A DNA stretch of 38,740 nucleotides, from the IMG/VR virus record IMGVR_UViG_3300048574_000107, positions 1-38,740 of that record; one strand, given 5' to 3'. The position numbers and the translations under genes were made by a program. The DNA comes from a virus. Taxonomy: Duplodnaviria > Caudoviricetes. Below are positions 1-38,740 of this stretch, one piece after another; position 1 is the first letter of the stretch, and each line of letters starts with the position of its first letter. Below the pieces are notes generated by a model. The model was not told the origin of the DNA, did no database searches, and saw only the letters and a list, made by a program, of their open reading frames with translations.

Positions 1-462
1 CTCATCGATCTGGATTTGCTGGTAGAGCGGTTCCGGCAATCGCCGAGCCCACTTCCGGATTTCCGGCCAGTTGTTCGTCTTCAGCTGATCTTGCGAGTTG
101 GCCGTCAGAACGCACTTTGCATCGTAGTGGCAGAGCGGATGCCACAGAGCCAAGATTGCCAGTACAACGCCCTTGCCAACGCCGTGACCTGCTCTCACAC
201 TATGACGGGGATTGTCCGTCGTCTTTCCCGATGCATCAGTGAAGAAGTTTTCCGGCTTGAGAAAATCGTCCTGCCATTTCTCAAGCATGACGGCATCAGC
301 GCCGCATCTTTCCGAGAACTCCTCCGAGGTAAGTTCGGCAAGGTCAGGATCGTAAGGCAGAAAGCCGAGCACTGAAGTAGCAAAAAGCCAGGGATTACGA
401 TGAGAGCCTAACCATCCGTCTTCCCAAGTCGGAGAAGACGCCGCTAATGGCTTAGTCGGCAT
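1..462 (-). CDS. terL: Terminase large subunit, N-terminal part (runs off the window edge)
   Basis: Manual translation from ATG 462: MPTKPLAASSPTWEDGWLG...EKWQDDFL...HSVRAGHGVGKGVVLAILALW...LTANSQDQLKTNNWPEIRKW. Shows the Q motif and a GHGVGK Walker A. Frame is open to base 1. Confidence 0.9.
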   Translation of the reverse strand, partial: MPTKPLAASSPTWEDGWLGSHRNPWLFATSVLGFLPYDPDLAELTSEEFSERCGADAVMLEKWQDDFLKPENFFTDASGKTTDNPRHSVRAGHGVGKGVVLAILALWHPLCHYDAKCVLTANSQDQLKTNNWPEIRKWARRLPEPLYQQIQIDE

Positions 463-664
463 CCCGCTCTTTGAACGCACTCGGACCCGGTTCTGTGGGC
501 AGAACCCCGACTTCCACATGGACCGACGCGTCGTAAACCCCGAGGCGCTTGGCGTGCGTTGTCATGTTGGGGCTGAGATAGATTTTCATGCCAGCTTGCT
601 TCGCGTAGGCGATCTGGCCAAGCACCAGATCCCGAGTAAAACCTTCTTCCTCACTTTCGCCCAT
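452..664 (-). CDS. Hypothetical phage protein
   Basis: 70-aa ORF coupled to both neighbours, between terS and terL. Confidence 0.55.
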   Translation of the reverse strand: MGESEEEGFTRDLVLGQIAYAKQAGMKIYLSPNMTTHAKRLGVYDASVHVEVGVLPTEPGPSAFKERDAD

Positions 665-936
665 CAGAACTCCCTCGTCCGTCCCGTAAAATCAGAATGG
701 CTCGTCCAGTAGCTTTCGTGCTTGCCCGCTCTCTCATCCGCATAAAGCTGCTTGTGCAGCGTGTTATGCGGGAATGTTCCATGCGGAAGAACGGCGACGT
801 AGGGGCCTAAGCCTTCCGGTGAGAACCACTTCACCGTGAAGCCGCCATCGTCCATCTTGATGATCTCAACCCGGCGAACGCCTTGCGGTGTCGGAAGCTG
901 AACGAAATCTCCCACGTGAAGATCGCTTGATCTCAT
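664..936 (-). CDS. Hypothetical phage protein
   Basis: 90-aa ORF with ATGA overlap to the upstream gene. Confidence 0.6.
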   Translation of the reverse strand: MRSSDLHVGDFVQLPTPQGVRRVEIIKMDDGGFTVKWFSPEGLGPYVAVLPHGTFPHNTLHKQLYADERAGKHESYWTSHSDFTGRTREF

Positions 937-1499
937 GCGTGCATCTCCACCTGCGGGAGCCGCCCAGACGTACGGCCAAATTTTCCATGATATCGATGTG
1001 AGGCTGCCTCGTAAGCCGCAGCAGCATCTTCAATCGTGGAATATCTGCCGATCTGATGCCGTTTGCCGTAGGCTCTAATCTCGACCTTCCATTTCTGCCT
1101 CGCCCTGTCCCAGCAAACGCCTTTGACTCCAGACGTGTTATTCGACCGTGGAGCTATATTCATGAGGTTTTGAGAGGTATCGGCGAGGCGAAGATTATCC
1201 CAACGATTGTTGCTGCCGCTAAGATCGCGATGGTCAATGTCGGCAGATGGCCATTCCCCGGTCATATAAAGCCAAGCGAGGCGGTGGGCTCGATAAAGCC
1301 GATTATCAATCTCGATGATCCGATAATGAGTAAGACTTTTGGGATCTGATTTTAAATATCCCGCTTCCTTTCCTGCGAAACGAATATTCCAAGTCTGCTT
1401 CTTACCGGTATAGCTCTCTCGCATTTTCCATGTGAACTCGCCGGTAGCTGGGTCGTAGGCAAGAACCTGGTGGAGTCGTTCAAGCGTTAGCAATGGCAC
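933..1499 (-). CDS. HNH endonuclease with C-terminal AP2 DNA-binding domain
   Basis: YRAHRLAWLYMTGEWP...IDHRD...NNRWDNLR; NNTSGVKGVCWDRARQKWKVEIR...IGRY...AAAAYEAA. Confidence 0.92.
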   Translation of the reverse strand: MPLLTLERLHQVLAYDPATGEFTWKMRESYTGKKQTWNIRFAGKEAGYLKSDPKSLTHYRIIEIDNRLYRAHRLAWLYMTGEWPSADIDHRDLSGSNNRWDNLRLADTSQNLMNIAPRSNNTSGVKGVCWDRARQKWKVEIRAYGKRHQIGRYSTIEDAAAAYEAASHRYHGKFGRTSGRLPQVEMHA

Positions 1500-1788
1500 C
1501 CTCTCCGTTCAAAATGGCGAGTCGCGCCTTCCTCGCAGGCTTGGATTTGACCTTCAACATTGGATTGACGGCAGTGTAATTGTCAGAGAGAACCTCGACC
1601 CAGCCGGTCAACCTTGCTAGTTCCCAGATCAGGGCACGTCGTGACATCCCGCTCGGAAACCGCATCGTCTTGAACGAATGCCCGATCACCAAGTCCAGCG
1701 TGCAGCCGGTCCACTTGTACTGGCCTTTCTTGAAGCCCAAGAGCTTCAGCGTGTTCTCGATCTCAGATCGAATGTCGGATCGTTTCAT
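1480..1788 (-). CDS. Hypothetical phage protein
   Basis: Likely start MKRSDIRS at 1788, an ATGA overlap with the terS stop. Confidence 0.6.
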   Translation of the reverse strand: MKRSDIRSEIENTLKLLGFKKGQYKWTGCTLDLVIGHSFKTMRFPSGMSRRALIWELARLTGWVEVLSDNYTAVNPMLKVKSKPARKARLAILNGEGAIANA

Positions 1789-2270
1789 GGAGCAGCCCCC
1801 GTTCCGCCGCCAATGCGCTGCCACAGGTTTGCAAAGGCTTCCGAGGCGTCATGCTTGACCTCGGTCTTGTCGCGCCAGTTCTCAGGGTCGCGGTTCTTGA
1901 GCCAGAAGATGCAAGCCGTCGTGTCAGGTGGTACGTGTTCGACGGTCTTAGTGCGAACAATCTCGCCCTGGAACTGGAACACCTTCTCGCTGTCGAACGT
2001 GTAGCCTAATGCCTTGTGGTAGAGACTGCGCTCAACTCGCTCGTCTGCTTCCGATTTCCCCATTTTCAGGGCAGCAGAAAACTCTTTATGGCGAGCCTTC
2101 CATGTATTGATGGTTGTGATGCTAACCTCGAAAGCTTCCGCCAGTTCAGCGTCGGTAGCACCAAGCGCACACATGCTCTTTGCTAAGCGCACATATTCAA
2201 GCTTGAACTGGGTCGGACGGCCGCCGCCGGGGTTTCCTGCCGCGAATTTGTTACCTTTGGGGGCTGCCAC
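1785..2270 (-). CDS. terS: Terminase small subunit (HTH type)
   Basis: APKGNKFAAGN..GRP; GATDAELAEAFEVSITTINTWKARHKEFSAALK; PPDTTACIFWLKNRDPENWRD. GTG 2270 is preceded by GGAGG. Confidence 0.9.
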   Translation of the reverse strand: MAAPKGNKFAAGNPGGGRPTQFKLEYVRLAKSMCALGATDAELAEAFEVSITTINTWKARHKEFSAALKMGKSEADERVERSLYHKALGYTFDSEKVFQFQGEIVRTKTVEHVPPDTTACIFWLKNRDPENWRDKTEVKHDASEAFANLWQRIGGGTGAAP

Positions 2271-2781
2271 GACGCCCTCCCTTACGGACATTTTCGCTCG
2301 CCCAAAGCGGCTGAAGGTTCTCAAGACTCCAACATTTCTTAAATTGGTCTGGGACAGACTGGTCGAAAGCTGCGCAGGGCTGAATATGGTCAACGTGCCA
2401 TTTGCCGTAGTTAGCCCACGTCATGCCTTCCTGAAATTTGCTTTCGAGATGGTGCCGAAGCTCATCGATTGTGAACTCCAAGCGCGAAAGAATGACACCT
2501 TTCGTTTTTCCTTTGAGAGCGGCCCAAAGCCTCGACCGCATCGAGTTTTCAAGCCGATACACTGGGTCCAAGGCCAATCGCCTCTTCTTCGAAATCGATC
2601 GGACGCGGGATCGCTCTGCCGATTTGCCAAGGCGATCCTGCTTGATCAAAACCAGACAAGATAAAAGCCACTCATCTTCACTGCGAGGCTCTGCGAAGAA
2701 CGCAGAAACTTCAGAGAGGGTGGCTCCAAGGTCGAAAAGCTTATCGGATCTCTCTCCTGCTGACGTATCCGTGCTTAACAT
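2251..2781 (-). CDS. HNH-type endonuclease overlapping the terS start
   Basis: LRHHLESKFQEGMTWANYGKWHVDHIQPCAAFD...CWSLENLQPLWASENVRKG. Confidence 0.85.
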   Translation of the reverse strand: MLSTDTSAGERSDKLFDLGATLSEVSAFFAEPRSEDEWLLSCLVLIKQDRLGKSAERSRVRSISKKRRLALDPVYRLENSMRSRLWAALKGKTKGVILSRLEFTIDELRHHLESKFQEGMTWANYGKWHVDHIQPCAAFDQSVPDQFKKCWSLENLQPLWASENVRKGGRRGSPQR

Positions 2782-2784
2782 ATC

Positions 2785-3015
2785 TCAGTGCCCCCGTCGT
2801 GCGCCCTTGGCCGGGCGGCTGCTCTCTTCTTCTGCTCCGCCGAACACCTCGAACCGCTCTAACGCCTCAAGGTCTGCAATGAGGTTTGAGATCGTTCCCG
2901 GATCGTAGGATGCCGAGTGCATGTCCTGCACGGCTTGCTGGACCCGCATCTTGAGCCGAGCCCGGGCGATGCTGATCTGATCGTCGGTCAAGGTGATGCC
3001 TTGGTAGGTGTTCAT
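2785..3015 (-). CDS. Hypothetical phage protein
   Basis: 76-aa ORF with ATGA overlap, in the late operon. Confidence 0.6.
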   Translation of the reverse strand: MNTYQGITLTDDQISIARARLKMRVQQAVQDMHSASYDPGTISNLIADLEALERFEVFGGAEEESSRPAKGARRGH

Positions 3016-3371
3016 ACTGAATCCCCGTCCTCGATAAAGCTGATGCGATAGCCCTGCCCGAAAGCGATCAAGCTTTCTCCGTAGAGCACCGGGCTGTCTT
3101 GAGTTGCATTTCGGAGGTCGACATTCTTTGTCGAGACCTCGTAACGAACACGCTTGTTGGCCTGGATCTCCACCATCAACATGTTGGAGTGCTGGTTGAC
3201 CGACATGCTCGGGTCCGTTGCGACGGCGGTTCCATCTGCCGTTACGGTCTGCTGTGCCAGGTATGGCATCTTGGGAAGCCAGACGGCGTTCTCAGAGTTG
3301 CGGCCCCCATAAGAGGAAATGGCCCCGGCGATCATGCCTTCGATCACGAAGCAGCGAACCTTGACGGTCAT
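3012..3371 (-). CDS. Hypothetical phage protein (beta-rich)
   Basis: 119-aa ORF with GAGGG RBS; first sizeable late gene. Confidence 0.7.
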   Translation of the reverse strand: MTVKVRCFVIEGMIAGAISSYGGRNSENAVWLPKMPYLAQQTVTADGTAVATDPSMSVNQHSNMLMVEIQANKRVRYEVSTKNVDLRNATQDSPVLYGESLIAFGQGYRISFIEDGDSV

Positions 3372-3513
3372 CCGTCCCTCATTCAGATTGTGTGGAGAGA
3401 CCAGCGGCCGGCGTCATCCCCATGAACAACCGGCCGCCAGTGTGAGCTGCACTCTTCACGATATTCAGGTGTCCAAGCCTGAAGATCGTGCTGACGAGAG
3501 CAGCAATTGAATT

Positions 3514-3600
3514 TCAGCCTATTTGCCAGATCAGCCAAAAGCTGAAGGCCGTGACAGCGAGCCCAAGCCAGAACGAAGGGCTCGTGTAGATGTCCCACAT
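3514..3600 (-). CDS. Small single-pass membrane peptide (28 aa)
   Basis: MWDIYTSPSFWLGLAVTAFSFWLIWQIG; GGAG upstream; below the ORF-track cutoff. Confidence 0.5.
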   Translation of the reverse strand: MWDIYTSPSFWLGLAVTAFSFWLIWQIG

Positions 3601-3615
3601 GGCGTTCTCAGGCTC

Positions 3616-3657
3616 CAAAACACGAAACCCCAGGAGAGGCTTTCACCTGTCCTGGGG
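3616..3657 (-). terminator. Intrinsic terminator
   Basis: Minus strand: CCCCAGGA-C-AGGT-GAAA-GCCT-C-TCCTGGGG followed by TTTCGTGTTTT. Confidence 0.6.
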
Positions 3658-3986
3658 CTCTATCCTTTAATAAGGATCGGCGTTGTTAAAGGTTCTGATC
3701 CGGTTGGCGTTATCATACAAACTGCGATGTGGCTGAGATTGTATGATAACAGCTAAGCGGGGCTCGCCGTAACGAACCCGAATGCTCATCCTGCACATGG
3801 CAGGCGAAACTGAACTATCCGGAAATTCCGGATAGTTGCCCCTGTTGTGGGGTCTTAGACGCGGATCGCTTTCGCGAGAGCCGCAAACCTAGCTTCCCAA
3901 CACCCCAACTCAGTGACCGCAGCTATGCGCCCCTCTGATGCTATCTAGCGGGTGTGGGCTGCTTGCCGGTGTGATTTGGGGGAGGT

Positions 3987-4025
3987 CAGAAACGAAAAAC
4001 CCGGACAGCTTTTCAGCTTCCGGGC
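3987..4025 (-). terminator. tR'-like terminator just downstream of the late promoter
   Basis: Minus strand: CCCGGA-AGCT-GAAA-AGCT-G-TCCGGG-TTTTTCGTTT. Confidence 0.75.
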
Positions 4026-4039
4026 GCATTGGTTCGTTG

Positions 4040-4078
4040 ATTATGGGGCACCATACCCGCTATTCTTTTTTTAGGCAA
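4040..4078 (-). promoter_or_regulatory. Putative late promoter (pR'-like)
   Basis: TTGCCT (4078-4073)-N17-TATGGT (4055-4050), with a second -10-like CATAAT at 4045-4040. Confidence 0.6.
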
Positions 4079-4135
4079 CGGCCTGAGGTCCAAAAAGCGA
4101 CGGCTGTCTAGCTTATAAAGCGCGACATATTGTCG

Positions 4136-4516
4136 CTATTTGTCGCATGATGCGCCGAATCTAGGGCGCCACCCCCAAGACGAATCATCCCAATTCCACA
4201 TGATATCCTCGCCCGCCTTCTCTTTCCATACATTCGCTACTGTATCCAATGCGTCGTCCACGCTTAAACGAAACCATTCCGTCTGACCCTTGATAGCGGC
4301 CGCCCCAGGGGCGGCAACAAATCTCAGATTACATAATCTGGCATGGCAGGCAGCCTCTATCGAATAGGCTAGCTGGTGCCGCTGAGTGCAAGCGACGGCC
4401 CACCGTGCGATATGCGCAGGCGAGTGCACTTCTCGAACGCGTGAATTTCCCCAAGTAGACGCGCCAATTTTGCAGAAGCCTCCCCCATCGGCCAGGACAT
4501 AGACACATGCATTCAT
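4136..4516 (-). CDS. GIY-YIG-like (T5orf172/Mug113-type) domain protein
   Basis: CVYVLADGGGFCKIGAS...SRVREV...IEAACHARL...TEWFRL. Confidence 0.75.
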   Translation of the reverse strand: MNACVYVLADGGGFCKIGASTWGNSRVREVHSPAHIARWAVACTQRHQLAYSIEAACHARLCNLRFVAAPGAAAIKGQTEWFRLSVDDALDTVANVWKEKAGEDIMWNWDDSSWGWRPRFGASCDK

Positions 4517-4737
4517 CGTCGCTTCCTTTCCGCTGATGCCAGCATTGCGTCCACATATTCCCTAATCAGGGCCGACCGGCTTGGTCGATCTCCCCGGCTC
4601 GCAATCTCCGCATCGAGTCGCCTAGTCAAATCTGGTGGAAACCGAACGGGAACCAGCGTTTGGTGCTCGTCTTCTGGAATTGATGGTCTACCGGCGCGGG
4701 ACTTACGGGCCATGACGCTGATCTCTGTGTTTTGCAT
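4513..4737 (-). CDS. Ribbon-helix-helix (CopG/Arc) regulator, probably leaderless
   Basis: GRPS...VPVRFPPDLTRRLDAEIASRGDRPSRSALIREYVDAML. ATG 4737 sits at the predicted +1. Confidence 0.8.
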   Translation of the reverse strand: MQNTEISVMARKSRAGRPSIPEDEHQTLVPVRFPPDLTRRLDAEIASRGDRPSRSALIREYVDAMLASAERKRR

Positions 4738-4744
4738 GCCCATT

Positions 4745-4807
4745 TATATACGTAATACAAAAATATTCGTCAAGCCTATTGCATTCCTATTATTTGTGTA
4801 TTACATT
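4745..4807. promoter_or_regulatory. Divergent promoter pair with inverted operator
   Basis: Leftward TTGACG (4773-4768)-N17-TATATA; rightward TTGCAT (4779-4784)-N17-TACATT (4802-4807). GTAATACA (4752-4759) and TGTATTAC (4797-4804) are inverted copies. Confidence 0.7.
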
Positions 4808-4813
4808 AATCAT

Positions 4814-4965
4814 CAAGACGGCCTGAACGGTCCCGACAGCTGACAGAGAAAACAATCCGCAGCTAGGTCTCTAGTAAGACGCCCCGTCACCCAGTCCAAA
4901 TGGGCTCCCACTTAGGCAAGGGAGATACGAAAAACCCCAGAGATGGGGAAGTGCGAAGCTATGGA
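4814..4965 (+). ncRNA. Structured 5' leader RNA of unknown class
   Basis: Stems GACGG/CCGTC, AGCTG/CAGCT, GTCT/AGAC, CCCA/TGGG, CTCCC/GGGAG and CCCCA-GAGA-TGGGG, starting at the predicted +1. Confidence 0.45.
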
Positions 4966-4973
4966 GAAACGAC

Positions 4974-5207
4974 ATGCTTCCAAGAAAAGTAGATTTCACG
5001 CCCATCGTTGGCCCGGCCTTCCGTGCTCTTAGGGCTCACGGATGCACAGCCGCTCGTGGCGTGCAGGCTTACAGGATAACCGCTGGCTACGACGAAGCTG
5101 CATGGTTTCCGGCGACAGTCATTCTCTACGGGACTGTGAAGATTGACGATGCCCGGCCGGTTTTAGCTGATCTTGGCTGGGCCGGCGCAATCAAGATCGA
5201 AAACTAA
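4974..5207 (+). CDS. Hypothetical protein (moron gene 1)
   Basis: 77 aa, GGAG RBS. Confidence 0.7.
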   Translation: MLPRKVDFTPIVGPAFRALRAHGCTAARGVQAYRITAGYDEAAWFPATVILYGTVKIDDARPVLADLGWAGAIKIEN

Positions 5208-5265
5208 TAGGTCGAAACCGGCGCTAATGCCGGTCCTACCGTCAGGCGGTAGATGATGAGACCAA
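5208..5265 (+). ncRNA. Type II hammerhead ribozyme fold (core variant AUGAUGA)
   Basis: GGTC-GAAA-CCGGC-GCTAAT-GCCGG-TC^CTACCG-TCAGG-CGGTAG-ATGATGA-GACC. All three stems and the GUC triplet are present; C3 is replaced by A. Confidence 0.8.
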
Positions 5266-5276
5266 TGGAGACTACG

Positions 5277-5489
5277 ATGAACCTTTTCCGCGCTGGCACG
5301 AAAGATGGCTCGCTAGATCGCAAATACCTTCGGGTGTGCTCGGTCTACAAACTTCTGAAACGCCAGGCTATCGGGCAGGACCGCGCTCTCGAACTTCTGG
5401 CGCAACGCCATTCAGAAATCGAGATGAAAACTTTGCGGGGCACCGTCCAGCTTTGGAAGGCGCACCCCATCCCTGACATGCTGCCATGA
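5277..5489 (+). CDS. Hypothetical protein (moron gene 2)
   Basis: MNLFRAG start with GGAG RBS directly after the hammerhead. Confidence 0.7.
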   Translation: MNLFRAGTKDGSLDRKYLRVCSVYKLLKRQAIGQDRALELLAQRHSEIEMKTLRGTVQLWKAHPIPDMLP

Positions 5490-5627
5490 CGCGGCGTTCG
5501 CTGTACGCAAACCTCGGAAATTGTGTACAGCGCGCCCTGCGCCAAGCAGGAAATAAGCGAGCCCCGCAACGGCGGACACCGTGGCGAGGCTCTTGATCTC
5601 AAACCTTCTGAACAAGGATTGAAACCC

Positions 5628-6650
5628 ATGAGCGAACCTACCACAACAGAGCGATGCCTCGCAATCGGTGTCGGAATACTTATTCTTGCTGCTGCGACCG
5701 ATCTCGCAGTTCGCAAGGCTGGCGGATACGATAGCGATTATTCCCGCCTGCTCATTGCTCTCGCCGCCGGCGTCGTGACCGGTGCTTACATTCTCGGTCG
5801 TGCTTGGTCGGTATCTCGCAAGATCGCAATCGTCATCCTTCTGACGCTTTGCTGCGGCGAAGGCTATAATCTCTGGCAAACTGCAGAACGTGTCATGAGC
5901 ACCAGAGAAGCAGGCCGCGCTCCTAGTCGTGCCGCCCTGAAACAGCACCAGGAAGCCGAAGACGCCCTGAAGACGGCGCAAGGTGCGCAAGTCACGTCTG
6001 CCCGCCTGACGCTCGCCCTCGCAGCTCAGGTGAAAGCCAAAGCCGACTATCAGAAAGAGCTTCGCGAGGGTGGCCGCTGCAAAACCATCTGCGAAGGCTT
6101 GAAAGCTGACGCGGGCAAAGCTGATAAGGAAGTCACGGAGGCGCTTGCCGAAGCCGAAGCCATGAAGGCAACGGCCATCAGCGCTGCCAAGACTGATCTG
6201 GCGGCTCATCCGCTTCCGGCGTCGGGCACAGCATCGTCGGACGAAACGGGCGTTCCTGTTTGGGTCATCGACCTCGTTTCAGCTATGCTGTTGTCTCTTG
6301 GAGCGAATGGACTGGCTGCTGGTCTGATCGCGTTCGGGGCACATTCAACCGGCAAGGATTCCTCGCGAGTTGCCGCCAACGACGCAGACCAAACCGACTT
6401 CCCCGCTTCCGACTTTGATGCCGCAAAAATCAAAGCCCTGGTTGCTGGTGAAATTCCGGGAAAACCTACGCCTCCGAATAAACCCCGTAAGCGTGGCCGG
6501 AAAGCTGACCAGAACGTCATCGACTTCACTCAGAAGTTCCGGGAACGTAATGGCCGGACACCGAGCGGTTCAGAGTTGCGCAGGCAGTTCCCGGCTTTGC
6601 CGGTGTCAACGGCTTATGACTATGCGAATAGAGCAAAAATGGCGGTGTGA
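5628..6650 (+). CDS. Membrane protein: three N-terminal TM segments, coiled coil, fourth TM segment, C-terminal HTH-like domain
   Basis: Start MSEPTT after AAGGA; hydrophobic segments; Ala/Lys/Glu-rich coil; TPSGSELRRQFPALPVSTAYDY. Confidence 0.75.
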   Translation: MSEPTTTERCLAIGVGILILAAATDLAVRKAGGYDSDYSRLLIALAAGVVTGAYILGRAWSVSRKIAIVILLTLCCGEGYNLWQTAERVMSTREAGRAPSRAALKQHQEAEDALKTAQGAQVTSARLTLALAAQVKAKADYQKELREGGRCKTICEGLKADAGKADKEVTEALAEAEAMKATAISAAKTDLAAHPLPASGTASSDETGVPVWVIDLVSAMLLSLGANGLAAGLIAFGAHSTGKDSSRVAANDADQTDFPASDFDAAKIKALVAGEIPGKPTPPNKPRKRGRKADQNVIDFTQKFRERNGRTPSGSELRRQFPALPVSTAYDYANRAKMAV

Positions 6651-6655
6651 ATTTT

Positions 6656-6687
6656 AAGGGCGGCTCTCACGGGCTGCCCTTTTCTCT
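6656..6687 (+). terminator. Terminator closing the moron (possibly bidirectional)
   Basis: AAGGGCGGCT-CTCACG-GGCTGCCCTT-TTCTCT. Confidence 0.7.
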
Positions 6688-7002
6688 GTGGGGCTCGATG
6701 ATATCGGCCAGCACGCGCAGTTCGACTTCTTCGGCTGATCCCTCAACGCATCCAGCAAGCGCCTCCATCCGCTGCTCGATCGTTGCGCGGGCGCGTTTCC
6801 TTTGGTTCGAAATAAAATGTAGCTCCTTAATGAGTTTGGCAGTCCAGGAACGCAGCGAAATGAAATCAGGCCAAGCCTTCTCGCGGTCCATCTCTGGGAA
6901 TAGCGACACCTTCTTTAGCGCGATCTCCGAATTGTAGATCAACACCGCGACGCGGTCGTTGGGATCATCCGGCGATTTCGGCTCCGGTTTGTGGACGATC
7001 AC
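6667..7002 (-). CDS. Hypothetical phage protein
   Basis: 111 aa, GGAGG RBS; last gene of the leftward early-middle operon. Confidence 0.65.
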   Translation of the reverse strand: MIVHKPEPKSPDDPNDRVAVLIYNSEIALKKVSLFPEMDREKAWPDFISLRSWTAKLIKELHFISNQRKRARATIEQRMEALAGCVEGSAEEVELRVLADIIEPHREKGSP

Positions 7003-7018
7003 GCGGCCTCCTGCTCTG

Positions 7019-7186
7019 TCATGGTCTCTGCATCCTCATCGCTGCTCGTTTCGAGATAGGGCGGGCCTTCTTCGATTTGCGCCAACGCTGCCTTTGGGAG
7101 GCGTCCTTAGACTTCCGCCACGTCTTCAGCTTGCCCTCTTTGATGCTGAAGTTGCCGAAGTCCTTGCTTGTGAGAAAGCGGGTCAT
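7019..7186 (-). CDS. Small basic hypothetical protein
   Basis: MTRFLTSKDFGNFSIKEGKLK...; ATGA overlap. Confidence 0.5.
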   Translation of the reverse strand: MTRFLTSKDFGNFSIKEGKLKTWRKSKDASQRQRWRKSKKARPISKRAAMRMQRP

Positions 7187-7320
7187 CGCTCAGCCCTCAC
7201 CAAGACATAGCCGCCCCAATTATCGCTGAGCCACGCACCGATATGCACCGTCGCCCACATGAACCAGAACGCGACGAAGAACATGAAAGCCCAAAAGGCG
7301 AGTTCACGCTTCCAGGTCAT
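7183..7320 (-). CDS. Small membrane protein
   Basis: MTWKRELAFWAFMFFVAFWFMWATVHIGAW...; ATGA overlaps on both sides. Confidence 0.55.
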   Translation of the reverse strand: MTWKRELAFWAFMFFVAFWFMWATVHIGAWLSDNWGGYVLVRAER

Positions 7321-7649
7321 GTCTGAATCCTTTTCATGCACGCCGCGCCCCAATCACCCAGAAGCGGCCGGTACGACAGGCACATCATTCCTTCATCGCG
7401 ATAGCGGCGCACTTCGATACGATCCATTTCAGCAATCTTCGCGACTTGTCCCTCACTCAGGAGCCCGTCGTTGAGCGCGACCGCGATCATGCGCGCCAAT
7501 CGCTTTTCGTCTCTGACGACATGGTATCGGGGTCCTCGTTCATAGATCCCAGCGTGACCGCTCTTGCCATATTTTGCGCGCCGCGTTTCCCAGCCTCGCT
7601 GCCTCGCTTCCGAAATTTCAGCCGCAGTTTTTTTGAACCATCGCCCCAT
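7317..7649 (-). CDS. Hypothetical protein with HTH-like segment
   Basis: GLLSEGQVAKIAEMDRIEVRR. Confidence 0.65.
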   Translation of the reverse strand: MGRWFKKTAAEISEARQRGWETRRAKYGKSGHAGIYERGPRYHVVRDEKRLARMIAVALNDGLLSEGQVAKIAEMDRIEVRRYRDEGMMCLSYRPLLGDWGAACMKRIQT

Positions 7650-7652
7650 GCT

Positions 7653-7856
7653 TTATGCACTCCTTCGATGCGCTTCCGCCTGCACTATCAGAAACCCGCC
7701 CTCTCTTGCTGCTTCCATTTCTTCTTCGTCATCAGGATTTGGATTGTACTTTCCTACTCGAATGCCTTGCAGCCTGAGTTCACGTAGAGCGAGGCCGTAG
7801 CACTTCGTTCCGTTATCAGTGGCGTCGTAGCCGTCGTTATCGTTTGTGGCTGTCAT
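7653..7856 (-). CDS. Hypothetical phage protein
   Basis: 67-aa coupled ORF. Confidence 0.55.
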   Translation of the reverse strand: MTATNDNDGYDATDNGTKCYGLALRELRLQGIRVGKYNPNPDDEEEMEAAREGGFLIVQAEAHRRSA

Positions 7857-8074
7857 TCCCCCTCCGTCCGATCCATGAATTTGAATAATTCGTATTCCGC
7901 GTTGCGCATCAGAAAAATCGTCATGTCTATCGCTTCAGAGCCGCTGAAGTAGAATGACCCGTCGGGCCGCCATCCAATCACGACGACCTTCTTTAATTCC
8001 TCTGCGCGGGCTCCTTCCAAAACAGCATCTGGGTGCGTCTGAACCCCGCTCCCGAGTGCGATAACGTCTCCCAT
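7853..8074 (-). CDS. Hypothetical phage protein
   Basis: 73 aa; LKKVVVIGWRPDGSFYFSGS. Confidence 0.65.
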   Translation of the reverse strand: MGDVIALGSGVQTHPDAVLEGARAEELKKVVVIGWRPDGSFYFSGSEAIDMTIFLMRNAEYELFKFMDRTEGE

Positions 8075-8566
8075 CTAAAACACCGCCCCTCGTCTCAACT
8101 CTCGCACGCGTCTTTGCTTTGATGCTTCGTGATTCTCACTCAGGAACTTTCTAAGCTCTGCGTCATTCCACGTTGCTATTCCGAAGTCTTTCGCGAGTGC
8201 GCGGACTGATGCTTCGAGCCTGCGGATGTTGAGTTCCGGCCCTAGGTCGTACCAACTCAACCTCATGGAAACGGCTGTTTGGTCCATCTCTCCGTCAATC
8301 AGATTGGACAGCATCTTTGCTTTGCCTGGAGATGCGCACCACACGCGGAACAGAAGCCCTGACCATGCTGCATAGGATGCAGAATTGATCGGAGGCGTTA
8401 CGGCATCGTTCCAACTCGACATGATTCCAAACCTGACCGGACGGCATCCTCGGTTATCTCCAAGACGTTTTGATACCACCTCATCAGGCCCTGCCGCATA
8501 GACGGCGCAGTATTGGCCTTTGCGGAGTTCTGCTTTGAGATATTCAGGGAGGGATTGGACCTTCAC
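8075..8566 (-). CDS. Hypothetical phage protein
   Basis: 163-aa coupled ORF. Confidence 0.65.
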   Translation of the reverse strand: MKVQSLPEYLKAELRKGQYCAVYAAGPDEVVSKRLGDNRGCRPVRFGIMSSWNDAVTPPINSASYAAWSGLLFRVWCASPGKAKMLSNLIDGEMDQTAVSMRLSWYDLGPELNIRRLEASVRALAKDFGIATWNDAELRKFLSENHEASKQRRVRELRRGAVF

Positions 8567-8754
8567 TGCCGATGAACCCTCGTTGCGCCAAGCTGTGACT
8601 GCAATCCTCGCTCAAGCTGGTGCTTTTTCTTTTTTGCGGCTTTCAATTTTTCAAAGGGACCGAAGGTCTTGCACCAGTCGCCATCCGTCAGAATGACAAG
8701 ATGTCCCCTTTCTGGGATCGTCCAAAGCTCTACGCGAAGAAATGTTCCGATCAC
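8563..8754 (-). CDS. Hypothetical phage protein
   Basis: 63 aa, GTGA overlaps. Confidence 0.55.
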   Translation of the reverse strand: MIGTFLRVELWTIPERGHLVILTDGDWCKTFGPFEKLKAAKKKKHQLERGLQSQLGATRVHRQ

Positions 8755-9578
8755 GTTATTGCCCTCCGATAAAGTTCGTCCTTCGCCGCTTCATACCGTC
8801 TCGTAATCGCTGCAACTGTTGTACTGAGAGTGTCTGCGAGTTCGTAGAATGATGGTGGCGGGTTCTGTGCCTGGCTCTCGATCAACCCAGCGTCGACAAA
8901 GGGGCGCCAATCAATCCAGCGTCCGAGTTCCCATTCCGACACGTCACGCGGAGTGGGGTCAAACGCGACGCGCCGCGCTTCGAGGCCAGATCGATCGATG
9001 AAGAAATCATCGTAATCTCCACGCTGAAAATGCGCGAGCTGGCCGCTCTTCGATGTTTCGAGGTATTTGGCGACGAGTTGCGACGCGACGATCAATGGCT
9101 TCGGCCAGAGGCACGGTGCCGCGACGGTCTCCCGCGTCATATGACGATGTGTTCTCACTGCCCGGAGATACCGCGCCTCTGCTTCATCCGCGCATTCCGG
9201 TTTTTCATTTGGACGCCCCAAACGTATATGGGCATGAGGCCACAGCGCTCCATTTCCAAGATGGATCGGAGAGATGGGTTCGGAAATTTTCGGGCTCGGA
9301 CGAACCTGCTCAACCGTAAGCGCAGCAGGTTCTGGCAATTCATATGGCCAGTCCGAGAATGGTCGCCACAGTGATGGCGTGGCATGCTTCGGCAAATCCT
9401 CCGTATGCCTCAGGCTGACGTATCTCCGGTATTTCCGCTTTCCTGCTCCGGTAAAACGCACACGGCCTTTGACTTCACGATCATAAACCGTCAGCCAAAG
9501 GTCTTCCGTGTCGTAATACAGGTCTTCAATCGGATAGCGGGGTATCTGATCGTCAAGCCTGAGCGGGATTTCAAACAT
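8751..9578 (-). CDS. Putative transcriptional regulator with C-terminal sigma-4-like HTH (candidate late antiterminator)
   Basis: C-terminus PTPRDVSEWELGRWIDW...SFYELADTLSTTVAAITRRYEAAKDEL; lies near the end of the nin-like operon. Confidence 0.5.
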   Translation of the reverse strand: MFEIPLRLDDQIPRYPIEDLYYDTEDLWLTVYDREVKGRVRFTGAGKRKYRRYVSLRHTEDLPKHATPSLWRPFSDWPYELPEPAALTVEQVRPSPKISEPISPIHLGNGALWPHAHIRLGRPNEKPECADEAEARYLRAVRTHRHMTRETVAAPCLWPKPLIVASQLVAKYLETSKSGQLAHFQRGDYDDFFIDRSGLEARRVAFDPTPRDVSEWELGRWIDWRPFVDAGLIESQAQNPPPSFYELADTLSTTVAAITRRYEAAKDELYRRAIT

Positions 9579-9587
9579 TCAGTTTGC

Positions 9588-9932
9588 CTAGTTGAAGGAG
9601 TCGTTCACGACACGCTTGATGTCGTCAGGACGATGCGCAAAGCGGTTCGCGACTTGCGCTGTCTCGTGATCCAGCGGCGGAAGCGGCGGCGATGCGTAGG
9701 CGCGATGCGAAACCAGCGCTCGCAATTCCTCCAATTGATCGATAGTGTTTTCTTCCCGCTTCCGGGCTCTATCGATAATCGTCTCAATCAGGTCGCTGAT
9801 GTGCAGGTCTTCCTGCACAAGCTTCTGATCCAGTCTCACAAGCTTATCGTTCAGGACTTCCCGCTTCTCTCGCGAGGCTTGCTCGATCGCTTGCATCAGG
9901 GATTCGATGAATTTGGTTTCGTCGTCGGTCAC
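9588..9932 (-). CDS. Coiled-coil hypothetical protein
   Basis: 114 aa, helical composition. Confidence 0.6.
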   Translation of the reverse strand: MTDDETKFIESLMQAIEQASREKREVLNDKLVRLDQKLVQEDLHISDLIETIIDRARKREENTIDQLEELRALVSHRAYASPPLPPLDHETAQVANRFAHRPDDIKRVVNDSFN

Positions 9933-10159
9933 TGTTCATTTTCCTTTTTTCTTACGACAAGGCCATTGTCCGAGAGGTAATCCCGAAGGGCTTCCGCCCG
10001 CGGGATGAACCAATGCCAGCGGGGTTTGCCTGCTAGTTCATGTGGCGGCGTCCAATGTGAGTCCGGCTCATCAGGATCGCTGCATCCTCTATTTGGGTCG
10101 CAAACGAGCCATGCCTTCGCAAGAATCTCGGTAATTCTATCGTCAGTTCCAGTTGTCAC
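9929..10159 (-). CDS. Hypothetical phage protein
   Basis: 76-aa coupled ORF. Confidence 0.5.
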   Translation of the reverse strand: MTTGTDDRITEILAKAWLVCDPNRGCSDPDEPDSHWTPPHELAGKPRWHWFIPRAEALRDYLSDNGLVVRKKENEQ

Positions 10160-10286
10160 TGTGTTTCCGCTTTCTGTTTCTCAACCTTCTCCACCCGTCT
10201 TCGGGAGTAGAAGGAATCCTCCTGAAGTTGAATCCGACCTCCTGTTGATCTCTTGATGTTGTAAGATCGAATGCGGAGGGGCGTTC

Positions 10287-10862
10287 TCATGCCGCGCGGT
10301 CCTTGCTCTGAACGACACGTTCAGGATGAATTGCACCTGCTATCCTGAGAAACATGTCTTCACTCCGCTTGCAGGAGTTCCGGAACCAAACGTCGTATTC
10401 CGATGGACTGCCGTGATAGGATGGCTCACGAGCCTCAATTTCGATCGCTGGCGGCGTTCTTTGTGTTTTGGCTATGTGGCCTAGGGGCGATGCGTTTCTT
10501 GCCGCCAGCGCCGCTGCTGGACGCCATTCCGCGATCAAGTTACGAGCACGGTCGATACGTTCCGCAAACTCTCGGCTAGCTCCGATGAACTGTGCTGCGC
10601 GCTCCTTCCCGTTAATTGCTGATGTGCGGTCCTTGTTCAGAACGTCTGCAAGCTCTCCATCACTCAGCGTTGGGCGAAGTTCATGGAGCAAGTGCCAGAC
10701 TGCAAATCGGGCATAGGTCAAACGTCGCTGCCGTGAATCGGACCGAAGCTCTTTGAGGGTTGTTTCAAACACCTCTGCCGTGATCTTGGCGATGATGGTG
10801 CGGGGGATGTGGGAGTGCATTATTGTGCGACCTCTTGGTTGTTCTTTTTCGACATCAACCAT
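10287..10862 (-). CDS. DnaA domain IV-like (Bac_DnaA_C) HTH protein
   Basis: IIAKITAEVFETTLKELRSDSRQRRLTYARFAVWHLLHEL...LSDGELADVLNKDRTSAING. Alternative start at 10820. Confidence 0.75.
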   Translation of the reverse strand: MVDVEKEQPRGRTIMHSHIPRTIIAKITAEVFETTLKELRSDSRQRRLTYARFAVWHLLHELRPTLSDGELADVLNKDRTSAINGKERAAQFIGASREFAERIDRARNLIAEWRPAAALAARNASPLGHIAKTQRTPPAIEIEAREPSYHGSPSEYDVWFRNSCKRSEDMFLRIAGAIHPERVVQSKDRAA

Positions 10863-12004
10863 CAGTGTTTCTCCCTCGAAATTCCCTTTTCGGTGTAGCG
10901 CTCGGTAAGCCGTAGCTCGGTGATCAAGTGTTTGGGCACGACACAGCGCGGATTACCCGGAGCCGGGCCAAGACGGTCCGGCGGCCAAATCCCATTCGCG
11001 TATTTCGCGATTGATCCACGCCATTGCGCATCCGTGATTGCGGCGACTTTTGCCGAATCTTTCCACCACGGTTCGGCAGCGACTGCAGGCTCATCTAGGT
11101 AACCGTCGAAGCGACGCCATTTCAGGTAACGCTCGGCGTGAACGCAAGGCGTGTCCGGCTTTGATCTCAGGTACGCCGCAAATTGCGACAAAGATCTATT
11201 GGCGTTGTCGCGATCCTCTGGCGAGAGTTTGCGCCACTGCTCGAAGGCGTTCGGCTTCGAGTTGTTCCGGCGGTCAGGATACGCCTTCCAAAACACCTCG
11301 AATGCCTCGGTGTACGAGGGGGCGCTGTTCTTTCGCTTCGGCTTGTCTGCCATCTGATCAGAGGGCAGGAGCGGGGGTAAGTCCGAACCTTCGTTCGGAC
11401 CATATTCTTTCTTTTCCTTCGTAAGTTCCTTAGTAAGTTCCTGTTGCCCTGCGGGCGGGGCAGTTCCGTGCCCTGTATCCGGGGCAGTTTGTTGCCCTGC
11501 GGGCGGGGCATACCCCGCCCGCAGGGCACTTTTTTGCCCCGTATTCGGGGTAGTTTTTCCAGAAGTGCCCTGCGGGCGGGGCAGTTTTTTGTGCCCTGCG
11601 GGCGGGGCAGCCCGCATACTCATAATGGCATCTGCGATGGCGAGTTGTAAGGCCTCGCGATCAAAGCGAGCGAGTGGAACTGTGTACTGAATAAGCGGCC
11701 TGCCACCCAGTAACGGGCGTCGCTCCCAATCGACGTATCCCATGCGCTTGAGCTCGTAGAGAGCGTTCATGACGGTCTTCACCGACATGAACAGCCTTTC
11801 AGCGATCGTCTCACGGGACGGCCACGCAGTTCCCGTTTCCGAATTCATGCTCTCCAGAAGGACGGCAAGGACGGAACGCTCCTTGTGATCAAGCCTTCTA
11901 TCTCGAAGCGCGTCACATGCCCTCTGGAAGCATATGACAAGCGCGCCCTCCCGAAGGACTGCGGCAACGTCATCATCAAACGTGGCAGTGTCGTTGGAAT
12001 TCAT
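10862..12004 (-). CDS. Phage replication initiator (O-like, winged HTH)
   Basis: TAWPSRETIAERLFMSVKTVMNALYELKRMGYV; internal iterons; FEVFWKAYP...AFEQWRKL C-terminal motif; near dnaB. Confidence 0.85.
   Translation of the reverse strand: MNSNDTATFDDDVAAVLREGALVICFQRACDALRDRRLDHKERSVLAVLLESMNSETGTAWPSRETIAERLFMSVKTVMNALYELKRMGYVDWERRPLLGGRPLIQYTVPLARFDREALQLAIADAIMSMRAAPPAGHKKLPRPQGTSGKTTPNTGQKSALRAGYAPPAGQQTAPDTGHGTAPPAGQQELTKELTKEKKEYGPNEGSDLPPLLPSDQMADKPKRKNSAPSYTEAFEVFWKAYPDRRNNSKPNAFEQWRKLSPEDRDNANRSLSQFAAYLRSKPDTPCVHAERYLKWRRFDGYLDEPAVAAEPWWKDSAKVAAITDAQWRGSIAKYANGIWPPDRLGPAPGNPRCVVPKHLITELRLTERYTEKGISREKH
11421..11609. repeat. Replication origin: seven 18-bp iterons plus an A/T-rich tandem repeat
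   Basis: TGCCCTGCGGGCGGGGCA at 11445, 11493, 11566 and 11592; inverted copy at 11511; variants at 11469 and 11535; GTAAGTTCCT twice at 11421 and 11433. Confidence 0.9.
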
Positions 12005-12477
12005 GATCCTTTTCTCCAGGTCATGAACTCGTCCTCAGTCATCGTGCTCTTGAGACTATTGCAGTCGGGACAGGAAGCTCTGTAGTTCTCAAGGGCGTTC
12101 TTTCCGCCCCGAGCGACGGGAACGGCATGGTCGATATGAAATCCCTTAGCGAGCTTGCTGCCGCAGTAGTGACAAAGACCATTCGATTTTCTAGCGACAT
12201 GTTCCCTGTCGCGTTTCTCAATCGTGGCACGCCGTTTAACCAGGCTCCGAGCTATCTCCAACAGTTCTGGAAGTTTTATGCGCCGCGACACGGCCGGATG
12301 ACGAATGCCGAGAACCCTCTTCGCGCTTGTTTCGTCCAGGTCGCTTTGCTGCGACCACATTTGGAAAACGAGCAAGATGAGCGCACCGTTCTGCTCAAGG
12401 GTCGCCGGTTCGCCAGCAACGGAACGTGGCCAATCGCGATAGTGAATAGGGATTGCAGTGGGATTTGGCGCTCTCAT
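12001..12477 (-). CDS. HNH endonuclease with YdaU/DUF1376-like N-terminus
   Basis: IPIHYRDW...EQNGALILLVFQMW followed by CHYCG...FHIDHAVPVARGGKNALENYRASCPDCNSLK. Confidence 0.8.
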   Translation of the reverse strand: MRAPNPTAIPIHYRDWPRSVAGEPATLEQNGALILLVFQMWSQQSDLDETSAKRVLGIRHPAVSRRIKLPELLEIARSLVKRRATIEKRDREHVARKSNGLCHYCGSKLAKGFHIDHAVPVARGGKNALENYRASCPDCNSLKSTMTEDEFMTWRKGS

Positions 12478-13910
12478 GCTGCTGCCCCGTGCGCCAAGTC
12501 TGCGAAGCGCGTTCGAGGCCCGTCGAAGGCCATAAAGACGGTGCCGACAGAGCCGTGACGCTGCTTGCCGATGATGACCTCAGCCTTTCCCGAGGCCTTG
12601 GACATCTTCGTGAGCCATTCCCCGAACTTCGGGTCGGCCTCATCGGGCATCGTCCGCTCGATGTAGTACTCGTCTCGATAGACGAACATCACGACGTCAG
12701 CGTCCTGTTCGATTGATCCGGACTCACGAAGGTCAGAAAGCTGTGGGCGTTTGTTCTCGCGCTTCTCAAGATCACGGTTGAGCTGCGACAGCGCGATAAT
12801 TGGCACGTCAAGTTCTTTGGCGAGAGCCTTCAGCCCGACCGTGATCTCTGTGATGTCGTTGACACGGTTTCCGCCCTTCCCGGCCGTGCCCATGATCTGC
12901 AGATAGTCGACGATGACCAGCTTCGTGCGCTTCTTGCGCTTGATGCGGCGAGCCTTGGTAGCGATCGCTCCGATTGTGTTTGCGCCAGTCTCGTCGATCG
13001 TCATCGATAGGCCGGAAAGGCGTCTGGCCGCCTCTGTGACCTTACGAAAATCGGCCTCCTCGAACTCTCCCCGGCGCAAGCGTTCCGAGGCTATCTCAGA
13101 GTGCTCAGAAAGTTGCCGCTGCCCCAGTTCGAGGGCAGTCATCTCCTGGCTGAAAAAGTGAACGTGATCGCCGGTCTTTGCGACGTTGCCGGCGATGTTC
13201 AAAGCGAGCGCCGTCTTGCCCATCGAAGGACGGCCGGCAAGGATGATCAGGTTTCCATTTGCAAGGCCACCGAGCTTGGCGTCCAGATCATAAAATCCCG
13301 TCTTTACGCCGTCGTTCTCACCATGCGTCTGATAAGCTTTGTTTGCGGCATCCACGGCCATCTGAATGACGTCGGCATATGAGAACTCTTTACCGTTGCT
13401 GGATTTGTTCGAGGCCTGATAGAGCCTCTTTTCAGCTTCCTCGATGATCTCGGCGGGCGTTGCCGTGTCGGTCGGATCGAAGGCTCGTGCTGCCAAATCC
13501 TCCGCGAGCAATATGATCTGCCGGCGCTGATAACTCTCGATGATGGTTCGGGCGTACTCGCGCACATTGACCAGCGTTGTAGCGCTCGCCATTAGGCGCC
13601 CAAGGTATTGCGCGCCATTCATTGTCTCGGAAATTTTGTAAGGACGAAATCGCTCGGCAAGAGTCGTCGCCGTGAATGATCGGCCAGCGAGAAGCATTTC
13701 AGACATAGCGTCGAATATGCGTCCGTGAATTTCGTCAAAGAAATGCGTTGCCGCCAAATCCGGGACATACTCTGCCGCCTGATTGTTGATCAGAAGCGCA
13801 CCCAGAAGCGCCTGCTCGGCTTCGAGATTGTAGGGCGCACGCGGTTCGTTTCCGTGTGGATAGAGCGGGGATAACCCGTTGCCGCGTTCGGCGGCCTGTA
13901 GTATAGACAT
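12474..13910 (-). CDS. dnaB: Replicative DNA helicase
   Basis: PYNLEAEQALLGALL, LAGRPSMGKTA, IVDYLQ, LSQLNR, DLRESGSIEQDAD, KQRHG. Confidence 0.98.
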   Translation of the reverse strand: MSILQAAERGNGLSPLYPHGNEPRAPYNLEAEQALLGALLINNQAAEYVPDLAATHFFDEIHGRIFDAMSEMLLAGRSFTATTLAERFRPYKISETMNGAQYLGRLMASATTLVNVREYARTIIESYQRRQIILLAEDLAARAFDPTDTATPAEIIEEAEKRLYQASNKSSNGKEFSYADVIQMAVDAANKAYQTHGENDGVKTGFYDLDAKLGGLANGNLIILAGRPSMGKTALALNIAGNVAKTGDHVHFFSQEMTALELGQRQLSEHSEIASERLRRGEFEEADFRKVTEAARRLSGLSMTIDETGANTIGAIATKARRIKRKKRTKLVIVDYLQIMGTAGKGGNRVNDITEITVGLKALAKELDVPIIALSQLNRDLEKRENKRPQLSDLRESGSIEQDADVVMFVYRDEYYIERTMPDEADPKFGEWLTKMSKASGKAEVIIGKQRHGSVGTVFMAFDGPRTRFADLAHGAAA

Positions 13911-14033
13911 TCCCGCTTCTCCTATCGATCGTCCGGCTGAATCGGACCTTCATCACAACGCTCTGGACCTGGCAGTCTTCGAGCACTCAATTCGAAAGCC
14001 TCTGAGCCTGGCAGCTCGGGGGCTTTCCTGCTT

Positions 14034-14225
14034 CTAGCCTTCCTTTGCTTTGGCCATGCCGAACCGCTCCCAACGCGCGCATGCGAAATCATCCGGAAAT
14101 GAAATTTTCTGCGCGTAGAATTTCGACTTGATCCGCTGGCACCGACCGAGCTGGCTGAGATACGCGCAGCCCGCGCAAGACATCGAGATTTTTGGCTCAG
14201 GAACGCCGTCAACTAGGATCTGCAT
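14034..14225 (-). CDS. Small Cys-rich hypothetical protein
   Basis: CAGCAY...GRC...FACARWE. Confidence 0.5.
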   Translation of the reverse strand: MQILVDGVPEPKISMSCAGCAYLSQLGRCQRIKSKFYAQKISFPDDFACARWERFGMAKAKEG

Positions 14226-14404
14226 GACAGCCTCCGAGCGATAATCTTGCGCCGTTCAAGGCCCGTCAGGAGCCGCGTAAACACGGGCGAAAAGCTTATG
14301 AAACAGCCATAGTGATGAGCGGCGATTTTGGCTCTGGCGACGGCCTGAAGACGGTCGATCTCGCTGCCTTCGCGCCGTGAAACAGTGCTTTTGATGATCT
14401 TCAT
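14213..14404 (-). CDS. Hypothetical phage protein
   Basis: 63-aa coupled ORF. Confidence 0.45.
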   Translation of the reverse strand: MKIIKSTVSRREGSEIDRLQAVARAKIAAHHYGCFISFSPVFTRLLTGLERRKIIARRLSCRS

Positions 14405-14577
14405 GGCTCGCTCCGCTCCCGCAATCCGCCCCAGACCCGAAACATGGCGTAGGCGGAAAAACTCATGAAAAGGCAGGTCGGAAGCGGCGCACCCCGCATC
14501 GAATATTCAAGCGCAAGAAGCGCGTGACCGAGCATCATCGTGATGCGAAAATAGGGACTGGCAAATAGTCGGGTCAT
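14401..14577 (-). CDS. Small hydrophobic protein (58 aa)
   Basis: MTRLFASPYFRITMMLGHALLAL...; ATGA overlaps at both ends; not in the ORF track. Confidence 0.55.
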   Translation of the reverse strand: MTRLFASPYFRITMMLGHALLALEYSMRGAPLPTCLFMSFSAYAMFRVWGGLRERSEP

Positions 14578-15089
14578 GCTGCTGCAGCCCTCCGCGCACA
14601 GACCTTGCGGCTCTGCCTGAGGTCGAAGAACACAACGCGGTGCCGCTGCCCTTCCCTGTCCCGTTCGTCACTGACGAACTTGCGGCAGCCGTGCTTTACA
14701 AGAAGCTGGCTCAGCCGCTTCTTGCTGATCGGCGGCAGGAATGCATGGGTGTCACGGATGGCCTTGTAATCGCGCACCAGCGCGTCCAGAGGCATGGCGC
14801 AATCGAGCCCATATTCCAGCCATTCTTCAATAAAATAGGAGATGGCAGGCATTTCGGGAATGCGTGCCAAGGACGGGACATCAATGCCATTTGATGTGGC
14901 ATGTATGCCTGACATGTCTGCCAAAGGCTTGGTATTGATGGCAGACACCGATGCCCCTTGGCGCGTTGGGGATTCCGTCGTTGTCGGACGGTCAGCGCCA
15001 ATGGCAGGCATCGGCGTCATCTCGATCTCACGCGCCGGCAGAATTCCGACAAAGGCCAAAGCCGCGGTGATGAAGCCCGATTCAAGCAT
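14574..15089 (-). CDS. Hypothetical protein with winged-helix-like C-terminus
   Basis: FIEEWL...MPLDALVRDYK...ISKKRLSQLLVKHGCRK. Confidence 0.6.
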   Translation of the reverse strand: MLESGFITAALAFVGILPAREIEMTPMPAIGADRPTTTESPTRQGASVSAINTKPLADMSGIHATSNGIDVPSLARIPEMPAISYFIEEWLEYGLDCAMPLDALVRDYKAIRDTHAFLPPISKKRLSQLLVKHGCRKFVSDERDREGQRHRVVFFDLRQSRKVCARRAAAA

Positions 15090-15795
15090 CGATCTTCACC
15101 GGGGTTGTTTCACGGGAACAAAGTCGCTCACCTATGGAACGGCGCTCCGCCACGTTGTAGCGGATCTCAAGTCCCTTTTTTAGGGGCGGAACTGAGACAG
15201 CGTCCTCAATCGACCATCCGCGGCATAGACGCTCTCGTATTGTCGTGCATCCGACACCGGTTATCTCCGACCATTCCGCCAACAATCGTGTGGACCCGAA
15301 AGCAGTCAACCGAAGCGCGTTACGCTTGTTAAACGATTGGACTTTGTTATCCGCCCATCGACAATTCCCCGGTTGGTAATGGCCGTCGACGTCGATTCTA
15401 TCGAGTGTCATTCCCAAGGGGCGAACCCCCATATCTTCAATGAATGCGGACGGACTGTTCAGCCATCGATCGCATACGCGAATCCCACGGCCTCCCCAAT
15501 TTTTCCAATCGGCTGAGTGCGGATTGTAGCAACGGTTCACCATCGCCCACCAAGAATCAAATGTGGGCCTCCAAGACTTTGGGAAATTTGACGGAGTCCT
15601 CTTGCCATCCCCGAAGGCATAATCACGGCACAGGCCGCACGAATGAAACTCGTCTCGCATGAAAGATGCAGCTAATGGACTGGTAAATCGTCCACATTCG
15701 CAAACACATAACCATCGAACCCGCTTTCCGCGTATAGCAGAAATGGCTGTTAATTTTCCTCGCGTCTCTCCCGCCCGGTCAACGATCTTATGCAT
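15082..15795 (-). CDS. HNH-related homing endonuclease
   Basis: Start MHKIVD overlaps the gcrA stop; WLCVCECG, SWWAMVNRC, WGGRGIRVCDRW, TLDRIDVDGHYQPGNCRWA. Confidence 0.88.
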   Translation of the reverse strand: MHKIVDRAGETRGKLTAISAIRGKRVRWLCVCECGRFTSPLAASFMRDEFHSCGLCRDYAFGDGKRTPSNFPKSWRPTFDSWWAMVNRCYNPHSADWKNWGGRGIRVCDRWLNSPSAFIEDMGVRPLGMTLDRIDVDGHYQPGNCRWADNKVQSFNKRNALRLTAFGSTRLLAEWSEITGVGCTTIRERLCRGWSIEDAVSVPPLKKGLEIRYNVAERRSIGERLCSRETTPVKIDA

Positions 15796-16441
15796 TCTCC
15801 GCCTCCTTAGCAGGCACGGAGACACGGCCAAAAATCGAGTTCTGAGGAGTCGCGACACGAGAAATTCGGGTATGCGGCATGCAATACGGAGATCCCGGAA
15901 TACGCTCCAGCCCACAGAACCCAAAGCCGCTCTGCCTCGGATCACCGATCGGATATTTGCAATGATGCGCCTCTAATTCCGGGAATGTAACTCGGGCAAC
16001 ATCGTCAATTGTCGGAACCGGTATTGGGGCCTTCTCGAAGACCGGCTTTGATTTAACCTGTACTTTCCGGCGTTTATTCGGGGACGGTCGATTGGGTTTT
16101 CGCAATTCGGACTGCAGGGACTGGCGCATGCCATTCCGACAATTCCCTAACTGCATTCCCAGACGACTGATTTTGCCAATGACGGAATTACGGGAAACGC
16201 CAAGCTTTGCAGCAATGACGCTTCCAGAACACCCGGCCTTCGTAAGCGCTATGAGACGCTCTGTGCGCTCGAGTGTCCACGGGCTGTTGTTCGGACGAAC
16301 CAGGCCGAGCTTCCGAGCCCAAAGGCTCGCAGTATCCCGGCAGATGCCAAGCCGCTTTGCAGCCTCATCAATCGTCGGAGCTGTGGCCCAATGCTTTCGC
16401 AGGGCTTCAATCTCGTCATCCGATAGGATTCTCTCGTTCAT
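15788..16441 (-). CDS. gcrA: GcrA-family cell-cycle regulator with an extra N-terminal HTH
   Basis: WTLERTERL...GCSGSVIAAKLGVSRNSVIGKISRLG and LEAHHCKYPIGDP...FGFCG...GSPYCMPH. Confidence 0.92.
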   Translation of the reverse strand: MNERILSDDEIEALRKHWATAPTIDEAAKRLGICRDTASLWARKLGLVRPNNSPWTLERTERLIALTKAGCSGSVIAAKLGVSRNSVIGKISRLGMQLGNCRNGMRQSLQSELRKPNRPSPNKRRKVQVKSKPVFEKAPIPVPTIDDVARVTFPELEAHHCKYPIGDPRQSGFGFCGLERIPGSPYCMPHTRISRVATPQNSIFGRVSVPAKEAENA

Positions 16442-16460
16442 GGCATCCGCGTTTGGTCAG

Positions 16461-16520
16461 CAGAAAAACGGCGGCACGCGAACAAAGCCGCCCAGTTGCG
16501 AGGAAGCGCCCAAGTGGGCA
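16461..16520 (-). ncRNA. suhB/MmgR-like small RNA module ending in a terminator
   Basis: GCCCACTTGGGC hairpin, then GCTTCCTCGCAACT, then GGCGGC...GCCGCC-GTTTTTCTG. Confidence 0.45.
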
Positions 16521-16531
16521 ATGGCATCGAG

Positions 16532-16746
16532 GCTATCGACACCGTTCGAGGGACGAAATCAGAAGGCAGCTACCCCTTCCCAAGATTTGAGCGAGGCGGG
16601 TTCTGACGAAGCAGAGCGCATCTCAAATCGATTTCCCGAATCCGGCCTTGCTTGTCGGAGTGGCCACGTCACTGCGTCGGTCCGCAGATCAGCTTAGGCA
16701 ATCCGAGTAGGTTTGGCAGGGTTTCGTCCCTCGAACGCTATCGACA
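16532..16746. repeat. 195-bp unit bounded by a perfect 16-bp inverted repeat and a 10-bp direct repeat
   Basis: CGTTCGAGGGACGAAA (16543-16558) and TTTCGTCCCTCGAACG (16722-16737); GCTATCGACA at 16532 and 16737. Confidence 0.85.
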
Positions 16747-16867
16747 GAATACGCAGACTGAATTCACGGCGGCCCGGTGCCGTTACCCTGAGAGCCGAGC
16801 TAACCAAGCGCCAAGCCGTGGCGCCGTGCTCTCAGACCGCGAAACTGAATTTCCCCCGATCTCCCAT

Positions 16868-17134
16868 TTAAGCTGCGACGCTTGATTTTCGTGTTGCCTG
16901 GAACTCGTGTTCTTCGGAACGCATCCTGCGAAGCATTTCGTTGGCCTGATAAATTTCCTCTGCGGTAACGCTCGCCTTCCGGATAAAAATCGGCCAATGA
17001 ACGTCGGGGATTCCGTTCTTCCTCCACTTGTGAACAGCGTTAGGTCCGATCGGGTAGCGGGTGCACTGACTAGCGTCCGACACCTTGTTCGGCCCGCCCG
17101 CCTTCTTGATTAGGTCGCTCACGCTCAGGTTCAT
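16868..17134 (-). CDS. cro: Cro-like regulator
   Basis: LIKKAGGPNKVS...AVHKWRKNGIPDVHW; divergent from the repressor. Confidence 0.8.
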   Translation of the reverse strand: MNLSVSDLIKKAGGPNKVSDASQCTRYPIGPNAVHKWRKNGIPDVHWPIFIRKASVTAEEIYQANEMLRRMRSEEHEFQATRKSSVAA

Positions 17135-17142
17135 GGGAAAAC

Positions 17143-17171
17143 AGTATATGGAAGGAAATTACACTTTTCAA
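17143..17171 (-). promoter_or_regulatory. pR promoter and oR operator
   Basis: TTGAAA-N17-TATACT, ending 8 nt before the cro ATG (near-leaderless). The 22-bp ATGGAAGGAAATTACACTTTTC (17148-17169) recurs inverted at pL. Confidence 0.85.
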
Positions 17172-17221
17172 GGACGATTTTTCCGTCTATGTGGAACTAC
17201 ATTCCGGGCTAGCAATTACCC

Positions 17222-17875
17222 ATGACACAAGACTGGGTAAGCAGGCTCAATGCCTTACGAAAATCAAAGGGTTGGTCGGTGGCTGAATACCATCGGCGCG
17301 TAAATTCGATGTTCCCGAACAGTCCAATCACCAAGGACTCGATCCATGCCTATTTGCGGGGTCGGGTTGCGCAACCGAGGGGCGACGTGCTGGATCGGCT
17401 GGCGAAGCCATTTGATAAAACCGGCCTGTATCTCCAGCATGGGAATAAATTCGCAGACGCGTCGAAAGCGAGAAGAATCCCGTTGCTAACTATGAACGAA
17501 ATAGGAACATTCGATCCCTCTAAAGTAAAAGCGTGGGAGGGTAGTTCCGTGGTTGCGAGTAAAGAAGACGAAGAAAATGATCTAATAGCCGTTCAGCTGC
17601 CTGACGATTCATGCGCTCCAGAGATCAGGCGGGGCGCTACCGTTTTCTGCGAAATGGTGGAAGATGGCGTTGTGGAACCGGGATCTTTGGTCGTTGCCAA
17701 GGTGCCAGACCTAGCAGCAGGCGTTTGTCGAAAATACCGAGCCTTAGATATCCACGACCGGACACGTTTTAAGCTTATCCCGATCAACACGGATTACCCA
17801 GAGATCGAATCATCTCCAGACAGCCCCGTTGTGATATTCGGGAAGGTAGTGAAGATCCTGACGAGTTATCCATGA
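17222..17875 (+). CDS. cI: CI-like repressor (Xre HTH plus S24-like domain)
   Basis: RLNALRKSKGWS...IHAYLRGRVAQPRGDVLDRLA; DDSCAPEIRRGATV, CRKYR, KLIPINTDYP, IFGKVV. Confidence 0.88.
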   Translation: MTQDWVSRLNALRKSKGWSVAEYHRRVNSMFPNSPITKDSIHAYLRGRVAQPRGDVLDRLAKPFDKTGLYLQHGNKFADASKARRIPLLTMNEIGTFDPSKVKAWEGSSVVASKEDEENDLIAVQLPDDSCAPEIRRGATVFCEMVEDGVVEPGSLVVAKVPDLAAGVCRKYRALDIHDRTRFKLIPINTDYPEIESSPDSPVVIFGKVVKILTSYP

Positions 17876-17903
17876 AGCTAGCCCGGGTCGGCGCCGGGCA
17901 CAT

Positions 17904-17939
17904 AAAACAACAGAACCCCGCCTTCTATTGACGGGGTTC
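17904..17939 (-). terminator. Terminator between cI and hicA
   Basis: GAACCCCG...CGGGGTTC hairpin with TGTTGTTTT tail on the minus strand. Confidence 0.65.
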
Positions 17940-17954
17940 CGGATGAAACTTGGA

Positions 17955-18149
17955 TTAAAATTTCTTCCCTAATCCGGCCTGTTTCAGCACTTCGTTGGCA
18001 GTGTGGCGCGACTTGATTGTGCCGTCCACTACGAACCGAGCGCCGTTAATGGGGCTCTCCCATATCTCGTGATCACCCTTCCCCTGGCGCACGAGAAAGC
18101 ATTTTGCATCGAGAAGCGCGTTCCGGACATCCTTCTCGAAGGTCGCCAT
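17955..18149 (-). CDS. hicA: HicA-family mRNA interferase toxin
   Basis: LVRQGKGDHEIWESP...SRHTANEVLKQAGL. Confidence 0.92.
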   Translation of the reverse strand: MATFEKDVRNALLDAKCFLVRQGKGDHEIWESPINGARFVVDGTIKSRHTANEVLKQAGLGKKF

Positions 18150-18394
18150 TAGGCGAAGGCCGGATTTGCGACCTTACCGCATTGCTCCGCCATAATATGG
18201 ACCGGGATTTCCGGCAAATCGTCTGGGCCGCCGTTGAGCGCCAACAGTTCCGAGATCATTACAAATACTTTTTTAGTAAGCAATTCAACAGTTTCGGCTT
18301 CCGTCGCCAATCCGACAATATCGTCACTCGATGCGACCCAAACCTTGGCCTCGTCGTCCCAGAAGGCGCGGACCATAATTGAAATTTTGGGCAT
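18149..18394 (-). CDS. HicB-like/DUF1902 antitoxin (no DNA-binding domain)
   Basis: VRAFWDDEAKVWVASSDDIVGLATEAETVELL; upstream of hicA; candidate promoter TTGTGC-N17-TACATT at 18447-18419. Confidence 0.85.
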   Translation of the reverse strand: MPKISIMVRAFWDDEAKVWVASSDDIVGLATEAETVELLTKKVFVMISELLALNGGPDDLPEIPVHIMAEQCGKVANPAFA

Positions 18395-18539
18395 TTAACC
18401 ACCTCTCCAACAGACTCGAATGTAGCGATTTGCGGATGCTTGCACAAGGTCGCTTGACACGCCTCGAATCATTGCGTGTTCAGTCCGAAAGCTACGCTTG
18501 GTAGCGGAGGTCCGGGAAAAACCTGAGGGGTGCCCGAAA

Positions 18540-18959
18540 TCAGGCCATAAAGCCCCTAATCAGCCAAGAAAGTAGCAGAACCGCCCCCACCCAACTCAGG
18601 CCAATAAGGACGATAGAAATAGTGTTGTCCTGACCGTAGTGTATCCTCATGGCCTTATCAAATCGGGCGTCCGCAATGGCGGGACCGTATGACCCCCGGC
18701 GGTCTTTTGGCGCAAATTCATCGAAGGGATTGGCCGCTGGCATTCCGAATTTGGCGATTAAGGCGCTCCGAACTTCCTCCGTTGCGCCATCGTGCGTCGC
18801 ATAGCTCTCCAAACCAACCTTTACGAACAAATCCGATCTCGCATCCGCTATCCAAACGGAAGCCCACCATAGCGCGCAGACTGTAGCGACAAGGCCGCCG
18901 GCAATCGCGATGCGATCAAAGCCGCGTTTAACGCGCGCGGATCGGCTCAGCGCTTCCAT
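18540..18959 (-). CDS. Two-TM membrane protein in the immunity region
   Basis: N- and C-terminal hydrophobic helices flanking a soluble loop. Confidence 0.7.
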   Translation of the reverse strand: MEALSRSARVKRGFDRIAIAGGLVATVCALWWASVWIADARSDLFVKVGLESYATHDGATEEVRSALIAKFGMPAANPFDEFAPKDRRGSYGPAIADARFDKAMRIHYGQDNTISIVLIGLSWVGAVLLLSWLIRGFMA

Positions 18960-19074
18960 TTCTGCCCCAATACCAATGCTCGGACCAACCCTATCGGAGT
19001 GCGAGATTTTTGCGCCCCTGCCTGTCCAGTCAACTCAGCCTATGAAGATTCTTCGATTAATCCACCGCTCCGAA

Positions 19075-19132
19075 GAAAAGTGTAATTTCCTTCCATTTTG
19101 TGATTGACGTTACGTATTAGTGGAATTATCTT
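19075..19132 (+). promoter_or_regulatory. pL promoter and oL operator
   Basis: GAAAAGTGTAATTTCCTTCCAT (19075-19096, exact reverse complement of 17148-17169); TTGACG (19104)-N17-TATCTT. Confidence 0.85.
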
Positions 19133-19234
19133 ACACATCACCGAAGCGCACCACGGCACCCTAGAGCCGAACGGAACGCCAAGGGGCCGAGCAAGACAGA
19201 CCTCACCACTCCCGTCTGTTGCTCAGCACTTCAA

Positions 19235-19305
19235 GGAAGCCGGGCTGACCTCACACCCTCCAGAGATCAGCAACCCAAGGTCCAGTCCGGCTTCCCTTCT
19301 TTTTC
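19235..19305 (+). terminator. tL1-like terminator/attenuator with a large loop
   Basis: GGAAGCCGGGCTG pairs with CAGTCCGGCTTCC, followed by CTTCTTTTTC. Confidence 0.6.
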
Positions 19306-19312
19306 AACCCTT

Positions 19313-19519
19313 GTGAGCGTGACGGATATGGACAGCGGAACATGTCAAATGCCGATGGATCAGATGGCGACCTGGCAAGAGCAGATCATGGAAGCCGGGT
19401 ACTTCGCAGCGATGACAAGACAGCCGTTCAATCCGGTCGCGATGGACGAGTGGAAGCTCGGCTGGAATCTCTTTCACGACAGCCGCGCATTAACCCGCTC
19501 CACCTCGATAGCGGCCTGA
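19313..19519 (+). CDS. Hypothetical early protein
   Basis: First ORF after the pL leader; start uncertain. Confidence 0.5.
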   Translation: MSVTDMDSGTCQMPMDQMATWQEQIMEAGYFAAMTRQPFNPVAMDEWKLGWNLFHDSRALTRSTSIAA

Positions 19520-19794
19520 TCATTTGTTCCGAATGCTACGGATCGCCAGCTCAATACCTGATCGATTTTGAAGACGTCTGTCCGACGTGTGGCGGATGCG
19601 GATTTCACGACGATCCTGATTTCATCGACGGCGATGCGCGATCGTTTGATCCGCATACAGAGTTTGGCACCTACCATCATCGATATGCGAGGGGCCTCTG
19701 ATGTCCCTCGAACATTTCATCACGCTGGCTTGGATCATAGCACCGCCAGCACTGGTCGGATTCGTAGCGTTTAGCGCGAAATTGGAGCGGGACG

Positions 19795-19962
19795 ATGGCT
19801 AAGTATTTCGATCCGAATTGCTACGTCCTCGCAGAGCACATGCTCGAAGACGGCGCAGCAGAAGCACTGAAAGACGCGCTCGCAAGAGAGTTTCAGCAGA
19901 TCGCTGATGATTTCCGTGCAGAGCTTCAGGCGCGGCAGATGACGAATGCGGAGGCAGCGTGA
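19795..19962 (+). CDS. Hypothetical early protein (55 aa)
   Basis: MAKYFDPNCYVLAEHML...; GGAG RBS; not in the ORF track. Confidence 0.55.
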   Translation: MAKYFDPNCYVLAEHMLEDGAAEALKDALAREFQQIADDFRAELQARQMTNAEAA

Positions 19963-20267
19963 TGACAGCTTCTGAAAGCATCGAGAAAGAGACGTTTTCG
20001 GCACGCGATGTCCTTCTATATCTCCGCGCTGAAGCGAAGGAATGGAATGAAGATGTTGATGGTGACATCAGCGATGGAGTGACGCGCGTTTACATCAATC
20101 ACGATATTCGGATCACTGAAGGCTTGCTTGAAGAACTCCTCGATATGGCGGGTATTTCGAAGGCGTGGGACGAGTCCTGCATTCAGGCACTCGATCGCGA
20201 AAACGACGCCGACTTCGAAGCCAGCGAGAAAGCCCATGGAGAGGATCGCTCTCATGAAGGGAAGTGA
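19959..20267 (+). CDS. Acidic hypothetical protein
   Basis: 102 aa, D/E-rich; GGAGG RBS. Confidence 0.65.
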   Translation: MMTASESIEKETFSARDVLLYLRAEAKEWNEDVDGDISDGVTRVYINHDIRITEGLLEELLDMAGISKAWDESCIQALDRENDADFEASEKAHGEDRSHEGK

Positions 20268-20463
20268 GGCCTCCAGATGGCATCCGATTGGGTGGGCAAA
20301 TTTCAGCTCGAACGGGCTTGGCGTCGATCATTGGTTTGGCGCCGACGGCATATCGCTTTGCCGCCGCCATAGGAACCACACCTACAACATCCTCTCGAGA
20401 GAGACGGCCAGCGCCTGCGTCACGTGTCAACGACGCCTCTCTAAAGAACGGGAGGGGGCGTAG

Positions 20464-20757
20464 ATGGTGCACCATATCTTGCAAGCTGAAGCAGATCGCG
20501 TGTTCACACCGCAAGACCGTGCGGAAGCGAAGAAGCGCAAAGGCAATTCGGCTCAGATCGCACTCGATCTCGTGAATGAAAAGCAAAAGTTCCGGCGCAA
20601 CGTCACTAAGTGTGCGCTGCATTGGGGAGAATACAACTGCGCCTCCGGAACTCTCACTGATTTAGCGCTCTGGGATGTTTACGCCACCCGCGCGCAACTC
20701 AACCTCAGCAAGATTTTGAAGCTGGAAGACAAGCTTGAAAGGGCTCTCGATCAATGA
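20464..20757 (+). CDS. Hypothetical phage protein
   Basis: 97 aa, GGAGG RBS. Confidence 0.65.
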   Translation: MVHHILQAEADRVFTPQDRAEAKKRKGNSAQIALDLVNEKQKFRRNVTKCALHWGEYNCASGTLTDLALWDVYATRAQLNLSKILKLEDKLERALDQ

Positions 20758-21263
20758 GCGTCAGAATCAATCCGTGCTTTGGATGCCCGCTCAGCAAAGG
20801 TTGCGAGCAGAAGTCCGATTACAAGCGCCGCGTTTCCGGACTCGGGCTTCGCTCGGCCACCTTCAGATGCGCGAAGCTATCAGAAGCACTGTCGGCAGGC
20901 ACCCGGATTGAGATCGCGGCACCAGTCCGAGATTACACGCAGAGCGACGGTGTTGAGTTCGAAATCATTCGCGCCTGGGTTCCGGCAACGATTGTTGCGA
21001 GCAAGGGCCACGAGTTCGCCTGCATCGTCGACCGAGAGCCGCTACTTAGAGCGATGCGCAATCGCGGCGATGTCGAAACTGACGTCGATAAGGTTCGCTT
21101 CCGCAAATACATGAGACATGCGCGCATCGTCCGCTTTCTCGATGAGCCCAAGGCGAAGTTGTGCGCTTACGGCAATCCAATCCTTGCTGACGGACGACAT
21201 GACGTTCGGGAAGGCCAGTGCGACTGCTCGGCTCTCTCCTATGGCTTGGAGGCGGCCGAATGA
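20754..21263 (+). CDS. Cys-rich hypothetical protein
   Basis: CFGCP...C...C; ATGA coupled. Confidence 0.65.
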   Translation: MSVRINPCFGCPLSKGCEQKSDYKRRVSGLGLRSATFRCAKLSEALSAGTRIEIAAPVRDYTQSDGVEFEIIRAWVPATIVASKGHEFACIVDREPLLRAMRNRGDVETDVDKVRFRKYMRHARIVRFLDEPKAKLCAYGNPILADGRHDVREGQCDCSALSYGLEAAE

Positions 21264-21505
21264 AATCGAACATCGTCAACTTCCCGATCATCCCGAGAGC
21301 AACGGCGATCACTCCATCAGCAAACGATGATCGTGATCCCCACACCATCGCAATCGAGATGATGAAGAAAGCCATTCAGTTTTCAACTCAAACCTGTGGG
21401 AAGGCTTGGACACTGAACGTGCTCAAGTCAGCGATTGAAGTTGACGATGTGAACGGATGGCGGAACCGAGCGCGACGGATGTTTGATCGAAAGGAGACTG
21501 TGTAA
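21260..21505 (+). CDS. Hypothetical phage protein
   Basis: MKSNIVNFP start with GGAGG. Confidence 0.6.
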   Translation: MKSNIVNFPIIPRATAITPSANDDRDPHTIAIEMMKKAIQFSTQTCGKAWTLNVLKSAIEVDDVNGWRNRARRMFDRKETV

Positions 21506-22272
21506 TGGCCGCAGTAGCGAAGATCGAGGACCACAAGACCGGCGAAGTCGTCTCTCTCGGCGAGACTTCGACCATGCTGGCGATGCTCAATCGCATGACC
21601 AGCGACCCGGCCGTATCAATCGAGCGTGTGGAGCAGGCGTTTGCCTTCTATCAGAAGGTGCAAGCCAACGATGCCCGTCGCGCATTCGATGAAGCGATGG
21701 CGATCGCGAAATCAGAAATCAAGCCGATCCTAAAAAACCGCCTCGTCTCGCACGAAACCAAGACTGGCGGCACAAAAAGCTACAGACATGAGGATCTGGC
21801 TCAGATCGCCAACTCTGTTGATCCCATTCTCAGCAAGCACGGGCTTTCCTATCGCTTCCGGACAACGTCAAACCTTAACGAGCCGATCAGCGTAACGTGC
21901 ATCGTCTCGCATCGCCTTGGCTATTCGGAGGAAAACACGCTTCACGCCGGGCGCGATGACAGCGGCAACAAGAACTCCATTCAGGCCATCGGCTCAACCA
22001 TCACTTATTTGCAGCGGTACACGCTGAAAGCCGCCCTTGGCCTTGCTGCGGCCCATGATGACGACGGCAAGAAAGCCGACGCGGCTGACGTGACATTTGT
22101 CACTGATGAGCAGGTCTCGGAACTGACGGCCCTCATCGCCGAGACAAAAACCGACATCACCAAGTTCCTCGAAATTGGCAAGGTCGAAAGCCTATCCGAC
22201 ATCACCGCTGAAAATTTCGGCAAGGCGAAAGCGCTCTTGGAACAGAAGAAAAAGAAAGGAGCCTCGAAATGA
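21505..22272 (+). CDS. erf: ERF-family single-strand annealing recombinase
   Basis: YRHEDLAQIANSVDPILSKHGLSY...QAIGSTITYLQRYTLKAALGLAAAHDDDG. Confidence 0.92.
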   Translation: MAAVAKIEDHKTGEVVSLGETSTMLAMLNRMTSDPAVSIERVEQAFAFYQKVQANDARRAFDEAMAIAKSEIKPILKNRLVSHETKTGGTKSYRHEDLAQIANSVDPILSKHGLSYRFRTTSNLNEPISVTCIVSHRLGYSEENTLHAGRDDSGNKNSIQAIGSTITYLQRYTLKAALGLAAAHDDDGKKADAADVTFVTDEQVSELTALIAETKTDITKFLEIGKVESLSDITAENFGKAKALLEQKKKKGASK

Positions 22273-23294
22273 ACGAGATTGTCGACCGCGACCTGATGAT
22301 CGTCCTCCCGCAGCCGGGCGACGCCCTTGGCGTCTTTACGAAAGAAGGAGGTATTCAGCCCTTTCTCGACATGGTGCGAGCCAAGATAGATGCGTTCGAA
22401 GGCGATGCTTCAACTGAGGTTGGCAGGAAGAAGATCAAGTCATTCGCCCACAAAATCACGAAGTCAAAAACAGCTCTTGAGGACGTGGGAAAGGCACTAG
22501 CTGCCGAGCAGAAGGAAATCCCGAAGAAGATCGATGCCGCTCGAAAGCTCATGCGTGAGACGCTGGATCAGTGGCACGATGAAGTGCGCCAGCCGGTCAC
22601 AGAGTTCGAGGAAAAGGAAAAGCGGCGGGTCGAATACTACCAGAGTCTCATTAAGCACATTCAGGATTGTGCCATCGGGTTGATCGGTGGCCAGCCGCAG
22701 CCATTGGGTCTCCTTATCTTTGAACTGGAGGAGAAGATCGTCGTCGACGCGACGTGGGGCGAGTTCGAGAATGAAGGAAAGATCGTCAAGGACGCCGCTC
22801 TTCTGAAACTTCGCGCGGCCCTTGAGGCTGAACAAAAGCGCGCCGCGCAAGAGGCTGAACTTGAGGCGCTTCGTGCCGAGAAGGCAGAGCGGGATCGCAA
22901 GGACAACGAAGAGCGCCTTCGGAAAGAAGGCGAAGAACGCGCGCGCCTGGAAGCGGAAGCCGATGCTCGCGCCGAAAAAGAACGCGCTGAACGCAAACTA
23001 GCCGACGAAAAGGCTGCCGCTGAAAGACGTGAACGGGAACTGATTGCAGAGAAAGAAGCGGCTGAGCAAAGAGCCGTAGAAGCTGCGGCCAAGGCTAAGC
23101 GCGAACTTGAAGACCAGAAACGCGCCGAGGAAGCCGAAATAGCCCGTCGTGAAGCTGACAAGGCCCACAAGGCGAAGATCAACCGTGCGGCACTCGCGGC
23201 CTTCGTCGAAGGCGGCATTGATTCGGAAGTCGCGAAAACCGTGATCAAGCTCATCGCCGCGAAGTCGATCCCTGCAATCGCTATTCATTACTGA
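22269..23294 (+). CDS. Phage coiled-coil protein
   Basis: GRKKIKSFAHKITKSKTAL...IPKKIDAARK...VRQPVTEFE, then a long E/K/R/A coil. Confidence 0.8.
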   Translation: MNEIVDRDLMIVLPQPGDALGVFTKEGGIQPFLDMVRAKIDAFEGDASTEVGRKKIKSFAHKITKSKTALEDVGKALAAEQKEIPKKIDAARKLMRETLDQWHDEVRQPVTEFEEKEKRRVEYYQSLIKHIQDCAIGLIGGQPQPLGLLIFELEEKIVVDATWGEFENEGKIVKDAALLKLRAALEAEQKRAAQEAELEALRAEKAERDRKDNEERLRKEGEERARLEAEADARAEKERAERKLADEKAAAERRERELIAEKEAAEQRAVEAAAKAKRELEDQKRAEEAEIARREADKAHKAKINRAALAAFVEGGIDSEVAKTVIKLIAAKSIPAIAIHY

Positions 23295-23301
23295 GGGCAT
23301 C

Positions 23302-23946
23302 ATGAAAATCATTGAATGCACCCAAGGGTGCGAAGATTGGGTTGCGGCTCGCGTTGGAAAGGTTGGCGCTTCGCGCATAGCGGACATCGTTGCGAAGACG
23401 AAGACTGGCTACAGCACGTCACGAGCTAATTACGCCGCTGAACTCGTCGCAGAACGACTAACAGGGAGCAAGACTGAGGGCTTCACGAGCGCGGCCATGC
23501 AGTGGGGCACAGACAACGAGCCTCATGCTCGCGCGATGTATGAGTTCATGCACAACGTCTCGGTTGTGCAGGTCGGAATTGTTTTGCACCCGACGATCGA
23601 GGACGCCCAAGCAAGCCCGGATGGCCTCATTGGAGACAACGGTCTCATTGAGATCAAGTGTCCTCTAACAGCGACGCACATCGCAACGCTGCGGGGTGGA
23701 GAGATCGACGGCCGATACATGAAGCAGATGCAGTGGCAGATGGCATGCACCGGTCGTGCCTGGTGCGACTTCTGCTCGTTTGATCCGCGTCTCCCTGCAG
23801 AAATGCAACTGCACGTCACACGCGTCAATCGCGATTCCGGAATGATCGTCAGCCTTGAAACAGAAGTCCGCTCATTCCTCGCAGAGGTTGCTGACGCCGT
23901 TTCGGATCTGACTCTCAGATACCAGACTCCAATCGCCGCCGAATAA
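23302..23946 (+). CDS. YqaJ/lambda-exonuclease family protein
   Basis: QGCEDWVAARVG, AMQWGTDNEPHAR, ASPDGL, IEIKCP, QMQWQM. Confidence 0.95.
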   Translation: MKIIECTQGCEDWVAARVGKVGASRIADIVAKTKTGYSTSRANYAAELVAERLTGSKTEGFTSAAMQWGTDNEPHARAMYEFMHNVSVVQVGIVLHPTIEDAQASPDGLIGDNGLIEIKCPLTATHIATLRGGEIDGRYMKQMQWQMACTGRAWCDFCSFDPRLPAEMQLHVTRVNRDSGMIVSLETEVRSFLAEVADAVSDLTLRYQTPIAAE

Positions 23947-23979
23947 CCACCACTCATTCTCAAATCCTCAGGGGGAACA

Positions 23980-24681
23980 ATGAAAGCTCTTACTCTTGCT
24001 ATCTCTGCCGCTGCTTTGATCGCCGCATCACCTGTTGCAGCTCAGGACTATAAGTGGACTGGAGCTTATGCCGGTGCAAACCTCGGATATATCTGGGGCG
24101 ATGCCACGACGACGGGCGATGTAGCTGATTGGGGAAATGATCCCAAGTTCATCGGCCCTTTCAACAACAGCGTTGGCGGCTTCGTCGGCGGCGGCACGCT
24201 GGGATACAATCTCCAGGTTGATCGCGTCGTTCTGGGCGTCGAGGCAGACCTCGATTATGCCGATCTCAGCGGCAACATCGATACGCCGTCGTCTCAATCG
24301 GGAAATCACCAGGACATCGCCCTGAGCGGCGGGTTCCTCGGCACCATCACCGCTCGCGCTGGTGTTCTTATTGATCCAGCGACGCTCATCTATGCCAAAG
24401 GCGGCCTTGCACTCTACACGGGAGAAGCAACGCAGACGACGACGGCTAAGGGCTACGAGACGCATGGAACGAACACGTTCACGGGATTCGTTGTCGGCGG
24501 CGGCATCGAGCGCAAGCTGACCGAGAACATCAGCATCAAGCTTGAATATGCGCACTTCGACTTCGGAACCGAGACCGGCGATCAGACATCAATCGCTGAT
24601 GATCCGATCGGGCACGTCTACCACAACCACACGAGCGTTACGGCGGATTCCGTCCGTGCTGGCCTGAACTATCGGTTCTGA
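23980..24681 (+). CDS. Outer-membrane beta-barrel protein (Omp25/RopB-like)
   Basis: Signal peptide, WTGAYAGANLGY, GGGTLGYNLQ, LGVEAD, LIYAKGG, terminal VRAGLNYRF. Confidence 0.92.
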   Translation: MKALTLAISAAALIAASPVAAQDYKWTGAYAGANLGYIWGDATTTGDVADWGNDPKFIGPFNNSVGGFVGGGTLGYNLQVDRVVLGVEADLDYADLSGNIDTPSSQSGNHQDIALSGGFLGTITARAGVLIDPATLIYAKGGLALYTGEATQTTTAKGYETHGTNTFTGFVVGGGIERKLTENISIKLEYAHFDFGTETGDQTSIADDPIGHVYHNHTSVTADSVRAGLNYRF

Positions 24682-24685
24682 GGCC

Positions 24686-24877
24686 ATGCAAGAAAATCGC
24701 CCGCTCTACGAACGCATCTCGCAAGCTGAAGCTCTCGCGAAAGAGGGCATCCCCGTTGATCGCATCATGGAATTGACAGGGTTGGCGAGAGTGACAGCAC
24801 AATGCGTCGTAGGGCGGGTGCGGGGTGAGTTGGATTTTAGTTCGCTGCGGAAATGCAGAAAGGACGATGCGCAATGA
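24686..24877 (+). CDS. Small HTH-like protein
   Basis: EGIPVDRIMELTGLARVTAQ. Confidence 0.55.
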   Translation: MQENRPLYERISQAEALAKEGIPVDRIMELTGLARVTAQCVVGRVRGELDFSSLRKCRKDDAQ

Positions 24878-25239
24878 ACGCTCACGCAAAGATATCTGAA
24901 CTTCCGCAACAAGAACGTCCGATCTCCGAGGAATACCGCATCGTCGCAAAACGTTGGGTTGATGCCGATGCTGCGGCGCGTCTTCGCGAAGAAATGAAGA
25001 CCACGACTCTTGAGCAACTGAAGCAGGAACTCATCAAGCAGGACCCAAAACTACCCGACAGCCACGCCGAACGCATAGTGAAAGCAGGTTCCGACTGGGG
25101 CGAATACATCCACCAGATGGTCGATGCGCGCACGGATGCGAACCGCTTCAAAGCTCAACTTGAATACGTTCGGATGAAGTTCTCAGAGCACCAAGATTTC
25201 AACGCAAGTGCGCGTGCCGAGATGAGACTTTCTAGATGA
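24874..25239 (+). CDS. Helical hypothetical phage protein
   Basis: MNAHAK start, ATGA coupled. Confidence 0.7.
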   Translation: MNAHAKISELPQQERPISEEYRIVAKRWVDADAAARLREEMKTTTLEQLKQELIKQDPKLPDSHAERIVKAGSDWGEYIHQMVDARTDANRFKAQLEYVRMKFSEHQDFNASARAEMRLSR

Positions 25240-25406
25240 TAGATCCCGTTCAAGACGCCAAAGAAAAAGCAGTCTCGTTGATGGAGGCGCATCTCAAAGC
25301 GAAAGCTCAAGGCGATTACGCCAAAGCAGATGAGTTCTACGCGGAATCAAAATTCTTTCTCCGTCTTCTTAGAGACGCAGGTGAAGATGTGGGGGTGGTG
25401 CGGTGA
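25236..25406 (+). CDS. 56-aa protein, copy A1
   Basis: MIDPVQDAKEKAVSLM...GDYAKADEFYAESKFFLRLLRDAGEDVGVVR; paralogue at 28713. Confidence 0.75.
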   Translation: MIDPVQDAKEKAVSLMEAHLKAKAQGDYAKADEFYAESKFFLRLLRDAGEDVGVVR

Positions 25407-25534
25407 CCGACACCCAGATCGACAGCCTCCTAGAACGTCTCAGAGAATACCACGGCGCTGAGCGGGTCACTCTACGCTTTGAATTCGATGACGGTCAGTC
25501 TGTGACACATGTTGCAGAGGATCGCAGCCAATGA
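25403..25534 (+). CDS. 43-aa protein, copy B1
   Basis: MTDTQIDSLLERLREYHG...; 5' end repeated at 29530. Confidence 0.6.
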   Translation: MTDTQIDSLLERLREYHGAERVTLRFEFDDGQSVTHVAEDRSQ

Positions 25535-25776
25535 ACCCTCGCAACCTCGAACACCAAGCAGCAGCGACGCGTCACATGCTCAACGGTGGAACGATGACTC
25601 CTGAACTCATCGCCTGCGTTGAAGGCTGCATTGCATCCGCAGAGTGGATGGCGAAGGGCGAACAAGTTTTGAAGGAGTTGATCCGGCTGCGCAAAGACGA
25701 TCCAGAGCTATTTCAAACGCTCCGCAACCTAATCGGCATGGGGGCATCGATAGCAGACATTCGGGAAACGGAATGA
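25531..25776 (+). CDS. Hypothetical phage protein
   Basis: 81 aa, ATGA coupled. Confidence 0.65.
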   Translation: MNPRNLEHQAAATRHMLNGGTMTPELIACVEGCIASAEWMAKGEQVLKELIRLRKDDPELFQTLRNLIGMGASIADIRETE

Positions 25777-25800
25777 TGGCCGAGGAAGCGGGACTGTGAA

Positions 25801-26232
25801 ATGAGCCTCCATAATCACATCTACGGGAACTTTAAAAAGCCAGTCAGAGACCGCCTCAAAGAGAAGAGGCTCGCACCGAAGAAGAAGCGGGAGAAGCGTC
25901 CTGGGAATAGCGAAAAGCACCTTCAGGCGATCCGCACGCTTCCATGCGCCATTCCGGGGTGCACGATCGTTGGCTGCGATCCACACCATTTGAAAAGCGG
26001 TCCGGCTGCCGCCGAGCGTTCTGTCGGTCGGCGTGCATCAGATCGTTGGACCGTTCCTCTTTGTCGCCGCCACCACGATGAAATTGAGCGCGTAGGATCA
26101 CGACGCGAAACGCAGTGGTTTGCGGGTCATGGGATTGAAGCCGTCTGCCTAGCTGCTGCGCTTTGGAGCACGTCTCCGGACAAAGGCACGATGGTCCGCA
26201 TCATTCTAGCTCACAAGGTTCTGCCGAAATGA
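25801..26232 (+). CDS. DUF968-like HNH/zinc nuclease protein
   Basis: HLQAIRTLPCAIPGC...DPHHL...ASDRWTVPLCRRHH. Confidence 0.8.
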   Translation: MSLHNHIYGNFKKPVRDRLKEKRLAPKKKREKRPGNSEKHLQAIRTLPCAIPGCTIVGCDPHHLKSGPAAAERSVGRRASDRWTVPLCRRHHDEIERVGSRRETQWFAGHGIEAVCLAAALWSTSPDKGTMVRIILAHKVLPK

Positions 26233-26750
26233 TGAAACGAAGAAAACTTACCGAACAGGTAATTCTGGCAAAGGCCAGCCCTGAGCCCAATACTGGCTGC
26301 TGGCTTTGGCCTTTCAGCGACAATGGCAGAGGCTACGGCCGAATACGATTCAAGGGAAGCCTATGGCAAGCGCATCGCCTATTCTACGAGATAGTCAAGG
26401 GTACCATCCCGGATGGGTACGAACTTGACCATAAGTGCCGTGTCACGTTTTGCGTGAACCCTGATCATCTCGAACCGGTTGTCCATGTCGAAAACGTCCG
26501 TCGCGGCACAACGGGTGCCGTCAATACGGCAAGGCAACGCTCAAAAACACATTGCCCGCGCGGCCACGAATATTCTGGCGCCAACCTTCGAGTGAACCGC
26601 AACGGATCACGCAGGTGCAAGACGTGCCAACTCCTCCTTCAGAGAACCCGGAGACCTTCCAATGGATCTGCAAAGGCAATCAAAGCCGCAACGGAGGCAA
26701 TGACAAAAATCATCATTGCTCATCACGCATCCAAGAAAGCGAGTTCATGA
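26229..26750 (+). CDS. HNH homing endonuclease
   Basis: PEPNTGCWLW, GYG, AHRLFYE, LDHKCRVTFCVNPDHLEPV, THCPRGH. Confidence 0.92.
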   Translation: MMKRRKLTEQVILAKASPEPNTGCWLWPFSDNGRGYGRIRFKGSLWQAHRLFYEIVKGTIPDGYELDHKCRVTFCVNPDHLEPVVHVENVRRGTTGAVNTARQRSKTHCPRGHEYSGANLRVNRNGSRRCKTCQLLLQRTRRPSNGSAKAIKAATEAMTKIIIAHHASKKASS

Positions 26751-26920
26751 CCGAACCTCTTTCCTACGTCTCTGATCATGGAACTGATCTCTGCGTTATC
26801 TGTCGAAACGATACTGGAATTCCCACTGATACGCCGATTGATCAGCGGGAAAACTACATCGAAGGCTCTGGACAATGCTGCGCGGTTTGTGCGGCGAGAA
26901 TTAAAAGCGGGGAATTTTGA
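26747..26920 (+). CDS. Small zinc-finger protein
   Basis: MTEPLS...CVICRNDT...YIEGSGQCCAVC; ATGA coupled. Confidence 0.6.
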   Translation: MTEPLSYVSDHGTDLCVICRNDTGIPTDTPIDQRENYIEGSGQCCAVCAARIKSGEF

Positions 26921-26923
26921 GAG

Positions 26924-28171
26924 ATGACCACACCCGATAAAGAAGAAATTCCGACAGATAGGACTGAGGGACAATTTCGCAAAAAGCCCGTCGTTGTTGA
27001 CGCCGTGCAGCTTAGGCAGCGCTTCCTCTGGCCGGATTGGTTTCACGATGCCGTCAGCTCCAATGTCATCATTACGCACGGGCTTGGGAAATACGGCACA
27101 GGCCCGGTCTATTGCGAGATAAAGACATTAGAAGGCGTGATGCGTGCCAACGCTGGCGATTGGGTCGTACGTGGGACGCAGGGCGAGATTTACCCCTGCA
27201 AGCCGGATATTTTCATCGAAATATACGAACCAGTTGGGATCGCCACCGCTTTCAACGCCTATGAGCCAATGAGAGAGGCGCTTTCTAAGATCGCAAACTG
27301 CGGCCAATCGCAAGAACCGGATCACTGGCAGTTTCGCGTAATGGCGCGAGATACATCTAATGCCGCTCTCTCCACCCTCCCTGTAAACGACCGGCAGACA
27401 TCAGATGATGTCGGGATATTGCGGGCGCTTCTCGAAGAAGAACTCGTCTGGCACGAGGAGCGCGATAAATCTCTAAGCAAGCAGCCACAGTCTAACCAGG
27501 TTGTCTGGCGGCGTGCTGAGCACCAAGAACGCATAGACGTGATCCGTGCCGCTCTTAAAGGCGTGCCTCAGCCTGCAACCCCGAAGGAAGCCGCAATGAC
27601 CGAAGCTCAGATCAAGCACATGGTTGACCGCTTCCTGATGTGGAAGCTTCCGGAGCATTTCAATCCGGACGACGGCATCAGCTTTGACCCCGTCGCTAGC
27701 AAAGGGACGCCTTACGAGTTTCGGCGCTCGCCATCCGGAACGAACCTATTCAGCGCCGAGCAAGCGACGGCAATGGTGCGCCACATGCTCGAAGGTTTGC
27801 CTCAGCCTGCAAGCGATGACTATCAAGCTGACGCCGGTGCACCTGCTCTGTCCGAGAAAGTCAACGTTCGTTCGGAGTGGCGTCCAATTGAAAGCGCTCC
27901 GGCAGATGGAACTGAAATTCTTGCATACATGCCAGGGCTCGCACTCGGCCAGATTGTCCTCTATTGGCAGGATGGTTATTGGCGTAAAAAAGCGAATAGC
28001 ATGGGTTTGAAGTATCCGCCAACGCACTGGATGCCTCTCCCCTCACCACCCGGCGCTGAGTTGAATTTCTCGAACGAACCCGAGAGCGACGCTGGCAGCT
28101 TGACATCCGATACTTCCTCTCAGCCTGCAAGCGAAGCGGGGAAGCTCAGCACTGATGAGGTGCAATCGTGA
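26924..28171 (+). CDS. Mosaic multi-module protein (RKKPVV/PGDYG-like N-terminus, DUF551-like C-terminus)
   Basis: FRKKPVVVDAVQ...IKTLEGVMRANAGDWVVRG..GEIYPCKPDIF; WRPIESAPADGTEIL...PTHWMPLPSPP. Confidence 0.8.
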   Translation: MTTPDKEEIPTDRTEGQFRKKPVVVDAVQLRQRFLWPDWFHDAVSSNVIITHGLGKYGTGPVYCEIKTLEGVMRANAGDWVVRGTQGEIYPCKPDIFIEIYEPVGIATAFNAYEPMREALSKIANCGQSQEPDHWQFRVMARDTSNAALSTLPVNDRQTSDDVGILRALLEEELVWHEERDKSLSKQPQSNQVVWRRAEHQERIDVIRAALKGVPQPATPKEAAMTEAQIKHMVDRFLMWKLPEHFNPDDGISFDPVASKGTPYEFRRSPSGTNLFSAEQATAMVRHMLEGLPQPASDDYQADAGAPALSEKVNVRSEWRPIESAPADGTEILAYMPGLALGQIVLYWQDGYWRKKANSMGLKYPPTHWMPLPSPPGAELNFSNEPESDAGSLTSDTSSQPASEAGKLSTDEVQS

Positions 28172-28431
28172 GCAAACTCGGACTTGTCGACACCGTAAAA
28201 GTCGAAATCGACGTGCAAGGCATCGACCTGATAGCTCTCAAGAAGCTGTCATTGGTATCGCATGCGTTGGCAAAGAAGATCGGCGGAATGGCCGGGCAAG
28301 AGCAAGCAACGCTGGCCAGCGTCCTCGACGATGTAATCCGACAGATCGAGATCGGATGTGCCACCTCGCTCATGGACGACAAGCGCGCTGCTCTAAGCGC
28401 CCCCTCTACAGATGCAAAGGTGCGGGGATGA
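28168..28431 (+). CDS. Hypothetical phage protein
   Basis: 87 aa, GAGG RBS, GTGA overlap. Confidence 0.6.
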   Translation: MSKLGLVDTVKVEIDVQGIDLIALKKLSLVSHALAKKIGGMAGQEQATLASVLDDVIRQIEIGCATSLMDDKRAALSAPSTDAKVRG

Positions 28432-28716
28432 AAGTTCTCGGGCTCTTTTCCGGTATCGGCGGGTTTGAACTTGGCCTGCAGCGTGCAGGTTTCGAGATCG
28501 CCGCCATGTGTGAAATCGATCCGCGCTGCCGGCTCCTACGCCATCCCGGTCATTCACGGATCGGAACTCGTCATCTGGAAACCGAAGTCAGTCGCCTTTC
28601 ACAATCTCGGACACCGCTCGTTCTGCGAATTGAACCAGGCCGTGGACGATATTTTGAAAGCCGAAATCGGTCTGTCTGGAGATCAACTTCTCCAAGAAAC
28701 GGCGGCAGCAGCATGA
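28428..28716 (+). pseudogene. Truncated C5-cytosine methyltransferase joined out of frame to the 3' end of another gene
   Basis: MKVLGLFSGIGGFELGLQRAGFEIAAMCEIDP (motif I) stops resembling Dcm at about 28525; no PC or ENV motifs; another frame gives ...PKSVAFHNL...AVDDILKAEIG. Confidence 0.75.
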
Positions 28717-28883
28717 TCGACATTATTGAAGACGCGAAAGCAAAGGCCGTCGAACTTATGCAGGAATCTCTGCTCGCCAAGAAGCGTGGCGACTACGCCA
28801 AAGCAGATGAGTTCTACGCGGAGTCTAAATTCTTTCTCCGTCTTCTTAGAGACGCTGGTGAAGATATGGAGGTGGTGCGGTGA
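28713..28883 (+). CDS. 56-aa protein, copy A2
   Basis: MIDIIEDAKAKAVELM...GDYAKADEFYAESKFFLRLLRDAGEDMEVVR. Confidence 0.75.
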   Translation: MIDIIEDAKAKAVELMQESLLAKKRGDYAKADEFYAESKFFLRLLRDAGEDMEVVR

Positions 28884-29533
28884 GCCAGCGGAACTCCGAA
28901 TACGCGCGCAAGGCGCGCGACCTGTACGAAACGAAGCCGTGGGTAACGAACTGCCTGTTTCCGCATCTGCCGGACCGTGCGTTGCAGCGCATCTGGGAGT
29001 GCGCCGCTGGCTCAGGCATGATGGCCGATGTCTTCAAGGAATGGGGCGCCGGATACTTCGCGTCCGACATTCATCCGTTGGCAGAGGGGATCGAGCAAGG
29101 CGATTTCTTTCGCTGGCACACGCCGCCCCATCGGTCGACCTCGATTATCACCAACCCGCCATACAAGGACGGGATGGCCAAGAAATTCATAGAGCACGCG
29201 CTGCGCCTGATGGAGCCCGTCGACGGCGTGGTCGCGATGCTGCTCTCATCCGAATACGACCACGCTGACACGCGACGGCATCTGTTCGCCGACTGCCCGG
29301 CATGGTCGAAGAAGATCAATCTCACGAAGCGCATCGTTTGGTTCGATGGACCTGTCCCGTGCAAGCCGTGCGGCGGCACCGGCAATGTGCTCGCCGTCAG
29401 CGGTGATCGACTCTCGAAGTGCAAGCCGTGTCGCGGGAAAGGTGAGAAAAAGTCCGGGCCGTCCGAAAATCACGCTTGGTATATCTGGGATTTTGCGCAC
29501 GAGGGAGCGCCAACGCTGGCGTATGCGCCATGA
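28880..29533 (+). CDS. Phage N6-adenine DNA methyltransferase with CxxCxGxG insert
   Basis: DLYETK, IWECAAGSG (motif I), IITNPPY (motif IV), NHAWYIWD. Confidence 0.88.
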   Translation: MSQRNSEYARKARDLYETKPWVTNCLFPHLPDRALQRIWECAAGSGMMADVFKEWGAGYFASDIHPLAEGIEQGDFFRWHTPPHRSTSIITNPPYKDGMAKKFIEHALRLMEPVDGVVAMLLSSEYDHADTRRHLFADCPAWSKKINLTKRIVWFDGPVPCKPCGGTGNVLAVSGDRLSKCKPCRGKGEKKSGPSENHAWYIWDFAHEGAPTLAYAP

Positions 29534-29578
29534 CCGACGCCCAGATCGACAGCCTCCTAGAACGTCTCAGACTCTATC

Positions 29579-30280
29579 ATGGAGTATACGTTGCCTAAAA
29601 ACGTAGACATAACCGGAAACGTATTTGGACGTTTGACTGCCATACGGCGCGTTCAATCGCCAACGCGCGACCAAGTATGGCTGTTTCAATGCGCTTGCGG
29701 AACTACAAAAGAAATAATGAAGGCAAGCGTAACGAAGGGCAGCACCAAATCATGTGGCTGTCTGGCGCATGAGATACACGTCTCGCTAGCAACCAAGCAC
29801 GGAATGTCTAAGACGCCTGAATATTGCGCATGGAAACACCTTAATGGTCGGTGCAATAATCCAAACAACAAGGCGTTCAAGAATTACGGCGGCAGAGGCT
29901 TACGAGTTTACTACTCGTCATTCGACGAGTTTCTTGGAGATGTTGGAACACGTGCAATCCACGACACGACGGGCTTGCGCTTAGATACCGCAAGCGGGTT
30001 GGCCGGAACGTTCTATGGCGCTGATGGCTCTACCGCTGCGCCCGTGACCGCGCTCTTGGACGAGTGCGAACGCTCTCTAGCCAAAGACGCCGAGATCACG
30101 TCCCTTCGCGCTCAACTCGATGAGGCGAGGCGTAAGGCGATAGATGATGCTGCGCAGGTGGCGGACGAATACGCACTAAAAGTCCGCTCTTTGATGCGGG
30201 GTGTCCCGAGCGTTGAAGAAGGCACGGCGCAGTCTATCGCAAAGCTGATCCGCGCCCTTCTTTCGGAGAGCAAGACATGA
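29579..30280 (+). CDS. Chimera: truncated HNH-related endonuclease fused to an unrelated coiled-coil tail
   Basis: DITGNVFGRLT, WLFQCACG, KSCGC, HGMSKTPEY, NYGGRG, FLGDVG, then no DRID/GNCRW motifs. Confidence 0.7.
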   Translation: MEYTLPKNVDITGNVFGRLTAIRRVQSPTRDQVWLFQCACGTTKEIMKASVTKGSTKSCGCLAHEIHVSLATKHGMSKTPEYCAWKHLNGRCNNPNNKAFKNYGGRGLRVYYSSFDEFLGDVGTRAIHDTTGLRLDTASGLAGTFYGADGSTAAPVTALLDECERSLAKDAEITSLRAQLDEARRKAIDDAAQVADEYALKVRSLMRGVPSVEEGTAQSIAKLIRALLSESKT

Positions 30281-30516
30281 GCGATACGCTGCGCAGGGTT
30301 GGAAACAAAACGCGACTGACACAGGCCCAGGCGGACCTAATCCGGCTGATTGATCGCTCCGATAGCGATGCAGATGGATGGAGAAAAGTAAGCGCCGTGC
30401 TTTGGCCGCACGTTAAGGCGCACGCCGTCGCAGATTTGGTTGAATTGGACGAAACCGAAACCGGTGGCCGCATCCGCTTCACCGAGCGCGGCGCGGCGGT
30501 CCGTGACTATCTTTAG
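30277..30516 (+). CDS. Small winged-helix-like hypothetical protein
   Basis: RLTQAQADLIRLI...GRIRFTERG; flanked by a 16-bp direct repeat. Confidence 0.7.
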   Translation: MSDTLRRVGNKTRLTQAQADLIRLIDRSDSDADGWRKVSAVLWPHVKAHAVADLVELDETETGGRIRFTERGAAVRDYL

Positions 30517-30527
30517 GAGAGCAAGAC

Positions 30528-30860
30528 ATGAACCGCAAAGAATACGTGATGCAGCCAAAACTCCGAATGGACGCCTACTACTTCGGATTTAGCGCGACGG
30601 GCGTTCGCGAGATTGACGAGATTTTATCTGCCGTCGCCTGTGCTGGGAAAGCATACCATCACACAGAAAGGTGGAATGACGCCGACGAAGGCGAGTGGAG
30701 CTATGCCGAGCTAATCCAACACGCTGCCACGCGTGCAGCCGCCCGTATAGCAGATCTTGAGAAGGCGCTGAGAGATGTAGCCGAGGCCAAGATGCCAGGG
30801 CTAGCGAGATATATCGCACGCACCACTCTCGAAGCATCTGGAGGTGGGGGTGGGGAGTGA
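30528..30860 (+). CDS. Hypothetical phage protein
   Basis: RMDAYYFGFSATGVREIDEILSAVACAGKAYHHT. Confidence 0.7.
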   Translation: MNRKEYVMQPKLRMDAYYFGFSATGVREIDEILSAVACAGKAYHHTERWNDADEGEWSYAELIQHAATRAAARIADLEKALRDVAEAKMPGLARYIARTTLEASGGGGGE

Positions 30861-31096
30861 AACTTTCCGAGGCAAAAGTCGAATGTGAGCGGTGGTTCTC
30901 TTACCTCGACCGCCAGCGCGAAAAGACCGTTGCTATGCAGAAGATCGCATCGGATCGTCGCCAAGGTCTCATTGACGAAACCGAGGGTAGACGACGCGTT
31001 CGTGCTCTGGACAACGGCGTCACGGTTTTTGACGGCGCGAACCTTGAAAAGGCCGTTCGCGTGCTGCTGAAGCACATTAAGGACGATCCGAAATGA
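30857..31096 (+). CDS. Hypothetical phage protein
   Basis: 79-aa coupled ORF. Confidence 0.6.
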   Translation: MKLSEAKVECERWFSYLDRQREKTVAMQKIASDRRQGLIDETEGRRRVRALDNGVTVFDGANLEKAVRVLLKHIKDDPK

Positions 31097-31491
31097 AAAA
31101 CCTCGAATCCCTCCGCTCCCTACAGAAGCGCATACGTGAGGCTAAGGGGGCTGACTGCATCCTCGACACGGACATTCTTGTGGCACTTCTTGGCGAATAC
31201 GAAGGCGAGCTATGGGACCGCCAAGGCAATCCTCTCACCCTCGATCCAGACGGCCTTGGTCCGTGTGTGGCGCTGATGAGGGAAGTGCTGCCGGGGTGTA
31301 GATGGACCAAAACAGCGAGCGGGCGCTATCGTGTTTGGGGTAATGAACCCGACTACATTTTGGAGGGCTCGCATCCCGCCATTTGGTCTGACAGCGAACC
31401 TCTCGCCAACGACTGCCTGACGTTCCTCGACGCAATTTTCTCTGCGGTCATTGCCAAGGAAGAAGCAAAGCATACGGAGAAAGCGGGATGA
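31093..31491 (+). CDS. Hypothetical phage protein
   Basis: 132-aa coupled ORF. Confidence 0.65.
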   Translation: MKNLESLRSLQKRIREAKGADCILDTDILVALLGEYEGELWDRQGNPLTLDPDGLGPCVALMREVLPGCRWTKTASGRYRVWGNEPDYILEGSHPAIWSDSEPLANDCLTFLDAIFSAVIAKEEAKHTEKAG

Positions 31492-31658
31492 CGTTGACCT
31501 TTAAGGACGCTCTCGTTCTATGCGCGGGCGTGATGGTAGGGGCGTTTTTAACCTCTCGCGCAAACATCGCAGCACAAGACATTTACGTGTGGCTTGGCAG
31601 CCTATCGGTCATTCTGGCGCTCGCTCGCTTCTTGATTTGGATCGACACTGGATATTGA
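31488..31658 (+). CDS. Small two-TM membrane protein (56 aa)
   Basis: MTLTFKDALVLCAGVMVGAFL...IYVWLGSLSVILALARFLIWI; not in the ORF track. Confidence 0.55.
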   Translation: MTLTFKDALVLCAGVMVGAFLTSRANIAAQDIYVWLGSLSVILALARFLIWIDTGY

Positions 31659-31699
31659 ACCAATCACTTCATCACACCCAGTCTAAGGAAGGGTAGAGA

Positions 31700-31999
31700 A
31701 TGCAAGAAGCGGAGGTAGTCGAACGACTGCGGGAAGCAGCGGAACGAACCGGAGATCAGGATTTTTCAGAATCCGCGTCTCTCATCGAGCGCCAGCAGCA
31801 AGTCATAGACCTACTGATGAAAGCGGTAGAGCCGTTTAAAAACAGCATAGACGTCTTGGAGTACGAGGGAGCCGATGACGAAGAGATCGGTCTCATTCTT
31901 CTTGGCTCCGACCTTACAGCCAAGCATCTCCGTCGTGCTCGTGAAGCAAAGCTAGAAGCAGAGAAGATATTGAATTCAACACCGAGCACGGCTCTTTGA
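31700..31999 (+). CDS. Hypothetical phage protein
   Basis: 99 aa with RBS. Confidence 0.65.
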   Translation: MQEAEVVERLREAAERTGDQDFSESASLIERQQQVIDLLMKAVEPFKNSIDVLEYEGADDEEIGLILLGSDLTAKHLRRAREAKLEAEKILNSTPSTAL

Positions 32000-32032
32000 G
32001 CCGCAAGTGCGATCACCATTTCAGCGGAGGGT

Positions 32033-32371
32033 TTGATGAGAGGGATTTCGATTTCCGAGCAGAATGCAAAGGCCGTCGCTCAGATCCTTCGCGATGAGTG
32101 CGGGTGGTGCTCTGACGATCGCGGCGAATGGGCATTCGTCCACCATGTGACGAAGGGCTGTGACGAATATCGCTTCATGGGCGCGCTCGGCTTCGGCGGA
32201 AAATTTCGCAACAACGGTAATAACGACGACACGCCGTATGTCGATTTCTACCCGGAAGACGCAACGCCAGACCGGCGGCAACGAGCTGAACGAGCAAACC
32301 AGCGACTTGCCGAACTATTCCGGCGACAGGGTGAACGCACACAAGAGCATTCGAACAAGAACAGTGGTTGA
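32033..32371 (+). CDS. Hypothetical phage protein
   Basis: EYRFMGALGFGGKFRN...YVDFYPEDATP; GGAGG RBS. Confidence 0.7.
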   Translation: MMRGISISEQNAKAVAQILRDECGWCSDDRGEWAFVHHVTKGCDEYRFMGALGFGGKFRNNGNNDDTPYVDFYPEDATPDRRQRAERANQRLAELFRRQGERTQEHSNKNSG

Positions 32372-32423
32372 AACCAATTCACTACACCACTCACATCCAG
32401 GACTTAAGAGGGAGAGGGAGTAA

Positions 32424-32663
32424 ATGGACGAATTCGAAATCAGTGTCAGGAAGACCGAAGGCGGTATCGGGAGCGATACCTGGACGGCGTCGTTTACAAC
32501 GCGCGACGGCGCTAGCCACGTCCACGCCACAGGACGAGGCGCAAGCCGAGCAGAGGCACGATCCAAGCTCTCGTTCGAACTCACCGAACTATCCCGTCAG
32601 ATCAACTCCGCGCTGGAAGACCTTTCCGAACCCACCAAGATCATCAGAAAGGTTGCCGGATGA
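32424..32663 (+). CDS. Hypothetical phage protein
   Basis: 79 aa, strong GGGAG RBS. Confidence 0.65.
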   Translation: MDEFEISVRKTEGGIGSDTWTASFTTRDGASHVHATGRGASRAEARSKLSFELTELSRQINSALEDLSEPTKIIRKVAG

Positions 32664-32698
32664 AATTCAATTTCGAGAGGGAGAAGGAGTAAGGGGAG

Positions 32699-33034
32699 AT
32701 GACAGAGCTGCTGAGCATTGAAGAAGTTGCCGAATTGCTTCGCAAAAGCGTACGAACCGTTAAGCGTCGTCCAATTCCATACTCGCGCGATGGCGCTAGC
32801 AGGATCTATGATCGGCGCGATGTGGATGCCTACCTTTCGAGGACCAGACAATGTCCGTCTTCAAACGACCCGGTTCGCCGTTCTATTATGCGGAATTCCA
32901 AATCAGCGGAACCCGGATTTGCAGAAGCACGCGCAAGAGGACTGAGCGCGAGGCAAGGGCAGCAGAAAGAGACTTCAAAGCGGAAGCGCGCAAGAAGCTC
33001 GGCGAAAGTCGCAAATCCACCGCCCTCACCTTAG
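32699..33034 (+). CDS. xis: Excisionase-like HTH protein
   Basis: ELLSIEEVAELLRKSVRTVKR...RIYDRRDVDAYL; overlaps int. Confidence 0.8.
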   Translation: MTELLSIEEVAELLRKSVRTVKRRPIPYSRDGASRIYDRRDVDAYLSRTRQCPSSNDPVRRSIMRNSKSAEPGFAEARARGLSARQGQQKETSKRKRARSSAKVANPPPSP

Positions 33035-33891
33035 ACCAAGGTTTCGGAAAGTACTGGACCGAACACGGCTCCAAGCTCTCGCCACTATGGGCAAACGAGA
33101 TCGAAAGATACATCGACGGGATTCTCGCTCTCGTTGACAAAGATATTCTGATCGAGGACCTGAGCGACGCTGAGGTAAACGAATACGTACAGGCATATTG
33201 CGAGCGAGACGGCGGTGGCGACTATGCGCTCAACCGATCGCTATCGATCTGGCGGAGCATGCATAAGCGTGCATCCAAAAAGTGGAAGCAGCGCACGCAA
33301 GAGATCGATTGGGCAGACTTCTTTAACGATGAAGACAGGCGCGTCCGTCACATAACAATCGATGAGGCGCGCAGATTAATTGATGTAATGGCTCCGCGCA
33401 CCGCTCTGGCGGTCGAATGGTCTCTCAGTACCGCTACGCGAAAGTTTGAGACGTTCGGACTCGTATGGGATGACGTTCATCTCGAAGCTGGGAACGCCAT
33501 TGTAACGGCGAAGGGCGGAAGACGTCATACGGTTTGGCTCAGCGAACAAGCGATGGACGTTCTCTCGCGATGTGAGCGGCGTGGACGCTACGTGTTTGAT
33601 AAACGGAATGCGCGGAAAGCCTTCGAGGCCGCTGTCAAAAAATCCGGCCTAGTAGACTTTCGTTGGCACGACCTCAGACATACAGCTGCGACATGGCTTC
33701 GTCAGGCAGGAACACCTGTCGAGGTCGTGCAGAGAATTCTAGGTCACGCTGATATTGAGACCACGATGAGGTACGCGCACGTCGTGGACTCCGAAGTGCA
33801 AGAAGCGATGCGCAACCTACCAAGAGTAGGCACCAACAGTGCTAAAATTGTTAGGCTTACAGCTATGAAAAATAAGAAAAATCAGGCATAG
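32851..33891 (+). CDS. int: Tyrosine integrase
   Basis: TATRKFE (R), TAKGG (K), HDLRH, LGHADIETTMRY. Confidence 0.97.
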   Translation: MSVFKRPGSPFYYAEFQISGTRICRSTRKRTEREARAAERDFKAEARKKLGESRKSTALTLDQGFGKYWTEHGSKLSPLWANEIERYIDGILALVDKDILIEDLSDAEVNEYVQAYCERDGGGDYALNRSLSIWRSMHKRASKKWKQRTQEIDWADFFNDEDRRVRHITIDEARRLIDVMAPRTALAVEWSLSTATRKFETFGLVWDDVHLEAGNAIVTAKGGRRHTVWLSEQAMDVLSRCERRGRYVFDKRNARKAFEAAVKKSGLVDFRWHDLRHTAATWLRQAGTPVEVVQRILGHADIETTMRYAHVVDSEVQEAMRNLPRVGTNSAKIVRLTAMKNKKNQA

Positions 33892-33898
33892 TCGCAAA

Positions 33899-33938
33899 TG
33901 ATTAAAAGTCAGATGCTCTACCGCTGAGCTACGGGCCC
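33899..33938 (-). other. attP core: 5' half of tRNA-Lys(UUU)
   Basis: Minus strand GGGCCCG-TA-GCTC-AGCGGTA-GAGC-A-TCTGA-CTTTTAA-TCA, then the tRNA pattern is lost; 7 bp after the int stop. Confidence 0.9.
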
Positions 33939-33948
33939 CCGAAGCCAG

Positions 33949-33977
33949 CAAATACAGGGGTTTAAAGTTAATAGCAA
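33949..33977 (-). promoter_or_regulatory. Putative promoter for the reconstituted tRNA
   Basis: TTGCTA (33977-33972)-N17-TATTTG (33954-33949), 10 nt upstream of tRNA base 1. Confidence 0.55.
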
Positions 33978-33987
33978 GGGTTGGAAC

Positions 33988-34455
33988 GTGGACAGAACGA
34001 ACCGGAACGAAGACAAACCGTCACGCACGGAGTCCCAACAAAAACCACCATCAATCGAGGAGGCTTTTGTTCGCGCATTTGCAGATATACTTGAGCCTAC
34101 GCACGGTATGCGTGTAAGAGCGGCAACCAGGGACAAGCAACGCTCTCTGGACCAAGTTTTGATCCGATGCCGGATAATGGATTCAGGCTGCTGGGAATGG
34201 CAGGGAGCTACGACCGCCAAGGGGTACGGAAGGGTGAAGATAGACCACAAACTGTATTCCCCCCACCGCGTCGTGGCGTGGGCAATGGATATCGCACCCG
34301 CTATGGGTGATCCGACCAGAAAAACAGTCGTCATGCATTCATGCGACAATCCGAAGTGCTGCAATCCTGAACACCTATCCCTTGGGACGCATTCCGAGAA
34401 CATGATCGACTGCGCAAAGAAGGGACGAATGCCGCACCAGAAGAAGCGGCCGTAG
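33988..34455 (+). CDS. HNH endonuclease next to attP
   Basis: GCWEWQGATTAKGYG, PHRVVAW, VMHSCDNPKCCNPEHLSLGTHSENMID; start uncertain. Confidence 0.9.
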   Translation: MDRTNRNEDKPSRTESQQKPPSIEEAFVRAFADILEPTHGMRVRAATRDKQRSLDQVLIRCRIMDSGCWEWQGATTAKGYGRVKIDHKLYSPHRVVAWAMDIAPAMGDPTRKTVVMHSCDNPKCCNPEHLSLGTHSENMIDCAKKGRMPHQKKRP

Positions 34456-34459
34456 AACG

Positions 34460-34504
34460 CAAAAAGTCCCCGCTGACCTCCCAGCGGAAAGGAGATCAGC
34501 GGGG
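34460..34504 (-). terminator. Late operon terminator
   Basis: CCCCGCTGA...TCAGCGGGG hairpin with ACTTTTT tail on the minus strand. Confidence 0.75.
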
Positions 34505-34659
34505 CAACACCCGTCTAGAGAGATAGCGCGGGGGAGCGGGTCTCTAGCGGGAACTGAGCTTGTAATGCGGGATTGAAACCTGGATCGGAACCTCGACCAT
34601 CGCGACTCGAGTGACGGCAATGCCGGAAAGCCAGAACAGAAAAACGAGAAGCCCGATTC

Positions 34660-34932
34660 TTATTCTCCACCGTGCGCACTCAGAAAGAACGCTTTGATTT
34701 CGGCCGGTGACACGACGCCTATGGCCAACAGAAGAAGAATGGCCAGCCCTATGGCCCACTCCCTCGGAGAGGCGATTTGACTGAGAAGCGACAAGGCCCT
34801 GACGCACAGGCCGGACTGAAACTCGTTCTCCATTTTGCTGACCCTGGTTATGAGGGCTAGCTGTTCCTGCCTGATGATGGTGACCTGATCTTTGATTGGA
34901 ATGCTGTTCCAGATCAGGTCTATCGTTGGCAT
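34660..34932 (-). CDS. Small membrane protein, holin candidate
   Basis: N-terminal coil plus WAIGLAILLLLAIGVV; GGAG RBS; in the lysis cassette. Confidence 0.55.
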   Translation of the reverse strand: MPTIDLIWNSIPIKDQVTIIRQEQLALITRVSKMENEFQSGLCVRALSLLSQIASPREWAIGLAILLLLAIGVVSPAEIKAFFLSAHGGE

Positions 34933-34982
34933 CGTACCAGCTCCGTGGCTCTGCGAAGGCCATAGCGGCTCTCCTTTTGAGG

Positions 34983-35420
34983 TTAGCGCCGCTTCTTCTT
35001 GGTCGGCAAAGAGCCGGTCGTGATCTTGGATGTCTGAGCCTTGTCTATCGTGTCGTCGATTTTCGATAATTGCGCCTTAAGATCATCGATCTGTCGTTGG
35101 ATGCGCCTTATGTCCGACACCTTCGCCATGCCGGAAATATCCGACCGGTTGACGTTCTGACCGTAGCCGTAAGCGTGCGCTGATCGGTACGAGCCGGACA
35201 CAAGCCGCGTGATGTCGATGCTAAACTTCCAGGCGAACACTGCCCCGACGATGAGGATGCCAAGCGCAATCCCACGCTTCGTCACCGTCCAGCCGTCCCA
35301 CGTCGTTTCTGCCTTACTCCACTGAGGCGACACCACCTTGAGCATCGAAGAAAGGACGCTCGTTGTCTTGGCCCAGGCGTTTTTGATCTTGGTCCAGGCA
35401 GTTCGGTAGTCGAGTAGCAT
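34983..35420 (-). CDS. Membrane-anchored coiled-coil protein in the lysis cassette
   Basis: GIALGILIVGAVFAW TM segment; basic C-terminus. Confidence 0.65.
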   Translation of the reverse strand: MLLDYRTAWTKIKNAWAKTTSVLSSMLKVVSPQWSKAETTWDGWTVTKRGIALGILIVGAVFAWKFSIDITRLVSGSYRSAHAYGYGQNVNRSDISGMAKVSDIRRIQRQIDDLKAQLSKIDDTIDKAQTSKITTGSLPTKKKRR

Positions 35421-35429
35421 GTTCGTCTC

Positions 35430-35729
35430 CTAGTCCTTGCTGGCTTGCTTCTGAATGGCTTTGAGCCCAGCCCGGCACACGGAACGATCGGAACGAATGA
35501 CGTTAAAGCTGTCCTTGTTTTTTCTCTCGCGACGAGCCGTTTCAGAGCGAGGCTCGTCCGCATCCGGAGGATTGGACCACGCCGGATCGGACGACATACA
35601 TTCGTGAGGCGGTGTGATCATCGCGAGCTTGGTCGAGATCATGGGATCGGGTGGTTCCGACCAGCATCCGCCTTTGTTTCCCATCAAAAACGGGATCGGC
35701 AGTAGGACGGCGATAATGTGCCATTTCAT
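35430..35729 (-). CDS. o-spanin (Rz1-like lipoprotein) candidate
   Basis: Signal peptide ending ...GGC, Pro-rich, follows the i-spanin. Confidence 0.6.
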   Translation of the reverse strand: MKWHIIAVLLPIPFLMGNKGGCWSEPPDPMISTKLAMITPPHECMSSDPAWSNPPDADEPRSETARRERKNKDSFNVIRSDRSVCRAGLKAIQKQASKD

Positions 35730-36097
35730 TGTCTGAGGCTCCGAGAAATGGATTGCGGGTAGCAGATCGGATCATCACTCAGGGCACGAAGGGAAGCTTC
35801 GAGCGTCACGATCCGCTGTGCCGTTTGCGCAACCTCTGCCTTGGCCTTTTCCCGCTCCGCATTTGCGGCCTGGACGGCCTTTGCGTTGAGAGCGTCGATT
35901 TCCTTCGCCGCTTGCTCGTTTCCGTCGATAACCGCCTGAGCGCATTGGAGACGTTCCTTGGCGGATATGCCGGACTTGAAGTCGCGATAGGCTGTGATTG
36001 CCACCCCGATGCCGATAGTGATGACAAATCCGAAAAACACGGATTTCAGCGCGTCAAACGTCACCCATCGGGCGAGCCCTGTGAACAATCCTGACAT
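35726..36097 (-). CDS. i-spanin (Rz-like) candidate
   Basis: One N-terminal TM segment plus coiled coil and C-terminal Cys; directly after the endolysin. Confidence 0.65.
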   Translation of the reverse strand: MSGLFTGLARWVTFDALKSVFFGFVITIGIGVAITAYRDFKSGISAKERLQCAQAVIDGNEQAAKEIDALNAKAVQAANAEREKAKAEVAQTAQRIVTLEASLRALSDDPICYPQSISRSLRQ

Positions 36098-36098
36098 T

Positions 36099-37109
36099 TT
36101 ACACCCCGAAAATGTGGAAGCGCTTGAAGCGCATCATCATCAGATAGACGCAGCCACCGGCCGCCATCGTTGCCGCTACCGATCCCCAGAACTCGGGATC
36201 GCTCGCGAGCGCGAATAGAAACGCAAGGATGCTGAAGCGGCCTGTTGCCGTAGCGGCTCCGAACGCGCGAGGAAGGCACGAGAGCCAACCATTCGATGCC
36301 ATCGCGCTCGATGTCATGCCGCCGCCAGCTGCCGCCTGCATCTCGGTCGACTGATAGAGAGATTGCGGCTTGTCTTCGTTTGCGGGGACCGTGGATGCCA
36401 TCACGGCATCAGAAAAGTCGGCGTCATTGATCACGTTTTTAGCAAGACGCAGCGCCGCCATAACATTAGGAAGGCCATTGAGCTTCGAGACCGGCGTCTT
36501 GAGACTGCCCCCGTTAATCAGCTTCCGGATCGATACGGCATCATCCTGATCGGCATAGGTATTGCAGTTCTTCTCGCTCCACTCGCACAGCGCTGCATGG
36601 AGACAATTGAGCGGTTCTGATAAAGCCTCGACAGCGCACCCAACTTGAGCGGCATAACGCTTGTGACTGTAGCCTCCAGTAATTTGCAAAGGCCCGAGAC
36701 CCCGGAAGCGCCACCCGTCCCCTGGCTGAGTGTTCCCGAGTTCCTTAGCCTTCCTCGGATTACCGAGACCATAGACCCTTTCAAAGAGATCAGGACCGTT
36801 AAAGGCGAGACGCTGCGCTTCTGCGGCTGTCACGGCAGCAGAATGATGGCCAACACCAAAAACCTGAACGATGCGCGCTGCGGAATACGCCCCGGATTCC
36901 CATAGGATCGAGAGATTCGTTTCTCCCACAATCGTCGCGAGAAGGTGCTGCATCCGGCGCGGCGTATTGATTTGATATCGATCGAACAAAGCTGACGCTT
37001 CTGCCGACATGAGAGCAGCGACATAAGCGTCCCAGACCTTCGCCTGTGCCGCGTTCTTTGGACGTGACGCAATGTGGACGAGATCGTCTCGCGTGAGGCT
37101 GATTTTCAT
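36099..37109 (-). CDS. GH19 (chitinase-like) endolysin with C-terminal hydrophobic helices
   Basis: Start MKISLT with GGAGG; HLLATIVGET...WE, LGNTQPGDGWRFRGLGPLQITG, IRKLINGG. Confidence 0.9.
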   Translation of the reverse strand: MKISLTRDDLVHIASRPKNAAQAKVWDAYVAALMSAEASALFDRYQINTPRRMQHLLATIVGETNLSILWESGAYSAARIVQVFGVGHHSAAVTAAEAQRLAFNGPDLFERVYGLGNPRKAKELGNTQPGDGWRFRGLGPLQITGGYSHKRYAAQVGCAVEALSEPLNCLHAALCEWSEKNCNTYADQDDAVSIRKLINGGSLKTPVSKLNGLPNVMAALRLAKNVINDADFSDAVMASTVPANEDKPQSLYQSTEMQAAAGGGMTSSAMASNGWLSCLPRAFGAATATGRFSILAFLFALASDPEFWGSVAATMAAGGCVYLMMMRFKRFHIFGV

Positions 37110-37179
37110 GAAATCCTCCGCGCACGAAAGCGCGCCTCGGCTTCTGCCGGTGCGTTGGTCATATCGTCCACCTCTGCCA

Positions 37180-38740
37180 TCAGTTATAGCCTTGGAAGCC
37201 GGTTGATGTACCAGCCACGTTGCCGGGGATAAGCGTTGCCCCCGCGTTATCGGTGTTAATGCTGCAAACACCATAGGTAACGTACCGCTTGCCGGTGATC
37301 GTGTTGCCGCCAAGAGTGAAGGTCACTGCGGCCAGATTTATAAAGCCGAAATGCTGAGCGTAACAATTTGCTTGGCTATACGCCACGCTGGCAGAGTAGG
37401 TGATCGTCGACGAATCAAGATTCAATTGCGATCCGAACCCGACCAGCCAGCTATATGCTGCCGCCCCAGATATTTTGAACGCACCATTTGTCCCGCTAAC
37501 AAAGCAGCTATTGTCGAGGCGTATATGCGCGCCAGAGCAAGCGCCAAATTCGATATTATTTATATTGACAGAACCGGGTCCGTTCCATGCAATGGCGTTC
37601 CCAGCAGAATTCGCAACCTTCATGCCGTTGATAACGTAGCGGCAATTCCATGATGTGCCGCTGATGTTTGTAGATGAACCGCTAAGGTCGACGTTTGAAG
37701 GCGTCGTTGTATTGCCGATAATGCTGATTGGACCAACGCCGACATAATTTTTGAGCACAAACGCAGCGTATCCTGTCGCGTCTGCAACGTTGATCGTCAC
37801 GGAATAAATGGAGAGGTCTAGAGCACAAGCGACGTCGATTGCCTTTTGGATCGTTGCGAACGCCGCTCCTGAAGACAACCCGTTATTGGAGTTATTGCCT
37901 GTGGTCTTGTTCACATAATAGGTTCGGTTCGCCGTCAGGATTTCTCGTGTTGTCCTATCCACATATGCAGTGCTCGCCGCTTTCGTTGAGTTATCAAGAG
38001 CGGTTTGCGTTCCGACTACAGGGTTAGACAATGTCGGAGAGGTATCAAGAACGGCCTTTCCCGTCCCGGTCTTGTCGGTGATCGCAGTGCCGTTTATCTT
38101 GAAGCTGTTGCCCGTTCCTGCAGTGTCAAAAGTCTTGTTCGTCAGAGTTTGCGTGTCTGACGTGCCGACGATGGCTCCGGACGGCAGTGCTTTGCCGCCG
38201 TCTTGCAGAAGCTTACCGCCAGTCCCGTTGAACGTAGCAACGCTACCACTTGTCGATGAACCCGGGCCGATGACTGCGCCGTCAATATTGACCTGGACAA
38301 TCGTCCAGTTCGCCCCGACCGATGCCTGGTTTCCGCTCGATGATCCGTCAACGAAGCAAAGCAGCGTGTCGCCAGCTTCTACATTAGGACCGGATGCCCC
38401 GCCGATCTTGCCAGCAACCGTTACCTTGTACAAATACCCTGCATCTGCTGCGGGGTAGTTCGGATTAGTCGAGCAATCGATGCCGCCTTTGATCTCCACG
38501 ACGTCGAGAGCGGCAATGCGCGCGTCAAGATAGGTGCGAACGGCTTTTTGCGACGGCACTCTTGCGTCGCTATTTGCTGCCATCGCGCCGTCTGTGTCGA
38601 CGTCCAGAGCGGCAGAGGTTCCGAGTGTTGGCTTTCCCGTCAGATCGCTATAGCTTCCGGACGTTGCGACGGCCGCCAAGCCGAGGATCTGATGCCCATT
38701 CATATCAAGATCGCCGCCGAGCATTGGGGCCGGATCATCT
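37180..38740 (-). CDS. Tail fibre/receptor-binding protein (C-terminal part)
   Basis: LAAVATSGSYSDLTGKP, VPSQKAVRTY, DTQTLTNKT, DNSTKAASTAYV, TYYVN..GNNSNNGLS..AFATIQKA, followed by a beta-helix-like region. Confidence 0.85.
   Translation of the reverse strand, partial: DDPAPMLGGDLDMNGHQILGLAAVATSGSYSDLTGKPTLGTSAALDVDTDGAMAANSDARVPSQKAVRTYLDARIAALDVVEIKGGIDCSTNPNYPAADAGYLYKVTVAGKIGGASGPNVEAGDTLLCFVDGSSSGNQASVGANWTIVQVNIDGAVIGPGSSTSGSVATFNGTGGKLLQDGGKALPSGAIVGTSDTQTLTNKTFDTAGTGNSFKINGTAITDKTGTGKAVLDTSPTLSNPVVGTQTALDNSTKAASTAYVDRTTREILTANRTYYVNKTTGNNSNNGLSSGAAFATIQKAIDVACALDLSIYSVTINVADATGYAAFVLKNYVGVGPISIIGNTTTPSNVDLSGSSTNISGTSWNCRYVINGMKVANSAGNAIAWNGPGSVNINNIEFGACSGAHIRLDNSCFVSGTNGAFKISGAAAYSWLVGFGSQLNLDSSTITYSASVAYSQANCYAQHFGFINLAAVTFTLGGNTITGKRYVTYGVCSINTDNAGATLIPGNVAGTSTGFQGYN

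What the first reader, a model, noticed from the sequence alone, without database searches (positions are those of the whole stretch)
5208..5265. Type II hammerhead ribozyme with a non-canonical C3A core
Seen in sequence: stems I-III, GAAA and a GUC cleavage triplet (predicted cut at 5235/5236) are all intact. The fold sits exactly between a stop codon and the next RBS. The core reads AUGAUGA instead of CUGANGA. Established: C3 pairs with G8 in the active fold, so A3 should impair cleavage. It is either a slowed or tuned variant, a recently inactivated ribozyme, or a sequencing error.
Basis: partly seen in the sequence, partly recalled or inferred. Interest (0 to 1): 0.75.

Follow-up and report, generated by a model that had tools for sequence, protein, structure and literature searches.

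The report
Phage hammerhead ribozyme with crippling mutation
This is an ordinary self-cutting RNA motif (type II hammerhead) between two small genes of a wastewater phage, and this copy carries a real but local one-letter change in its catalytic core that likely cripples it, while the same phage from five other studies has the normal letter.

Summary
In detail: a type II hammerhead at 5210-5263, cut site 5235/5236, core AUGAUGA with G8 unchanged, so the C3-G8 pair is broken without compensation. It belongs to a common phage subfamily (62.8 bits against my own model) that includes the tested Bcep176 ribozyme (PMC7151607). The A is probably not a sequencing error: two runs of one study carry it at depth about 12. 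It is a minority allele: the same phage has C in 5 of 6 studies with coverage. In IMG/VR about 610 stretches have C3, 4 have U3, none has A3, and breaks at the essential G5 are about as rare (2). A sister strain has a different break (C11.1A), and other strains replace the module. Best reading (0.72): a recent loss-of-function mutation drifting in an accessory early-gene module, not a tuned variant. A slow or metal-dependent allele stays possible (0.14); cleavage was not tested. The scan has noted hammerhead core variants before on other DNA. Low interest.

The parts
5210..5263 (+). Type II hammerhead fold (stem II open, stems I and III closed)
5233..5236 (+). GUC triplet; predicted cleavage between 5235 and 5236
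   Evidence: sequence; site by hammerhead consensus
5253..5253 (+). Core position 3: A in the window and in runs X4, X6 (study P3); C in runs X1, X3, X7, X8, X13 (five studies)
5253..5259 (+). Core AUGAUGA; G8 at 5258 unchanged, so no compensating pair
5209..5209 (+). A just 5' of stem II, kept in 202 of 203 family members; likely partner of the loop I U in a tertiary contact (inferred)
5242..5242 (+). U in loop I, kept in 185 of 187 members with a 17-nt stem I region
5213..5213 (+). C11.1; A in run X7 (one contig, depth 8.3), a second, independent break of a conserved pair
4974..5207 (+). ORF1, 77 aa, no Pfam or PHROG family; this exact protein is on 97 contigs
5267..5270 (+). Shine-Dalgarno-like GGAG of ORF2
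   Evidence: sequence
5277..5489 (+). ORF2, 70 aa, conserved small protein of unknown function (95 homologues, most 69-71 aa)
5628..6650 (+). ORF3, about 340 aa, no Pfam family; probably the last gene of the same transcript (start codon inferred)
4779..4807 (+). Promoter-like TTGCAT-17-TACATT, found by eye; not reported by the consensus scan
6656..6681 (+). Terminator-like hairpin after ORF3

Best explanation
This is a member of a common phage type II hammerhead subfamily whose copy in this phage lineage has picked up a C3-to-A point mutation that likely slows self-cleavage far below a useful rate, and the allele likely persists by drift in an accessory gene module. In the majority (C) allele the RNA would cut itself at 5235/5236, splitting the likely ORF1-ORF2-ORF3 transcript into a 5' piece ending in the stem III hairpin and a 3' piece that starts with a 5'-OH and the stem I hairpin, 31 nt ahead of the ORF2 ribosome-binding site (inferred from the family, not shown here). 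In the A allele the three stems still form, but A3 cannot make the Watson-Crick pair with G8 that builds the active site, so the message would stay largely uncut. Shown: fold, family, allele distribution, family-wide rarity. Inferred: transcription, cleavage by the C allele, loss of cleavage in the A allele, neutrality.
For: Alleles: of 8 runs laid (of 24 listed), 7 cover the site; 5 have C (studies P1, P2, P4, P5, P6) and 2 have A (both P3). Family: about 610 IMG/VR stretches match with C3 (estimate from 13 of 64 parts); the full scan for non-C gave 10 stretches, of which 4 fold (3 distinct, all U3, which keeps a G-U wobble) and the one A match does not fold. Control positions: G5 changes 2 real of 2, G8 changes 0 real of 1, C11.1 changes 3 real of 5, all U. 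So A3 is no more common than breaks at an essential base. Parallel case: L341 has a G5 change in a ribozyme otherwise almost identical to canonical L197. 47 distinct neighbouring model hits not used to fetch their loci: 40 canonical, 0 changed at C3, 1 U4C, 4 with a U inserted after A9, 2 half ribozymes. The module looks dispensable: X7 carries C11.1A plus a change in the ORF2 Shine-Dalgarno, X1 has a variant replacing 4849-5486, X8 a joint from 4965 to 5546, X3 an alternative upstream sequence joined at 5206, and an ORF1 frameshift variant is on 3 contigs. ORF2 homologues in 6 of 6 viral loci have no hammerhead by descriptor or model. Biochemistry: in a pairwise mutational scan all single and double mutants in the CUGA region had low activity except the C-G to G-C swap (PMC9901934, passages); the C3-G8 pair is described as confirmed by two studies (PMC3884650, passages).
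Against: No cleavage assay and no RNA data: the only raw-read run laid (X21, about 1 in 100 of it read) had 0 reads on the stretch. The A allele is the only allele assembled in both P3 runs and sits on different flanking haplotypes, so it is not fleeting. Other A3 ribozymes of the subfamily exist (L337; L316 = L331) and G3 ones too (L323; L324, L330) among 40 metagenome matches; no denominator was obtained there. The same subfamily has a tested natural core variant that works with Mn2+ (Bcep176 A6C, PMC7151607). Contigs drop rare variants and do not phase haplotypes. The mutational scan used a type III ribozyme and I saw no number for C3A itself.
Confidence: 0.72

Rival explanations
1. Slow or conditional variant: A3 lowers but does not abolish cleavage, or makes it depend on a metal such as Mn2+, and the phage uses the partial processing.
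For: Precedent in the same subfamily: Bcep176 A6C gives 0.0041 per minute at 1 mM Mg2+ and 0.31 at 1 mM Mn2+ (PMC7151607 Table 1). All other core bases, three stems and the conserved 5' A and loop U are intact. A3 recurs in two other distinct family members. Earlier scan notes describe phage arrays lacking C3-G8 (unchecked).
Against: Not conserved in the phage's own population (5 of 6 studies have C); 0 A3 against about 610 C3 in IMG/VR; no compensation at G8; no difference in predicted fold or ribosome-site exposure between alleles.
Confidence: 0.14
2. Selected off-switch: losing the cut is favoured in some hosts or plants because it changes the output of ORF1 or ORF2, so independent breaking alleles rise locally.
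For: Two different breaks in one phage among 6 studies (A3 in P3, A11.1 in P4), more than the 1-2% family rate would suggest; the A allele is the only one assembled in X4 and X6.
Against: The window was picked for having A3 and P3 may be its source study, so only the X7 allele is an independent hit (1 of 5 studies, one contig, depth 8.3); relaxed selection predicts the same pattern, and whole-module loss is also seen.
Confidence: 0.09
3. Sequencing or assembly error at 5253.
For: Single-base difference from the majority; the window's own reads could not be seen; P3 may be the source study.
Against: Two separate runs carry A at depth 12.8 and 12.3, and both differ from the window at five or more other positions. 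A 78-aa ORF2 call that needs a start codon at 5253 is on 1 further contig, which may come from the same study.
Confidence: 0.04

Closest known systems
Hammerhead of Burkholderia phage Bcep176 (Perreault 2011, PMC3088659; Naghdi 2020, PMC7151607)
   Same: Same subfamily by its printed sequence: A before a GGUC stem II strand, GAAAC, GUC site, 17-nt stem I region with the GUNANGC loop, phage intergenic position, one natural core substitution.
   Different: Bcep176 changes A6 to C and was shown to cleave with Mn2+; here C3 is changed to A, activity is untested, and sister phages show the change is a minority allele.
Type II hammerheads between phage and prophage genes, Rfam RF02276 (Perreault 2011)
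   Same: Topology, core apart from position 3, position between a stop codon and a ribosome-binding site. Canonical members of this subfamily hit RF02276 at 20-40 bits.
   Different: The window copy is not reported by RF02276; no loop I / 3' tail pseudoknot of 4 or more pairs (best 3); single copy in this genome piece rather than an array.
Natural 3-8 covariants U3-A8 (Perreault 2011)
   Same: Change at core position 3.
   Different: Those restore the pair; here G8 is unchanged, leaving an A-G mismatch.

Membership tests
Hammerhead ribozyme, type II | Three-way junction with stems I and III closed and stem II open | tested here: met
Hammerhead ribozyme, type II | G12 A13 A14, A15.1-U16.1 pair, H17, G10.1-C11.1 pair | tested here: met
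   5214-5217, 5234, 5235, 5260/5213
Hammerhead ribozyme, type II | U4 G5 A6 N7 G8 A9 | tested here: met
   5254-5259
Hammerhead ribozyme, type II | C3, or another base that pairs with position 8 | tested here: not met
   A3 with G8 in the window; met by the majority allele of the same locus. The window copy is filed as a mutant allele of a member, not as a working ribozyme.
Hammerhead ribozyme, type II | Covarying stems in homologues | tested here: met
   10 of 12 pairs in stems I and III change on both sides across 67 sequences; stem II and two stem III pairs were fixed by the search pattern, and rows were pre-filtered for stems, so the percentage paired is inflated
Hammerhead ribozyme, type II | Self-cleavage at H17 | not testable with these tools
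   No assay; no RNA reads on the stretch
Rfam RF02276 Hammerhead_II | Score at or above the gathering threshold of 37 bits | tested here: not met
   No hit at the locus; only 1 of 20 canonical subfamily loci reaches it either
Rfam RF02276 Hammerhead_II | Pseudoknot between loop I and the 3' tail (in a majority of type II, per PMC3088659) | tested here: not met
   Best complementarity 3 nt in the window; 4 or more in 20 of 187 subfamily members
Bcep176-like subfamily (my grouping, no formal name) | A 5' of stem II, 17-nt stem I region, U at loop position 7 | tested here: met
   A5209, 5236-5252, U5242
Conditional core variants such as Bcep176 A6C | Cleavage rescued by a specific metal or condition | not testable with these tools
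   Needs an in vitro assay

The most novel reading that the evidence does not exclude
A wastewater phage population segregates on and off alleles of an mRNA-processing ribozyme: independent core changes (C3A, C11.1A) switch off or retune the cut and are favoured locally, with A3-G8 possibly a slow, metal-dependent core. That would be a natural allele pair showing that phage hammerhead cleavage is a selected expression dial.
Probability: 0.15. Interest if true: 0.6.

Novelty: new member of a known kind. Interest (0 to 1): 0.2.

Why it matters
As it stands it matters little: a known ribozyme class in its usual setting, with one damaged allele. The modest value is practical. What phage hammerheads do is still described as open (PMC6765202 and PMC6155905, passages), and this locus offers two natural alleles one base apart in a phage that is common in wastewater, so RNA data from C-allele and A-allele samples would test cleavage in vivo and its effect on the flanking genes.

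Tried and rejected
Rfam, whole window at gathering score and 4700-5700 by E-value: no hammerhead; the weak ctRNA and CRISPR-repeat matches at 5546-5626 are below threshold and were set aside. BLAST of 4750-5600 against 50,697 GenBank phages: no match. The genome search does not draw relatives for a virus record. ORF1 relatives in IMG/VR: one weak 16-residue match, not used. GTDB scan for non-C at position 3: 72 matches, 71 fail the stem test, 1 doubtful (L285, A3, 23 bits, lacks the 5' A). Idea that A5253 matters as a new start codon: rejected, in-frame ATGs at 5256 and 5265 exist in both alleles and homologues start at the 5277 position. Idea that the allele is a folding switch: rejected, stem and ribosome-site probabilities are similar for both alleles; stem II itself ranges from 0.05 to 0.7 with the window folded. 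Leader 4812-4970 is not unusually stable, z -1.03. ORF2 function: no Pfam or PHROG hit; Atlas best 0.89, unnamed clusters. Literature: searches found no paper giving a natural or measured C3A hammerhead ('C3A' in PMC4889925 is a construct name); most older hammerhead kinetics papers are probably not in this library, and the type II alignment of Perreault 2011 (pages 982-998 of Dataset S1) lies beyond the 300 pages held, so a printed C3A example cannot be excluded. Figures S6 and S7 of that paper were read as scrambled text only.

Full report
Observation. Stem II pairs 5210-5213 with 5260-5263, GAAA follows at 5214-5217, stem III and stem I have 7 pairs each, the triplet GUC ends at 5235, and the core at 5253-5259 reads AUGAUGA with G8 unchanged. 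It is the minimum-energy structure of 5200-5275 (z -2.74; 2 of 200 shuffles as good). A descriptor allowing any base at position 3 finds only this site in the window and none in 300 simulated windows. ORF1 stops at 5207; GGAG at 5267 and ATG at 5277 follow.

Setting. The window is a virus record, linear, estimated 72% complete. It encodes a small terminase subunit and replication initiator and DnaB, GcrA, an S24/HTH repressor, ERF, YqaJ and an integrase, which points to a temperate phage of an alphaproteobacterium (host inferred from GcrA). The ribozyme lies in a short plus-strand unit running against its neighbours: a promoter-like site at 4779-4807 (seen by eye), ORF1, ribozyme, ORF2, ORF3, terminator-like hairpin at 6656-6681. 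Runs that hold the stretch are mostly wastewater or sludge metagenomes.

Family. Pattern scans of IMG/VR gave 84 and 125 loci. Of 215 distinct cores in the first 225 loci, 203 had stems I and III of at least 4 pairs; 12 were dropped. Among the 203, position 3 is C in 200 and U in 3; an A precedes stem II in 202; 187 have a 17-nt stem I region, 185 of them with U at loop position 7; 183 have a stop-codon triplet in the 10 nt before and 140 a ribosome-site-and-start pattern within 35 nt after (no shuffled control for these two). A model built from 67 equal-length members scores the window site at 62.8 bits against 13.9 for the next site. Stems I and III covary (10 of 12 pairs with changes on both sides; stem II was fixed by the pattern and rows were pre-filtered for stems). 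Canonical members hit Rfam RF02276 in 15 of 20 loci, 1 above threshold, which explains Rfam's silence here. The Bcep176 ribozyme printed in PMC7151607 Table 2 has the same 5' A, stem II strand and loop I pattern; its consensus-core form cleaved during transcription in that paper. The conserved 5' A and loop U likely form the stem I-stem II tertiary contact (inference; a trans Hoogsteen A-U contact in hammerheads is recalled and mentioned in passages of PMC6155905).

Is the A real? Eight of 24 listed runs were laid. Seven cover 5253. X1, X3, X7, X8 and X13, from five studies, have C. X4 and X6, two samples of study P3, have A at depths 12.8 and 12.3; both differ from the window at 5509-5521, X4 also at 5321 and X6 at 4942-4951. 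X21 had no reads. So A is very probably a true allele, local to one of six studies. P3 may be the window's source study, and contigs neither show rare variants nor guarantee phasing.

Is the A special? In IMG/VR the same pattern gives about 610 stretches with C3 (estimated from 13 of 64 parts). The complete scan for non-C gave 10 stretches: 4 fold, all U3, and the single A match does not; records near the window's own may be left out. The control scans gave 2 real G5 changes, 0 real G8 changes and 3 real C11.1 changes, all to U. One G5 case, L341, is nearly identical to canonical L197, the same picture as here. Among 47 hand-listed neighbouring hits (seed matches and duplicates left out) none was changed at C3. 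In the metagenome scan for purines at position 3, 6 of 40 matches are real folds: A3 in L337 and in L316 = L331, G3 in L323 and in L324/L330 (L316 and L331 have a bulged stem III and score 52.6 bits). In GTDB 1 of 72 matches is a doubtful fold. A3 thus appears as an occasional tip-level change, like breaks at other essential bases.

The module looks accessory. X7 has C11.1A and a change in the ORF2 Shine-Dalgarno; X1 holds a variant that replaces 4849-5486 with 189 other bases; X8 shows a joint from 4965 to 5546; X3 shows a different upstream sequence joined at 5206. An ORF1 frameshift variant is on 3 contigs. Six ORF2 homologues in other phages have no hammerhead nearby.

Mechanism. For the C allele, self-cleavage at 5235/5236 would split the message between ORF1 and ORF2; clustered prophage hammerheads were shown to cut such transcripts in vitro and in E. 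coli (PMC3088659, Results, Discussion part 1 and supporting legends read). The effect on stability or translation of the pieces is a suggestion in the literature, not a result (PMC6765202, passages). For the A allele, secondary structure is unaffected but the C3-G8 pair is lost. [quoted passage not shown] I found no measured value for C3A; older kinetics papers reporting large drops for C3 changes are recalled, not read.

Rivals. A slow or metal-dependent allele has a precedent in Bcep176 A6C (PMC7151607, passages, tables and supplement) but no support from conservation here (0.14). A selected off-switch is suggested by two different breaks among six studies, but only the X7 break is independent of how the window was chosen (0.09). 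Error is unlikely (0.04).

Verdict. A new member of a known, common phage ribozyme subfamily, caught in a damaged minority allele. Not a new core type. Interest 0.2; the allele pair is a handy natural test of what these ribozymes do.

Noticed in passing
window 4779-4960: Near-identical phages swap the DNA just left of 4808; several alternative sequences carry their own -35/-10-like boxes while the leader from 4808 on is kept. Looks like an exchangeable promoter module beside the ribbon-helix-helix gene at 4513-4743.
   Followed up: partly
window 5206 (run X3): An assembly branch starts exactly at the ribozyme's 5' edge: another strain has a different upstream sequence joined to the same ribozyme, as if the ribozyme marks a gene-cassette boundary. 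Half ribozymes in L009:2177-2217 and L020:2887-2940 fit recombination at these motifs.
   Followed up: no
L015 and L055: Seven and nine model hits to this hammerhead subfamily within 5.1 and 4.3 kb.
   Followed up: no
L029:1072-1130 and 1348-1406, L034:1062-1122, L005:1861-1929: Family members with a U inserted between A9 and G10.1.
   Followed up: no
L085, L087, L094: U3 (wobble with G8) is shared by two related ribozymes that differ in stem III and in the downstream gene, so U3 persisted through divergence and may be tolerated.
   Followed up: partly
family-wide, window 5209 and 5242: The A 5' of stem II (202 of 203) and the loop I U (185 of 187) are nearly invariant in a subfamily that mostly lacks the type II pseudoknot; a likely single-pair tertiary contact, and a subfamily that Rfam RF02276 mostly scores below threshold.
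   Followed up: partly
window 5490-5627: Spacer between ORF2 and ORF3 with hairpin-like inverted repeats that varies strongly between strains; weak sub-threshold ctRNA match on the minus strand.
   Followed up: no
window 23980-24681 (+) and 15788-16441 (-): Phage-borne outer-membrane beta-barrel protein (PF13505) and a GcrA cell-cycle regulator homologue (PF07750).
   Followed up: no
window 20113-20622 (-) and 20754-21263 (+): Two 169-aa ORFs of equal length facing away from each other, with mirrored 111-aa ORFs on the opposite strands, suggesting a large inverted duplication; no Pfam family.
   Followed up: no
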